A program made the position numbers and the translations under genes. From assembly GCA_965216755.1 (NCBI GenBank), contig CBDCGL010000011.1, positions 2,208,001-2,272,000 on the forward strand: a stretch of DNA of 64,000 bases, given 5' to 3'. This DNA comes from Alphaproteobacteria bacterium (GTDB taxonomy: Bacteria > Pseudomonadota > Alphaproteobacteria > UBA7887). Shown one piece after another: positions 1 to 64,000 of this stretch. How positions within the stretch are numbered: the first letter of the stretch is position 1; the number at the start of each line of letters is the position of its first letter. The notes below the pieces were generated by a model. The model ran no database searches, had not been told where the DNA came from, and saw only the letters and a program-made list of their open reading frames with translations.

Positions 1-978
1 GTTCCGGTCATTGGCAGATTTGTCGCCCGTCAAGCCGGCCCGGTAGCTGCCCGCACGGCGGGCGCGGTCACGGAAATGGCGGTCCAAATCGGCGATCGCG
101 TCAAAAAGGGCGATACGCTAGCGGCCTTGGATCTGGATCGATTGACTTGGCAGCGAGATTTGGCGCAATCAACGGCACGCGAGTCCGAGGCGCTGTTGGT
201 GGCCGCCAAGGCGCGTTTGGGAAAACAGCGTAGCGAGTTGTCGCGCTTGGAACGCATACGGGAGTCGGCGGCGTTCAGCCAGGCACGGTATGACGACGCT
301 GTGCAGAATGTTTTGGAGGGCGAAGCGAGCGTGGCCGCGGCGGGTGCCGTCGTTGCCCGAGTCAAAGCCAATCTGTTGCTCGCCGAAGATGATTTGCGCC
401 ATGGACAGATCGTCGCCCCGTATGACGGTGTGGTCAGTTTGCGCCACACGGACTTGGGCGCTTACGTCACAATTGGCAGTCCTGTCGTCTCTCTCATCAA
501 TGATACCGACCTCGAGATCGAGGCCGACGTGCCATACAACCGTATCGAGGGATTGGCTGCCGGCACGGTCGTGACCATCGCGCTGACGGACGGCTCTTCG
601 CACAACGGCATCGTCCGTGCGGTCGGCGCCGAGGAAAATCCGATGACCCGCACGCGCTTGGTGCGTTTTACACCCATGATTGAGAGTGCGTCGATCGCGC
701 GCGCGGTCGGCGAAGCCGTTGACGTCTTTTTGCCGCTTGGCAAGCCGCGCGAAGTGGTGACCGTTCACAAAGACGCGATCTTGAAACGGCAAGGTTTGTC
801 CTTGGTCTATGTCGTCGGCGAGGATAACACGGCGCAAGTACGGCCGGTCGACTTGGGCGAAGCGGTCGGGCCGCGTTTCGTTGTGCTCGATGGTCTGGTC
901 GCCGGTGATACGGTCGTCGTGCGCGGCAATGAACGTTTGCGTCCGGGTCAAGCCGTCCAGGCTGGCGGAGAAGGCTGA
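1..978 (+). CDS. RND efflux periplasmic adaptor (membrane fusion protein), 5' end truncated by window edge
   Basis: Frame is open from base 1. Lipoyl-like motifs (VQIGDRVKKGD; IVAPYDGVV), a coiled-coil hairpin and a C-terminal GLVAGDTVVVRG; stop overlaps the start of the RND permease. Confidence 0.9.
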   Translation, partial: VPVIGRFVARQAGPVAARTAGAVTEMAVQIGDRVKKGDTLAALDLDRLTWQRDLAQSTARESEALLVAAKARLGKQRSELSRLERIRESAAFSQARYDDAVQNVLEGEASVAAAGAVVARVKANLLLAEDDLRHGQIVAPYDGVVSLRHTDLGAYVTIGSPVVSLINDTDLEIEADVPYNRIEGLAAGTVVTIALTDGSSHNGIVRAVGAEENPMTRTRLVRFTPMIESASIARAVGEAVDVFLPLGKPREVVTVHKDAILKRQGLSLVYVVGEDNTAQVRPVDLGEAVGPRFVVLDGLVAGDTVVVRGNERLRPGQAVQAGGEG

Positions 979-3900
979 TGAATCTGATTCAATATTCGAT
1001 CAAGCGGCCGACGGCCGTGGTGGCCGCCGTCTTCATGGTCGTTGTGTTTGGGTATTTGTCGCTCCAACGCATACCGATCCAGCTGACGCCCGACGTGCGA
1101 AAACCTGTGCTCAGCGTGACAACGTTCTGGGGCGGTGGCGCGCCCGAAGAGATCGAGCGCGAAATCGTCAATCTTCAGGAGGAAGAGCTGCGCGGCGTCG
1201 AAGGCCTGGCGCAAATGGAAAGCAGTTCGCGCGACGGCCAAGCCGAAATCACGCTCGAGTTCGAGATCGGCACGGATATGAATCGGTCGTTGTTGCTAGT
1301 GTCGAACCGCTTGAATCAGATTTCGGACTACCCGGAAGAGGCCGACGAGCCAAGCCTGGATACCGCCGGCTTGGACGACAACCCCATTGCATGGTTCATC
1401 TTATCGCGGGCTGAAGGCAATACCCGGCCAATCGCAAGCTACGGTGATTTTGCCGAGGACGTGATCCAAGACCGGCTCGAACGGGTCCCGGGTGTGTCGC
1501 GCACCAACGTTTACGGCGGCAGTGAAAGTGAGATGCGGGTGACCGTGGTTCCGCAGAAAATGGCCCGCTATGGGTTGACAGTTCCCGCCGTCGTCAACGC
1601 CATGCGGGCGGCCAACGCATCGGTGTCGGCCGGTGACGTGGAAGAAGGTAAGCGCCGCTATGTGGTGCGCGCCGAAGGCGAATTCGAAACCATCGATCAA
1701 GTGCGCAACGTGGTTTTGACCAGCGAGGAGGACCAGCTGTCCGGACGCATTGGTCGTGTGACGGTCGGTGATATCGCCGACGTCCGCTTTGCCACCAAAG
1801 AACCGCGCGCGGCCATCCGTTTTTTGGGTTACGACGCATTGGCGGTCAACGCCATCCGCGCGACTGGGGCGAATGTCATCGAGACCATGGAGGGAATCGA
1901 CGAGGCGATTGCGGAATTAAACCAGACCGCTTTACCGGAAGCCGGTCTGGAACTACGCCAGGTCTATGACGAAACGATCTATATCAAATCGGCGATCTCT
2001 CTGGTCCAACAGAACATATGGATCGGCGGCACATTGGCTGCGTTTATCTTGATCCTGTTTTTGCGCTCGATACGCGCGACCATCGTGATCACCCTGGCAA
2101 TTCCGATTTCCGTGATCGCGTCGTTTGTCGCCATGGCCGCCATGGGCCGGTCGATCAATGTGATTTCGCTGGCCGGCATTGCTTTCGCGGTCGGCATGGT
2201 GGTCGATGCCGCCATTGTTGTGTTGGAAAACATCTATCGTCTCCGTGAGAAAGGCCGGTCGCGGCCGGAAGCCGCCTATGAAGGGGCACGACAGGTCTGG
2301 CCAGCGGTGATGGTCTCGGCACTGACCACCGTGCTGGTTTTCATTCCAATCTTGATCATGGAGTTGGAGGCGGGCCAGTTGTTCCGCGACATCGCGGTCG
2401 CGATCTCGGTCTCCGTCCTGATGTCGCTGTTGGTATCGGTCACTGTGATACCGGCGCTGTCGCGTGCCTTGTTAGCAAAAGGCGACGTCACCCAATCACG
2501 TCTCAGTTTGCCGGGATTGGATCATATCGCGCGTGGTTTTGCGGCCACCTTTCTCGGTTACGCCCGTTTGGTGGTACGCAGTCGGTTCGTTTCGGGCGTC
2601 GTTGTTATGGTTTTGATTGTTGGCACATTATCGGTTAGCTATTTATTTTTGCCGAAGATGGAATATTTGCCAGAAGGCAATCGCAATCTGATCTTTGGCA
2701 TCATGCTGCCGCCGCCTGGCTACAATCTCGATACGATGACTGAAATCGCGAGCCGGATAGAGGAGCAGGTCCGGCCGTTGTGGGCAAGCGAGTCGGGTCC
2801 TGAGCCCGAACCGGGTCAACCGCCGAAAATCAAAAACTACTTCTTCGTTGCGCTGGCCAATCGAACCTTCTTCGGCGCCAGCGCGATCCAAGCGGACCGA
2901 GTTGCCGAATTGATTCCGGTGCTATCCAAACCGCTCTACGGTGAACCTGGCACTTTCGGTTTCTTTAGCCAGCCAAGTTTATTCAGTCGCGATATTGGCG
3001 GTGGCCGCGCGATCAGCCTGGATATCTCCGGACCAAACTTGGAAGACGTGATTATCACCGCCCAGAATGCCGCCGGTCTCGTGGAACAAACCTATCCACG
3101 CAGCGAAGGCCACCAAATGCAACCCAAACCCGGGTTGGAGATGGGATCGCCAGAGGTTCGCGTGGTGCCCGACCGGGTACGTTTGGCCGACAACGGCGTT
3201 TCGGCGCTGACCTTGGGACAAAGCGTCGATGCTTTCAATTCCGGTTTGCGTGTCGCCGAAATCACGATTGACGGCAAACGCATCGACCTGACTTTGCAAG
3301 GACCCGAAGACAAGATCGACCGAACGCAAGGGATTAACAACCTGCCGGTGGTGACCGCGAGTGGCCAGATTTTGCCAGTGTCGTCGCTGGCCCAAGTCGA
3401 AGTGACCAATGGCCCCACCGAGGTCCGCCATCTGGAGCGCGAACGTACGGTCACGTTGGAGGTCCGCCCCAACGCACAAGTGCCGCTGGAACTGGCGATT
3501 GAAACAATTCAGACCCAGGTAATTGACAAGCTTGCCGAAGGCGGATTGCCGCCGGGCGTGAAGCTGCGCATGTCGGGGACCGCCGACGAGTTGACCAAGA
3601 CATTCGATGCCATGCTTATAAATTTGATCGTGGCCATCATGATTGTCTATTTGTTGATGGCGGTATTGTTCGAAAGCTTCCTCTATCCGTTTATCATTAT
3701 GCTGTCAGTACCATTGGCAACCGCCGGTGGGGTGCTGGGTTTCGGCCTGCTACAGATATATCAACCGCAAGGCTTGGATATGCTGACCTTGCTGGGGTTC
3801 ATTATCTTGGTCGGCATCGTCGTCAACAACGCGATCCTGCTCGTCCATCAAACGCTCTATCACATTCGCGAAGAAGGCATGCAGGTGGCCGACAGCATTG

Positions 3901-4160
3901 TTGAAGCCACGCGCAACCGCTTGCGGCCGATCTTCATGTCGACGTTGACCAGCGTGTTTGGCATGCTGCCTTTGGTGCTCGTGCCGGGCGCCGGCTCAGA
4001 GCTCTATCGCGGCTTGGGTTCGGTCGTGGTCGGTGGGTTGGCGCTGTCGGCGCTTCTGACGTTGATAATTATACCACCCTTGCTCAGCTTGCTCGTCAGC
4101 CGTGATCTCGCCGAAGAGGAACATGTTGGCCCGGTTGAAGTCAAAGTCGCGGCCGAATGA
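978..4160 (+). CDS. AcrB/AcrD/AcrF-family RND transporter permease
   Basis: 1060 aa with 12-TM RND architecture; motifs GMVVDAAIVVLEN, GIVVNNAILLV and RLRPIFMSTLT. Confidence 0.95.
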   Translation: MNLIQYSIKRPTAVVAAVFMVVVFGYLSLQRIPIQLTPDVRKPVLSVTTFWGGGAPEEIEREIVNLQEEELRGVEGLAQMESSSRDGQAEITLEFEIGTDMNRSLLLVSNRLNQISDYPEEADEPSLDTAGLDDNPIAWFILSRAEGNTRPIASYGDFAEDVIQDRLERVPGVSRTNVYGGSESEMRVTVVPQKMARYGLTVPAVVNAMRAANASVSAGDVEEGKRRYVVRAEGEFETIDQVRNVVLTSEEDQLSGRIGRVTVGDIADVRFATKEPRAAIRFLGYDALAVNAIRATGANVIETMEGIDEAIAELNQTALPEAGLELRQVYDETIYIKSAISLVQQNIWIGGTLAAFILILFLRSIRATIVITLAIPISVIASFVAMAAMGRSINVISLAGIAFAVGMVVDAAIVVLENIYRLREKGRSRPEAAYEGARQVWPAVMVSALTTVLVFIPILIMELEAGQLFRDIAVAISVSVLMSLLVSVTVIPALSRALLAKGDVTQSRLSLPGLDHIARGFAATFLGYARLVVRSRFVSGVVVMVLIVGTLSVSYLFLPKMEYLPEGNRNLIFGIMLPPPGYNLDTMTEIASRIEEQVRPLWASESGPEPEPGQPPKIKNYFFVALANRTFFGASAIQADRVAELIPVLSKPLYGEPGTFGFFSQPSLFSRDIGGGRAISLDISGPNLEDVIITAQNAAGLVEQTYPRSEGHQMQPKPGLEMGSPEVRVVPDRVRLADNGVSALTLGQSVDAFNSGLRVAEITIDGKRIDLTLQGPEDKIDRTQGINNLPVVTASGQILPVSSLAQVEVTNGPTEVRHLERERTVTLEVRPNAQVPLELAIETIQTQVIDKLAEGGLPPGVKLRMSGTADELTKTFDAMLINLIVAIMIVYLLMAVLFESFLYPFIIMLSVPLATAGGVLGFGLLQIYQPQGLDMLTLLGFIILVGIVVNNAILLVHQTLYHIREEGMQVADSIVEATRNRLRPIFMSTLTSVFGMLPLVLVPGAGSELYRGLGSVVVGGLALSALLTLIIIPPLLSLLVSRDLAEEEHVGPVEVKVAAE

Positions 4161-4167
4161 CCGGCTC

Positions 4168-4205
4168 CGGCCCACAGGTCGCCAGGCCTGGTGACGCGTG
4201 GGCCG
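4168..4205. terminator. GC-rich stem-loop between convergent genes (putative bidirectional terminator)
   Basis: CGGCCCAC...GTGGGCCG outer stem with inner GTCGCCAG/CTGGTGAC; no U-tract. Confidence 0.45.
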
Positions 4206-4224
4206 AAGCTAAGACCGCCGTGTC

Positions 4225-4539
4225 CTAACGAATCGGTGAGAACGGCGCGGGGATCAGCACTTTTGATGCCTGGTCAACCATGAGTGGGCGAATATGCGGG
4301 ATGAACTCCTGCCAGCGTGGATCCTGGAATAGTTTCGCCCGCCGTTCGGCGCGATCATTTAGGCTGTCATAGCCCCACATATGTACAATCTGATTCAGTG
4401 GTCCAAACTCGGTATAGAAATAGCCGACCATATTGCCGAGAATTTCCTTTTGCGTGTCGATGGCCATCTCTTCATAGAGCTTGAACCATTCCTGTGGCCC
4501 GCCAGGTTTGAGGGTGTAAGTGCGCTGTTCGACGATCAT
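4225..4539 (-). CDS. NIPSNAP family protein
   Basis: MIVEQRTYTLKPG...GPLNQIVHMWGYDSL..R...R...C-terminal PAPFSP is typical of NIPSNAP. Confidence 0.9.
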   Translation of the reverse strand: MIVEQRTYTLKPGGPQEWFKLYEEMAIDTQKEILGNMVGYFYTEFGPLNQIVHMWGYDSLNDRAERRAKLFQDPRWQEFIPHIRPLMVDQASKVLIPAPFSPIR

Positions 4540-4678
4540 GATGCGGTTCCTTTGTTGCGAACGATAGAATCGTAGCCACGAAATCAGCCGGCCCAGACCT
4601 TGTCAACGGCGTGGCGACACGCTACGACATCGCTTCGCACTCGCGCCGATAGGGCCCACTCAGATAGGACGTCACGCC

Positions 4679-5671
4679 ATGCCCGAAAGTTATCGCGCCT
4701 TAGTCGCCAGCAAAGAAGACGACACCGTCAGTACTGCCGTTACAGAACGGCAATTGGCAGATTTACCCGACGGAGACATCACGATTCGCGTGTCGCATTC
4801 AAGCGTCAACTTCAAGGACGGGCTCGCGACATTGGCCAAGGGTGGCGTGGTTCGCCAATACCCACTCGTGCTTGGTATTGACCTTGCTGGCACGGTCGCC
4901 GAATCGCGTAACGGGCGCTTTCGTGAAGGCGATGCCGTGCTGGTGACCGGCTTTGACCTTGGCGTTGCCCACGATGGCGGGTATGCCCAATATGCGCGCG
5001 TGCCGGCCGATTGGGTGGTCAAACGCCCCGACTCGTTGTCGGCACGGGATGCCATGGCGTTCGGAACCGCCGGCTTCACCGCCGCGCTTGCCATCCGCCG
5101 CATGGAGGAGAATGGCCTGGTCCCGAACAACGGGCCGGTGCTGGTGACCGGCGCGACCGGTGGCGTCGGCAGTTTGGCAGTGAGCATGCTATCGACATTG
5201 GGGTACGAGGTCAGTGGCTCGACCGGTAAGGAAACGGAGCATGATTACCTGCGGTCGCTGGGCGCCACGCGCATTCTCAGCCGCAACGAGGTGTCTGCGG
5301 AAGGACGCCCTCTGGCCAAGAGCATTTGGCAGGGCGCGGTCGATCAAGTCGGCGGCAAGACACTGTCATGGATTCTCAGCACCATGGCCTATCGCGGCAT
5401 CGTCGCGGTCACCGGCCTAACCGGCGGCGCCCCATTCAACAGCACGGTGTTGCCATTTATTCTACGTGGCGTGTCGTTGCTTGGTATAGACTCGGTGCAC
5501 TGCCCGATGTCCGAACGAACGGCGCTATGGGAACGCATGGCGGGGCCGCTGCGGCCGCCGCAATTGAACGACATGATCGCGCAGGAAACCGATCTTGATG
5601 GTCTCGGGGATACACTCGCGACCATCCTCAAAGGCGGCGTTCGGGGCCGGACGATCGTCTCTCTCGACTAG
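4679..5671 (+). CDS. acuI: YhdH/AcuI-family MDR oxidoreductase (acryloyl-CoA reductase-like)
   Basis: SSVNFKDGLA, GIDLAG, GTAGFTAA, VTGATGGVGS and PFILRGVSLLGIDSV are characteristic of YhdH/AcuI. Confidence 0.85.
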   Translation: MPESYRALVASKEDDTVSTAVTERQLADLPDGDITIRVSHSSVNFKDGLATLAKGGVVRQYPLVLGIDLAGTVAESRNGRFREGDAVLVTGFDLGVAHDGGYAQYARVPADWVVKRPDSLSARDAMAFGTAGFTAALAIRRMEENGLVPNNGPVLVTGATGGVGSLAVSMLSTLGYEVSGSTGKETEHDYLRSLGATRILSRNEVSAEGRPLAKSIWQGAVDQVGGKTLSWILSTMAYRGIVAVTGLTGGAPFNSTVLPFILRGVSLLGIDSVHCPMSERTALWERMAGPLRPPQLNDMIAQETDLDGLGDTLATILKGGVRGRTIVSLD

Positions 5672-5714
5672 GACTCTCTTTTTGGTGTCTCACTTTGGTA
5701 AAGGGGGGAGCGCT

Positions 5715-6887
5715 ATGACAGGATCCATCGCCACCGTCACATTGCCACGCGTAATGCTCATCGGCAGCGGTGCTGCCGACCAAGTCGCCACCGCGCTGTC
5801 GCAAATCGGCGCGAAGCGCCCGTTGATTGTCACCGACGCATTCGTACGCGATAGCGGCATGCTGGCGCGCATTACGGACGCATTGGACGCGGCACAGCTG
5901 TCCTGGGACGTCTTTGCCGACACGGTTCCAGACCCGACGACCGAGGCCGTCGCCAAGGGTGTCGCGGTGCTTAAGGGCAGCGATTGCGATTGCATGATCG
6001 CGCTCGGCGGCGGCAGCCCGATCGACACCGCCAAAGCGATGGGCGTATTGGCGACACACGACGGGGCCATGCGCGACTATAAGGTGCCGGCCCAGATCGA
6101 TCATAGCGACTATCCTATTGTGGCAATCCCGACGACTGCCGGTACCGGATCAGAGGTGACACGTTTCACGGTCATCACCGACACCGAGACCGATGAAAAA
6201 ATGTTGTGCATGGGCTTGGCTTATGTGCCCACCGCGGCTTTGGTCGACTACACTTTGACATTGACCATGCCGTGGCGGCTAACCGCCGATACCGGGCTCG
6301 ACACGCTGACCCACGCGATCGAGGCCTATGTCAGTAAGAAGCGCAATCCGTTTTCCGACACCATGGCACGGTCGTGCATGCGTCTTGTTGCGGAAAACAT
6401 TCGCACCGCCTGCAATCAACCCGATGATCACGCGGCACGCGAAGCGATGATGTTGGCCGCGACCCAAGGCGGCATGGCATTTGCCAATGCGTCGGTTTGC
6501 CTGGTTCACGGCATGAGCCGGCCGATCGGCGCCCATTTTCACGTGCCGCATGGCCTCAGCAACGCCATGTTGCTACCCGCGATCACGGCGTTCTCAGCGC
6601 GCGATTCAATGTCTCGCTACGCCGATTGCGCTCGCGCCATGGGAGTCGCGGCGTCGGACGACAGCGATGATGGCGCGGTCAACCGTTTGCTCGATGAATT
6701 GCACCGCCTCAACGAAGACTTGAAGGTGCCCTCACCCAAGGTGTTCGGCATCGAACAGCAGCGCTACTTCGATTTGATGCCGGTCATGGCCGAGCAAGCG
6801 CTGGCGTCAGGCTCGCCGGCGAACAACCCGCGCGTGCCAACCGTCGACGAGATCGTCGACATCTACAAGCAGGTGTGGGCGGCCTAA
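5715..6887 (+). CDS. Iron-containing alcohol dehydrogenase (DddB-like/3-hydroxypropionate dehydrogenase-like)
   Basis: GGGSPID, PTTAGTGSE, DTLTHAIE and HGMSRPIGAHFHVPHG motifs. Start moved to ATG 5715, which follows a GGGGAG SD. Confidence 0.9.
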   Translation: MTGSIATVTLPRVMLIGSGAADQVATALSQIGAKRPLIVTDAFVRDSGMLARITDALDAAQLSWDVFADTVPDPTTEAVAKGVAVLKGSDCDCMIALGGGSPIDTAKAMGVLATHDGAMRDYKVPAQIDHSDYPIVAIPTTAGTGSEVTRFTVITDTETDEKMLCMGLAYVPTAALVDYTLTLTMPWRLTADTGLDTLTHAIEAYVSKKRNPFSDTMARSCMRLVAENIRTACNQPDDHAAREAMMLAATQGGMAFANASVCLVHGMSRPIGAHFHVPHGLSNAMLLPAITAFSARDSMSRYADCARAMGVAASDDSDDGAVNRLLDELHRLNEDLKVPSPKVFGIEQQRYFDLMPVMAEQALASGSPANNPRVPTVDEIVDIYKQVWAA

Positions 6888-6891
6888 ACGT

Positions 6892-8157
6892 TTATTCAGG
6901 CTCGTTGGCTTTTTCGATAGCAGCGTTGAGCAGGACCTGACATCCGGTCGCAATATCGATCTCGGTGGCGCTCTCCAGCTCATTGTGGCTAAGGCCATCC
7001 TTGCAAGGAATGAAGACCATCGCGGTCGGACATATGTCGGCCATGTATTTGGCGTCGTGACCGGCGCCGCTGGTAATCGGCATACTCGTGGCACCGGCCG
7101 CTTCGGCGCCGTTGCGCACCGCGGCAATGCAGCTGTCGTCGAATTTGGTCGGCGGCGAATACCAAATCTCTTTGATCGTGCCGTTCACATCGGCGCCAGT
7201 GCAGGCGGTTTCGATTGCCGCGCGCAACGCGTCGGCCATGGTCGCCAGAATGTCGGCTTCCGGATGACGGGCATCGACTGTGAACGTGACCGCGCCAGGT
7301 ATCACATTGCGCGAATTGGGCAACACCTGCATCTGACCGACGGTCGTGCGGCCGTCGGGTCCGTGGCGTAATGCGACATCATTGATCGCCTGCACCGCGC
7401 GGGCCGCACCGAGCAAAGCGTCCCGGCGCCCGGTCATCGGCGTTGGGCCGGCGTGGGCGTCTGTGCCTTCGATTGTGCAGTCAAACCAGCGCAAACCTTG
7501 AATGCCTTGAACAACACCAATCGTCTTGTTCTCGGCTTCCAGGATTGGCCCTTGTTCGATATGCGCCTCGAAATACGCATGCAGGTCGCGGCCTCCGCAA
7601 GGCGCCGATCCGGCGTAGCCGATCCGCGCGAGTTCGTCACCGACGCTGGCACCGTCCAAAGCGGTCGTCGCCAAAGTTTCTGCAAATGGCAACGCACCGA
7701 CGTAAACGCCCGAGCCCATCATCGCCGGCGCAAACCGCGAGCCTTCCTCGTTGGTCCAGGAAACGACCTCGATCGGGCGCAACGTTTCGATATTCAAATC
7801 ATTCAACGTGCGCACCAATTCCAAACCGGCCAGCACACCATACACACCGTCGAACTTGCCGCCGGTTGGCTGGCTATCCAGGTGGCTGCCGATCACCACC
7901 GGCGCCAAGCTCTCGTCACGGCCGGACCGGCGCGCGAACATGTTGCCGATCTTGTCGACAGTCATGGTGCAGCCGGCGGCCTCCGTCCAACGGGTGAACA
8001 GATCGCGGCCCGCCTTGTCCTCGTCGCTCATCGCCAGGCGCCGCACGCCGCCTTTGTCGGTGGCGCCGATTTGCGCCATATCCATCAGCGATTGCCACAA
8101 ACGCGCGCCATTGACGGCAGGCAAATTGGGACGGTCAACTGGCATGGTGATGTCCAT
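6892..8157 (-). CDS. M20-family Zn-dependent hydrolase (N-carbamoyl-L-amino acid amidohydrolase/beta-ureidopropionase-like)
   Basis: GSHLDSQPTGGKFDG, WTNEEGSRF, EAHIEQGP and SGAGHDA motifs. Confidence 0.9.
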   Translation of the reverse strand: MDITMPVDRPNLPAVNGARLWQSLMDMAQIGATDKGGVRRLAMSDEDKAGRDLFTRWTEAAGCTMTVDKIGNMFARRSGRDESLAPVVIGSHLDSQPTGGKFDGVYGVLAGLELVRTLNDLNIETLRPIEVVSWTNEEGSRFAPAMMGSGVYVGALPFAETLATTALDGASVGDELARIGYAGSAPCGGRDLHAYFEAHIEQGPILEAENKTIGVVQGIQGLRWFDCTIEGTDAHAGPTPMTGRRDALLGAARAVQAINDVALRHGPDGRTTVGQMQVLPNSRNVIPGAVTFTVDARHPEADILATMADALRAAIETACTGADVNGTIKEIWYSPPTKFDDSCIAAVRNGAEAAGATSMPITSGAGHDAKYMADICPTAMVFIPCKDGLSHNELESATEIDIATGCQVLLNAAIEKANEPE

Positions 8158-8452
8158 TCACTTAAATGTGTCGGATCGTGATCACGATTCGGTGGCCCGC
8201 GGCGATCTTGCCACGGCCGCGGCAAGCTTGCCAGATGGGACGGCGTGTTGTCCCACGGCCCCAGGAAGGCGCCGTGCCGCGAACAGAATTGATTCAAAAT
8301 TGGCGGACACTGTTCTAAGCCCAGGCGACGCCGGTCGAGACCACCGAAGCACGCTGTGCTGACGCGCATCGACAGCCTTTGCCGGCCGCTGCCAAGCACC
8401 GTATAAATGCCCTTATTGGCGCTGGGACCGGCGACCAACACGGGAGGACATA

Positions 8453-10177
8453 ATGGCTGGAAATGGCAAAAAGCTTCGCAGTACCGGGTGGTTTGGAAGC
8501 CACGACATGCATGGTTTCGTCCATCGATCGTGGATGAAAAATCAAGGCTTCGGACCCGATAACTTCGATGGCCGACCGGTAATCGGGATTGCCAACAGCA
8601 TGTCCGAAGTAACACCCTGCAATGCCCATTTGGGGCGTGTCGCCGAGGCTGTCAAACGTGGCGTCTGGAAAGCCGGCGGCTTTCCGTTGGTGTTCCCGAC
8701 CATGTCGCTGGGCGAGCCGGTGATGCGTCCGACGACCATGCTATTCCGCAATCTAATGGCGATGGATGTCGAAGAGAGCATCCGTGCCAATCCCTTTGAC
8801 GGTGTTGTCCTGCTCTGTGGTTGCGATAAGACCACGCCGGCCCAAGTTATGGGCGCGGCCAGTGTCGATATTCCCACGATCGTCGTCACTGGTGGACCAA
8901 TGCTCAACGGCAAATTCCAGGGCCGCGATATTGGATCCGGTACCGATGTCTGGCGATTTACCGACGATTTACGCGCCGGCCGCATGACCATGGAAGATTA
9001 TCTCGATGCCGAAGCCTGCCTGTCGCGCAGCCCAGGTCATTGCATGACCATGGGCACGGCCTCGACCATGGCAAGCATGTGCGAAGCGCTCGGCCTTCAA
9101 TTGCCGTCGAGCGCGGCAATCCCAGCCGTTGATTCGCGGCGTGGCGCGATTGCGGAAGCAGCTGGCACGCGCATTGTTGAGATGGTCCACGAAGATCTCA
9201 AAATGTCGGACATTTTGAGCCGCGATGCGTTTGAAAACGCGATCAAGGTCAATGCTGCCATCGGTGGCTCCACCAATGCCATCATCCACTTGCTCGCGAT
9301 CGCCGGCCGCATCGGCGTGCAGCTACGGCTCGACGATTTTGACGACCTGATTCGCGAAGTGCCGTTCCTGGTAAACCTGCAGCCGTCAGGTCAGTACTTG
9401 ATGGAAGATTTCTACTATGCGGGTGGCCTGCCGGTGGTGATGAAGGAACTCGGCGACATGCTTCACCAAAATGCAGTGACGGTGACCGGCAAGGGGGTCG
9501 CGGAGAATGTGGCGCGGGCACAGAACTGGAACGAGGATGTCATTCGACCGCGCGCCCGACCGATCAATGTTGGCGCGGGCACCGCGATCCTTCGGGGCAA
9601 TCTGTGCCCTGACGGCGCCGTGATCAAGCAGTCGGCAGCGACGCCGGACCTCATGCAGCACCGCGGCCGTGCCGTCGTGTTCGAAAACATCGAGGATCTT
9701 CATGCGCGGCTTGATTCACCCGAATTGGATATCGACGAAACGTGCGTCATGGTCCTGAAATATGCCGGACCGCGCGGCTATCCGGGCATGCCCGAGCTTG
9801 GCAATCTGCCTCTGCCCAAACGGGTCCTGGAAAAAGGCGTCGACGATATGGTGCGCATTTCTGACGCGCGCATGAGCGGCACGTGCTATGGCACGGTGGT
9901 GCTCCATGTTACGCCGGAAGCAGCGGTCGGTGGGCCGCTTGCGCTTATCCAAGATGGAGACATGATCGAGCTTGATGTCGCCAACCGGCGCCTGCACTTG
10001 GATGTGGCCGACGAGGAATTGAAACGAAGGCGAGACGCGTGGACGCCACCAAAGGCGCCCACCGACCGGGGCTATGCCAAGCTCTATGTCGATCATGTCC
10101 TGCAGGCCGACGAAGGCGTCGATTTCGACTTTTTGCGCGGCGGCAGTGGCAGCGCAATCCCGCGCCAATCGCACTAG
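8453..10177 (+). CDS. IlvD/Edd-family sugar-acid dehydratase (L-arabinonate dehydratase-like)
   Basis: TPCNAHL, GCDKTTP, CMTMGTASTM, IGGSTN and ISDARMSGT; the C-terminal P-R-x-S-H is typical of AraD/AraC-type dehydratases; GGAGG SD. Confidence 0.9.
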   Translation: MAGNGKKLRSTGWFGSHDMHGFVHRSWMKNQGFGPDNFDGRPVIGIANSMSEVTPCNAHLGRVAEAVKRGVWKAGGFPLVFPTMSLGEPVMRPTTMLFRNLMAMDVEESIRANPFDGVVLLCGCDKTTPAQVMGAASVDIPTIVVTGGPMLNGKFQGRDIGSGTDVWRFTDDLRAGRMTMEDYLDAEACLSRSPGHCMTMGTASTMASMCEALGLQLPSSAAIPAVDSRRGAIAEAAGTRIVEMVHEDLKMSDILSRDAFENAIKVNAAIGGSTNAIIHLLAIAGRIGVQLRLDDFDDLIREVPFLVNLQPSGQYLMEDFYYAGGLPVVMKELGDMLHQNAVTVTGKGVAENVARAQNWNEDVIRPRARPINVGAGTAILRGNLCPDGAVIKQSAATPDLMQHRGRAVVFENIEDLHARLDSPELDIDETCVMVLKYAGPRGYPGMPELGNLPLPKRVLEKGVDDMVRISDARMSGTCYGTVVLHVTPEAAVGGPLALIQDGDMIELDVANRRLHLDVADEELKRRRDAWTPPKAPTDRGYAKLYVDHVLQADEGVDFDFLRGGSGSAIPRQSH

Positions 10178-10192
10178 CCCACGTGTCTGATC

Positions 10193-11215
10193 ATGACTGA
10201 CGTTCAGATTCTATACCCAGACAATTTTTCGCCCGATGTCGAGTCCGGCGAAAAATCGATCAACGGCCACAAGGTGACGATCACTGCCTATGGCGCCCGC
10301 AACGCCGACGATATTCCGCACGAGGTGTGGCAAAGCGCCCAGGGTTTGATCACCGGGATCGGCATGGCCATCGACGACAAGGTCTTCGATCGCGCGCCGG
10401 CCTGCCGCATCGTGACCCGCATGGGCGTTGGCGTCGACATCATCGATGTCGATGCGGCGTCGCGGCGTGGCATCGCGGTTTGCAACGTACCCGACTACGG
10501 CACCAATGAAGTGTCGGATCACGCCATCGCCTTGTTGCTCAGCTTTACCCGCGGCATTGTGCGCTATAACGATGCGTTCCGCGACGACCCCGAAGATGGC
10601 TGGCACTATTTGCACAGCCCGACCACGGTACGCATGTGCGGCAAGACGTTTGGTGTGATTGGCTTGGGCCGTATCGGAACGGCATCGGCCATGCGCGCCA
10701 AGGCGTTCGGCATGAACGTGATCTTCTACGATCCCTATGTACCGGACGGTCAGGATTTGGCGCTCGGCATCACGCGTGCCGAAACCCTCGCAGATCTCTT
10801 GGGGTCCGCAGATTTCGTGACAATCCACGCGCCACTTACCCTCGAGACGCGCAATCTGATCAATCACGACGCGGTAGCCGCCATGAAGCCCGGGCTAATT
10901 TTGATCAACACGGCGCGTGGGCCGATCGTCGATTTGGATGCCGTCCATGACGGGCTGGAAGAGGGTCAGCTCGGTGCTGCGGGCCTGGATGTGCTGCCGG
11001 CCGAACCACCGCCGGCCGACAATCGGCTCATACAGGCTTGGCGGCAAAGGGCGCCTTGGTTGGAAGGCCGTTTGGTGATCACGCCGCACGCTGCCTTTTA
11101 CAGCCAAGTGGGCATCACATTTATGCGCGACAAAGCTTTGTCAACATCGGTCGACTATATTGCCACCGGGCGCCTAAGAAACTGTGTCAACCAATCTGCA
11201 TTGGCGACTCGCTGA
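10193..11215 (+). CDS. D-isomer-specific 2-hydroxyacid dehydrogenase (CtBP-like)
   Basis: NVPDYGTNEVSDH, GLGRIG, INTARG, LDV and ITPHAAFYS motifs. Confidence 0.9.
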   Translation: MTDVQILYPDNFSPDVESGEKSINGHKVTITAYGARNADDIPHEVWQSAQGLITGIGMAIDDKVFDRAPACRIVTRMGVGVDIIDVDAASRRGIAVCNVPDYGTNEVSDHAIALLLSFTRGIVRYNDAFRDDPEDGWHYLHSPTTVRMCGKTFGVIGLGRIGTASAMRAKAFGMNVIFYDPYVPDGQDLALGITRAETLADLLGSADFVTIHAPLTLETRNLINHDAVAAMKPGLILINTARGPIVDLDAVHDGLEEGQLGAAGLDVLPAEPPPADNRLIQAWRQRAPWLEGRLVITPHAAFYSQVGITFMRDKALSTSVDYIATGRLRNCVNQSALATR

Positions 11216-11775
11216 TCAAACGCGACCCCGGTGCGCGTGCGTTGCTGGCTTGGCCTAACATAAGCGATGACCGCGTCGGGGGCGCCCTCGCGTCGATGAA
11301 TCACGCGAGTCTTTAGCCGTCCACAGATATTGCGACGCCAAGCAAATTGGCGCAGGCGCACGAAAAATCAGGCATTGCCTATCAACTCAAAGCGCAGCAT
11401 GATGCAAGGCGTCTCACCTAAATGACGTAGCCGGAACGGCGTATCGCATTTTGGTTGTATACCCCTGAACTTCGACCCGCAGTGCGCTCGCAAATAGCCA
11501 TGCAACAAAAAGACTTTATTGATACGATGTCGTTTTTAGTATGATATTGCATTCCAACTCGTTGGATTGGACGAGTTGGATCTCGGTGCCGTGCCGACAC
11601 ATGGGTGGTTCTCACATGAACCCGGCGACCATCGCGGTCGTTCGCTTCACGTTGCGCGATCCGAAGCGATAATCGGATCGCAAAAAAAGAAATTGGGTTC
11701 GATACGATCAAGTCGGCCCTTGGTTTGATTGTGCATTCATGATTTGCAGCACATGTTATCGAATAGGGTAATTTC

Positions 11776-12210
11776 ATGACGCGCGACACTGTGCCGCCAA
11801 GTGCGGAACGACCATCGACCCTGAAGATTTTGGTGGCGGAAGATAACAAAGTGAACCGGTTGATTTTGCAGACAATGCTCGAAAAGGTCGGGCATGATGT
11901 GATTGTCGCCTGTGATGGCCGAGAAGCGGTCGAAGCGGCCTCCAGCCAAAGCTTCGACGTTATTTTAATGGATGTGCAGATGCCCGAGGTAGATGGTCTC
12001 AGTGCCACACGGACGATACGGTCGATGGCAGGAGAGATCCGCAACGTGCCGATCATCGCCGTAACTGCCAACACCACACCCGAGGACCGCGACGCCTGCT
12101 TTGCCGCCGGCATGGATGAATTCGTCACCAAACCGATTAAATCGGGCGGGTTGTTGGCCGCCATTTACGATGTAATGACGCGCAAAAAGGCCACCGACCG
12201 CGAAATCTAG
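11776..12210 (+). CDS. Stand-alone response regulator receiver (CheY-like)
   Basis: ILVAEDN, ILMDVQMPEVDG, IIAVTA and TKP motifs; no output domain. Confidence 0.9.
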   Translation: MTRDTVPPSAERPSTLKILVAEDNKVNRLILQTMLEKVGHDVIVACDGREAVEAASSQSFDVILMDVQMPEVDGLSATRTIRSMAGEIRNVPIIAVTANTTPEDRDACFAAGMDEFVTKPIKSGGLLAAIYDVMTRKKATDREI

Positions 12211-12315
12211 CTCACAGGTCCTGAGGCACAATTCGGCCTGCAACCATTGCCACTTTCGCTGTAGCATACGGGGTCGATTGACCGATCTCGCCAACCTCGG
12301 GGAAAGTGCCTTCGG

Positions 12316-14067
12316 ATGGACCAAAAGTTACCGTCGCGCATCGTATTGATGATCTTGTGTGTTGTCGCTGTCTCGCTCAGCTGGCCCGCCGGCACATGTA
12401 GGGCCCAGGCCCCGTCGCAAACGCCGCCCGCCGAGTTTCAAGTTCAGGAAGCCGACGCCGTTGGCGAGGAAATTCCCGATGTCGCCGAACCAAGCGTTGA
12501 AACTGTCACGGCGTCGTTGGAAACGCTAGCAAGTCTGCTCGACACCGTGGCGGCGAAACGCGCCGACATCGAAGAGGTGAAAAGAGAGATTCAAAACGCG
12601 ACGACGGAAGTCGAAGAAACCGAGCGATTGGAGGTTCTACGCGGCCTCCAAACGGAAGTTCTGAAGATCGAATCACAGATCCAGGCACTGGCCACCGGCA
12701 CTGCCGACACAGAGTTTGATTTGGCCTCGGGCGAAGATATCGATCTCAAGACCGAGATCGAGCAGCTTTTTCAACCATTCGTTCTTATGCTGAAGTCGGC
12801 GACGGATGATGCGCGGCAGATCGAACGTTTGCGTCGCCTTAAGCTCACGGCGCAGCGGCACCGCACCATGGCCAACCGCGCGCTCGAAAATATTGAACCC
12901 CTATTGGCCAACAATCAAGACGCGATCGTCGGCGATAAACTGGTTGAAATCAAAGCTTTGTGGCAAGAGCGATTGGCCGCGGCCAGTGATAGGTCGATTT
13001 CCGTCGACCGCCAGCTTAGCGCCAAGTTGGCCAGTCGCGAGTCAGCCACCGACAGCGCCCGGCGCGCGTTTACCGGCTTCTTCCGCGACCGGGGCATCAA
13101 TCTTCTGCTCGGTGTCGGCGCTTTTTTGGTCGTGGTCGTCGTCATGCGGGTTATCGCGCGTGTCGCCAGCCGATTGTACCGGCGTCGCAATGCGGTGCGC
13201 TCCACATCTGCGCGGGTTGCCAGTTTGTTGTTCACTTTCGCCACGTTCGCGCTCGCAATCGTGGCCATGCTGATCGTGTTCAACACTCTCAATGATTGGC
13301 TGTTGCTGGGCATTACGATGATATTCTTGATCGCCCTCGGCTGGGTGAGCGTCAAGATGATCCCCAGCATGGTTGAACAAATCGCATTGTTGCTGAACCT
13401 GGGTGCGGTGCAAGAAGGTGAACGGGTCATGTTCAACGGCATCCCGTGGAACGTGAAGTCACTCGATTTCTACACCGACCTAGAGAATCCGGCGCTTGCC
13501 GGCGGCACGTTCACGGTGCCGATCCGCGAGCTGATTGGCCTACACTCGCGCCCGACATCGACAAAGGAGCTGTGGTTTCCCTGCGCCGAAGGCGATTGGG
13601 TCAAATTGCAGGACGACAATATCGGACGGGTGATTTTTCAAAGTCCGGAAATGGTGCAGATCGAGGAATTGGGCGGCGCACGCATCACCTATCCCACGGG
13701 CGCGTTCCTGGAGCAAAACCCTAAGAACCTGTCCGGCGATTACCGTGTAGAGGTCGAGTTCGGCATCGATTACCGGCATCAGGCGATCGCCACCACCGAA
13801 ATCATGGCCAAGCTGCAGCAATCGGTCCATGCCGGCCTGTCGAAGATATTGGCGCCGGATGAGCTGCGCGCGGTCGAAGTGGAGTTTCTGCGCGCCGGCA
13901 ACTCGTCGCTCGACTACGAAGTCGAAGCCGATATCGCCGGCAAGGCCGCCCACAGATTTGAACAGGTGGAACGCACCATGGCCGCAATTCTGGTCGACAC
14001 TTGCAACGAGAACGGCTGGGTGATTCCTTTCCCGCAGCTCACCCTGCACCGCGCCGACGCGGCGTAG
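12316..14067 (+). CDS. MscS-domain protein with signal peptide and long N-terminal coiled-coil
   Basis: Signal peptide, helical periplasmic region, about 3 TM helices, C-terminal EFGIDY and IPFPQLTLH (MscS C-terminal signature). Confidence 0.75.
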   Translation: MDQKLPSRIVLMILCVVAVSLSWPAGTCRAQAPSQTPPAEFQVQEADAVGEEIPDVAEPSVETVTASLETLASLLDTVAAKRADIEEVKREIQNATTEVEETERLEVLRGLQTEVLKIESQIQALATGTADTEFDLASGEDIDLKTEIEQLFQPFVLMLKSATDDARQIERLRRLKLTAQRHRTMANRALENIEPLLANNQDAIVGDKLVEIKALWQERLAAASDRSISVDRQLSAKLASRESATDSARRAFTGFFRDRGINLLLGVGAFLVVVVVMRVIARVASRLYRRRNAVRSTSARVASLLFTFATFALAIVAMLIVFNTLNDWLLLGITMIFLIALGWVSVKMIPSMVEQIALLLNLGAVQEGERVMFNGIPWNVKSLDFYTDLENPALAGGTFTVPIRELIGLHSRPTSTKELWFPCAEGDWVKLQDDNIGRVIFQSPEMVQIEELGGARITYPTGAFLEQNPKNLSGDYRVEVEFGIDYRHQAIATTEIMAKLQQSVHAGLSKILAPDELRAVEVEFLRAGNSSLDYEVEADIAGKAAHRFEQVERTMAAILVDTCNENGWVIPFPQLTLHRADAA

Positions 14068-14070
14068 GGT

Positions 14071-14343
14071 TAGAGCCCTTTCGGACTGTATGGAGCCGTT
14101 CTGCCGGAGCGACTTTGCGCCAGGATCAAGTCGCTGTCCGCAGGGCGTATTGGGCATACGGCCCAGGATAGCGGCGCAGAGGTTGGTGCAAAAGCGCCCG
14201 GCCCTGCGGGTTTGTGACCGGCGGGCGGCCACTTTGTCGGACGGCTTGCCCGATGCGACAGCATCGCGCTGCGCCGTCCTTCGTGTGGACCACCGCGCCG
14301 GATCGCAATCAGAATCGGCTCCATATAGTCCGAAAGGGCTCTA
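14071..14343. mobile_element. 273-bp MITE-like element with ~30-bp terminal inverted repeats
   Basis: Left end TAGAGCCCTTTCGGACTGTATGGAGCCG; reverse complement of right end TAGAGCCCTTTCGGACTATATGGAGCCG (27/28 identical). TA at both termini, internal hairpins, no transposase. Confidence 0.8.
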
Positions 14344-15459
14344 GTCCCGTTCCGCCAGGATGTCGGTGGTGGCGTGCCAGAGCGTGAATTTGTCGGACAA
14401 GGAAAAGTCTGGGTCGACATGGCCCAGGCCATCGAGCAAATAGAGACGCGAACGGCCGCGCGGCAGTTGCGCGTGTAGGCGTGCACTTTCGGTCGAAGGA
14501 ATCACCGGATCTGCGCGACCGTGGATCAAATAGAGCGTCGCGGCGAGCCGCGACATATCGGCCGATGACGGATCGAGCGACCGCATTTCTGCGCGCAGGC
14601 GCGGATTGAGCGCGGCCATCAGTTCGGGCACGCGCTCCGGGTCGGCATTGGTCAACAAAGCGAGCACCGCCTGACCCTCGGCCCGCATGCCGCGTGTCAA
14701 GTCGGCGATCGGCGCCGCCAAGTCGTCAAGTTTCCGTGCGGCGATTTGGGCCAAGCGGGCCTGATCATCAGGATCCGCAACTTGATCGGCATTGCTGTGC
14801 AGAAACACCCATTTGCCATACGGATTGGGCGGCGCATGGCGCCAGCGGTGCTGGGCCGCGCGACGATAGAACCCGGTCGTGACGAACGTGACCAATTGGC
14901 TGATATCGTAATAGCCGCCGATCGTGATCAGGAACCGAACATCTTCGGCAATAAGCGAGTCCGCGGTGGCGATCAAGGCGGGGCCGGCCGCGTAGCTAAT
15001 GGCGATCAGGCCAATGCCGCCCGCCGGAGTGTCCGGATTTCGGTCACGCAGCCAGCCAAATGCGGCAACGATCTCTTGCGCATCGGCACCGCGCACCTTG
15101 AGCGCCTTCAATGACGGCAATTCGGGCACCATGACCAAAAATCGCACCCGCGCCAGACTCTTGGCGAAATCGACCAGCCGCGTGTCGTTCTTTCCTTGCG
15201 GGGTGACGCCCGGTACCAGGACCAAGGCGCGGCGGCTACCTTCAGGCGACCGATAGATATCGGCGACACGCGGGGTGTCGCCAAACTGGTAGTGGATGGT
15301 GGACACGACCGGAGCCGGCGTGGTCGCTTTGAGCCGGCTGTGTTCCGCGCCCGCAGCCACGTCGGCCAGCACTGCGGCCGCGTCCCAACCGTTGGGTCCA
15401 CAGCCAGTCGTGGCGCACACCAAGAGCAACAGCAAAATCCGCGGCCGTATCGCGCTCAT
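14341..15459 (-). CDS. Putative lipoprotein, alpha/beta-hydrolase fold
   Basis: Hydrophobic N-terminus ending ATTGC (lipobox-like); VLVPG, AISYAAG elbow, HGRADPVIP and LGHV. Confidence 0.65.
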   Translation of the reverse strand: MSAIRPRILLLLLVCATTGCGPNGWDAAAVLADVAAGAEHSRLKATTPAPVVSTIHYQFGDTPRVADIYRSPEGSRRALVLVPGVTPQGKNDTRLVDFAKSLARVRFLVMVPELPSLKALKVRGADAQEIVAAFGWLRDRNPDTPAGGIGLIAISYAAGPALIATADSLIAEDVRFLITIGGYYDISQLVTFVTTGFYRRAAQHRWRHAPPNPYGKWVFLHSNADQVADPDDQARLAQIAARKLDDLAAPIADLTRGMRAEGQAVLALLTNADPERVPELMAALNPRLRAEMRSLDPSSADMSRLAATLYLIHGRADPVIPSTESARLHAQLPRGRSRLYLLDGLGHVDPDFSLSDKFTLWHATTDILAERD

Positions 15460-15526
15460 AACGCACTAAGATGGGGATGCCACATCGTTGTGTTAATGGC
15501 GTGTCGCGCGGGAGTGCTTGCTGACC

Positions 15527-16372
15527 ATGATTGACGCCTTGCGCATCGTCGCCGCGATTGCTATCGCTTACGGCTTGATCGTTGCCGCCGCCTGCACGTG
15601 GCAACGTCGGCTGATCTATTTCCCCGACCAAAATCTCCCGGAACCGATTGCCGTCGGTGTTGGCGACATGACACCCGTCACCCTGCATACCGATGACGGG
15701 CTCGATCTGGTCGCCTGGCACCATGCACCGCCCCAGAGTGGCGCCGCCACCATCGTTTATTTTCACGGCAATGCCAGCCACATCGCCAATCGGGCACCCT
15801 ATGCGCGACGTTTCATCGATGAGGGTTTTGGCGTGCTTTTGTTGGAATATCGCGGCTATGGCGGCAATCCAGGAACGCCCGATGAAGTCGGTCTTTATGC
15901 CGATGCCCACGCCGCGATCGACTGGCTGAAGACAAATGGCATAGCGACCGACCACATGATTATCTTCGGCGAATCGCTGGGCGCGGCGGTTGCCGTGGAC
16001 GTTGCCCAGCACTACGATTTCGCTTTGGTCGCGTTGCAGGCGCCGTTTACCTCGCTGCCCGATGTCGGTGCCCGGGCTTATCCCTGGCTGCCGGTGCACT
16101 GGCTCACCCGCGACCAATTCGCCTCCATCGACAAGATCGGCGCCGCACGCGCGCCGGTTCTTGTGATTCACTGCATGGGCGATCGTATCGTGCCATTCGA
16201 TATGGGTGAGGCATTGTTCGCCGCCGCACCGGAACCGAAGGCGAGCCTGTTCGTTGACGCGCCGTATCACACCGCTTTGGATCTACCCCATGTCATGGAC
16301 AGCCTGCTCGAACATCTGCGGGCCGCGAATCTCGGTATTCACACCACGCCGACCGGCCAAGACACACCATGA
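15527..16372 (+). CDS. Membrane-anchored alpha/beta hydrolase (ABHD13/Bem46-like)
   Basis: N-terminal TM, QRRLIYFP, YFHGNA, EYRGYG and GESLG nucleophile elbow. Confidence 0.85.
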   Translation: MIDALRIVAAIAIAYGLIVAAACTWQRRLIYFPDQNLPEPIAVGVGDMTPVTLHTDDGLDLVAWHHAPPQSGAATIVYFHGNASHIANRAPYARRFIDEGFGVLLLEYRGYGGNPGTPDEVGLYADAHAAIDWLKTNGIATDHMIIFGESLGAAVAVDVAQHYDFALVALQAPFTSLPDVGARAYPWLPVHWLTRDQFASIDKIGAARAPVLVIHCMGDRIVPFDMGEALFAAAPEPKASLFVDAPYHTALDLPHVMDSLLEHLRAANLGIHTTPTGQDTP

Positions 16373-16441
16373 ATTGAACCGGGCCCTGCGGACTCCTATG
16401 GTAACGGTCTGACCTGCGCGGATCGGAAGGAGGCAAGGATC

Positions 16442-17047
16442 GTGGCGAAATCGATTGATTACTATTTGGCGCTGTCGTCGCCGTGGACATATCTAGCCGC
16501 ACCCCGGTTCAAGGACTTGGTCGCCAAACACAGCCTGACCGTCAACTGGAAACCGTTCAACATCATGCATGTCTTTGGACTGAACGGCACCAAGCCGGTC
16601 GGCCAGCGTCCGAAGCCCGTGCAAGCCAACCGGCTCAATGAATTGCGCCGTTGGCACCAACATCTAGGCATGCCTCTGACCCTGCATCCGAAGTTCTTTC
16701 CGGTCGATCCGACGACCGCAGGCCACATGTTGATCGCGGCAACGCAAGAGGGCAAAGGCGACGTCATGGCCCTGGCAACGGGCTATCTGACCGCGGTGTG
16801 GGCGGAGGAACGGAATATCGCCGATGACGCGACGTTGATTGCGGTGGCCGAGGCCGCGGGCTTCGATGGCGCCGCCCTGCTGGAAGCGTCAAAGTCGCAG
16901 GCCGCCGCCGACATCTTTGCGCGCAACACGGACGATGCCATTGCCGCCAATGTGTTTGGTTCGCCGATCTGGGTCTACAATGGCGAATTGTTCTGGGGTC
17001 AAGATCGGCTGGAGTTCGTCGACCGTGCAATCGAGGCGGACGCATGA
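16442..17047 (+). CDS. 2-hydroxychromene-2-carboxylate isomerase/GST-kappa (DsbA-fold) protein
   Basis: SSPWTYLA at the N-terminus; VFGSP and ELFWGQDRL at the C-terminus. Confidence 0.9.
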   Translation: MAKSIDYYLALSSPWTYLAAPRFKDLVAKHSLTVNWKPFNIMHVFGLNGTKPVGQRPKPVQANRLNELRRWHQHLGMPLTLHPKFFPVDPTTAGHMLIAATQEGKGDVMALATGYLTAVWAEERNIADDATLIAVAEAAGFDGAALLEASKSQAAADIFARNTDDAIAANVFGSPIWVYNGELFWGQDRLEFVDRAIEADA

Positions 17048-18711
17048 ACCTATTGCGTTTGATTCGAGGTGTTCTGTGGAGCCTAGCCGTGCTGGCCGTG
17101 GCGCCCGCCGCCGTCGCGCAAGCGCGCGACACCCTAACCATCGGCATGACCCAATTTCCGGCCACCTTTCATCCGGCAATCAACTCGATGTTGGCGAAGT
17201 CCTATGTGTTGAACATGGCATTGCGACCGCTGACAACTTACGACCAAGAGTGGAATTTGGTCTGCGTCCTGTGCACGAAACTGCCGACGATCGAAAATGG
17301 CTTGGCGGTGCCAGAAGAGCTGCCCGAGGGCGGCACGGGCGTCGCGGTCACTTATACGCTTCATCCCGACGCCACCTGGGGCGATGGCACGCCGGTGACC
17401 ACCGACGATGTGGTCTTTACCTGGGAGGTCGGTCGCGACGAACGCAGTGGCTTCGCAGGTTATGAAGGATATCGCAGAATCCTGGCCATCGACGTGGTTG
17501 ATGAGAAAACTTTTGTCGTGCACGGCGACCGTCTATCCTACCAGTACAACGCCGCCAACGGCTTCTACGTCTTGCCGGCTCATTTGGAACGCACCGCGTT
17601 CACCGACCCTTTGGAGTATCGTCATCGAACGCTTTTCGATACCGACACGACAAATCCGGGTCTTTATTTCGGTCCCTATCGCATCAGCGCGATCGAGTCG
17701 GGGTCGCACGTCGTCTTGGAGCGAAATCCAACTTGGTACGGCCCGACGCCACAGTTCGAGAGGATCATCGTCCGCACGATCGAGAACACCGCTGCCTTGG
17801 AAGCGAACCTGCTCTCAGGCGCCATCGACTATGTTGCTGGCGAGCTCGGTTTTACCATTGAACAGGCGTTGTCGTTCGAAAGGCGCCAAGGTGCCAATTA
17901 CGACGTGTTGTTTAAGCCAGGTCTGATTTACGAACATCTCGACGTCAATTTAGACAATCCGATATTGGCCGATCGGCGAGTCCGCCAAGCACTGCTTTAC
18001 GCCATCGATCGGGTAAGCTTGACGGCGCAATTGTTCGGCGGCAAACAACCGGTTGCCCATTCCAACATCAATCCGCTTGACAAGGTCTATAGCGAGAACG
18101 TCCCGATCTATAGCTATGACCCGGACAAAGCTGCCGCTCTGCTTGGCGAAGCCGGGTGGGGTGAGATGCGCGACGGCATCCGCCATAACGCGGCAGGCGA
18201 GAAATTGACACTGCCGCTGATGACCACCGCCGGCAATAAGTCGCGTGAGCTGGTCCAGCAGGTGCTACAAAGCCAATGGCGCAAATCGGGAATCGACGCG
18301 GTCATTCGCAATGAGCCAGCGCGGGTATTCTTTGGTGAAACCATGACAAAGCGCGCCAATCCCGGCCTGTCGATGTATGCCTGGCTGAGCGCGCCCGAAG
18401 GCTTGCCATTGACGACCTTGCGGTCCGACGCGATTCCCAGCGCCGACAATGGCTGGTCGGGACAGAACTATCCGGGTTATGCCAACCCCGCGATGGATAC
18501 GCTGATCGACACGATCGAGATTGAACTGGACCCCACCGAGCGGATGCCACTGTGGGCCGAGCTACAAGACCTGTATGCGACCGACTTGCCGGCCTTGCCG
18601 CTGTTCTTCCGGGCCGAAGCATATTTCTTCCCGAGATGGCTGACCGGGGTGCGGCCCACCGGACATCTGGTAACCACCACCTTGTGGATCGAAGAATGGC
18701 GCGCGCAGTGA
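17044..18711 (+). CDS. Peptide/nickel ABC transporter substrate-binding protein (family 5)
   Basis: Signal peptide; ATWGDGTPVTTDDVVFTW, GPYRI and VRQALLYAIDR motifs. Confidence 0.9.
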   Translation: MNLLRLIRGVLWSLAVLAVAPAAVAQARDTLTIGMTQFPATFHPAINSMLAKSYVLNMALRPLTTYDQEWNLVCVLCTKLPTIENGLAVPEELPEGGTGVAVTYTLHPDATWGDGTPVTTDDVVFTWEVGRDERSGFAGYEGYRRILAIDVVDEKTFVVHGDRLSYQYNAANGFYVLPAHLERTAFTDPLEYRHRTLFDTDTTNPGLYFGPYRISAIESGSHVVLERNPTWYGPTPQFERIIVRTIENTAALEANLLSGAIDYVAGELGFTIEQALSFERRQGANYDVLFKPGLIYEHLDVNLDNPILADRRVRQALLYAIDRVSLTAQLFGGKQPVAHSNINPLDKVYSENVPIYSYDPDKAAALLGEAGWGEMRDGIRHNAAGEKLTLPLMTTAGNKSRELVQQVLQSQWRKSGIDAVIRNEPARVFFGETMTKRANPGLSMYAWLSAPEGLPLTTLRSDAIPSADNGWSGQNYPGYANPAMDTLIDTIEIELDPTERMPLWAELQDLYATDLPALPLFFRAEAYFFPRWLTGVRPTGHLVTTTLWIEEWRAQ

Positions 18712-18745
18712 AGCCAAGTTTCGACTAACCATCGGCACCCAGGCA

Positions 18746-19714
18746 TTGGCTGCGGTCGCGCTAGACGTCAAGGATCTGAGCATCGCCTTCCCAACCCGGC
18801 GCGGTCGGGTGCACGCTGTCGACGGGATGTCGTATCAGATCGCTGCGGGACGAACCCTCGGGCTGGTCGGTGAAAGCGGCTGCGGCAAAAGTGTCGGGGC
18901 CTTGGCGGTGATGGGTCTTGTCGACCCGCCGGGTCAGGTCACGGCTGCGCGCATACGCCTGGGGCACCGAGACCTTGCCGCCATGGGCGAAACAGACTTG
19001 GCGCGGCTTCGTGGCAATCGGATTGCCATGATCTTTCAAGAACCCATGACCGCGTTAAATCCTGTCTACACGATCGGCGATCAAGTCGCCGAGACGCTCG
19101 TGGTCCATCGGGGATTGGGTTCCCGTGCCGCGCGCGCCGCGACGGTTGCCTTGCTGGATCGCGTCGGCCTGCCGGCGCCCGACAAAAGGGCGCGAAACTT
19201 TCCCCATCAGCTTTCCGGCGGCATGCGCCAGCGTGTGATGATCGCCATGGCGCTGTCATGTCATCCAGACGTGCTGATCGCCGACGAACCTACCACAGCG
19301 CTCGATGTCACGGTGCAGGCGCAGGTCTTGGAACTGATCCTTGAACTGCAAGACGAAATCGGCATGGCCGTGTTGATGATCAGCCACGATTTGGGCGTGG
19401 TGTCCGAGGTCGCCGACGATATTGCTGTGATGTACGCGGGTCGCATTGTTGAGCAGGCGCCGGCCGAGGTCATTTTCGTGCGCGCCCGTCATCCCTATAC
19501 GCAGGGATTGTTGGCGACGGCGCCCGCAATCGGTGCCCATCTCGATAGGTTGCCATCGATCGCGGGTTCGGTACCGGATCTGGCGGCGCTACCTGTTGGC
19601 TGCGCGTTTCGCGACCGCTGCCCGCTGGCGGATCAAGACTGCGCCGAAGCCGCGCCGACGCTTGTGACGGTTGCTGAACAGCACAGCGTGGCATGCCACA
19701 AACAAGGCCCATGA
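18746..19714 (+). CDS. Peptide ABC transporter ATP-binding protein (OppD/DppD-like)
   Basis: [25 protein letters not shown] and a C-terminal Cys-rich oligoHPY domain. Confidence 0.92.
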
Positions 19715-20700
19715 GCGCCGGTCCCAACATGTTGCTCGCGGCACATGCGCTGGTGAAGCACTTTCCGGTACGCAGCGGCGCTTTCGGCCACGGCGCGGCG
19801 GCAGCGGGCGCGACAGTCCGCGCGGTCAACGGCGTGGACCTTTGCCTGCGGCGCGGCGAAACATTGGCCCTGATCGGCGAAAGCGGGTGCGGCAAGACCA
19901 CGCTCGCGCGGCTGCTTGGCATGCTTTATACGCCAACCGATGGGAAAATCCTGCACCAGGGCCAAGACATCACCGACGTGCGGGGTCGCGCCGCCCGGCC
20001 GATCCGGCGCGCCATTCAAATGATCTTTCAGGATCCGTTTTCCTCGCTCGATCCGCGCATGCCAATCGGCGCGGCGATCGAACAACCGCTTGTCATCCAC
20101 CGGCAAGGTCAACGCGCCGTGCGGCGCGCGCGGGTTGCGTCCGTGATGGATGCCGTCGGCTTGACGCCGTCGCACGCCGATCGATATCCGCATGAATTCT
20201 CCGGTGGCCAGCGTCAGCGTGTGGTCATCGCCCGCGCCCTGGCGTTGGCGCCCTCGATCATCATTGCCGACGAACCTGTTTCCGCGTTGGATGTGTCCAT
20301 TCAAAGCCAAATCCTCAACCTCCTCAAAGACCTGAAACGCGACCTGGGCCTTTCGTATCTATTCATCAGCCACGACCTGGCTGTGGTCGATTTTATCGCC
20401 GACCGGATCGCAGTCATGTATGCCGGACGCATTGTCGAAGCCGCGCCACGCGACGCCTTGATGTCGTCGCCGAAGCACCCCTACACCCAGGCGCTGCGCG
20501 CCGCCGTGCCCGCGATGCAAGCTGGCAAAAGGAGGCTTGGCACGGCCGTGAAAGGCGAGGCGCCAAACCCCGCGGCTCTTCCCACGGGCTGCTCGTTTCA
20601 CCCGCGCTGCCCGGTTGCCCTTGAACGTTGTCGCCAAGCGACCCCTTTGCTGGCCGGCACCGCGGCCCACGTCGTCGCCTGCCACCAAGCAAACGCCTGA
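19711..20700 (+). CDS. Peptide ABC transporter ATP-binding protein (OppF/DppF-like)
   Basis: GESGCGKT, FSGGQRQR, ADEPVSALD and HPYT; ATGA overlap with the upstream gene. Confidence 0.92.
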   Translation: MSAGPNMLLAAHALVKHFPVRSGAFGHGAAAAGATVRAVNGVDLCLRRGETLALIGESGCGKTTLARLLGMLYTPTDGKILHQGQDITDVRGRAARPIRRAIQMIFQDPFSSLDPRMPIGAAIEQPLVIHRQGQRAVRRARVASVMDAVGLTPSHADRYPHEFSGGQRQRVVIARALALAPSIIIADEPVSALDVSIQSQILNLLKDLKRDLGLSYLFISHDLAVVDFIADRIAVMYAGRIVEAAPRDALMSSPKHPYTQALRAAVPAMQAGKRRLGTAVKGEAPNPAALPTGCSFHPRCPVALERCRQATPLLAGTAAHVVACHQANA

Positions 20701-20703
20701 GCA

Positions 20704-21657
20704 ATGACCCGATACATTGTGCGGCGCATTATTGAATCTCTCATTGTTATCATACTGATGTCATGGTTGATCTACTGGCTGATGGCCCTGATGCCGGGTG
20801 ATCCGATCGATATCATGGTGCAATCAGATCCAAACCTGACTCCGGCCGACGCGGCGCGGCTTAAGGCGCTCTACGGCCTCGACAAGCCTATTTGGGCGCG
20901 CTACGGCAATTGGTTATCGGCCGCGCTGCAGGGCGATTTCGGTTATTCGCGCATCCACAACCAACCGGTGATGACAGTGCTGGGTCCGCGACTGTCGAAC
21001 ACGCTGCTGTTGATGGGCCTGAGCTTCGCCGTGTCGCTCGCCCTGGCGCTGCCAATTGGAATCTACTCCGCCCTGCGGCCCTATACCCTCACAGACTACG
21101 CGATTAACGCCATTGCGCTGGCCGGGATTTCGGTGCCGGTATTCTGGCTGGCCTTGCTGATGATCATCGTTTTTTCGGTTGAACTGGGCTGGCTGCCGGC
21201 GGGTGGCATGGGCAGCGCGACAGACGCCGGAATATGGGACCGCGTCACCTATCTGGTCATGCCCGTTGTCGCCCTAAGTGTCGCCAACATTGGCGGTCTG
21301 ACACGTTTCGTGCGTGCCGCGATGATGGAAGTCATGCGCCAAGACTTCATCCGCACGGCACGGGCCAAGGGGTTGCCGCGCCGCATGGTGGTCTACAAAC
21401 ACGCCCTGCGCAATGCCATGATCCCGGTCGCGACCATCATTGCCTTGAGCTTTGGCACCTTGTTCTCTGGCGCGCTGATCACAGAGACCATGTTCGCATA
21501 TTTGGGCATGGGCAAGCTGATCTACGATTCGATCATCGGCAACGATTATAACGTTGCGCTGGTCAGTTTGTTGTTCGCGACGACGTTGATATTGCTTAGC
21601 AATTTGCTCGCCGATTTGAGTTATGCGTGGCTCGATCCGCGGGTGCGGTATCGCTAG
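20704..21657 (+). CDS. Peptide ABC transporter permease (DppB-like)
   Basis: MPGDP, YGLDKP, GDFGYS, TARAKGL and LDPRV motifs. Confidence 0.92.
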   Translation: MTRYIVRRIIESLIVIILMSWLIYWLMALMPGDPIDIMVQSDPNLTPADAARLKALYGLDKPIWARYGNWLSAALQGDFGYSRIHNQPVMTVLGPRLSNTLLLMGLSFAVSLALALPIGIYSALRPYTLTDYAINAIALAGISVPVFWLALLMIIVFSVELGWLPAGGMGSATDAGIWDRVTYLVMPVVALSVANIGGLTRFVRAAMMEVMRQDFIRTARAKGLPRRMVVYKHALRNAMIPVATIIALSFGTLFSGALITETMFAYLGMGKLIYDSIIGNDYNVALVSLLFATTLILLSNLLADLSYAWLDPRVRYR

Positions 21658-21659
21658 CG

Positions 21660-22580
21660 ATGACCGATTTGACCGCACATCGGCGTGAGTCGATCGCCGC
21701 GCTGACCCTGCGCCGCTTCGCCAGCCACCGCGCGGCCGTGGTTAGCGCCGTCGTTCTGGCAATCCTGATTGCGCTTGCTGCGGCCGCACCGCTGCTCGAT
21801 CGGGCCATGGCGATCGATCCGAATGAGGTCGATTTGCTCAACCGATTTGCCGCGCCGCGCTGGGCACACCCGTTGGGTACCGACGAACTGGGTCGCGATC
21901 TCATGCTGCGGCTCCTCCATGGTGGCCGGGTTTCTCTTTTCGCCGGATTGGTGACGGCGGTATTGGCGGCGTTTCTGGGTGTGCTGATCGGCTTGCCGGC
22001 TGGATATCTGGGCGGTTGGCTGGATGCGATCTTGATGCGTCTCACCGACAGCGTTATCGCGCTGCCGCTCTTGCCATTGCTGATTGTTATGGCCGCCATT
22101 GACCTAACCAAACTGGGACTACCCGCCGATTTGGCAACCAGCCCGGATGTCAGCCTTTATCGTATCGTGATCATCATCGCCCTGGTCGGCTGGACAACCG
22201 TCGCCCGCTTGGTCCGCGGCGCGGCGCTGTCCCTGCGCGAACGTGATTTCGTGATCGCAGCCATATCGCAGGGCGCCGGGCCGGTACGGATCATGGTTCG
22301 CCACATTTTGCCCAATGCCGTGTCGCCGATCATCGTCGCGACGACCCTGTCGGTGGGCAATATTATCTTGCTGGAATCGGTGCTCAGTTTTCTCGGTCTT
22401 GGCATTCAGCCGCCGATTGCCAGTTGGGGCAACATGCTGACCAATGCCCAAGAATTGATCTACGAGGCGCCGATGCTGGCGGTTTATCCGGGCCTCGCCA
22501 TCTTCGTCACCGTGATCGCCTTCAATTTCCTTGGCGACGGCCTGCAAGACGCCCTCGATCCGCGCGCCCTGGGGCGCTAA
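21660..22580 (+). CDS. Peptide ABC transporter permease (DppC-like)
   Basis: HPLGTDELGRD, RHILPN, LSFLGLG and GDGLQDALDPR motifs. Confidence 0.92.
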   Translation: MTDLTAHRRESIAALTLRRFASHRAAVVSAVVLAILIALAAAAPLLDRAMAIDPNEVDLLNRFAAPRWAHPLGTDELGRDLMLRLLHGGRVSLFAGLVTAVLAAFLGVLIGLPAGYLGGWLDAILMRLTDSVIALPLLPLLIVMAAIDLTKLGLPADLATSPDVSLYRIVIIIALVGWTTVARLVRGAALSLRERDFVIAAISQGAGPVRIMVRHILPNAVSPIIVATTLSVGNIILLESVLSFLGLGIQPPIASWGNMLTNAQELIYEAPMLAVYPGLAIFVTVIAFNFLGDGLQDALDPRALGR

Positions 22581-23446
22581 TGAGGGATGAGCGCTATATG
22601 TTTGCTGACTAACTCAGTGTCGGGTTGGATCAATGAATCGACAATCGAAAAATGATCCAAGTCCTTTGGAACATAGACCTCCGCCGGATAGCCGAGGCCC
22701 CGCCAAAACTCATCCATAACGCGGGTTTGTCGATGATATTCCTCTGACTCATCGTCGCCCAATACGATCAATATCGGCGCCGCAACAGGGTAGTTTTGCG
22801 CCACCGGGGTATTGCGCGCGGTTACCGCCGCGTCCATGCCCAAGACATCATTGAGGTAGCACAGGCGGATCGGTTCCATTTCATAGAGCCCGCTGATCGT
22901 GCTGCCGGCCTTGACCAGGTCGGTCGGCAAGCCGGCGCCAAACGCTGGCCAATCGGTTGCCAACAACATCATCACCAAATGGCCACCGGCGGAGTGACCA
23001 CAGGCCGTGATCCGGTTTGGATCGGCGCCGTACGCGGCGGCATGTTGATACAGCCACGCGAGCGCCGCCCGGTTTTGGCGGACAATCTCGTCCATGCCGT
23101 GGTCCGGGGCAAGCGCGTAGTTGATTACCGCGACCGAAACGCCATGGGCCACCATGCCTTCGGCAACGTATGAGAAATCTGCTTTGTCGAGCGACTGCCA
23201 GTAGCCGCCGTGGATAAACACCCACAACGGCGCGTTCGGCGACGCCGCGGGAAATATGTCGAGCCTTTCCGTCGCCGCCGGACCGTAGGACAAATCCAGA
23301 CGGCAGGTCAATTTGTCACGCGTCTCCGCGCTCCACGCCTGCCATTTGGTGAAATGCTCAATATATCTCGGGAAACGTTTTCGATTGTTGTATTGGGCGT
23401 CCAGGCTGGCCCGGTCGAATTCGCGAAATATGATCGGTCCACCCAT
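22577..23446 (-). CDS. Alpha/beta hydrolase, arylformamidase (kynurenine formamidase)-like
   Basis: LDAQYNNR, FIHGGYW, GHSAGGHL and DHF motifs. Confidence 0.85.
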   Translation of the reverse strand: MGGPIIFREFDRASLDAQYNNRKRFPRYIEHFTKWQAWSAETRDKLTCRLDLSYGPAATERLDIFPAASPNAPLWVFIHGGYWQSLDKADFSYVAEGMVAHGVSVAVINYALAPDHGMDEIVRQNRAALAWLYQHAAAYGADPNRITACGHSAGGHLVMMLLATDWPAFGAGLPTDLVKAGSTISGLYEMEPIRLCYLNDVLGMDAAVTARNTPVAQNYPVAAPILIVLGDDESEEYHRQTRVMDEFWRGLGYPAEVYVPKDLDHFSIVDSLIQPDTELVSKHIALIPH

Positions 23447-23504
23447 TCTCCGCGCCTTCCCCGTTGTTTGTCGTCGGCATGTCCACGCTTTGCCGGATCA
23501 GCTG

Positions 23505-24026
23505 TTACGCGCTCGCCGATTCCTTGATGCGCTCGTCGATCCTCACTTTTTGGCCCGGTGTCGGCATCTGGGTACCGTCGACTTTGATCGTCTCGTAGAC
23601 AGCGGGGCTGGTGATCTCGAGCAACTCCAAATCGACCGAATAGTCCTTCAGCTCGTGCAGGGTATTGCCGGGGATCGTGACCGCGTCCCCTTCTTCATAT
23701 TTGATCAAGCCATGGTCTTCGTAGAAAAACGACACCCATCCCTTCAGCACCATCGCGAACTGCCAATCAACCACATGACGGTGCAGTCCGTTATGGCCAC
23801 CATCCAGATGCTTCGCCTTGATGATATGAGCGTGAACGTGCCCCTTGGTCGCGTCCGCGATGCCCAGATCGCGATACATAAACTCCTCGCGCAGCCCGTC
23901 GGTCTCATATTCGGCGCCATTTGCCTGGCGCACCTCAAAAGTGTAGTCGGCAGGATTGGTTTGCCCGTTTCCGGCGGCAGTCTCTGACACGATCGTGGCC
24001 TCCTTCGGCCCTTTCTTGGATGCCAA
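23505..24026 (-). CDS. Cupin domain protein
   Basis: YRDLGIADAT, HRH...Q...VLKGW and GD...IPG...HE cupin motifs. Confidence 0.8.
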   Translation of the reverse strand: MASKKGPKEATIVSETAAGNGQTNPADYTFEVRQANGAEYETDGLREEFMYRDLGIADATKGHVHAHIIKAKHLDGGHNGLHRHVVDWQFAMVLKGWVSFFYEDHGLIKYEEGDAVTIPGNTLHELKDYSVDLELLEITSPAVYETIKVDGTQMPTPGQKVRIDERIKESASA

Positions 24027-24125
24027 ATCCTACCACCCGAATCAAGTTGCCCGCAATCGGCCTAGGTCCCGTTACTTGCCCTCGAATTAACGGATTTTCA
24101 GGGAAGAAATGGGACTGAGGAGGGT

Positions 24126-25316
24126 GTGATCACGCTTTTCGACAAATCTTGGCACCGGATGTCCCGGCGCGCCTCGATGGTGCTGGCCACCGCGTTCATG
24201 TGGCTGGCGACCGCGCTTGCGGGCTATAGCCTCGCCGCCGACGGTGACCCGGCCGGCCTCTATGAAGGTGTCCGCGCGTTCCAAGACGGCGACTATGCAC
24301 ATGCGATGACGGCGCTCCGACCGCTCGCCAAGGGCGGCCACGGCGAAGCCCAATACTATGTCGGGTTCATGTATGGCCAGGGCCTCGGCGTTGCGCAAGA
24401 CCATGATCTTGCGGTGTCCTGGTATGAAAAGGCTGCCGGCACCGGCCATATGGGCGCGCAAAACTATCTCGGCATGATGTATTTCGAAGGCCGTGACGTC
24501 GCTCGGGACTTCACAAGGGCCTTTGTCTATTTCGAACTTGCCGCCGCCAGCGGCAACCAGGACGCGGCCAACAATCGCCTCATCGTGGCGCGCAAGATGA
24601 CCTCCGAGCAGATCGCAGAAGCCCAGCAACAGGCGCGCGACATTCTGGCCGCGGCTGATCAGAAAAACGCCGGCCTTTCACCGCGCCGTTTGTCCAGCGG
24701 CGTCATTGCGTCCTCAGACGGTCATATCCTGACACATTTTCGCGCGGTCGACGGCTGCGAAGACCTGCGCATCCGCGTAGATGGTCAGACCATGCCGGGC
24801 GAAATCGCGGTTCTCGATCGATTCAATGGTTTGGCGCTGATTTCGGCGCCGATATCGTTCGCCGCCGCCGTGGCGTTTCGAACGACAGCCGCCCGTATCG
24901 GGGAATCCGTGGTCGTGATGGCCCACCATTTGGACGAAGACCGCAAGCCAGCGCTGCGTGAGACCGAGACAGCCATATTCGAATCGGATCGTTTGGAACG
25001 AGTCGACCATCGCTATTTACAGCTGTCATCGCAATTGACCGACCTGGACCTCGGCGCGCCCGTGTTTGACTTGAGTGGCCATGTACTGGCGATAGCGGAG
25101 CCAGGTCTGCGTCCCAACTTGATCGCCAAAGTTCATGGCCGCCCGCCCGAGGCCCTCTCTTTCGCGTTGAATGGGGTCACCTTGCGATTGCCGTTCGACA
25201 TGAACGGCGTGCGCTATGACGAAGCGCCGCCCGATGGCCCCAAAACACGCGCTGAATTGAGCGATTGGGGAGCCGCGGTCACGGTCGCGATCGAGTGCTG
25301 GCGCCTGGCAGAATAG
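24126..25316 (+). CDS. Exported Sel1-repeat protein fused to a degenerate trypsin-like domain
   Basis: Signal peptide; Sel1 repeats (AQYYVGFMYGQGLGV; AQNYLGMMYFEG); C-terminal Trypsin_2-like segments with the catalytic residues replaced. Confidence 0.75.
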   Translation: MITLFDKSWHRMSRRASMVLATAFMWLATALAGYSLAADGDPAGLYEGVRAFQDGDYAHAMTALRPLAKGGHGEAQYYVGFMYGQGLGVAQDHDLAVSWYEKAAGTGHMGAQNYLGMMYFEGRDVARDFTRAFVYFELAAASGNQDAANNRLIVARKMTSEQIAEAQQQARDILAAADQKNAGLSPRRLSSGVIASSDGHILTHFRAVDGCEDLRIRVDGQTMPGEIAVLDRFNGLALISAPISFAAAVAFRTTAARIGESVVVMAHHLDEDRKPALRETETAIFESDRLERVDHRYLQLSSQLTDLDLGAPVFDLSGHVLAIAEPGLRPNLIAKVHGRPPEALSFALNGVTLRLPFDMNGVRYDEAPPDGPKTRAELSDWGAAVTVAIECWRLAE

Positions 25317-25559
25317 GTCTTTTCACAACGCCTTGGCGACAATTTGGCGAGGCATCCGCGGGATTCGACCGGTTGCCATGAAGCTGCCTTTTTCCGGCCC
25401 AAGATTGGCCAAACTGCGCTGCGATAAGAACCATGCTGTCTAACGTGTTCGGGAGTTCTTGATTCAATCATACGACCGACCCACATAGGCGACGGGATCA
25501 ACCGGCCGTGCCACGGTTCCAAGCGCCGAGTGAGTTGGTGCCGTGTGCAATAGACCGAA

Positions 25560-25663
25560 CCCAACCTCCCCTGGCGGGACGATCCGTATCCCTCCCCCCC
25601 TGTTCGGATGCTGCATGTCCCGCCGACTTCCTCGCCCCCTCCGTGATTGGAGGGGGTTTTTTT
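25560..25663 (+). ncRNA. Putative small RNA or leader with C-rich anti-SD loop and intrinsic terminator
   Basis: Stem GGCGGGAC/GTCCCGCC encloses ATCCG/CGGAT with loop TATCCCTCCCCCCCTGTT, followed by a terminator. The 5' end is approximate. Confidence 0.55.
25635..25663 (+). terminator. Rho-independent terminator
   Basis: CCCCCTCC-GTGATT-GGAGGGGG followed by T7. Confidence 0.85.
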
Positions 25664-25818
25664 GTCGGCGGGCGATACGGAAATTTCCGGTCGTCCTGGC
25701 TAGGCAACCTGTCGCAAAGGCAAAAAATCAGTCATAGTGGCAGCGATGAGTTGGGGGCACTGGTCGGTCAAGACCGCGACAGGCAGGGTGCCGCTGAGGT
25801 AAACGCGAACGAGCCCAT

Positions 25819-26700
25819 ATGCAAAAGATTGCGCCGTCGCAACGCGGAGCAACCGTCGACGTCACCTTCGCCGACCACCGTTACACGCCGACCAAAACCG
25901 CCGGCGAGGAGAACTTTCCCGTCGGTTCGTGGCTGCTGCCGGCGCATCTGCGGCAACATGTCGCGACCTACTACGATTTCGCCCGCGCCATCGATGACAT
26001 CGCGGACGATCCCCACCGAGCGGCCGCCCAGAAGATTGCTGAGCTGGACGCCATGGAAGCCGTGTTGCGTGGGCGTGAGCCCGTCAATGACATGGAGGTC
26101 CGTGCGGCGCGATTGCACCGAAGCCTGACCGCGACACGGATTCCCATCGCCCATGGCACCGACCTGTGTATCGCTTTCCGGCGTGATGCCATCAAGCACC
26201 GATACAGCGACTGGGTTGATTTGATGCACTATTGCCGCTATTCGGCGGCCCCGGTGGGCCGTTACCTGCTCGATCTTCACGGCGAAAATCGTGATACATG
26301 GCCGGCCGCCGATGCCCTGTGCGCATCGCTGCAGGTGATCAATCACTTGCAGGATTGCCGGCAGGATTACCTGACCCTGGATCGGGTGTATCTGCCAAGC
26401 AACTGGATTCACGCCGCTGGCGCGCGTTTTGAGTCTCTGGCCGCAAAAGCCGTTACACCGGCCCTGCGCGCGGTTCTTGACCAGTGTCTCGACGGTGTCG
26501 ACGCATTGAACCGCGAAGCCGCGTCGCTGCCCGGTCTGATTCGCAATCGGCGCATGCGATTGGAAGCCGCCGTAATCGTCGACATCGCACACCGTCTGGC
26601 GAGATTGTTGCGCCGGCGCGACCCGCTCGCCGAACGTGTCAAGTTGGCAGCCATGCATAAAATATTGTGTCTGCTGGGTGGCCTGAGGCGATCCCTGTGA
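25819..26700 (+). CDS. hpnC: Squalene synthase HpnC
   Basis: ENFPVGSWLLP, FARAIDDIAD, YCRYSAAPVGR and LQVINHLQD; first gene of hpnCDE. Confidence 0.93.
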   Translation: MQKIAPSQRGATVDVTFADHRYTPTKTAGEENFPVGSWLLPAHLRQHVATYYDFARAIDDIADDPHRAAAQKIAELDAMEAVLRGREPVNDMEVRAARLHRSLTATRIPIAHGTDLCIAFRRDAIKHRYSDWVDLMHYCRYSAAPVGRYLLDLHGENRDTWPAADALCASLQVINHLQDCRQDYLTLDRVYLPSNWIHAAGARFESLAAKAVTPALRAVLDQCLDGVDALNREAASLPGLIRNRRMRLEAAVIVDIAHRLARLLRRRDPLAERVKLAAMHKILCLLGGLRRSL

Positions 26701-27569
26701 GCGCGGCCGAAATCACCGATCGCGAGGCCAATAGCCACGTCGAGACTATGGTGCGCCAGGCCGGCTCGTCGTTCTATTGGGGTATGCGGTTGCTGCCGCC
26801 AATGAAACAATCGGCGATGTACGCAATATACGCCTTTTGCCGCGCGGTCGACGATGTTGCCGATGAACCTGCCCCACAAACGGGCAAATTAGCGGCGCTA
26901 GACCGGTGGCGCCACGAGGTGGTGGCGATTTTCGATAATCGCCCGACGACGTTAATCGGCCGCGCCTTGGTCGACCCGGTGCGGCGTTTCAGCCTCGCGC
27001 AGCGCGATTTCAACGCGATCCTTGATGGTGTCGAGACCGACGCGCGCGGACCGGTCACCGCCCCGACGATGGCGGATCTGGAGACTTATTGCGCACGGGT
27101 CGCCGGTGCGGTGGGACTGCTATCCGTACGAGTCTTTGAATGCCGCCATCGCCTTGCCGACACCTTCGCCCTTGCCACCGGCCACGCCCTTCAATTGACA
27201 AACATTTTGCGCGACATTGATGAAGATGCCGAAGTCGGTCGACTTTATTTGCCGCGCGAATTGCTGCTGGCGGCAAATATCGATACAACAGTCCCCATCG
27301 AGGTGCGGCGTCATCCCAATCTTGGCCAAGCTTGTGCAGCCCTCGCCGCAATCGCAGAAAGGCGTTTCGACGAAGCCGATGAACTGCGCACAGCCATGCC
27401 AGCAACCGCGGCGGCGACTTTGCGGTCCGCGGTCATTATGACCGCCATGTATCGACGCATTCTGGGCCGCCTGTCGGCGCGCGGCTGGAACGCATTGGAG
27501 CAGCCGGTGCGCTTGGGCCGCGCTGAGAAACTATGGCTAGCGATCCGCCACGGCATGCTGCCCACCTGA
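26697..27569 (+). CDS. hpnD: Presqualene diphosphate synthase HpnD
   Basis: GSSFYWGMRLL, FCRAVDDVAD, LQLTNILRDIDED and GRLYLP; GTGA overlap with hpnC. Confidence 0.93.
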   Translation: MSAAEITDREANSHVETMVRQAGSSFYWGMRLLPPMKQSAMYAIYAFCRAVDDVADEPAPQTGKLAALDRWRHEVVAIFDNRPTTLIGRALVDPVRRFSLAQRDFNAILDGVETDARGPVTAPTMADLETYCARVAGAVGLLSVRVFECRHRLADTFALATGHALQLTNILRDIDEDAEVGRLYLPRELLLAANIDTTVPIEVRRHPNLGQACAALAAIAERRFDEADELRTAMPATAAATLRSAVIMTAMYRRILGRLSARGWNALEQPVRLGRAEKLWLAIRHGMLPT

Positions 27570-27573
27570 TGAC

Positions 27574-28920
27574 ATGACCGGCACTGTTCATATCGTCGGC
27601 GCGGGATTGGCTGGCTTGGCCGCCGGCGTTGAATTGACCGACAAGGGTGTCGACGTGGTTGTCTACGAGGCTGCGGGCCACGCCGGCGGCCGTTGCCGAT
27701 CGCTTTATGACCGCACACTCGGCGCAATGATTGACAATGGCAATCATCTGATCATGGCCGGCAACCGGGCCACGTTTCGTTACCTAGAGGCAATCGGCGC
27801 AAGTGACAGGTTTACCACCGTGGCACCAGCGCGCTTTCCGTTTCTTGACCTGGAGACCGGGGAACGCTGGACCGTTCGCCCCAACCAGGGCCCTATTCCG
27901 TGGTGGATGTTTTCGCCCAGTGGCCGCATTCCCGGCACCAAAGCTGTCGATTATTTGAGGGCGGCGCGGCTGCCAATCGCGCATCGTCACGCAACGGTGG
28001 CTGAAGTGTTGGGCGCCGCAAGAACCTTGTACAAACGATTGTGGGAACCGCTGGCAACCGCAGCCCTGAACACGGACCCGAGCGAAGCCGCCGCGCGTCT
28101 ATTATGGCCAGTTGTGGCTGAAACATTTTTGCGGGGCGAGGCATTTTGTCGCCCCTATGTGGCGACCGACGGTCTATCGCATGCCCTGATCGATCCCGCG
28201 CTCGCCAAGATCGGCGCCGGCCGTGTGCGATTCGGCCATCGGTTGCGTGGGCTTGACCGTGACGGGGCACGCGTGACGGGTCTGGCCTTCGGCCGCGACG
28301 ATGTCGCGCTGGGCAGCCAGGATAGCCTGGTCTTGGCGCTGCCGCCCGCGGCGACCAAGGCTCTATTGCCCGATATCGAAGTACCGGGTGAGAGCCGCAC
28401 CATTGTCAATGCCCACTTCCGACTTGACCACGCCCCGTTGTTGCCGGATCAGTCGCCCTTGATGGGCTTGATCGGGGGTGTCGCGCAATGGCTGTTTGTG
28501 CGCGGCCGAATGGTGTCCGTAACCGTCAGCGCTGCCGATTCCTTGGCCGCTCAGACCAGCGAGACCATTGCAACGGTTTTGTGGCGCGACGTTGCGCGCG
28601 CCTTGGCCCTGGACGAAAGTAGACCATCGCCCAGTCGCGTGATCAACGAGCGTCGCGCGACAATCGCGCAAACACCGGTCGAAAATCAGCGCCGACCATC
28701 CAGCGAAACACGTTTCGCCAATCTTTTTCTCGCTGGCGACTGGATCGATACCGGCCTGCCGGCAACCATCGAAAGCGCCGTCCGCGCCGGCCAACATGCC
28801 GCAGCGTTGGCACAGACCTACCGCCGGCCGTTAGCGGTCGGTTTGGCCCGCCGCGAAATATTGCCGGTTGCCGACAACGCGGCCGCCGCCGATCGCGGCC
28901 CCAAAAAAGCCATACATTAG
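27574..28920 (+). CDS. hpnE: Hydroxysqualene dehydroxylase HpnE (FAD-dependent)
   Basis: GAGLAG, GGRCRS, IDNGNHL, IVNAHF and LAGDWIDTGLPATIESAVRAG motifs. Confidence 0.93.
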   Translation: MTGTVHIVGAGLAGLAAGVELTDKGVDVVVYEAAGHAGGRCRSLYDRTLGAMIDNGNHLIMAGNRATFRYLEAIGASDRFTTVAPARFPFLDLETGERWTVRPNQGPIPWWMFSPSGRIPGTKAVDYLRAARLPIAHRHATVAEVLGAARTLYKRLWEPLATAALNTDPSEAAARLLWPVVAETFLRGEAFCRPYVATDGLSHALIDPALAKIGAGRVRFGHRLRGLDRDGARVTGLAFGRDDVALGSQDSLVLALPPAATKALLPDIEVPGESRTIVNAHFRLDHAPLLPDQSPLMGLIGGVAQWLFVRGRMVSVTVSAADSLAAQTSETIATVLWRDVARALALDESRPSPSRVINERRATIAQTPVENQRRPSSETRFANLFLAGDWIDTGLPATIESAVRAGQHAAALAQTYRRPLAVGLARREILPVADNAAAADRGPKKAIH

Positions 28921-29135
28921 GCTAACTATAGCCACCACCAGTTGCACAAATGACACGGAATCAACAGCTTCACTGATGGTCTTCGCTGCGATCCATTAAA
29001 CCAAATTGAAACAAAGGGTTTTTGCCGTTAGGTTTTTTGATTTGCGACGTGTGACGAAATGCATCAATGGGCCCGCGCCGTGTCGGCGGCGCGGTGGCAT
29101 GAACGGGCTGAGTTCAGCCCCTGGGGAGACGAGCA

Positions 29136-31058
29136 ATTAGCACAAAAGACGAACCAACGTTGCTCGACCAGGTGACGTGGCCCAAGGATCTGCGGCAACT
29201 GCCAGAGTCCGACTTGCGCCGTGTGGCGGACGAACTGCGGCAAGAGGTCATTGAAGTCGTCTCGCATACCGGTGGCCATCTCGGCGCGGGGCTCGGTGTT
29301 GTCGAGCTCACCGTCGCGCTCCATTATGTGTTCGATACGCCCCGTGATCGCTTGATTTGGGACGTCGGCCATCAAGCCTATCCTCACAAGATCCTTACCG
29401 GTCGACGCAGCCGCATGCGGACTTTGCGTCAGCCTGGTGGTTTGTCCGGTTTCACCAAACGCAGCGAAAGCGTCTACGACCCGTTTGGCGCGGCGCATTC
29501 ATCGACATCGATTTCCTCCGGTCTTGGCATGGCCGTCGCGCGGGACTTGGACAAGGGCGACAATCGGGTCGTCGCGGTGATTGGCGACGGCGCCATGAGT
29601 GCCGGCATGGCCTACGAGGCCATGAACAATGCTGGAACAATGAACAGCCGACTGATCGTTGTTTTGAACGACAATGATATGTCAATCGCGCCACCTGTCG
29701 GCGCGATGAGCGCCTATTTGTCGCGGCTCATATCGTCACATTCCTATCGCAGCCTGCGCTATGTGGCGGCGCTCGTCGCGCGCAAGTTTCCACGCCCAAT
29801 GGAACAAGCGTTCAAGCGCGCTGAGGAATATGCGCGCGGCATGGTGACCGGCGGGACTCTGTTTGAGGAGCTGGGTTTCTATTATGTCGGTCCGATCGAT
29901 GGCCACAATCTCGATCATTTGCTGCCAATCCTGAAGAACATACGGGACGAGCCGGCTGGCGGCCCGGTGCTCTTGCACGTCGTAACCCGCAAGGGTCACG
30001 GCTACTCGCCGGCCGAAGCCTCAGCCGACAAGTTTCACGGCGTCAGCAAATTTGACGTGGTCACCGGCGCGCAAGCGAAGAAAAAGGGCAACGCCCCCAG
30101 TTATACCTCGGTCTTTGCCAAGGCACTGATCGAGGAAGCCAGACATGACGACAAGATCGTGGCGATCTCCGCGGCCATGCCATCAGGCACGGGCATCGAC
30201 AAATTTGCCGACATATTTCCGGACCGGGCCTTCGACGTCGGGATTGCCGAGCAACACGCGGTCACTTTTGCCGCGGGGCTTGCCACAGAAGGCTACAAGC
30301 CGTTCGCGGCGATCTATTCGACTTTTCTGCAGCGCGGCTATGATCAGGTTGTCCATGACGTGGCCATCCAGGAATTGCCGGTGCGTTTCGCCATTGATCG
30401 GGCCGGCTTGGTCGGCGCTGACGGTCCGACCCACGCCGGGTCGTTTGACATCACTTGTCTGTCGGCCTTGCCCGGATTCGTCGTCATGGCTGCGGCGGAC
30501 GAGGCCGAACTCATGCATATGATCGCGACCGCCGCGCAGATCGATGATCGCCCCAGTGCCGTGCGCTATCCGCGCGGCGAGGGCTCGGGCGTCGATTTGC
30601 CCGAACGCGGTACTCCTTTGGAGATTGGCAAGGGCCGTGTTCTGCGCGAGGGCACGACGGTCGCCATCCTGTCGTTAGGCGCGCGATTGGGTGAATGCAT
30701 AAGGGCCGCCGACGACTTGGCCGCGCGCGGTCTGTCAACGACCGTGGCCGATGCCCGTTTTGCAAAACCCTTGGACACGGCTTTGCTCAGGCGCCTGGCG
30801 GCCAATCACGAAGTGCTCGTAACGATTGAAGAAGGCGCCGTGGGCGGTTTCGCGGCCCATGTTCTGACCTATTTGGCCAAAGAAGGGCTGCTCGACCGCG
30901 GCTTGAAAATTCGGCCGATGATGTTGCCCGATCGCTTCATTGATCACGGCACGCCGGCCGGAATGTACGAGGAGGCCGCGTTGACCGCCGCTGATATCGT
31001 CTCGACCGCTATGGCCGCCTTGGCGCGTGGTTCCGATCTCGCGGCCGAGCTGGCCTAG
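29136..31058 (+). CDS. dxs: 1-deoxy-D-xylulose-5-phosphate synthase (start either ATT 29136 or TTG 29160)
   Basis: [28 protein letters not shown]...LNDN (TPP motif), DVGIAEQH and [13 protein letters not shown]. Confidence 0.96.
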
Positions 31059-31075
31059 CGGTTGGACAGGGCGGG

Positions 31076-33025
31076 ATGAGGAGCACCGCGGCACCCAGGC
31101 TCAGTCCCGAAACGCCGTTCGATCTTGATGATCGGCTGGATCAAGTCATCGAGTCGTCGCGAACCGCGGTGCTGGCGGAACAACGTCCGGACGGGCATTG
31201 GGTCTTTCCGCTGGAAGCGGATTGTACGATACCAGCCGAATATATTCTGCTCGGCCACTATTTGAACGAGATCAACCCGACCACAGACACAAAATTGGCC
31301 GCCTATATTCGCGCGCGCCAACGAACTGACGGCGGTTGGCCATTGTTCCACGATGGCGACACGGATCTAAGCTGCACGGTCAAAGCGTATTACGCATTGA
31401 AATTGGCCGGCGACCCGGCGGATGCGCCCCATATGCGCAGGGCCCGCGACATTGTCTTGGCCCATGGCGGCGCGGCCCGGAGCAATGTCTTCACGCGCAC
31501 GACCTTGGCTCTGTTTGGACAGGTGCCATGGCATGCTGTGCCCATGATGCCAGTCGAAATCATGCTGCTGCCACGATGGTTTCCGTTTCATCTGACCAAA
31601 GTGTCTTATTGGTCGCGTACGGTGATTGCACCGCTTCTGATCCTGATGGCCCTGCGCCCGCAAGCGCGCAATCCACAGGCCGTGGGGATCAGCGAGCTGT
31701 TCCTGACGCCACCCGATCAGGAACGCCATTTTTTCGCCGATCGCGGCCCGATTGAACGGGCGTTTCGTCTGCTCGACCGTGTATTGCGGTGGCTCGACCC
31801 CATCATGCCGCGCCAGTTGCGGCGGCGCGCCATCGCGCGTGCCGTGGCATTCACAAGTGAACGGCTCAATGGCGATGACGGGCTTGGCGCCATATTTCCG
31901 GCGATGGCCAATGCTCTGATGGCGTTCGATGCGCTCGGCCATGACAACCACCGCGACCGGCGCGATTTGTGCCGGGCCGCGATCGACAAATTGCTCGTGT
32001 TCGATGACGAAAGCGGTTTTTGCCAGCCCTGCCTGTCGCCGGTCTGGGATACATCTTTAGCCGCCCATGCTTTGCTCGAGGCCGACGATCGTCATGCCGG
32101 AAATCGGATCACGGCGTCGCTGGACTGGCTAGCCGAGCGGCAGGTGTTGACCGGCGCGGCCGATTGGCAAGTGCGGGCGCCAAACGTGGCGCCGGGTGGT
32201 TGGGCATTCCAATACAACAACCCCCACTATCCCGATGTCGACGATACCGCCGTCGTCATGATGGCAATGCATCGCGCCGACCCGGCCAGATATGCCGATG
32301 CCATCAACCGCGGCGCGACATGGCTGAAAGGCATGCAGAGCAAGAATGGTGGCTGGGGCGCCTTCGATATCGACAATACCCACGACTACCTCAACCACAT
32401 TCCTTTCGCCGATCATGGCGCGTTGTTGGATCCACCAACAGAGGACGTGACGGCACGTTGCGTGAGCGCGTTGTGTCAGATTGGCCACAGCGCAAACGAG
32501 CCGTCGATTGCAAGGGGCCTGGCCTTTCTGCGGGCCAGTCAGCAGCCCGATGGATCGTGGTTTGGTCGATGGGGTACAAATTATGTCTATGGTACCTGGT
32601 CCGTATTATGTGCATTCAATGCTGCGGGTGAGCCCGACTCGGCGCCCCACATTCGAAAGGCCGTCGCTTGGTTGAAGAATCAGCAACGCGCCGACGGCGG
32701 GTGGGGTGAAGATGGCGCCACTTATTGGCCGGCCCGGCGCGGCGAAGCCAAGACCAGCACACCGTCACAGACGGCCTGGGCACTGTTGGGGCTGATGATG
32801 GCCGGCGAGGTCGGCTCCGACAGCGTCAAGCATGGCATTCAATATCTATTGGCGGCGCCTCGCGACGGCGCGCGCTGGCACGAGGAAGAATTCACCGCGG
32901 TCGGCTTTCCGCGCGTTTTCTATCTGCGCTATCACGGTTACGCGGCCTATTTCCCGCTCTGGGCTTTGGCGCGCTATCGTAATCTGCGCCGCGCCAACAG
33001 TCGGCGACCGGCTTTTGGCATGTGA
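31076..33025 (+). CDS. shc: Squalene-hopene cyclase (HpnF)
   Basis: DVDDTA catalytic motif, multiple QW repeats, WFGRWGTNY and GFPRVFYLRYHGY. Confidence 0.97.
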   Translation: MRSTAAPRLSPETPFDLDDRLDQVIESSRTAVLAEQRPDGHWVFPLEADCTIPAEYILLGHYLNEINPTTDTKLAAYIRARQRTDGGWPLFHDGDTDLSCTVKAYYALKLAGDPADAPHMRRARDIVLAHGGAARSNVFTRTTLALFGQVPWHAVPMMPVEIMLLPRWFPFHLTKVSYWSRTVIAPLLILMALRPQARNPQAVGISELFLTPPDQERHFFADRGPIERAFRLLDRVLRWLDPIMPRQLRRRAIARAVAFTSERLNGDDGLGAIFPAMANALMAFDALGHDNHRDRRDLCRAAIDKLLVFDDESGFCQPCLSPVWDTSLAAHALLEADDRHAGNRITASLDWLAERQVLTGAADWQVRAPNVAPGGWAFQYNNPHYPDVDDTAVVMMAMHRADPARYADAINRGATWLKGMQSKNGGWGAFDIDNTHDYLNHIPFADHGALLDPPTEDVTARCVSALCQIGHSANEPSIARGLAFLRASQQPDGSWFGRWGTNYVYGTWSVLCAFNAAGEPDSAPHIRKAVAWLKNQQRADGGWGEDGATYWPARRGEAKTSTPSQTAWALLGLMMAGEVGSDSVKHGIQYLLAAPRDGARWHEEEFTAVGFPRVFYLRYHGYAAYFPLWALARYRNLRRANSRRPAFGM

Positions 33026-33762
33026 CGCGCGTTCGTCCGTCTCGCGCCCCAATTGGAATCGTTACGGGCTTGAACGCGGAACGCCGCCTGGTAACGCGCC
33101 TTTTGTGGACGTCACGTGGAACCGCCCCAGCGCCCATCGCGACGTGTTGTGGCCCAGGTCCGGAAGCGGCCGCACGCGCCGCCGCAGCGGCCATCGCGGA
33201 TGGCGCCACCGCGCTCGCGAGCGTCGGCTTTGCTGGAGGACTGCGCCCGCGGCTGGGCTCGGGCACAACGGTCGTCGCGCGCGCGGTGGTCGACAGCGCG
33301 GGCAACAGCTTTGCCTGTGACCCGCACTGGCGCCGATTGGTTTTGGGCGCCGTTCTGAATCACGACAGCGTCCTCGATGGAACCATTTGCAGCGTCGCCG
33401 AACCTGTCGCGACCCGCGCCGCAAAAGCAGCCCTGTATGACCGTTTGAGGTGTGACGCTGTCGATATGGAGAGTGCCACGGTCGCGCAGACCGCGGCGCT
33501 GTCTGATGTTCCGTTCATTGCTTTGCGCGTGGTCGCGGATCCGGCTTGGTGCCAGCTTCCCCCCGCCGCACTTCAAGCCCTAACCGAGCAGGGCGGCGTA
33601 AGCCCACGTGCCGCCCTCGTGGGCGTCGCCGCCGCACCCTGGCAACTGCCCAACCTGATTCGCGTGGGCATTCATACCGCGCGCGCCCGGCGCGCGCTAC
33701 GCCGCATGCTCGCGGTCGCGGGCGACGCCTTGTGCGCCGTCTCCGTCATCGAGAAACTTTGA
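33022..33762 (+). CDS. hpnG: Hopanoid-associated nucleoside phosphorylase HpnG
   Basis: GIVTGL.AE, SVGFAGGL and AVDMES...LRVVADP; overlaps the shc stop. Confidence 0.85.
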   Translation: MTRVRPSRAPIGIVTGLNAERRLVTRLLWTSRGTAPAPIATCCGPGPEAAARAAAAAIADGATALASVGFAGGLRPRLGSGTTVVARAVVDSAGNSFACDPHWRRLVLGAVLNHDSVLDGTICSVAEPVATRAAKAALYDRLRCDAVDMESATVAQTAALSDVPFIALRVVADPAWCQLPPAALQALTEQGGVSPRAALVGVAAAPWQLPNLIRVGIHTARARRALRRMLAVAGDALCAVSVIEKL

Positions 33763-34842
33763 CACGTTCCGCTCGAACACATAGTCCGCTGGCCGCGCCT
33801 GCGACAAATCGATCTCAGGCGCCATCGGACCATCGGTCCGGATGCCACGCAACTTGACCGCAAGGGCGCGCAGCGGCTTGGCGACCGTATCCGCGACCGC
33901 GCTCGGCTCGTATCCGCAGTGAACCATGCAATCAGCGCACTTCTCGTAGCGGCCGGTGCCGAATTTGTCCCAATCAGTCGAGTCCATTAGGTCTCTAAAT
34001 GAAGAGGCCGTGCCTTCGGCGAGCAAGTAGCACGGTCGCTGCCAACCAAATATGTTGCGCGTTGGGTTACCCCACGGTGTGCAATGGTAGCTCTGATTGC
34101 CAGCCAGGAAATCCAAAAACATGTGCGACTGGCTAAACCGCCAGCGCCGCCCCTTGCCGCGCCGGAACACATCGCGGAACAAGTTTTTGGTCTTATTGCG
34201 GGTCAGGAAATGTGTTTGATCCGGCGCGCGTTCATAGGCATAGCCGGGCGAAACCGTAATGCCTTCGACGCCTAGCGACATACAATAGTCAAAAAACTCC
34301 GCGACGCGCTCCGAGTGCGCGCCATCAAACAATGTACAATTAACGTTGACACGAAAGCCTTGATCGCGCGCTTCCCTGATAGCATCGATCGCCCGGTCAA
34401 ACACGCCGTCTTGACAGACCGCGCGGTCGTGTTCCTCGCGCAGGCCATCCAAATGAACGGAGAAAGTCAAGTAGGGCGTTGGTGAAAACAGATGCAACTT
34501 TTTCTTGAGTAGCAAAGCATTTGTGCACAAATAAACGAACTTCTTGCGCGCCACGATGCCTGCGACAATTTGATCAATTTCCTTATGAAGCAACGGCTCC
34601 CCGCCTGGAATGGAAACCACGGGCGCGCCGCATTCGTCGACCGCATCCAGGCATTCCTGCACCGACAAGCGACGGTTCAGGATCTCATCCGGATAGTCGA
34701 TCTTGCCGCAACCGGCACACGCCAAATTGCATCGAAACAGGGGCTCAAGCATCAGCACAAGAGGATAACGGGTCTCACCCCGCAACCGCCTAGACAGAAC
34801 ATACCGGCCAACGGTGTAAGCTTGGATCAACGGTACCGCCAC
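33697..34842 (-). CDS. hpnH: Adenosyl-hopene transferase HpnH (radical SAM)
   Basis: YPLVLMLEPLFRCNLACAGCGKI, GGEPL, CTPWG...GWQRPCYL and CADCMVHCGYE. Confidence 0.95.
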   Translation of the reverse strand: MAVPLIQAYTVGRYVLSRRLRGETRYPLVLMLEPLFRCNLACAGCGKIDYPDEILNRRLSVQECLDAVDECGAPVVSIPGGEPLLHKEIDQIVAGIVARKKFVYLCTNALLLKKKLHLFSPTPYLTFSVHLDGLREEHDRAVCQDGVFDRAIDAIREARDQGFRVNVNCTLFDGAHSERVAEFFDYCMSLGVEGITVSPGYAYERAPDQTHFLTRNKTKNLFRDVFRRGKGRRWRFSQSHMFLDFLAGNQSYHCTPWGNPTRNIFGWQRPCYLLAEGTASSFRDLMDSTDWDKFGTGRYEKCADCMVHCGYEPSAVADTVAKPLRALAVKLRGIRTDGPMAPEIDLSQARPADYVFERNVSKFLDDGDGAQGVARDREHAA

Positions 34843-34884
34843 TGCTTATGTCTCCTTCGAAACGGCCGAAACCGTATCTGACGA

Positions 34885-35817
34885 TCAGCCTGCCTCGGCC
34901 AAGAGCGCCGCAGGCAATTTGAACTGGACGCGCTCAACAACACCATCCAATACGCGAACGTCGACCGATCCCATTTCATGCAAGCGATCGACCACTTCCT
35001 GTACCAACTGCTCGGGCGCCGACGCCCCCGCGGTCACGCCCACCGTGCCTGCCGATACCAACCACGCCGGATCGATGGCTGTTGAGTCATCGATCAAATA
35101 GCTGGCAACACTGTGTTCTTCACCGATCTCACGCAGTCGATTGGAATTCGAACTGTTTTGCGCACCAACAACCAACATCACGTCAACTTGATCAGCCAAC
35201 GTCCGTGCGGCAGTTTGGCGATTTTGCGTAGCATAGCAAATATCGCGAAGGTCGGGACCGCTGATATTGGGAAATCTGGCGCGTAGCGCCTCGATCACAT
35301 CGCGCGTATCGTCGACGCTCAGCGTCGTTTGGGTCACATAGGCGAGTTTTTCCGGATCGCGCACCGACAGCTGTTCGACATCGCCGACGGATGAAACCAG
35401 CAAGACACCGCCTTCGACGCGCCCGCTCGTGCCCTCAACCTCCGGATGCCCGCGATGTCCGATCAGAATCACCTGCCGGCCCTGCAACGCAAAACGTTGC
35501 GCCTCGTGATGAACCTTGCCCACCAGTGGGCATGTCGCATCGATGACCGACAAGCCGCGCCGCCCGGCTTCGTCTTCAACATTTTGTGAAACGCCATGAG
35601 CACTGAAAATTGTCACCGCGTCGTCTGGAATCTCGTCGAGCTCTTCGACAAAAACCGCGCCCTTGGCGCGAAGTTCCTCGACCACGCGCTTGTTGTGGAC
35701 GATCTCGTGACGCACGTAGACTGGCGGCCCATACCGTTCCAGCGCACGCTCAACAATCTCTATAGCGCGTTCGACGCCGGCGCAGAACCCGCGCGGTTGA
35801 GCCAAAATTACTCGCAT
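34885..35817 (-). CDS. ispH: 4-hydroxy-3-methylbut-2-enyl diphosphate reductase
   Basis: [42 protein letters not shown] and TAGASAP. Confidence 0.97.
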
Positions 35818-36111
35818 TTCTTATCTTCCGAATGCCGGCTGGCGGCCGGTTCTCAGCGTCCGCCCGCGCCGCCTTTTTGCACGCCAAATCCAAACTAACT
35901 GAAAAGACACCATGCCGCCAACAATCGCGTGCGACTGACCAATCTATTTCCCTAATCTGGTCAGGGACTTAAAGGCGCAAACGATAATTCCCAAGGAAAC
36001 TCGTTGGCCAGCAGACCTGGCCCTGCATGCAACGGCCATTGTCCGGTTGCAATCTTGCCTTGACCCAGCGAACAATATCGCAATCCGACAAAAAACGATG
36101 GAGAGGATCAA

Positions 36112-36576
36112 ATGCACGCGACTGCTCGATGGACCTGTCTTGTTGCCCTGATCATGGGTTCTGTTGTTGCCATCAACCCACAATCCCAGGCCGCTGATGA
36201 ACCCGAAAACATTATCAAGTATCGCCAAAACGTTATGAAAGCGATCGGCGCGCATATCACCAATATCGCGGCTGTCGTCAAAGGCGAGGTCACCTATGTG
36301 GAGAACACAGCACTGAATGCCCGGGCCATTCGCGAATTGCTGACGCTGATTCCGGACCTATTTCCGGAAGGCACCGACACCGGCAAGACAAATGCGCTGC
36401 CGGATATCTGGACCGACCGTGCCAAGTTCGATGAATTGGCGGACGCCATGAACGGTCCTGCCGACGAGATGGTCGCGGCTGCCGAAACCAACGACATGGC
36501 AACGATCGGCGAGGCGCTCGGCAAGTTGGGCAAGGCATGTGGAAATTGTCACAAACCATTCCGCAAAGAGCTCTAA
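36112..36576 (+). CDS. Class II cytochrome c (cytochrome c'/c556)
   Basis: Signal peptide, YRQNVM, ALPDIW and C-terminal CGNCHKPFR. Confidence 0.92.
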   Translation: MHATARWTCLVALIMGSVVAINPQSQAADEPENIIKYRQNVMKAIGAHITNIAAVVKGEVTYVENTALNARAIRELLTLIPDLFPEGTDTGKTNALPDIWTDRAKFDELADAMNGPADEMVAAAETNDMATIGEALGKLGKACGNCHKPFRKEL

Positions 36577-36602
36577 TATCGCTGACGGGTCGGCTGCGCA
36601 CC

Positions 36603-37565
36603 GTGCGCGGACTCGACGCGATTTTGCGATCATCCTGGCGTGGTTTCGCGACGGCAATGTCGCTTGCGCTCGCGCCGCCGACGGCGGGCGCCCAGGACGG
36701 CGATGGAGCGTCGACAGTTGCAGCCGCCGTCGCCCGGGGCGCCTATATCCTGCGCGCCGGCGGCTGCGTCGCCTGTCATACGGCGACCGACATGGACGGC
36801 CCGTTCCTGGCTGGCGGAGCAGCCATCGAAACGCCATTTGGGCGGTTCTACGCGCCCAACATCACGCCTGACCGCGAACATGGTATCGGCCGATGGACGG
36901 AAGCTGATTTTACCCGCGCCATGACCCAAGGGCGCGCGCCCGATAGCACAGCCTATTACCCGGTGTTTCCCTATCCGACTTACACGCGGATGTCGGCGGG
37001 CGATATCGCGGACCTGTGGGCGTATTTGCAGACCGTACCCGGCGATCCGACGCCGCGACGGCAACATGAAGTGGCGTTCCCCTTCTCGTTCCGTTGGCTG
37101 AATCAACTATGGCAAACGGCATTTTTTCATCCCGGTCCTTTTCGCGGCCATCACGGACGCGATCCGGTCTGGAACCGGGGCGCATATTTGGCTGAAGCGT
37201 TGGGCCACTGCGGCACATGTCACACACCACGCAACCTGCTCGGCGGCCCGCAATTGGCCATGGTTCAGGCTGGTACACGATTGCCGAACAGCGAAAACAC
37301 CGTACCCAATATCACGCCCGACAGCGAGACCGGCATTGGTGACTGGAGTGAGGGCGATATCGTCTGGTTGCTCAAAATGGGGTTCCGGCCTGACGGCAAT
37401 GATGTGCAAGGCACGATGGCGGAAGTCATTGAGCACAGCACCAGCCATCTTTCGAATGATGATTTGAAAGCTCTGGCCACTTATCTGCGTGCGCTGCCGC
37501 CGGTCGACAATCCGATTCGCGTAAGACCAACAACCGACGACGGCGATACAGGCGACGCGTGGTAG
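36603..37565 (+). CDS. Di-heme cytochrome c (gluconate/alcohol dehydrogenase cytochrome-subunit-like); start uncertain (GTG 36603 or ATG 36657)
   Basis: CVACH and CGTCH, two PNITPD...GIG.W repeats, YYPVFPY. Confidence 0.88.
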   Translation: MRGLDAILRSSWRGFATAMSLALAPPTAGAQDGDGASTVAAAVARGAYILRAGGCVACHTATDMDGPFLAGGAAIETPFGRFYAPNITPDREHGIGRWTEADFTRAMTQGRAPDSTAYYPVFPYPTYTRMSAGDIADLWAYLQTVPGDPTPRRQHEVAFPFSFRWLNQLWQTAFFHPGPFRGHHGRDPVWNRGAYLAEALGHCGTCHTPRNLLGGPQLAMVQAGTRLPNSENTVPNITPDSETGIGDWSEGDIVWLLKMGFRPDGNDVQGTMAEVIEHSTSHLSNDDLKALATYLRALPPVDNPIRVRPTTDDGDTGDAW

Positions 37566-37822
37566 CTCGAGAAGATCACGCGACTGTCAGACTGTGGCCA
37601 GACTCTGCGCAGATCTGGGCGTTTTCGTGGCGCGGCTCAAAAAAACGTGATCGGGCGATTGATCGACCCGATCGAAGCGCCACATAGCCGGCAAGCGCGG
37701 CACGTCGCCGTGCATTCTTGTTCAAATCAAGACGACAGCGGCGAACCGAACACGAACATCGGCCGCTGCTTGCGTCGGTGCCAACAGCTTGGCGCCATCG
37801 TCGTGAAGGAGTTTTCGACCTG

Positions 37823-39298
37823 ATGCTTGAGATCCCCGTGCGCGCTCCCGCGGGCGCGCGTGTTCGCAATACTGCCGTGGCCGGCATTGTGCTGATCGCG
37901 TCTCTCTGGGTTAGCGCTGTCGCCCAAGCGCGCTCGGCGCCGGACAGCTTTGCCGGCCTGGCCGCCGATTTGATCCCGGCCGTCGTCAACATTTCGACAG
38001 AGAAACGCGTCGATGTCGATCCCCGCATGGCGCCGCAAGATCGACCCCAGTTTCCGCCCGGCTCACCATTTGAAGAGTTTTTCGATCGCTTTTTTGGTCC
38101 GTCTCAACCCAATGGCGGGCGACCACGCCAGCTGCCAACCTCACTTGGATCCGGGTTCATTGTCGACTCACAGGGCTATGTGGTGACAAATAACCACGTC
38201 GTTGCCGAGGCCACCGAAATATCGGTCATATTGCATGACGAACGAACCCTGCCGGCAACCGTAATTGGACGCGACCCAAAGACCGACTTGGCACTGTTGA
38301 AGATTGACGCGGACACCCCCCTGCCAGCCGTGGAATTCGGCGATTCCGATGCCGCCCAGGTCGGCGACTGGGTGCTGGCGATTGGCAACCCCTTCGGGCT
38401 CGGCGGTACTGTGACCGCCGGAATCGTGTCCGCCCGGGCGCGCAACATCAACGCCGGTCCATTCGACGATTTCATTCAAACCGACGCGCCGATCAATCGT
38501 GGCAATTCGGGCGGCCCGCTGTTCGACATGAATGGCAAAGTGATCGGCGTCAATACCGCCATCTATTCGCCGACCGGCGGCAGCGTCGGCATCGGCTTTG
38601 CCATTTCTGCGGCTTTGGCTGAGCCGATTGTCGACCAATTAAAGGAACATGGCCGACCAATCCGGGGCTGGTTGGGTGTCCAGATTCAAGGTGTTACCGA
38701 AGATTTGGCCGACGGACTTGGCCTCGACTCGGCCGCCGGCGCCCTGGTCGCGGAAGTCGTCCCCGAAAGCCCGGCCGCCGCGGCCGGTTTCCAACCCGGC
38801 GACGTAATCGTCGGATTCGATGGCCAAGAGATCGATCGCGTGCGCACGCTGCCGCGGGCCGTCGCCAATACCCCGGTCGGGAGCCGCGTCGACGTCACCG
38901 TCATCCGTGACGGCCACGCCAAGACCATGTCGGTACGGATCGGACAGCTCGAGGAAGACGTGGTCGCCGCGTTGCCGACGCCGGCAAGCCCGTCGGGCAA
39001 CACCGGCTTTGGGCTAGTGATCGCACCGCGCAGCGCTGATCTCGAGGCGCGCTACGATTTGGCCTCCGATGTCGACGGCATGGTGGTAGTCGGCGTGCGT
39101 CCGGGCTCGCCGGCCGCCGCGGCAGGGCTCGTGGAGGGCGACCTCATTGCCAAGGTCGGTGACACCAACGTGTCGGACGGCGACGATGTGCGCGAAGCTC
39201 TCCATAGGGCCGAACTGGCGGGCCATCGGACGGTCTTGTTCCTCGTCAACCGCCAGGGCACATCGCTGTTCTTGGCCATGCCCGTGGCGATTGGTTAA
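37823..39298 (+). CDS. Do/DegP/DegQ-family serine endoprotease with two PDZ domains
   Basis: TNNHVV, TDLAL and GNSGGPL triad, two PDZ domains; ATG 37823 follows a GAAGGAG SD. Confidence 0.95.
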   Translation: MLEIPVRAPAGARVRNTAVAGIVLIASLWVSAVAQARSAPDSFAGLAADLIPAVVNISTEKRVDVDPRMAPQDRPQFPPGSPFEEFFDRFFGPSQPNGGRPRQLPTSLGSGFIVDSQGYVVTNNHVVAEATEISVILHDERTLPATVIGRDPKTDLALLKIDADTPLPAVEFGDSDAAQVGDWVLAIGNPFGLGGTVTAGIVSARARNINAGPFDDFIQTDAPINRGNSGGPLFDMNGKVIGVNTAIYSPTGGSVGIGFAISAALAEPIVDQLKEHGRPIRGWLGVQIQGVTEDLADGLGLDSAAGALVAEVVPESPAAAAGFQPGDVIVGFDGQEIDRVRTLPRAVANTPVGSRVDVTVIRDGHAKTMSVRIGQLEEDVVAALPTPASPSGNTGFGLVIAPRSADLEARYDLASDVDGMVVVGVRPGSPAAAAGLVEGDLIAKVGDTNVSDGDDVREALHRAELAGHRTVLFLVNRQGTSLFLAMPVAIG

Positions 39299-39362
39299 GA
39301 GCGCCACCCCGATACGTGACTTGGGGGCGCGAGGGCCGCGCGCCCTTTCGGGGCGGCTCCGA

Positions 39363-40166
39363 TCAGGCGAAGCGCGGCGATCGCTTCTCACGATGAGAGG
39401 CGACGCCTTCGCGCACATCCGGCCCGGTGAAGCCGAGCATCTCCAACGCGCACGATGTGTCAAAGGTGGGACCTGCCATGCGCAGCCAGTTGTTGAGGGC
39501 GAATTTGGTCCAACGAATCGCCGTGCGCGACCCACCGGCCAGACGTTTGGCGACGTCCAAGGCCGTGTCCTGCAGAGCGTCATCGTCGACACACAGCGAC
39601 ACCAAGCCCACCCGTTCCGCCTCCTCCCCACTCAACGGTTCGCACAGCAACAGATGATATTTGGCCTTGGCCATGCCGCACAGCAGCGGCCACACTACCG
39701 CCGCGTGATCGCCGGCGGCGACCCCAAGCCGCGTGTGACCATCGATAATGCGGGCCGAACGCGCCGCGATGGAGATGTCCGCCAACAATCCGACCACCAG
39801 GCCCGCGCCGACGGCGGCGCCGTGCATTGCCGAAACGATTGGCGTATCGCAATTGATCAGGTTGTAAACCAGGTCCCGGGCCTCGCGCCAAACCCGTACG
39901 CGCGTATCCGCGTCGTCGATCATCGATTCGACCAGGTCAAAATCGCCACCAGCGGAAAATGCTCTTCCGGCGCCGCGCACAATGACTGCGTCAACGTCGG
40001 GGTCGTCGTCGATGGCGCGCCAAACCGCGGCCACTTGGGCGTGAGTCTCCGCATCGATGGCGTTGAATTTCTCCGGTCGATCAAAGGTCAAGCGCAGAAT
40101 TTTTTCGGCCGGTTGATCAAATGTCAGGCGATCGAACGCCGCATAGCGCGCATCGCTGGTGGCCAT
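39363..40166 (-). CDS. Enoyl-CoA hydratase/isomerase (crotonase) family protein
   Basis: [34 protein letters not shown] and EAERVGLV. Confidence 0.92.
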
Positions 40167-40211
40167 GATGTGCCCTTTCAGATTAGAAGTCATGCTGGCT
40201 GGTCGGTTACC

Positions 40212-40646
40212 CTACTCGGCCGTGATGATCCAGACCAGGCGGACGAATACTGCGACCACAGCCACCATTTGCGCCATATTCAGAACAACGCTAAGGCGAT
40301 GCAGGCGCCCGAAGGCGCGGACATCGGCTGGATTGCCGGCCAACCGACCCGCGCGGTGTCTTTCAATGCGGGGGATCAGAGCCTGACGCGCAAAAACAAA
40401 GCCAATCGAGACCGCCACCAGAACCGCGGCAGCCGCCATATCATGGAAAATGGTCGCCAGCGCCGCCAACGCACTGGCGATCGCCATGATCGCGTAGTAG
40501 ACCGGGAATACGCCGGCCAGAAACGCGGCCGCCACGTCGCGCGGCAGTTTGGCGAACACCAAGGGTGTGACGACAAAAGCGAAAAAGACCATGGCCCCCA
40601 TGATCACGCCGACGACCCCCAGCGCCACGACATAAGACACTGTCAC
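40212..40646 (-). CDS. DUF4149/TMEM205-like small membrane protein
   Basis: About 4 TM; FVVTPLVFAKL, FPVYY and FGRLHRLS. Confidence 0.75.
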   Translation of the reverse strand: MTVSYVVALGVVGVIMGAMVFFAFVVTPLVFAKLPRDVAAAFLAGVFPVYYAIMAIASALAALATIFHDMAAAAVLVAVSIGFVFARQALIPRIERHRAGRLAGNPADVRAFGRLHRLSVVLNMAQMVAVVAVFVRLVWIITAE

Positions 40647-40726
40647 CGTTCACTCCTACTCGGTCCCGGCCGGCTCGGATCGCGCGGCCGTATTCCACAC
40701 CGATGCTATATCCATAGGAAGGGATT

Positions 40727-41794
40727 ATGGCGAACAGTTTGACACTCACCGCCGCCGCTTTGGTTGCCATGCTCGATGGTTGGACCGGGCTGTGGCAGGG
40801 CCTGGTGGACTCCTCGGACGCAACTCTGGGCGCGGCACAAATCGCTGTGCCTGCTCCTATGCCGCCACCGATTGCGATCGATGTCGGTGACGGCACGTAT
40901 ACAAATGGCGGCGGCGGCCCGCGAGTGGCACTGTCGGCGGTATCAGTGTCGGGCAAGCACGGCGGCAAAGCGTGGCAATGGGCGGTCGGCGACGTGTATC
41001 TGACACCCCCCGACAGGCAGGACAATATCGTCCGCGTACTCCTACCGTCACCGCAAACGTTTCGGTTGGCGCAAGGCAAGACCGGGCGCGTGGTGACGTT
41101 GTGGGCAACCAATCTAGCCGCCGTGGTTCACCGCGATACGGCCGGCCGCGTATCACAGACACGGTTGACGGGCGACGGTATTACTTTGCAAAGCGGCGAT
41201 CACGAATTTTCGGCCGAATCTCTGATCATTAAGAGTGAGCGCACCGCGCCCGATCGCGTCCGCATCGGCGTGGCGATTACGGATATTGTGTTACCGGCGG
41301 CCTGGCACCTTGGGCCGCCATTCGGTGACACGATGGAGAGCATAAAGATCGACGCCTGGGTCCACGGCTTGGGTGATCCGCGACCGACCTCAGCCGTCGC
41401 CTGGCGCGACGGCGGCGGCGTCGTCGGACTCAATCATGTCCGTGCCAAATGGGGTCCCTTGGCCGTGAACATTTCCGGACGGTTTGGCCTTGACGGTGTG
41501 CTCCGCCCCGAAGGCCGCGTCCGCGTCGCCATCACCGGGGTCGACGAAGCGCTGGTCGCGGCCACCGAAGCCGGTGTGATCAGTGAATCCACCCGCAACG
41601 CAGCAAGCGACGGGCTAGCGCGGCTGGCCCGTCTGCGGCAGACTGATGCTGTCACGGATCTCAGCCTTAGTTTTGAACTGGGCGGCGGACGCCTGAGTTT
41701 CGAGGGTCTGCCATTGGTCGGCTTGCCGGCGATCGCTAAAATGCCCAAGCCTGCGGCGCCCGGGTGTGAAACGAAAGACGCACCCAACTGCTGA
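40727..41794 (+). CDS. Hypothetical exported protein, DUF2125-like
   Basis: AWRDGGGVV...WGPL...G..GLD..LRP.G pattern resembles DUF2125; GAAGGG SD. Confidence 0.55.
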   Translation: MANSLTLTAAALVAMLDGWTGLWQGLVDSSDATLGAAQIAVPAPMPPPIAIDVGDGTYTNGGGGPRVALSAVSVSGKHGGKAWQWAVGDVYLTPPDRQDNIVRVLLPSPQTFRLAQGKTGRVVTLWATNLAAVVHRDTAGRVSQTRLTGDGITLQSGDHEFSAESLIIKSERTAPDRVRIGVAITDIVLPAAWHLGPPFGDTMESIKIDAWVHGLGDPRPTSAVAWRDGGGVVGLNHVRAKWGPLAVNISGRFGLDGVLRPEGRVRVAITGVDEALVAATEAGVISESTRNAASDGLARLARLRQTDAVTDLSLSFELGGGRLSFEGLPLVGLPAIAKMPKPAAPGCETKDAPNC

Positions 41795-41822
41795 CCAAGC
41801 AGAGTTGGATTTACAAATAAGC

Positions 41823-41855
41823 GCGGCGACGCGCTTGTTCCGGGCGCGTCGCCGC
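41823..41855. terminator. 12-bp stem-loop between convergent genes
   Basis: GCGGCGACGCGC/GCGCGTCGCCGC perfect stem with a 9-nt loop. Confidence 0.55.
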
Positions 41856-41875
41856 AATTCACAGGAGCGGATCGG

Positions 41876-42961
41876 CTACGGCAACTGATAGCCGTCCTTG
41901 ACCATTTGAATCTTATAGAGGCTCTTGCCTGAGGTGACGTAGAGAACATTGGATTCGTCGCCACGGCCAAAACCAACATTGGTCGGCAGCTCTTCTCCGG
42001 TTGAAACATAAGCAAGTTCTTCGCCGTCTGGCGAAAAGACACCAATTCCGGGACGGTTTTCGGCACGCATTGCCACATAGAGATTGCCGTCCACGTCGGT
42101 GACCAGGCCGTCGGGGCCGCTATAGGGCGCGTAGTCGACCAGAACGCGGCGATTGCTCGCGGTACCATCCTCGGCCAGATCGTAGGCTTGTAGAAGATGT
42201 GGTCCGACCAAGGTCCCCTCGCCTTCTTCCAGCTGCATGAATCCGAACCAGCCATTGTCGTTGCTCACCACGTAGAGGGTCTTCTGGTCAGGTGAGATCA
42301 AAACGCCATTGGTCTTACCAGCGTCGGTGATTATGCGATTGACCGTGCCATCGGGATCGAGGCGGTAAACCGCGTAACCCGGTTGGAAAATGGGTTCGTG
42401 GCCCAAATAGCGTGGATCCGAGAAATAGATCCGTCCCTTCTCGTCAATGGTGATGTCGTTGAGAGCATTGTACGATTCACCATTGTACGTGCCGGTCAAG
42501 ATATAGCTCTTGCCTGTCTCCATATCGGTCTTGACCAACATGCGGCCGCCATAGTCGGCACCAAGAGCCGCAATCATATTGCCGTCGCGATCGAATTTGA
42601 TGCCGTTCGACATGCCACTGGGCGACCGGAATATCGTCGCCTCGCCGGTCTTCGGATCGTAACGCCAGATGTTGCCAGCTTGCGAATAAAGCCCTGCCTC
42701 GTCCTTGCAGAACTTTGTAAACGTGATGTCGCTGAAATACATGTAGCCGTCGTGACCTGCGGCGACGCCCTCGGTCAAGATACAGCCGCCATCCCACAAC
42801 CTCATCAGTTTGGCACCTTCCGGCAGAACACTGGAATCGCCGGTCGGTGCCGGAAAACCGGCGTCTTCGCCTTCAAAATATTGCGCGAACGCGCTGGTAC
42901 TGGTCGAAGCCAGCATCGCGATCGCCAGCACCGCTGTGGATATCGTGGCGCCCTTTAGCAT
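41876..42961 (-). CDS. Exported SMP-30/gluconolactonase/LRE family beta-propeller protein
   Basis: Signal peptide ending AFA; TEG, YFSD, SNG, LND, YFSDP, NG...SPD, PDG..D.DGNLY and PTNVGFG. Confidence 0.9.
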   Translation of the reverse strand: MLKGATISTAVLAIAMLASTSTSAFAQYFEGEDAGFPAPTGDSSVLPEGAKLMRLWDGGCILTEGVAAGHDGYMYFSDITFTKFCKDEAGLYSQAGNIWRYDPKTGEATIFRSPSGMSNGIKFDRDGNMIAALGADYGGRMLVKTDMETGKSYILTGTYNGESYNALNDITIDEKGRIYFSDPRYLGHEPIFQPGYAVYRLDPDGTVNRIITDAGKTNGVLISPDQKTLYVVSNDNGWFGFMQLEEGEGTLVGPHLLQAYDLAEDGTASNRRVLVDYAPYSGPDGLVTDVDGNLYVAMRAENRPGIGVFSPDGEELAYVSTGEELPTNVGFGRGDESNVLYVTSGKSLYKIQMVKDGYQLP

Positions 42962-43172
42962 CTGCTTCCTCCCAAAGTTGGGTTTTGTCCCCACCCAATC
43001 CATGCGCGCGGACACGGCTCCAATCGATCTCGCGAATTCGGAAGCTCATACGTCCGCCTCACCATGTCGTCTGCGGCGGGGCTCTGTTACGTGTGGTATA
43101 TGCTAGGGCACGGTGGCCAGTGGGCCAAGCGGGCTTTGGCCGCTAGGCGTTCAAAGCACCGTATCGGTTACA

Positions 43173-43691
43173 TCAAGTAAGGTCTTTTGGCGTGGTATAC
43201 GACATCAATTGGGCCACGTCGGGCCCAGCCTGGCGCCATTGGGTGATCGCCAGTTCGTAACAGGCCAGCGCGCATGTCGGAAACTTGGACGCTATCAGCT
43301 TGGCATTCGGATCGCGCGACAACCGCGCCAGGCGGTTGGCGAAATCATGCAATCCTGGATTGTGCCCCACCAACATGACCGCCGAGGTGCCGTCATCTAC
43401 CCCCCGTATGACACTGACAAGGGTGCCAACATTGGCGAGGTAGAGCTGTTCGAGATATTCGACCGTCGGCGCCAAATTGGCGGCGCCAAAGGCAACATCA
43501 ACAGTTTGCCGACAGCGAATCGCGGGCGAACACAAAACGAGCTCAGGCGGTTGCTCCAGTCGCGCCAGATGGTGCCCGATGAGCAACGCCGCCCGCTCGC
43601 CACGGGCATTGAGGGGCCGCGCGGCGTCCTCGATGCCCGATTCATCCCAACTTGATTTCGCGTGCCTCAGCAGGTGCAGTTGTCGTGACAC
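43173..43691 (-). CDS. sixA: SixA-like histidine phosphatase
   Basis: LLRHAKSSW, RPL..RG, CSPA.R..QT and VGHNPG motifs. Confidence 0.85.
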   Translation of the reverse strand: MSRQLHLLRHAKSSWDESGIEDAARPLNARGERAALLIGHHLARLEQPPELVLCSPAIRCRQTVDVAFGAANLAPTVEYLEQLYLANVGTLVSVIRGVDDGTSAVMLVGHNPGLHDFANRLARLSRDPNAKLIASKFPTCALACYELAITQWRQAGPDVAQLMSYTTPKDLT

Positions 43692-43748
43692 TGCCGAGCC
43701 CTCGTCAGATAGGAAAATGGTGGCGCCGGACTGCGCCGGCGCCGTCCA

Positions 43749-44357
43749 TTAGCGCGCGGCTTGCACCTGCGCATCCATTTCGAGGTTCGCGATCAGACGT
43801 GATAGCGAGTCGTTAAGCTGACCCTGTTCCTTGCGGCCTATGCCACCCAACGCGATATCATTCACTTCGCCCGCCAACGGCACCAGTGATTTCTGGAGCG
43901 TCTTACCCTTGCGGGTCAGGCGAATATGAATCTGTCGGCGATCCGTTTCGCTGCGCACACGCTCAACCAAACCCTCGCGTTCCATACGATCCAAAGTCCG
44001 CACCATGGTGGGGGCTTCGATCCGCACGCGCTGGCTGAGCTCTTTCTGTGTGAGGCCATCTTCCTCCCACAAGCACAGAAGAACCGGTAGTTGTCCATAT
44101 CCGATCCCCTTCGGCGTCAGGCGCGCTGCAAGCGCACGCGCAACCAAACGCGAAACCAGGGTGATCAGTTGGGCCGTTGATTCCGCACGTTTCGCTGGCG
44201 CCGCAGCGCTGGCTTTACCTGCAGACTTCCGCCGTGCGACCGACGTGGACTTGGCGACCGTGCTCGCGCGGGCTCTGGACTTGCCCTTTGCTACACGCTT
44301 TGTCGCCTTACCCGTCGATCGACGAGCAGTTGATTTTCTTGTCGTTTCCCGTGCCAT
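43749..44357 (-). CDS. MarR-family regulator with ~60-aa Lys/Arg/Ala/Ser-rich N-terminal tail
   Basis: LTQKELS...PTMVRTLDRME..GLVER...DRR..I.LT.KG; AGAGG SD before ATG 44357. Confidence 0.9.
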   Translation of the reverse strand: MARETTRKSTARRSTGKATKRVAKGKSRARASTVAKSTSVARRKSAGKASAAAPAKRAESTAQLITLVSRLVARALAARLTPKGIGYGQLPVLLCLWEEDGLTQKELSQRVRIEAPTMVRTLDRMEREGLVERVRSETDRRQIHIRLTRKGKTLQKSLVPLAGEVNDIALGGIGRKEQGQLNDSLSRLIANLEMDAQVQAAR

Positions 44358-44497
44358 ACTAACCAAACCTCTTTTGCGGCTAGTCATTGTTTCACAAAGT
44401 GGGTTTACTTCCAAGTGGCCTATGCCGCGCAGCAATGCGGCCCTCCCAACACCGCATCGTGGCTAGCGATACGGTATCTCTTGTGAAAAAGCCCTGC

Positions 44498-45358
44498 CTA
44501 GGCAAGCCAGCGCTTGCGCCGTCGATAATGCTTCACATCGCGGTAACTACGGCGTCCGCTCTCGCTCAGACCCAAATAGAACTCCTTCACATCTTCGTTT
44601 TCGCGCAGAACCTTGGCGTCACCGTCAAGCACCACGCGTCCGTTTTCAAGGATATACCCATAGTCGGCATATCTGAGTGCGATCGTCGCATTTTGTTCAG
44701 CAATCAGAAAACTGACGCCTTCGTTCTTGTTTAATCGCGCAACGATCTCGAAAATCTCCTCAACCAACTGCGGGGCAAGCCCCATTGACGGCTCGTCGAG
44801 AAGAATAAGTTTCGGCCGTGCCATCAAGGCGCGGCCAATGGCTGTCATCTGTTGTTCGCCGCCCGAAACATACCCGGCTTGGGTTGTACGCCGATCGGCG
44901 AGGCGTGGAAAATAGTCATAGACGAGTTTTAGGTCGTCGCCAACTGCGCCGCGTCCATCGCGTCGTGTATAGGCGCCGGTTAGGAGGTTTTCCTCAACCG
45001 TCAAATGTTCAAAACAATGCCGACCTTCCATGACTTGAACGACGCCGCGAACGACCAATTCGTTCGGGCTAAGTTGTTCGACGCGCTCGTTCTGATAGAG
45101 GACCGACCCTTTCGTGACCGCGCCGCGTTCACTTCCCAGCAAATTCGAAACCGCTTTTAGCGTGGTGGTCTTGCCGGCGCCATTGGCACCAAGCAAAGAT
45201 ACCACAGCGCGTTCCGGCACTTGGAGCGATACACCCTTTAGCACCAAAATCACATGGTCATAGACGACTTCGATATTATTGACCGATAGCAAGGTCTGGA
45301 CACCGGGATCAACTGCCGGTTCCATGACCTCTGCCATCGCCATTTGTTGCGAACTCAT
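44498..45358 (-). CDS. LIV-type ABC transporter ATP-binding protein (LivF-like)
   Basis: GANGAGKTT, SGGEQQM and LDEPSMGLAP motifs. Confidence 0.92.
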   Translation of the reverse strand: MSSQQMAMAEVMEPAVDPGVQTLLSVNNIEVVYDHVILVLKGVSLQVPERAVVSLLGANGAGKTTTLKAVSNLLGSERGAVTKGSVLYQNERVEQLSPNELVVRGVVQVMEGRHCFEHLTVEENLLTGAYTRRDGRGAVGDDLKLVYDYFPRLADRRTTQAGYVSGGEQQMTAIGRALMARPKLILLDEPSMGLAPQLVEEIFEIVARLNKNEGVSFLIAEQNATIALRYADYGYILENGRVVLDGDAKVLRENEDVKEFYLGLSESGRRSYRDVKHYRRRKRWLA

Positions 45359-45370
45359 GAAAGCGCTCGA

Positions 45371-46711
45371 TCAGCCGGCTGCCGCGCAATCTCTCGGCGT
45401 GATACCTTTTTCCGCAGCATAGGCCGCCGCCGATTCCTCGATCATTTCGCGGGTAAGCTCCCAATCCGGTTCAATCCACTGATCGGTGATCAGTTGCCAC
45501 TTTTCGCCGTCCCACTGCTGGACGTTGACCATGCCGCGACCTTCATGATCTTCGCACGAAGTGCTCAGCGGCGAAAGCAACCCTTCGGCGCCTAATTCCT
45601 TGATACGCTCAGCAGTGATATCGAGATGCTCCAGAGCCCACTGGACCTCTTCCCCACTTAACGAACGGTTGCCAAACTTCACCATCGCCGTCCTAAAAGC
45701 TTCCGTCACCAAAATGCCCTGAATGACCCCTCGATTGTAGTAAATAGAACCAACTCGATCCGTGTCGATAGCGCCCTTACCGGCGTCATGGACATATTTC
45801 AGGATGTCCTGGATTATTGGAAAATCAGCGCCCGGCGCGTGGAACGTGGTCGTCACATAGCCGACCGCAGCCCGACCCGCTGGAATGACGTCTTCTTCAG
45901 ATCCACACCACCATACGCCAACAATACGCTCGCGTGGAAAATTCACCCGTGCGGCTTCTTTTAAAGCCGTTGAGCACATCACGCCCCATCCGCGATTAAT
46001 CACCCAATCGGGTTTAAACCGCCGGCCAATTTGAAGCCAGGTCGCTTTTTGATCGAGGCCAGGATGGGCAACCGGATAATGCTTCACTTCGAAGCCATAT
46101 TTCTCGGCCATGCGATTGAGCACTGGCGATGATTCTTTTCCATAAGCCGAATCATGATGCAAATTGGCGATCTTCAGCCCGGCAAGCTTATCAAAGCCAC
46201 CCGATTGTTGGGCGATATAAGCAATTTTCGCAGTGTTCTGATTCCAGTAGTTCGTGATCACCGGAAACAGATAGGGAAACACGCGACCGTCTGACGCGTC
46301 GGTGCGGCCATAGCCCACGGTCATGACCGGAATCCGGTCTTCCGCCGCGCGCTCCATGATCGCATAGGTCAAACCAGTCCCGAGCGGGTTGAAAACCGTC
46401 GCCCCCTTGTCGCCACGACCCTTAAGCCTCTCGTAACATTCGACCATGCGATCGGGCTGATAGGCGGTCTCGCACTCTTCCCACGTCAGGGGCACGCCAT
46501 TTACGCCACCGTCGCGGGCGTTCAACATGGCCATGTAATCGATGAATCCGCCGCCAACACCCGATCCGCCGGGCGCGTAGGGCCCGGTCCGGTAGAGGGT
46601 CACCGGCACAAACAGTTCCTCTGCCTGAACCACCAACGGGGCAAAACCGGCCGCAGCGACCGTCAGTGCCGCCGCAAGCCCTAGGACGGACCGTGTCCGC
46701 ACTGTCGTCAT
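45371..46711 (-). CDS. LIV-type ABC transporter substrate-binding protein
   Basis: Signal peptide; YRTGPYA, LNARDGGVNGV and SCEDHEG; position within the operon. Confidence 0.9.
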   Translation of the reverse strand: MTTVRTRSVLGLAAALTVAAAGFAPLVVQAEELFVPVTLYRTGPYAPGGSGVGGGFIDYMAMLNARDGGVNGVPLTWEECETAYQPDRMVECYERLKGRGDKGATVFNPLGTGLTYAIMERAAEDRIPVMTVGYGRTDASDGRVFPYLFPVITNYWNQNTAKIAYIAQQSGGFDKLAGLKIANLHHDSAYGKESSPVLNRMAEKYGFEVKHYPVAHPGLDQKATWLQIGRRFKPDWVINRGWGVMCSTALKEAARVNFPRERIVGVWWCGSEEDVIPAGRAAVGYVTTTFHAPGADFPIIQDILKYVHDAGKGAIDTDRVGSIYYNRGVIQGILVTEAFRTAMVKFGNRSLSGEEVQWALEHLDITAERIKELGAEGLLSPLSTSCEDHEGRGMVNVQQWDGEKWQLITDQWIEPDWELTREMIEESAAAYAAEKGITPRDCAAAG

Positions 46712-46853
46712 TGCTTCCTCCCTGTCTCGTTCATTATTCGCCTTTTCCGGCGATATTTACGCAAAGTATCACAAATTCGATAGGTTGCGTTGCCAATCTG
46801 GATATCACCGCATATCGATGTGGCGGCCGCGGGCCGCCGACGGCCAAACTCAG

Positions 46854-47918
46854 CTAGTGCGGAAACGGCCATAACCTGAGTTTTTCTTTTGCAATCTGCC
46901 ACAATCTGGCCAGGCCCATCGGCTCAACAATCAAGAAAAAGATGATCAAACTACCAAAAATCACCAATTCCAAGTTCGACAGGGTATCGATCTGGATCGC
47001 TGAGCCAAACAGCGCTGCAAAATTGTTAATCAAAATTGGCAGTAAGACGATGAATGCAGCACCAAAAAATGACCCAAGAATGCTACCCAAACCGCCGATG
47101 ATAATCATAAATAGCACTTGGAACGAGCGATTGAGGTCGAATGCCTGTGGCTCCACCGTGCCCAAATACACAAACGCCCACAATCCCCCGGCCACGCCGC
47201 AATAGAACGAGCTTATGGCAAAGGCCAACAGTTTCGTTCGTAGCAGCCGGATGCCGATGACCTCAGCGGCGATGTCCATGTCGCGCACCGCCATCCACGC
47301 ACGTCCTATCGAGCCCCGCACCATATTCTTGGCCGCAAGGGTCAGCACCACAACAATCGCCAATGTCAACAAATAGCGGCTTTCGACCGACTTAAATTCG
47401 TAACCCAATACGGTGATGGGCGGCGCACTAATCACGCCTGAACTGTCATAGTTGGTGAACCAGCCAATCGTCGTTAGCATCCACTCAATCGTGAATTGCG
47501 CCGCCAGGGTCGCGACCGCCAAGTAGAACCCCTTGATCCGCAAGCTCGGCAGGCCAAACAGGATTCCGACGAGTGCCGCCACCAAACCGGCCAACGGCAA
47601 TGCGACCAAAAACGACAAGCCGTCGATACGAATCATCAGATTGTACGCGGCGAACGCGCCAGCCGCCATGAAACCGGCAGTGCCCAGCGACAATTGCCCG
47701 GCATAGCCGGTCAGCAAATTGAGTCCCAACGCCGCTAACGAATAGATCAGAAAGGGGATGAAGATCGAACCGAGCCAATACTCATTGCCAAGCAACGGTA
47801 CGGCGATGAATGCGACAAGCAACAGCAGCCATACGCCCCAGCGGTCTTGGGCAATTGGAAAGATCGCTTGATCGCTACGATATGTGCTCTTGAATTGACC
47901 GGTTTCGCGATAGAGCAT
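46854..47918 (-). CDS. LIV-type ABC transporter permease (LivM-like)
   Basis: GLNLLTGYAGQLSLG, GFYLAVATLA and IIGGLGS motifs. Confidence 0.92.
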   Translation of the reverse strand: MLYRETGQFKSTYRSDQAIFPIAQDRWGVWLLLLVAFIAVPLLGNEYWLGSIFIPFLIYSLAALGLNLLTGYAGQLSLGTAGFMAAGAFAAYNLMIRIDGLSFLVALPLAGLVAALVGILFGLPSLRIKGFYLAVATLAAQFTIEWMLTTIGWFTNYDSSGVISAPPITVLGYEFKSVESRYLLTLAIVVVLTLAAKNMVRGSIGRAWMAVRDMDIAAEVIGIRLLRTKLLAFAISSFYCGVAGGLWAFVYLGTVEPQAFDLNRSFQVLFMIIIGGLGSILGSFFGAAFIVLLPILINNFAALFGSAIQIDTLSNLELVIFGSLIIFFLIVEPMGLARLWQIAKEKLRLWPFPH

Positions 47919-47924
47919 CGGAGT

Positions 47925-48818
47925 TTAGACCCGTTCGATGATTTTTTCGCCAAACAGGCCTTCCGGCCTAATCATCAAGAAAACCATGGCCAGGAGATAG
48001 GGGAAGAAATTCTCGACACCGCCATGGCCAAGCACATCGCTGGCAAATACCTCGGCCAGTTTTTCACCGGCGCCGATGATCAATCCGCCAACAATCGCAC
48101 CAGGCACCGAAGTAAACCCACCCAATATCAGCACCGGCAGCGCTTTCAATGCCAACAAAGAGAGGCTGAATTGAACACCCAGCCGGCTGCCCCAGATAAT
48201 CCCCGCGACAAAGGCAACGATGCCCGCCACCGCCCACACCACAATCCATACCGTCCGCAACGGAATTCCGACGCTGAGCGCGGCTTGATGATCGTCAGCC
48301 ACGGCGCGTAGGGCCCGCCCCATACGCGTGCGCTGAAAAAAGATCGCCAACAACGCGACCAACAGCCCGGCCACCGCCGCCGCGTAAATCTCGTTGGTCA
48401 CGAAAAAAAACGGCCCCAGTTCAAAAGAGGCATACGGATCGCCAATCTCCAGCGCGTGCGGATCACTACCCCAAACGCCCTGCGCCATGCCTTCGATGAT
48501 AAAATTGAGACCAATTGTGGCCATAAACAGCGTGATTGCGGGCTGGTTTACCAGCGGCCGCAGCACGACTCGTTCGACGCCGATGGCCAGTCCGATCATT
48601 ACCAGAATCGTGACCGCTGCCGCGAGCAGAAACGGCCAGTTCATTTCTAGCAAGCTCACAAATGTCAGAGCCGCCATCAGCACCATGGTGCCCTGGGCGA
48701 AATTGAACACGCCGGAAGCTTTGAAAATGAGCACAAATCCCAACGCCACCAGCGAATACATCACGCCGGCCAAAAGGCCGTCGAACAGCGCCTGAACATA
48801 GAGCAGAAAAATATCCAT
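47925..48818 (-). CDS. LIV-type ABC transporter permease (LivH-like)
   Basis: YSLVALGFVLI...NFAQG, GRALRAVADD and RPEGLFG motifs. Confidence 0.92.
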   Translation of the reverse strand: MDIFLLYVQALFDGLLAGVMYSLVALGFVLIFKASGVFNFAQGTMVLMAALTFVSLLEMNWPFLLAAAVTILVMIGLAIGVERVVLRPLVNQPAITLFMATIGLNFIIEGMAQGVWGSDPHALEIGDPYASFELGPFFFVTNEIYAAAVAGLLVALLAIFFQRTRMGRALRAVADDHQAALSVGIPLRTVWIVVWAVAGIVAFVAGIIWGSRLGVQFSLSLLALKALPVLILGGFTSVPGAIVGGLIIGAGEKLAEVFASDVLGHGGVENFFPYLLAMVFLMIRPEGLFGEKIIERV

Positions 48819-48842
48819 GAATCCCGTCCGCCGTCGCTCGAA

Positions 48843-49675
48843 TTATTGGGAGACGCCGAGGTAAGCGTCGATGACACGTTGATCCGCGCGAACCTCGTCC
48901 GGCGTGCCATCGGCTATCTTGAGGCCGTAATCCAACACAACCACACGATCGGATATGTCCATCACAACACCCATATCGTGCTCTATCAAAATCACGGTGG
49001 TGCCGAATTCATCGTTCACATCAAGGACAAATCTTGACATGTCCTCCTTTTCTTCGACGTTCATGCCAGCCATCGGTTCGTCCAACAACAACAGGCGCGG
49101 CTCAGCAGCCAAGGCACGGCCAAGTTCGACGCGCTTTTGCATGCCATAGGGAAGCCGCCCGACCGGCGTTTTCCGGATCGACTGGATTTCTAGAAAATCG
49201 ATAATCTTTTCGGCAAATTCACGATTCTCGATCTCCTCGCGTTGGAACGGCCCCCAATACAGCGCTTGCCACAAGAAACCACGCCGCATCTTCATGTTTC
49301 GGCCCGACATGATGTTATCGAGCGTGGTCATGCCCTTAAAAAGCGCCACATTCTGAAACGTGCGTGCAATGCCTTGGCGGGCGATTTCCGCCGGACCGCC
49401 CGAACGCCGTTCGACACCATCAAAGTAAATGTGACCAGCCTGCGGGTGATAGACGCCATTGACGCAGTTCAAGAGCGACGTCTTGCCGGCGCCATTGGGG
49501 CCGATGATGGCAAGAATTTCGTGCTCGCGCACCGCGACACTGACATCGTTGAGCGCCTTGACACCACCGAATGACAGCGTAATGCCCTCGGCCCGCAGCA
49601 GAACGTCGCCAAGCGCCTTGTCCGGCGGCGGCGGACCGGCGTCTTCGGGCCTCATGTCGTTGGCGTTCTCGGGCA

Positions 49676-49676
<1 letters not shown>
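48843..49676 (-). CDS. LIV-type ABC transporter ATP-binding protein (LivG-like)
   Basis: FGGVKAL, GPNGAGKT, RTFQN, LPYG.QK, IEHDM and AYLG. Confidence 0.92.
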
Positions 49677-51649
<1,973 letters not shown>

Positions 51650-51855
51650 CGCCCACCACCGCCAGGCGGCGACCCAACATCGCTTGCATCTTATCCTCCC
51701 AAAATCACATTCATTGCGGCGCGTCTTCCGGCGCCTGGGCGAGGCGATTATTTCGGCAAAAGGCGTTTGTTACAACCCCGGTGTCGCCGACGTCCGCCAG
51801 CAACCTTGCCAAATCGGCACCAAATCACGGGCCCGCCGCCCGAACAATCGCCCAC

Positions 51856-52593
51856 CTATGACGATGCGAGAGCCAAAACGGGCGTGCCAATAGAAAGCCG
51901 AAGCAGGTCGTCGGCGCGCCCTTGATTGACGGCTAACTCGACCAAACCATTGGAATTTTCGTACCAGATCGGCATACCCTTTGCGACATCGGAAAATGTA
52001 CGCGCATGAGGGATGGTTTGTCGACCAGCCTTTAGAACAGCATCGGAGGGCAAGGTGCTGGCGCGCATGCCGGTCATCGCATTGCCATATGTATCGATGT
52101 AAACAACTTCGCCCAAATCATCCAGCCAATCCGCGCCCGCGACTGTCGCCGGGTCCAACCGGGTGCCATCCACAGGTTCATGGCCGGTCAGGGCCGCAGC
52201 AACCGGCGCAAAAAGGTCGCGGCCATGAAATGTCGCACTGAGTTGATCGGGGCGCCAGTCGATCTCATACCATTCAATTTCTTGGGCGCGCCGCGACACA
52301 ATGGCAAACAAACCATTGTCCGGGCCCACAAACCAACGATCGTCGGCACGTACCATAATGGGTCGTCTTCCAACATTTCCGACACCCGGATCGACAACGC
52401 CCAAACATACGCAACGTACCGGCAGCTGTTCGGCGAGCGCTGCCAAAAGATAGGCCGCGGTCTTGGGGTCGAATGTTGGCGCATCGTGCATCAAATCAAC
52501 CACCGGCTGATCCGGGTCGCACTTGGCCAGCGCCACTTTGAGCTGCCCCACATAGGGGCCTTCCGTGCCAAAATCGGTAAACAAAACAATCAT
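51856..52593 (-). CDS. DUF62 SAM hydroxide adenosyltransferase (SAM hydrolase/halogenase family)
   Basis: LFTDFG, VVDPGVG..RR, SATFHGRDLFAP, IDTYGN and ELAVNQG; GAAGGA SD. Confidence 0.92.
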   Translation of the reverse strand: MIVLFTDFGTEGPYVGQLKVALAKCDPDQPVVDLMHDAPTFDPKTAAYLLAALAEQLPVRCVCLGVVDPGVGNVGRRPIMVRADDRWFVGPDNGLFAIVSRRAQEIEWYEIDWRPDQLSATFHGRDLFAPVAAALTGHEPVDGTRLDPATVAGADWLDDLGEVVYIDTYGNAMTGMRASTLPSDAVLKAGRQTIPHARTFSDVAKGMPIWYENSNGLVELAVNQGRADDLLRLSIGTPVLALASS

Positions 52594-52606
52594 CGTGAAA
52601 TCCTTC

Positions 52607-54832
52607 TCAGTGGCGGCCCACGGCGCGCGCACCATGTGTCATCGTCACCAATGCCGCAACAAGAACCACCACCAGACCAATCCAAAGCCAGGTCATCATC
52701 GGATAGATGCGCAGCACAACCGGTACTGTCGACGGCGCGCGCACTAAGTCGGGCGACGCGCCCGCCGCTTGCGCCGTTGGCGCCTCGGCGCCAACCGCGG
52801 TATAGGAAATCGCCGGCAACCACACTTGCACATCGCGCCACCAGCCGCGATGAATAAACGGGTCAATGATTTGGCTTGCGCCGCTGATGGTGCGCGCATA
52901 ACGATAATCCAGAATTTCGCACATCAGACGGACCGGGCCCAAACCACCCGGCGCCGGCGGTTGGCTGTCACGATAGGCCGCTTGTCCGACAGCGCTTTGT
53001 ACGACGTCATCGCCGCGCCGCCGTTGCCACGCGACGCGACCGAGCGCCGAAAAGCCCCCGGCTTGGTCACCGCTGCCACGGCGGCCATCACGTGCAATTT
53101 GCTCGCGCTCGATGTCGACAGTGATCGCGTAGCCCCACGGGAAATCGATTGATTGGCCAAATCCCTCCGGAAAGCGTACGTCACGTTTGGTGTGGACATC
53201 ATAGACAGTGGCAACGGTGGCACTGAACAGGGCGACGACCAAGCCCGCATGGATGACACCAATCGGCAGGTAATAGCGCGTGACGACGCTATGGCGGCCG
53301 CGTCGGCGCATGCCGTCGATGGCCCAGACAAGGGCGGCCACAGCAAAATAGCCCATGGCCACCGCCAAACCGTCGAGCCAAGGAAATATCGCCGTCGTAT
53401 TAGCCGAGGTCATGCCTTTCCCGGTATAAAAAATCCCGGTCGGCGCGATGAAATACGGCACGAACGCGGTCGCGCAAATGACCGCGGCAGTGACGCCCCA
53501 ACGGCTTTGCCAGTGCCGAAGCGGCAGGAAATTGTGGCCGCCGGCCCAGCCGACGACAATACCAATCACCGCCAGCCAGGCATTGACCCCGAACCGATCG
53601 ACATCCCATTGGGCAAAAAGCTGATCCAGAGACTCGGCCTCGCGGGATGACACCCAGCGCGCCAAAAATGCAAAAAACGGTTTCAGCGAGGCCGGTCGGG
53701 GCCAATCCTGCCACTCAGCGATGTAGGCTTGGGCAATATAGCCAGCGGCGACGGTCGCCATGACCGTGAGCGCCAAAACCGCGATGGTGATCATCACGGC
53801 GGCCTCATTGCGGCGCGGCGCCTCCACGTTGCGGCCGCGCGCGCGCCACAATGCCCAGGGAATCGCGGCGGCAACAACAATGGCCCCGACCAGGATCCAC
53901 GGAAAAGACGTCTCGCCCACATAGCGGTGGGACGATGCCAAGGTTGGGGTCCGCGTGATAACCAGTGACAGCAACGCCGCCAGTGCGGTGGCAATGCCCA
54001 ACAGTGGGCTTAGGCGCGCATACGCACCATTGGCGCGATAGCGACGGATGGTATGCAACTGTGCGGACGCCAGGGCCCAGACGACAAACACCGATGTCTG
54101 GACGACATCCCAATGCCAAAACGCCCCAAAGGTAAAGTCTTCATAGGCCCACCACATACCGGCGGCAAGTCCGGCCGAAAGGATCAACCAGCCCCAACGC
54201 ATGTGACGGGCCGCGACCGCGGCCCATGCAGTCCCATCCCGCGCCAAGGCTTCAAACGCAGCGCCCATGGGCGCAACAAAAAAGGTGTAGGCCACAAAAA
54301 CCATCGGTGGATGCAACAACATCCAGAATCGCACCAAGTGCGCGTTCATGCCGCGTCCGTCCGCTGCCGCAAGATAGGCTTCGGGCGTTGCGGTGAAAGG
54401 CGACCACCACACGGCCCCCGACGCGAATAACGCCGTCACCAACAGGGCACCACGTCCCGTCCATGTTCCATAATTGGTCAGCGCGACGGCCGCCACGGCG
54501 CTGAAAGCACCGAGCCCCAGCAATGTCCCTTCATCGCCACCCCATAAATTAGCAAGCTTATAATACCAAGGCAGCGCGGTGGCGCTGTAAAGCCATACGT
54601 AATTGACGTTGAAACGATCGAATAGCAGCGCGTGCGCCAAGGCCAGCATCGCCGCGCACAACAGCACGGCGGCGATGGTGGCTGCCGCGTTTTGTCGACG
54701 TGGCATCAGGAGACCGCCGAGGATCGCCGCCAGCGCGCCAACCACCGAGATCTGTGACGCCAAGCCGCCGATCAGCATCAGCAGACCGGCCAAGAGTGCG
54801 GCGATGGTGACTGTTGTGAGCGTCCGGACCAC
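52607..54832 (-). CDS. Divergent CcmF/NrfE-type cytochrome c synthase (heme lyase); start uncertain
   Basis: WGGDEGTLL, LLHPP, WWAY...FGAFWHWDVVQTS...LH, SSHRY, GVIHAG and C-terminal YPMMTWLWIG; many TM helices. The track's longer start (55030) overlaps qhpE. Confidence 0.8.
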   Translation of the reverse strand: MVRTLTTVTIAALLAGLLMLIGGLASQISVVGALAAILGGLLMPRRQNAAATIAAVLLCAAMLALAHALLFDRFNVNYVWLYSATALPWYYKLANLWGGDEGTLLGLGAFSAVAAVALTNYGTWTGRGALLVTALFASGAVWWSPFTATPEAYLAAADGRGMNAHLVRFWMLLHPPMVFVAYTFFVAPMGAAFEALARDGTAWAAVAARHMRWGWLILSAGLAAGMWWAYEDFTFGAFWHWDVVQTSVFVVWALASAQLHTIRRYRANGAYARLSPLLGIATALAALLSLVITRTPTLASSHRYVGETSFPWILVGAIVVAAAIPWALWRARGRNVEAPRRNEAAVMITIAVLALTVMATVAAGYIAQAYIAEWQDWPRPASLKPFFAFLARWVSSREAESLDQLFAQWDVDRFGVNAWLAVIGIVVGWAGGHNFLPLRHWQSRWGVTAAVICATAFVPYFIAPTGIFYTGKGMTSANTTAIFPWLDGLAVAMGYFAVAALVWAIDGMRRRGRHSVVTRYYLPIGVIHAGLVVALFSATVATVYDVHTKRDVRFPEGFGQSIDFPWGYAITVDIEREQIARDGRRGSGDQAGGFSALGRVAWQRRRGDDVVQSAVGQAAYRDSQPPAPGGLGPVRLMCEILDYRYARTISGASQIIDPFIHRGWWRDVQVWLPAISYTAVGAEAPTAQAAGASPDLVRAPSTVPVVLRIYPMMTWLWIGLVVVLVAALVTMTHGARAVGRH

Positions 54833-54836
54833 CGGG

Positions 54837-55565
54837 TTATCGACCGCCGGGGTCGGCGCTGCCACGGCGCTCTGGGCCACAAAATCGTGCCATCTGCCGC
54901 AATCGGGCGATGGCCTGAGACGTGGTCCGCGGCTTGCGCGCGGCCGTATCCCGCGCCAGTAGACCGCATGCATGCGCGACGGCGAAACTGGCGCCGCCGG
55001 CGGATGGTACGTCGCGCTCACCAACAGCATCTAGCGGCCGAACATGGGCGCCGAAATCGGCCTGCGCGCTGTTGAGCCAAGAGATCTCATCGACGGCACA
55101 ACGCGCATCGCCGGTGATCCTGATTACACCGGGGTATGCGGCCGGATAAACCGGGTCACCTCGCGCCGGCGCCGAGGCCAGCAGCACGGCACCCGCGGCA
55201 CACGCGGCGGCGCATGCGGTTCGCAGGACCGGTCGGTCGGCCCTGAGTCCGAAGCTCAGCGTGATCAAATGCACGTCCTGGGATATCAGCCAGTCCAGGC
55301 CCGCGGCCACCACCTCGGCGGTCACCGGATGCCGACGTGTAAAGACTTGCGCGTTGACCAAGACCGCGTTCGGCGCGTGATGCCACATGATCCGAGCCAA
55401 CGCCCCGCCATGGCCAACTTGATCCGCTCGGGCGGGCCCAGTTTCGATTTGCCCGGCTTGGTTGCGTACAAAGCGGCGTTCGGCGATCACATGAGACACG
55501 CGGGCAGCATCCACACCGCTGTCCAACAAGCCAATACGCACTGCGGTATGGTCAGCGACTGTCAC
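54837..55565 (-). CDS. qhpE: Subtilisin-like serine protease QhpE (gamma-subunit leader peptidase)
   Basis: LLDSGVD (Asp), VGHG (His), YPAAYPGV and GASFA (Ser); lies in the qhp cluster with an ATGA overlap to qhpF. Confidence 0.85.
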   Translation of the reverse strand: MTVADHTAVRIGLLDSGVDAARVSHVIAERRFVRNQAGQIETGPARADQVGHGGALARIMWHHAPNAVLVNAQVFTRRHPVTAEVVAAGLDWLISQDVHLITLSFGLRADRPVLRTACAAACAAGAVLLASAPARGDPVYPAAYPGVIRITGDARCAVDEISWLNSAQADFGAHVRPLDAVGERDVPSAGGASFAVAHACGLLARDTAARKPRTTSQAIARLRQMARFCGPERRGSADPGGR

Positions 55566-57313
55566 GGCCGTGTGTCGTGGGTAGCGCGCCCGGACGACTG
55601 TGGCATCAATTGGCCATCGACCAAGGTCACGATTTCATCCGTACCAATCAGCGCATCGGGGCGATGCGAAATGATGATCCGCGTACGATCTGCAAAGGCG
55701 GCGTCGACCGCTTCAACCAACCGGCGTTCCGTTTCCAGATCCACGGCCGACGTGGCTTCGTCCATCACCAAAATACGCGGATCCTGCAACACCGCGCGCG
55801 CGATGGCCAGGCGCTGGCGTTGGCCGCCAGACAGGCGCGCGCCGCGCTCACCAACGGGCGTGTCATAGCCTTCTGGCAAAGTTGACACAAACGTGTCAAT
55901 TTGCGCGCGGGCGGCGGCAGCGCGCACCGCAGCAGCGTCGGCTTCCGGCGCAGCGTAGCGAATATTGTCGGCGATCGAACCACGAAACAGCACGATATCT
56001 TGGGCGACGACGGCAACCGTTTGGCGCAATGCCGCCAAATCCAGTTCACGCAGATCGATCCCATCAATCACGATGCGCCCAGCTTGAGGATCGAAATGGC
56101 GGTGCAAAAGATCTATCAGAGTTGTCTTGCCGGCCCCAGAAATGCCTGCCACGCCAACCTTCGTGCCCCCGCGAATGGTTAGGCTCGCGCCATCCAAAAC
56201 CACGCTTGAATCACCCGGATAGGCAAATTCAACTGAGTCAAAAACGACCCCGCCGACGCCATCCGCGGGCAGTGGCCGTGGCATCGCGGTCGGACGAACA
56301 GCAGGCCGTGCCATGGTCAGGCTGCGCACGCGATCCAGACTGACAGCCATACGCATCATACCAATATAAACACCGAACAGACTTTGCACCGGCCCCACGG
56401 CAAATCCGAGATAGGTTGAGAACGCAATCAATGTGCCGATGGTCAGCTCACCCCTGATGATCATCGCGCCGCCGGCCAAAAAGACGAGCGCTCGACTAGC
56501 CGAAGTCAGCAGGTTGGGTACCGCGGCGGTAAGAAACTCGGTCACTTGCAGCCGCAACAAGTCGCCAAGATAGCGTTGATTGAGGCGGCGCAAGCGCGCC
56601 ACCTCGCGCGCTTCGGCAGCGACCGATTGGATGAACTTCATCGCCGGTAAGGTTTCAACCAGAAACGCGGTCAAATCACTCAATCGTTCGCGCACAGTGC
56701 GCGTGCGCACTTCGACGCGCGGCCGCATGCGGCGCAGAAACAAAGCCTCGACCGGTAAAAGGACGAGGGCGACCAGCGTCAATTCCCAGCTTAGCCACAG
56801 CATCAGTGCCAAGGCACCGATCAGGCCCAATACGCCATTGACGGCCGCCAGCACGGCATCAACGCTGAAGCGCTGCAACGCAGCTACATCGCCATCAAGT
56901 TTCTGCAGCACGTCGCCACTGCGCGCTGCGGCAAAATATGCGGGCGACAAGGTCTGCAAATGACCGTACACCGCCTCGCGCATGGTAAACAGGACCAAGC
57001 CGGACAATTTGACGTGCTGGTAGCGGTTGACGCCACCCACGCCCAGATTCACGATCCCGGTCGCCAAAAGCAGTCCGGTCAACGCCGTCAACCAAGCGAA
57101 ATCCCCGGCTAGGATGCCATCGTCGATGATCAGCTTCATGATGTAGGGCTGGGCGGTAATGATCGCCGTGGCCAGCGCAGACAGTACCAAGACTGCGATC
57201 AATCGGCCCTTGTGCGGTCGCACATAGCCGAACAACCAGCGCAACGACTCGGCGTCCAGGAGCGACGGGATCGAAGGCGCCACCTGCGGCTCAGCCATAC
57301 CCGCCAGCGCCAT
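55562..57313 (-). CDS. qhpF: ABC exporter QhpF (fused permease/ATPase)
   Basis: 6-TM domain plus GISGAGKT, LSGGQRQR and MDEATS; directly after qhpB. Confidence 0.85.
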   Translation of the reverse strand: MALAGMAEPQVAPSIPSLLDAESLRWLFGYVRPHKGRLIAVLVLSALATAIITAQPYIMKLIIDDGILAGDFAWLTALTGLLLATGIVNLGVGGVNRYQHVKLSGLVLFTMREAVYGHLQTLSPAYFAAARSGDVLQKLDGDVAALQRFSVDAVLAAVNGVLGLIGALALMLWLSWELTLVALVLLPVEALFLRRMRPRVEVRTRTVRERLSDLTAFLVETLPAMKFIQSVAAEAREVARLRRLNQRYLGDLLRLQVTEFLTAAVPNLLTSASRALVFLAGGAMIIRGELTIGTLIAFSTYLGFAVGPVQSLFGVYIGMMRMAVSLDRVRSLTMARPAVRPTAMPRPLPADGVGGVVFDSVEFAYPGDSSVVLDGASLTIRGGTKVGVAGISGAGKTTLIDLLHRHFDPQAGRIVIDGIDLRELDLAALRQTVAVVAQDIVLFRGSIADNIRYAAPEADAAAVRAAAARAQIDTFVSTLPEGYDTPVGERGARLSGGQRQRLAIARAVLQDPRILVMDEATSAVDLETERRLVEAVDAAFADRTRIIISHRPDALIGTDEIVTLVDGQLMPQSSGRATHDTRP

Positions 57314-57336
57314 TGCGCGAACCAGGGCGGATATAG

Positions 57337-57366
57337 AAAAAGGGGGCCGGCCCTACGCCGCCCCCC
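57337..57366 (-). terminator. Putative intrinsic terminator after qhpB
   Basis: Minus strand reads GGGGGGCGGC-GTAGG-GCCGGCCCCC-TTTTT (one mismatch in the stem). Confidence 0.55.
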
Positions 57367-57390
57367 ATACCCACTCCGCTCGTAGAAAGC

Positions 57391-58518
57391 TTATCGTTGG
57401 ACCACACGAAACGTGCCGGCGCCTTGGTCGCCACCGCCCGGCAATTCGATCGTCGCAATCTGTTCCAGAGTTTCGGTTGAATGAATAGCGATGTCGTCGA
57501 ACGTGCTACCGATGTAAATCTCGGACCCATCACTCGACACGATCGCCGAATAATAAGTGTGATCTAGCTCGATGCGATGGACCAGGTCGCCGGTGTCCAA
57601 ATCGTACTTGCTGAGGTGCGAGTAGACGCCATAGATGTGCTTGGGATCAGTGGGGCTTTTGGCCAGCGAAAAGATAATCAGGTCCATCGACGCGATCGGC
57701 ACCTGGCTCACCTCGTTGGTGGTCAAATCGATCATTGTCGCGCCCAGTTTGAAATCTACCATCTCATCGAAATTACCCGCGTCGCGCGCTTCGCGGCTGG
57801 AAAACTCTGGCGCGCCAAACGGCATCACCATGGTTTCAGTGGTTTCGTAGATCGGCCAAAACGCCAGACCGTCGGGCGTGCCGTACGTTGGCTGGGTCTC
57901 CTGCCAATACAAGATCGGAATGGTCTCGACAATGGTGCCGGACGCCATGTGAATCTTGTACAGATCATGACCGCCCGCCCAGATATGCTCGCCGTCGGCC
58001 GACGGCGCCATGATGGTCAAACCACGCGGCACGTCGAAGGTACGTGTCGGCGTCGCCTCTAAGCCGGCGGTGGCATCAAAAACCGCCACCCGGTGTGGCA
58101 AGATCGTGTAGCGATCGCTGAGCAGCTCGACCCGCGATTGCATCGCATAGATCTCACTGCCGTCGCGTGTCACCGTCATGGCACCGATCGTTTTGCCGCG
58201 AATATTGCCTTCCGACATATTGGCGCGGAACACTTCTTCGCAGGTGTCCAGGTTGATGCCCGAAATTTCGCCCCAGCCCGCGGTGACGACATAGGCGACG
58301 TCGCCGTCCGGATTGACAGACACGGTCAGCGGCGAGCCGCGTCCTGGAATATCGCAATCGCGCACCACCTCGCGCGCGGCGACATCGATCAAGAACAGCT
58401 TGTTCGGTTTGCTGATAGCGACAATAAAATCGGCAGACAGGGCCGGCGTCGCCGCAGACAGCGCGACTCCGGCGAGCCCAACCGTCGCGATCAGTGCATG
58501 CGTCAGGACTTTGCTCAC
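57391..58518 (-). CDS. qhpB: Quinohemoprotein amine dehydrogenase beta subunit
   Basis: GTG start after GGGAGG; signal peptide; KPNKLFLID, PDGLAFW and LDHTYY beta-propeller; follows qhpC. Confidence 0.9.
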   Translation of the reverse strand: MSKVLTHALIATVGLAGVALSAATPALSADFIVAISKPNKLFLIDVAAREVVRDCDIPGRGSPLTVSVNPDGDVAYVVTAGWGEISGINLDTCEEVFRANMSEGNIRGKTIGAMTVTRDGSEIYAMQSRVELLSDRYTILPHRVAVFDATAGLEATPTRTFDVPRGLTIMAPSADGEHIWAGGHDLYKIHMASGTIVETIPILYWQETQPTYGTPDGLAFWPIYETTETMVMPFGAPEFSSREARDAGNFDEMVDFKLGATMIDLTTNEVSQVPIASMDLIIFSLAKSPTDPKHIYGVYSHLSKYDLDTGDLVHRIELDHTYYSAIVSSDGSEIYIGSTFDDIAIHSTETLEQIATIELPGGGDQGAGTFRVVQR

Positions 58519-58574
58519 CTTATCCTCCCACGTTTTTTTCTTCTTTGGCTCACCGGCGTGATGTCTCGCCTGCC

Positions 58575-58907
58575 CTACACCGTGCCGTCGCCGGTTGGAA
58601 ACACTGATTCCAGCAGCCGCCAGTCGCGTTCGGCCGACGGCGCATTGGCGTTCCAGTCTGGATAGGTATTCAGCGTATCCGGTACCTGGGCCGGCCACCA
58701 GCATGGGTCGGCACAACCGTACAGATCAGCCTCCATGGGCTGACACAGCGACGCGACACCGCCGAACGGATCGACTTCCCAACCGGGATCCAGGGTGGTC
58801 GAGCAACCGGCGACGACTTGCATCATCATCACTTCCTCGACCTGGCCACCGTCGATCGCTTTATCGACCACGTCCGCCTTTCTGTTCATGGACTTCAGAT
58901 GCTTCAT
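58575..58907 (-). CDS. qhpC: Quinohemoprotein amine dehydrogenase gamma subunit precursor (CTQ-bearing)
   Basis: 28-aa MKHLK leader, then core [13 protein letters not shown]...[24 protein letters not shown]. Confidence 0.97.
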
Positions 58908-60337
58908 TTGTAAGCCCTCCGAGGCTCGATATGTCTGGCAAAAAAGCCTGGGTTCCGATTCATGATCCGGGTGTAAACGTCGATACCGAAGTCGACCCAG
59001 TCACGCATCAGATCGCAATAGTGATAGGTCGGGTGCACCGGATCGTTGTAGTGGGCATAACTCTCATGATAGCAGCCGCCCGAGCATAAATTCCGAATTC
59101 GACAGGTGTCGCAGCCGCGATCGGTCCGGTCGAGTCGTGACTCGAGGAATTTCCCCAACCTCGGCTTGTCCAAACCCGCATCGACGTCGCCGAAGGTGTC
59201 CAGATCTGAACCGGTAAAGCGATGGCACAGATTGATGCCGCCGCCGGTGTCAACGGCAACCAGGCCCAGTCCGGCGCCACAAGGCAACGCTTTGGTCATG
59301 CCCTCCGACAGATCGGTCATCAGCTGATGCATATTGCCGAAGCCGATATTGCGGTCTTCGCACGCCGCGTCCTGGTAATTGCGGCCGAGCGTCTTCATGC
59401 CGGCGAAGACTTCGGCCAATTCGTCACCGTTCAATTTGAACAAGGCGTTATCGGACGACGTCACCGGCGAAAAGCCGACCTCGTGAAAACCAATATCGTT
59501 GATAAGATGATCCCAAATCGCCACCACGTCGGTGACCCCGGCGGTCAACGTGACCCGTGCGCCGATTGGCCGTGAATCGTAGCGGTCCAACAGCATCCTG
59601 GCTTTCGCCGCGACCACGTCATAGGTGCCAGCGCCGCCCACCGTGCGGCGATTGATATCGTGCAGGGCCTTTGGCCCGTCCATGCTGATGGTCAGGCCGA
59701 AGCGATGCCGATTGAGATAGTCGACAATCGGCGCGGTCAGCATGGTCGCGTTGCTGGTCATGGTAAAATCGACGCGCTTACCCAATTCGCGCGCGCGCCG
59801 TTCGGCATACTCGACCACGTCCTTAATCAGCGGCAAATTGGTCAACGGTTCGCCACCGAAAAACACGACATTGAAACGATCGCGCGCGCGCCCTTCCTCG
59901 AGCAGCATTTCGATGCTCTTGACCGCCGTCTCGAACGACATTTTGTCGCCCTTGGCGGGCGTTGTCAGATCTTCTTTGTAGCAATAGGTACAGCCCAGAT
60001 TGCAACCGGTGTTGACGTTCAAGACAACGGTGGAAAGCGGAAAATTCTCTATCTTGATCTGCTTTTGTCGAGCGCGCACCGGGCGGCCATCGCTGACCAC
60101 CTCAAGGTCAATGAATTCCTGCAGGGCTTCGGTCACTTCTTTGGGCGGCACGCGGCCTTCAAAACGGGCGCGGACATCGCCCGCGGTCACGGATCGCGTT
60201 TCCGCGAACAAATCCATGATTTCACGGCCGACCGGATCGAGCTCGAACAAACTGCTGGTCGGAATATGAAACAGCATCCGCCGCGGTCCGACATCGACCT
60301 GGTGGACATTGCTGTCAACCAATTGCAGCGTGGTCAT
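58904..60337 (-). CDS. qhpD: Radical SAM/SPASM thioether-forming maturase QhpD
   Basis: [11 protein letters not shown]-terminus, [19 protein letters not shown] and SPASM CGAG...CHRF...CDTC...CSGGCYHE. Confidence 0.95.
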
Positions 60338-60427
60338 CGGTGCCCCCGCATGTCCGCATGCGGCGCACATTTTTGCCTGCGCCGCATGCTTTTTCGTTTG
60401 GGGTTCTTGGCTGGGATCATGACCGCG

Positions 60428-62029
60428 TTACCGAATCGGCGGATCGTTCCAGCGTTGCACGGTGACGATAAGCTGCCCGGAGCCGACCACCTCGTTGCCA
60501 TCGTCATTGATGGTGGCGTCGACCCGCAAATTGCCAGCGTTGTTGGTCCGGAATGGCCGCTCTGGATTCAAGCCCGCGCCAGCCGGTACATAGACCCCGG
60601 TATTGGGATCCATTGCGCCGGCGTATTTTTCATCCTCCAGCTCGGCCGCCACTTCGTCAAACGGTACCGCAGCCCAAGTCGCGGGCATTGAACCGATGCG
60701 AATATCGTCATCGGTTCCGGCCTCACCGTCGGCCCCGTTGGCGTAGGCGACCGCGTCAAACACCGCATTGACCAAGGGCGTCAGTCCGCCATTGCCGCCA
60801 ACCCGCGCGATGTTGTACGGCGGCTCGACTTGAACCGAATCGACTTGGGTATAGACCGCGAACAACCCGTCGGCCTGGCTGCCGCCGACCGAGATCCCGC
60901 GCCCGCCAACGGCGGCATCGGCCGCCGCCTCGGCACGCACGACGATCGTGTTTGCATCGGCGGACACGGTTTCCAGCACGGCTACGCCGTCGCCCAAGCT
61001 GACGTCGCCACTGAGGCCCGTGCCATGCACCGCGATCTCCGCGGTCTGGCCAGATTTCAGATAGGCCGGCTGAACGGCCATAATGTGGCCGCCCGACCCA
61101 TCGCGCACGGCGACGATATTGGCGCCGAACTCATCCGCACCCAACTGAAATGCGCGGCCCGCAATGCGGTTGCCATCCTCGGAAACGGTAAAAACGGATC
61201 GGTTGACGTCGCCGCGACTGTTGGTCGACCGTCCACGCCATTCATAGCCGGTATAAAGAATGCTCTCGCCCGTGCCCGAGACGGTTGAGCCATCGGGATA
61301 GGTCGCCTCAAACGAATAGCTATATCTGTCGTCGCCTATGCTCTCGACCGTCATCATACCTTGTGACACGCCGCGGCTGGGCGCGTGCGCCACGACCCGC
61401 CAGCTTCCGGACAAGTCGGGGCTCTGAAATCCTTTCCAGGCGTTCCACGCGTCGGTTTCGAAGGGAAAGCGCTCCGTCAACCAATCGACCGTATCCGTCG
61501 TCGCAATCTCAAACCACTCGCGGTCGCGACCATAGAATTGATATTCCGTGGTCGGCCATTGGCCAAGATGGAAATGGACGTGCAACAACCATTCGTTGCG
61601 CGTGCGCCGCTGTAACGCGCCGCGCGCGCCACTGTGGCAGCGTGCGCACATCAGACCATATTCGTCCGGGAAGTCTTCGATCGCGCCGGGCCGTTTCTCT
61701 AGAATATACCGATAAGGTTCAGTCTCGGCGGGTGCTAGGCCCTGGGTATCGGAAAGGTACTTGACCAAGGCGCGCCGTTCCTCGGCCGAGACTTCGACGC
61801 CGTGCATGATGCCCATCCGCACTATCGTCATCAGCCACCCTTCGGGCGTTTTGCGCTGCTCGGCAACGCGACTGAGGCCGCCATCCTCTTGAGTATGGCA
61901 ACTACCACAGCGAGCATTGAGAATTTCGGGTCCATCCGCCGCCGTCGCGACGCGGGTGGCGCCACCTGCCGCAAGGTTTAGCGACACCAAAATCGCAAGC
62001 GCCACAGGGCTATAGAAACCTATGCGCAT
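60428..62029 (-). CDS. qhpA: Quinohemoprotein amine dehydrogenase alpha subunit (di-heme c)
   Basis: ATG 62029 after GGGGAGG; Sec-type signal; CGSCH, QRKTPEGW..T..RM, CARCH, YTGYEWR and TVQRWN.PPIR. Confidence 0.96.
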   Translation of the reverse strand: MRIGFYSPVALAILVSLNLAAGGATRVATAADGPEILNARCGSCHTQEDGGLSRVAEQRKTPEGWLMTIVRMGIMHGVEVSAEERRALVKYLSDTQGLAPAETEPYRYILEKRPGAIEDFPDEYGLMCARCHSGARGALQRRTRNEWLLHVHFHLGQWPTTEYQFYGRDREWFEIATTDTVDWLTERFPFETDAWNAWKGFQSPDLSGSWRVVAHAPSRGVSQGMMTVESIGDDRYSYSFEATYPDGSTVSGTGESILYTGYEWRGRSTNSRGDVNRSVFTVSEDGNRIAGRAFQLGADEFGANIVAVRDGSGGHIMAVQPAYLKSGQTAEIAVHGTGLSGDVSLGDGVAVLETVSADANTIVVRAEAAADAAVGGRGISVGGSQADGLFAVYTQVDSVQVEPPYNIARVGGNGGLTPLVNAVFDAVAYANGADGEAGTDDDIRIGSMPATWAAVPFDEVAAELEDEKYAGAMDPNTGVYVPAGAGLNPERPFRTNNAGNLRVDATINDDGNEVVGSGQLIVTVQRWNDPPIR

Positions 62030-62105
62030 AACCTCCCCTTCCTCCGACTTCGGCCGCACATACACGCGACGGCCGCAGCGCGGCTTATTCTTGATGATTA
62101 ATGAA

Positions 62106-62134
62106 ATGTTCTTGTGAAACGGGCGGCGAGTCAA
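62106..62134 (-). promoter_or_regulatory. Putative sigma70-type promoter of qhpA
   Basis: Minus strand TTGACT-N17-GAACAT in an AT-rich patch about 80-105 bp upstream of qhpA. Confidence 0.35.
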
Positions 62135-62304
62135 GGCGCCCGAAATCACGATAATCGGCCGTGAGGTGCCTGATGGAAGAGGTTGCGCCGGTCGCGACCG
62201 CGCGCAGCACAAAAAACTGCGCTCAGCCGCCGGCCTCTCGTCTTGACACGCACCAACGCCCAACATGCCCGACCGCACGACGTCCGGTAGGGTTATGGGG
62301 TTCG

Positions 62305-62739
62305 TCAGGCGTTAATGTATTCGCGAAGCTGGTTCGCTTCTTCCTCTGCCTCGCGGATCCGATACTTAACTACATCACCGATGCTCACGATGCCGACCAA
62401 GGTGCCGTCAGCGAGGACCGGCAAATGCCGACATCGCCGCCTGGTCATCATCGACATGACGTCGTCGATGGTGGTCGACTCGGTAACCGACAACACGTCG
62501 GTGCTCATCAATGTCTCAACTTTTTCATCCAAGCAAGCGGCGCCGCGTTCGGCCACACCATAAATCATGTCGCGCTCGGACATCATGCCGACCACGACGC
62601 CGTCAGCACCGGTCACCACGACGGCGCCGATGCGATGATCTACCAGACGCTTGGCGAAATCGCCGATCCGCACATCCGGGGTCACGGTAACAACCGCCAC
62701 CCCCTTTTCTTGCAATATGTCGCGTACATACATAGCCAA
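62305..62739 (-). CDS. Tandem CBS-domain protein
   Basis: VRDIL..KG, IGAVVV, GMMSERD and RHLPV...GIVSIGDVVK. Confidence 0.93.
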   Translation of the reverse strand: MAMYVRDILQEKGVAVVTVTPDVRIGDFAKRLVDHRIGAVVVTGADGVVVGMMSERDMIYGVAERGAACLDEKVETLMSTDVLSVTESTTIDDVMSMMTRRRCRHLPVLADGTLVGIVSIGDVVKYRIREAEEEANQLREYINA

Positions 62740-62925
62740 CCCCCTGCCGCCGAGCGGGGGGGCCGAGTCAGGTTGCGGGCGCCCCCTGGTTTTCGATCAC
62801 CGGGTTTGCCACCGCGACCCCCCGATCAGCTCTTCAACACAAGTATAGCCCAAAACCGGCTATTCCCCAAATCGAGTCGCTGGCGCACGCACCCCAAGCA
62901 GTTGGCCATATTGCCTTTATTGTCT

Positions 62926-64000
62926 CTATGACGCCGACGCCGCGGCGACCACGTCATCGGCAAGCTTGCCTTGAAGTTCCTGCAGATGGTCGAAATGGTA
63001 GTCAAACGTGCCCACGCCACGGCTGAGCGAGCGCAGCTCGATGATCAGGTCGTGCAATTCCGATTGCGGCAATTGAGCCGCCACCGAATCCCAGCCGTCC
63101 CACCCATCGCGGGGTCCGAAACCAAGGATCTGGCCGCGGCGACCGCTCAATAGGCGCTGAATATGGGCGGTGAATTCCGATGGCACGAACACCTCGACGT
63201 GGTAGATCGGCTCCAATAGCACCGGATTACATTTCGGCATGCCCTCGTTCATGGCGATTCGGCCCGCGGTCTGAAATGCCATTTCCGAGCTGTCGACCGA
63301 GTGATATGAGCCGTCCGTCAGTGTCACCGCCACATCCACCACCGGGAAGCCCAGCGGTCCACGTTTGCAATAGTCGACGACGCCATGTTCCACCGCGGGA
63401 ATGTATTGGCGCGGCACGGCACCACCGACAATCGTGTTGTTGAATTCAAACCCACTGCCGCGTGGTAACGGCTTGATATCGATGAAAACGTCGCCGAATT
63501 GCCCATGGCCACCCGATTGCTTTTTGTGGCGCCCATGAATGTGGGTCGCCGGTTTGCGAATCGTTTCCTTGTAGGGCACCGACGGCGACTCGGTGCGAAG
63601 CGGCAGGTGGAATTTGTTGCGCGCGCGCTCCAATGCCACTTGCAAATGAATCTCGCCTTGGCCGCGCAGCAACATCTGATGGGTTTCCGGGTTCGGCTCC
63701 ATGATCAGCGACCGGTCTTCCTCTGTCAATTTGTGCAGCGCGTCCGACATCTTGACTTCGTCGCCACGGTTTTCCGCAGCGACGCCAAAGGCGTAAACCG
63801 GCTTCAGCGGTTCGACGACGGCGCCATCGGTTGCGGCCAACTTGCCATCGGGCGACAGCATGACACCGGTCGCGATCTCGTCCATGCGCCCAAGCGCAAC
63901 AACCTCGCCCGCCTTGGCCTCCGGCACCTTGGTCGTGGCTTGGCCGACCATGCGATTGACACTGCCGACGCGCTGGCCATTCAGGGTCATGCCGTCTTTC
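62926..64000 (-). CDS. Elongation factor G-like protein (EF-G paralog), 5' part outside window
   Basis: GQGEIHL, VPYKETI, HKKQSGGHGQFGDV, GPLGFPV, DGSYHSVDSSEMAF and LLEPI; not in an rpsL-rpsG-fusA-tuf context. Confidence 0.9.
   Translation of the reverse strand, partial: KDGMTLNGQRVGSVNRMVGQATTKVPEAKAGEVVALGRMDEIATGVMLSPDGKLAATDGAVVEPLKPVYAFGVAAENRGDEVKMSDALHKLTEEDRSLIMEPNPETHQMLLRGQGEIHLQVALERARNKFHLPLRTESPSVPYKETIRKPATHIHGRHKKQSGGHGQFGDVFIDIKPLPRGSGFEFNNTIVGGAVPRQYIPAVEHGVVDYCKRGPLGFPVVDVAVTLTDGSYHSVDSSEMAFQTAGRIAMNEGMPKCNPVLLEPIYHVEVFVPSEFTAHIQRLLSGRRGQILGFGPRDGWDGWDSVAAQLPQSELHDLIIELRSLSRGVGTFDYHFDHLQELQGKLADDVVAAASAS

Follow-up and report, generated by a model that had tools for sequence, protein, structure and literature searches.

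The locus described here raises the question of whether the gene list for quinohemoprotein amine dehydrogenase (QHNDH) can be longer than the one in use. The biogenesis of QHNDH serves as a model for cofactors derived from protein, and qhpABCDEFGR is taken to be the full set of genes involved. In the window, by which we mean the whole 64,000-nucleotide stretch of alphaproteobacterial DNA that was analysed, the qhp genes are followed by a CcmF-like gene, named ccmFL here, and by a DUF62 gene. The original prediction read this arrangement as a possible undescribed QHNDH subtype with a CcmF-type accessory, a SAM-housekeeping accessory and perhaps a different route to CTQ. In our best reading, these genes form a canonical QHNDH operon with ccmFL as its last functional member. 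The CcmF-type accessory of the proposed subtype stands; the DUF62 accessory and the different CTQ route fall away.

Open reading frames together with Pfam and NCBIfam searches placed eight genes on the minus strand between 51856 and 62029, in the order qhpA-D-C-B-F-E, ccmFL and DUF62 (Table 1). They are co-oriented and tightly packed, as had been predicted. The anticipated overlaps of qhpD with qhpC and of qhpF with qhpE are 4 nt each. As was also expected, ccmFL starts at or within the end of qhpE: its GTG lies 4 nt past the qhpE stop (741 aa from GTG 54832), or overlaps qhpE in the public gene call (752 aa from GTG 54865). The DUF62 ATG is found 13 nt past the ccmFL stop, again in agreement with the earlier reading, and stands behind GAAGGA. 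The remaining intergenic gaps in the operon measure 56-77 nt, and a 206-nt gap downstream of DUF62 precedes an acyl-CoA ligase gene. We placed the qhpB start at GTG 58518, behind a GGGAGGA Shine-Dalgarno sequence. Terminator-like sites in 49000-63000 were not above chance (19, vs 15.4 +/- 3.6 in shuffles) and none was detected between ccmFL and DUF62; a promoter scan was likewise at shuffle level. No regulator gene adjoins the operon, whose upstream neighbours are a CBS-domain gene and EF-G.

Table 1 Features of the qhp operon and its neighbour DUF62, with the model matches that identify them.
Gene	Product	Coordinates	Strand	Evidence
qhpA	QHNDH alpha subunit, 533 aa, signal peptide	60428..62029	-	TIGR03908 627 bits vs cut-off 274; four QHNDH alpha Pfam domains
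qhpD	Radical SAM/SPASM maturase	58904..60370	-	TIGR03906 744 bits vs cut-off 453; single genomic copy
qhpC	Gamma subunit precursor, 110 aa	58575..58907	-	NF037958 170 bits vs cut-off 50; PF08992
qhpB	Beta subunit, 375 aa, signal peptide	57391..58518	-	TIGR03907 352 bits vs cut-off 223
qhpF position	ABC exporter, fused permease + ATPase	55562..57313	-	PF00664 + PF00005 (ABC_membrane + ABC_tran)
qhpE	Subtilisin-like leader peptidase	54837..55565	-	NF049966 251 bits vs cut-off 165
ccmFL	Divergent CcmF/NrfE-type haem-handling membrane protein	52607..54832	-	PF01578 38.5 bits vs 29.9
DUF62	SAM hydroxide adenosyltransferase / SAM hydrolase, 245 aa	51856..52593	-	PF01887 + PF20257

All three structural subunits of QHNDH (the di-haem alpha subunit, the beta propeller and the gamma CTQ peptide) are present above model cut-offs, and the qhpD product is, by family, the maturase that introduces thioether cross-links into the gamma subunit. 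For the ABC exporter every NCBIfam match fell below its cut-off; the same position, between qhpB and qhpE, is occupied by an ABC exporter in related qhp loci, and the F-before-E order is common among the qhp loci examined. The known operon of Paracoccus denitrificans and Pseudomonas putida is given as qhpABCDEFGR by Oozeki et al. 2021 (PMC7876137). Like that system, the one analysed here has qhpA, B, C, D, E and G genes whose products all pass the NCBIfam equivalog cut-offs, an ABC exporter in the qhpF position, two CXXCH motifs in QhpA (4 Cys in total) and a canonical Cys/Trp pattern in QhpC. It differs in its gene order, in the location of qhpG 1.56 Mb away, in the absence of an adjoining AraC-type regulator and in the extra CcmF paralog, which lies outside the named qhp genes.

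The linkage of ccmFL to qhp was counted in 28 related ccmFL loci and in a class sample and a phylum sample of 401 genomes each. We observed qhp genes beside ccmFL in 20/28 loci, with qhpE immediately upstream on the same strand in 16 of those. The class sample contained ccmFL in five of its 401 genomes, all of them among the 13 that are QhpD-positive, and the phylum sample in three of 401, all among its 7 QhpD-positive genomes. When both samples are pooled, every ccmFL genome has QhpD (7/7). Counting the window's own genome, 7 of the 17 sampled QhpD-positive Pseudomonadota species carry a distinct, strongly conserved CcmF paralog that travels with the qhp cluster; the other 10 are without it. 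The linkage spans two classes and four gene orders. In a gammaproteobacterial genus, two genomes carry the genes as ccmFL-qhpA-D-C-B and have qhpE and qhpG 18-28 kb off; ccmFL adjoins qhpA in loci L011, L012 and L031 as well. Five carriers showed no qhp genes in the retrieved ccmFL locus, and all five encode QHNDH elsewhere; in the Emcibacter-like genomes ccmFL stands amid housekeeping genes, without linkage to either of two distinct QHNDH clusters. Linkage across so many genomes bears out the claim that a CcmF-type gene extends the qhp operon.

The gene is also absent from many qhp-bearing genomes. At least five gains or losses of ccmFL are forced on the QhpD tree (27 rows). In the congeneric genome G472 the locus is the same and the neighbouring genes are 93-97% identical, but ccmFL is missing. 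The relative G304 has lost qhpD and qhpG, and its ccmFL is reduced to a 3' remnant with a stop codon. We saw no ccmFL in the plasmid-borne qhp cluster of Paracoccus sanguinis, which is of the characterised Paracoccus type, and tblastn of ccmFL against the PLSDB plasmids returned no match. In the open-access literature searched, we found no paper that links QHNDH to CcmF. We conclude that ccmFL is a real, recurrent qhp accessory, and an optional one, since many qhp clusters work without it.

What kind of protein ccmFL encodes was addressed by profile, alignment and fold comparisons. It fails the curated lyase models (TIGR00353, 105 bits vs 569; the NrfE models, 101 vs 394 and 95 vs 927), and the broad Pfam model PF01578 was the only one that it passed within the CcmF/NrfE family test; database labels call it only "CcsA" or "CcmF". 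Its alignment with the CcmF proteins of E. coli and of its own genome covers the whole length, and its sole PDB sequence match is CcmF 6zmq (E 1.5e-17). A Foldseek search with its AF2 model (pLDDT 80.4, pTM 0.86) returned 6zmq (E 3.3e-14, TM 0.57/0.71) as the only match at E <= 0.001, followed by one at E 0.016. The predicted fold is thus that of CcmF (T. thermophilus 6ZMQ, about 16% identity; E. coli), and the C-terminal periplasmic domain and the final helix align too. Histidines are invariant in 21/21 family members at the columns of E. coli CcmF H173, H261, H303 and H491, which we take to be P-His1/2 and TM-His1/2, the matching of each number to its ligand being our assumption. The columns of E. 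coli W229, A230 and D243 are invariant in the same 21/21 members. These three are described as haem-positioning WWD residues of CcmF in the same source as the roles of the P-His and TM-His pairs (PMC10746174).

Alongside these shared residues, ccmFL has features of its own. Its WWD loop is altered relative to that of CcmF (EDFTFGQFWHWDPVQT vs ELGWGGWWFWDPVEN), it carries a family-specific insert of roughly 25 residues, and its gene stands with qhp and not with ccm genes. Further family-specific invariants are His165, His240, His433 and Cys638; His165 stands nine residues ahead of P-His1 and His240 within WHWD, both near the periplasmic site. Because the WWD loop is altered and these His and Cys residues are invariant, the chemistry of ccmFL could differ. 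The family alignment holds 95 invariant columns among 21 sequences that are just 36-57% identical to the window protein, and the reading frames are intact. A family HMM scored members at 644-1077 bits and canonical CcmFs at 136 bits or less. Judged by sequence, ccmFL is a family distinct from canonical CcmF.

Canonical CcmF and CcmC are still encoded in the window's own genome, at 3.61 Mb, and all five class-sample carriers of ccmFL show a second, canonical CcmF match. These matches rule out ccmFL as a replacement for the housekeeping CcmF. Pfam and NCBIfam searches of the window detected no CcmH/NrfF/NrfG-like partner beside ccmFL. The qhp module encodes a single c-type cytochrome, QhpA, which has two ordinary CXXCH motifs in clusters with and without ccmFL. 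An atypical QhpA haem motif that would explain a dedicated lyase was rejected as a general feature, with CGAACH as the first motif in L007/L050 only, and sister pairs with and without ccmFL showed no consistent difference around the QhpA haem motifs when compared by eye. With ordinary CXXCH motifs in both kinds of cluster, QhpA lacks the sort of atypical motif that accounts for NrfE and SirE.

The NrfEFG and SirEFG systems bring NrfF/G-type partners and have NrfA (CXXCK) and SirA as their clients. Like them, ccmFL is a second CcmF-type gene beside a presumed client cytochrome, in addition to a housekeeping Ccm system. They serve atypical haem motifs together with their partners, whereas the presumed client of ccmFL has canonical CXXCH motifs and no partner gene adjoins. 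Of the dedicated System I lyases that are known, NrfE is described for CXXCK and SirE for an atypical site (PMC6976685; also PMC12285233).

Taken together, homology, conserved catalytic residues and genomic linkage are established for ccmFL. From these we infer its activity and substrate: at about an even chance, ccmFL is a System I holocytochrome c synthase paralog that is dedicated to qhp, optional, and has QhpA as its client. Its expression would go together with that of the amine-induced operon, and the protein would reside in the inner membrane and hold a transmembrane b-haem between two histidines. The modified WWD site would take up haem, with two periplasmic histidines as ligands, and ccmFL would then attach this haem to both CXXCH motifs of apo-QhpA that has been exported by Sec. 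In this way ccmFL may add capacity or substrate preference atop the housekeeping CcmF of the same genome. Several observations weigh against this account: the QhpA motifs are ordinary whether or not ccmFL is there, the gene is evolutionarily dispensable, with at least five gains or losses, and is missing from G472, from 10 of the 17 sampled QhpD-positive genomes and from the Paracoccus-type plasmid cluster, the window offers no CcmH/NrfF/NrfG-like gene beside it, and the WWD loop and the family-specific invariant residues depart from CcmF. If the account is right, ccmFL would be unusual for cytochrome c biogenesis in combining a dedicated System I synthase paralog, an ordinary-CXXCH client and a rewritten WWD haem site. 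With such a client and such a site, it would offer a natural variant in which to probe what is determined by the WWD loop and by the P-His ligands. The question is directly testable, because ccmFL occurs in cultivable, Pseudomonas-sized genomes with congeneric natural "knock-outs" (the carriers G479 and G613 vs G472).

The canonical QhpA motifs, matured without ccmFL in many genomes, and the Emcibacter-like ccmFL genes that stand apart from both QHNDH clusters would also fit a haem lyase with another client, either the electron acceptor of QHNDH or cytochromes c generally during amine growth. We consider this unlikely, since the module conserves no further gene for a c-type cytochrome, ccmFL directly adjoins qhpA in the gammaproteobacterial genus and the three loci named above, and the gene was lost along with qhp in G304.

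A slightly less probable alternative is that ccmFL is no lyase at all and serves as a CcmF-derived transmembrane haem protein with a haem retained in its WWD site, anchoring QHNDH to the membrane and relaying electrons from the haems of QhpA into the quinone pool. Conservation of both haem sites, the extra invariant His165 and His240 near the periplasmic site and the lack of a CcmH-like partner nearby are all consistent with such an electron outlet, and the optional presence of the gene would fit alternative soluble acceptors. The b-haem of CcmF has itself been proposed to pass electrons to the P-haem (PMC10746174). Against this, the idea is without precedent or quinone-site evidence, and the structural model yields the CcmF fold only. 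In the specific form in which the extra histidines keep haem permanently in the altered WWD site and this haem, with the transmembrane b-haem, wires electrons from the QHNDH alpha subunit to the quinone pool, we hold the proposal to be improbable; were it true, the QHNDH of carriers would become a membrane-coupled amine:quinone oxidoreductase.

That ccmFL merely hitch-hikes, as a CcmF duplicate that is mobile or decaying and plays no part in QHNDH, would suit its patchy presence, its repeated gain or loss and its low scores against the CcmF/NrfE equivalog models, but is very improbable given intact frames, invariant columns that include all catalytic residues in 21 diverged sequences, linkage that holds across classes and gene orders, and QHNDH genes in every carrier checked.

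Equally hard to sustain is an eight-gene QHNDH subtype in which DUF62 provides SAM housekeeping for QhpD and CTQ is formed by a route other than that of QhpG. Such a subtype was suggested by the closeness of DUF62 to ccmFL, by the radical SAM nature of QhpD and by the absence of qhpG from the window (open reading frames, Pfam). A bona fide QhpG is encoded in the same genome at C11:3831740-3833035, 1.56 Mb from the operon (NF049967, 451 bits vs cut-off 240), and matches PDB 7ctq (E 8e-69). This rules out the QhpG-independent route. QhpG is present in 13/13 QhpD-positive class-sample genomes, and in the four other ccmFL-positive ones it lies within a few kb of other qhp genes.

The co-occurrence count across qhp loci, proposed with the original prediction, separates the two added genes: the CcmF-like gene passed it, as described above, whereas by tblastn DUF62 was found in only 4/28 ccmFL loci and never adjoining ccmFL there. 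In the two of these four loci that were annotated, L023 and L006, opposite-strand genes lie between DUF62 and ccmFL. The qhp-less G304 keeps DUF62 next to the acyl-CoA ligase and ABC genes that accompany it here, and the window's genome has a single copy. These findings contradict a role for DUF62 as a qhp SAM-housekeeping accessory; it is a neighbour and no conserved part of the qhp module. Two attractive leads, DUF62 SAM housekeeping and the QhpG-independent CTQ route, are thereby removed. DUF62 resembles SAM hydroxide adenosyltransferase/(R)-SAM hydrolase, the subject of bioRxiv 10.1101/2025.08.29.672840 and PMC12120602, in having both Pfam domains (SAM_HAT N- and C-terminal; PF01887, 153 bits, and PF20257, 76 bits). 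It differs in scoring under both NCBIfam (R)-SAM hydrolase equivalog cut-offs (172 vs 350 and 122 vs 470) and in being linked to qhp only within close relatives. In this lineage it would be a housekeeping SAM hydrolase that lies against the operon by chance. Since only 13 nt and no terminator-like site separate it from ccmFL, and a Shine-Dalgarno sequence of its own precedes it, DUF62 may nonetheless be co-transcribed with the operon in this strain.

The qhp genes of the window form a known operon, that of quinohemoprotein amine dehydrogenase (QHNDH). It carries a divergent CcmF-like gene, which we call ccmFL: a recurrent accessory that is undescribed but belongs to an enzyme type already known. 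ORF calling returned eight minus-strand genes, all in the same orientation, and Pfam and NCBIfam identified six of them as qhpA, qhpD, qhpC, qhpB, qhpF and qhpE. All QHNDH subunits, the radical SAM maturase QhpD and QhpE exceeded their equivalog cut-offs; for the ABC exporter, qhpF, no specific model exists. QhpA (533 aa) has a signal peptide and exactly two CXXCH motifs, with no further Cys. In both the qhpD/qhpC and the qhpF/qhpE pair the overlap is 4 nt. The seventh ORF, ccmFL, matched Cytochrom_C_asm at 38.5 bits and scored weakly against CcmF/NrfE models (105 bits, cut-off 569). Translated from a GTG 4 nt past the qhpE stop, the protein has 741 aa; in the public gene call, which begins 33 nt farther upstream, it has 752 aa. 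The eighth, a DUF62 SAM hydrolase, has its ATG 13 nt past the ccmFL stop. The original prediction had described this run correctly in its ORFs, identities, overlaps and DUF62 spacing.

Coordinates of the genes and loci discussed (L, locus compared; G, sampled genome; C, contig)
Feature	Sequence	Position	Strand
Eight-gene run	window	51856-62029	minus
qhpA start (ATG)	window	62029	minus
ccmFL	window	52607-54832	minus
FadD-like acyl-CoA ligase and ABC ATPase	window	48843-51649	
QhpG of the window's genome	C11 (locus L040)	3831740-3833035 (L040:9672-11054)	minus
ccmFL 3' remnant	L055 (G304:C3)	6323-6610	
CoA ligase beside ccmFL	L010	3218-4993	
CoA ligase beside ccmFL	L011	12075-13763	
CoA ligase beside ccmFL	L017	2931-4625	
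qhpA with CX3CH motif	L050	8083-9645	minus
qhpA, Paracoccus sanguinis plasmid	L032	5274-6830	

We used the ccmFL protein of the window for a pattern scan across 185,579 species genomes; this yielded 28 loci, every one from Pseudomonadota MAGs, and tblastn of the window's proteins found qhp genes in 20. We observed qhpE directly upstream of ccmFL on the same strand in 16 loci; elsewhere a CoA ligase lies between the two (L010), ccmFL and a CoA ligase stand ahead of qhpA (L011), or ccmFL is divergent from qhpA (L012 and L031). Upstream flanks are short (0-1.5 kb) in seven of the eight loci without qhp genes; in the eighth, L014, the flank is 3.4 kb long and made up of housekeeping genes. Whole-genome searches covered five of these eight genomes (leaving out those of L017, L024 and L029); three carried QhpD elsewhere and the remaining two QhpA, on contigs ending at or near the gene. 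In an evenly drawn class sample of 401 genomes, including the unpublished G040 and G240 (negative for both genes), ccmFL occurred in 5 and QhpD in 13, all 5 within the 13. An evenly drawn phylum sample of 401 gave 3 and 7, again nested. Pooled, 7/17 distinct QhpD-positive genomes carry ccmFL, the window's own included; because the samples are small and the genomes related, we make no statistical claim on co-occurrence. The predicted linkage to qhp genes was upheld; all sampled carriers are QhpD-positive. We found no paper pairing QHNDH with CcmF in open-access full text without supplements, so an earlier mention is possible. The term "heme lyase" is absent from PMC7876137 and "cytochrome c biogenesis" from the open-access full text of the qhp papers found; the wider qhp/QHNDH literature, at listing level, held nothing relevant to the pairing.

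Two genomes of a gammaproteobacterial genus have the order ccmFL-qhpA-D-C-B beside aldehyde dehydrogenase and transporters, with qhpE and qhpG 18-28 kb away. Two Emcibacter-like MAGs (G776 and G774; L063-L066) have a qhpA-D-C-B cluster and a second QHNDH structural cluster, qhpA-C-B, that lacks qhpD; their ccmFL is unlinked to qhp and sits with housekeeping genes for cytidylate kinase, EPSP synthase and SelO. In L010, L011 and L017, ccmFL adjoins a gene for a fatty-acid CoA ligase (NF009233, about 890-920 bits), which in the first two lies between ccmFL and the qhp genes; this fits catabolism from amine through aldehyde and acid to acyl-CoA.

By sequence, ccmFL is a full-length CcmF homolog. 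Thermus thermophilus CcmF (6zmq) was its sole PDB sequence match (E 1.5e-17) and the only significant structural match of its AF2 model (pLDDT 80.4, pTM 0.86; E 3.3e-14, TM 0.57/0.71). MAFFT aligned it with E. coli CcmF and the CcmF of its own genome over a span that begins at the first helices and takes in both the C-terminal periplasmic domain and the final helix. In an alignment of 21 family members, whose identity to the window protein is 36-57%, 95 columns do not vary. The columns aligned to E. coli H173, H261, H303 and H491, which we take to be P-His1, TM-His1, P-His2 and TM-His2, are invariant in the family. So are those aligned to W229, A230 and D243, residues of the WWD domain that position P-haem according to PMC10746174. 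In sequence, the family still stands apart from canonical CcmF, with a rewritten WWD loop, a ~25-residue insert and additional invariant His165, His240 (WHWD), His433 and Cys638; against its HMM, members reach 644-1077 bits and canonical CcmFs 136 at most. Members are labelled "CcsA" or "CcmF" in databases, and 172 clusters were found at E <= 1e-40, some entries labelled Pseudomonas. Replacement of the housekeeping CcmF is ruled out: canonical CcmF and CcmC are retained at 3.61 Mb in the window's genome, and a second, canonical CcmF match is present in 5/5 class-sample carriers.

We also found that ccmFL is optional for qhp clusters. In a QhpD tree of 27 rows, without L031 (partial QhpD) and L007 (duplicate of L050), well-supported branches force at least five changes of ccmFL label; sampling is biased because ccmFL-positive rows were found via ccmFL, and two plasmid rows were scored from plasmids only. 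G472 (L067) shares its aldehyde dehydrogenase-MFS-qhpADCB locus with the congeneric G479 (L059) and G613 (L061), the neighbouring genes being 93-97% identical at the protein level, and lacks ccmFL: a clean presence/absence of 2.3 kb between the MFS transporter and qhpA. G304, from the window genome's family, has lost qhpD and qhpG, and its ccmFL is a 3' remnant (residues about 609-714, one TGA stop) between a CBS gene and a DUF62-acyl-CoA ligase-ABC backbone. This is a deletion scar of the entire qhp and ccmFL block. Since qhpD, qhpG and all but this scrap of ccmFL are gone, the qhp genes and ccmFL behave as one block.

At the level of conserved residues, ccmFL keeps both haem sites of a System I synthase, and the module encodes no c-type cytochrome besides QhpA. 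On these grounds the most economical reading is that ccmFL would be a holocytochrome c synthase, co-induced by amine, acting on apo-QhpA alongside the housekeeping CcmFH. Against this, QhpA has canonical motifs whether or not its cluster carries ccmFL, the adjacent genes include no CcmH-like partner, and ccmFL is dispensable in evolution. The first point would also suit a lyase for a cytochrome other than QhpA, and the second a CcmF-derived di-haem membrane protein with an electron-transfer role. Dispensability would suit a gene hitch-hiking beside qhp with no QHNDH role. In the ccmFL-containing L007/L050 cluster, the first haem motif of qhpA is CGAACH (CX3CH), not CXXCH. In the qhpA of the Paracoccus sanguinis plasmid this motif is without its first cysteine, SAACH being aligned with CxxCH; the explanation could be a genuine single-Cys site, a variant of the strain or an artefact of alignment or sequencing.

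DUF62, proposed originally as a qhp accessory for SAM housekeeping, is not a qhp component. By tblastn it occurs in 4/28 ccmFL loci, the closest relatives (L004, L005, L006 and L023), each time 1.3-1.7 kb from ccmFL, and opposite-strand genes separate the two in L023 and L006, the two annotated gaps of the four. DUF62, acyl-CoA ligase and ABC genes form a conserved backbone, kept in the qhp-less G304. The 13-nt spacing looks like the product of a lineage-specific deletion, and DUF62, single-copy in the window's genome, may be co-transcribed with ccmFL in the window. A 206-nt gap separates DUF62 from the genes downstream of it, which encode a FadD-like acyl-CoA ligase and a branched-chain-type ABC ATPase; this pair is about 67-81% identical in L004, L005, L023 and L055 and part of the backbone flanking the qhp block.

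Nothing suggests the alternative route to the gamma-subunit cofactor CTQ that had been entertained. The genome's only QhpG, the flavoprotein monooxygenase, is encoded 1.56 Mb away from the qhp genes, passes its equivalog NF049967 (451 bits vs 240) and matches PDB 7ctq at E 8e-69. All 13 class-sample genomes with QhpD also had QhpG, and in 12 of them the two share a contig. The window genome's QhpG adjoins a GT2 glycosyltransferase and a B12-binding radical SAM methyltransferase-like gene, with which it appears to form an operon, and a flavodoxin is next door. In L044 (G086:C4) and L048 (G252:C17), from one family, qhpD, qhpE, qhpF and qhpG are all present, and qhpA, qhpC and qhpB were not found in the 20-kb loci by tblastn (1e-8); in these loci the QhpD/E/F/G machinery may serve a substrate system that is divergent or different.
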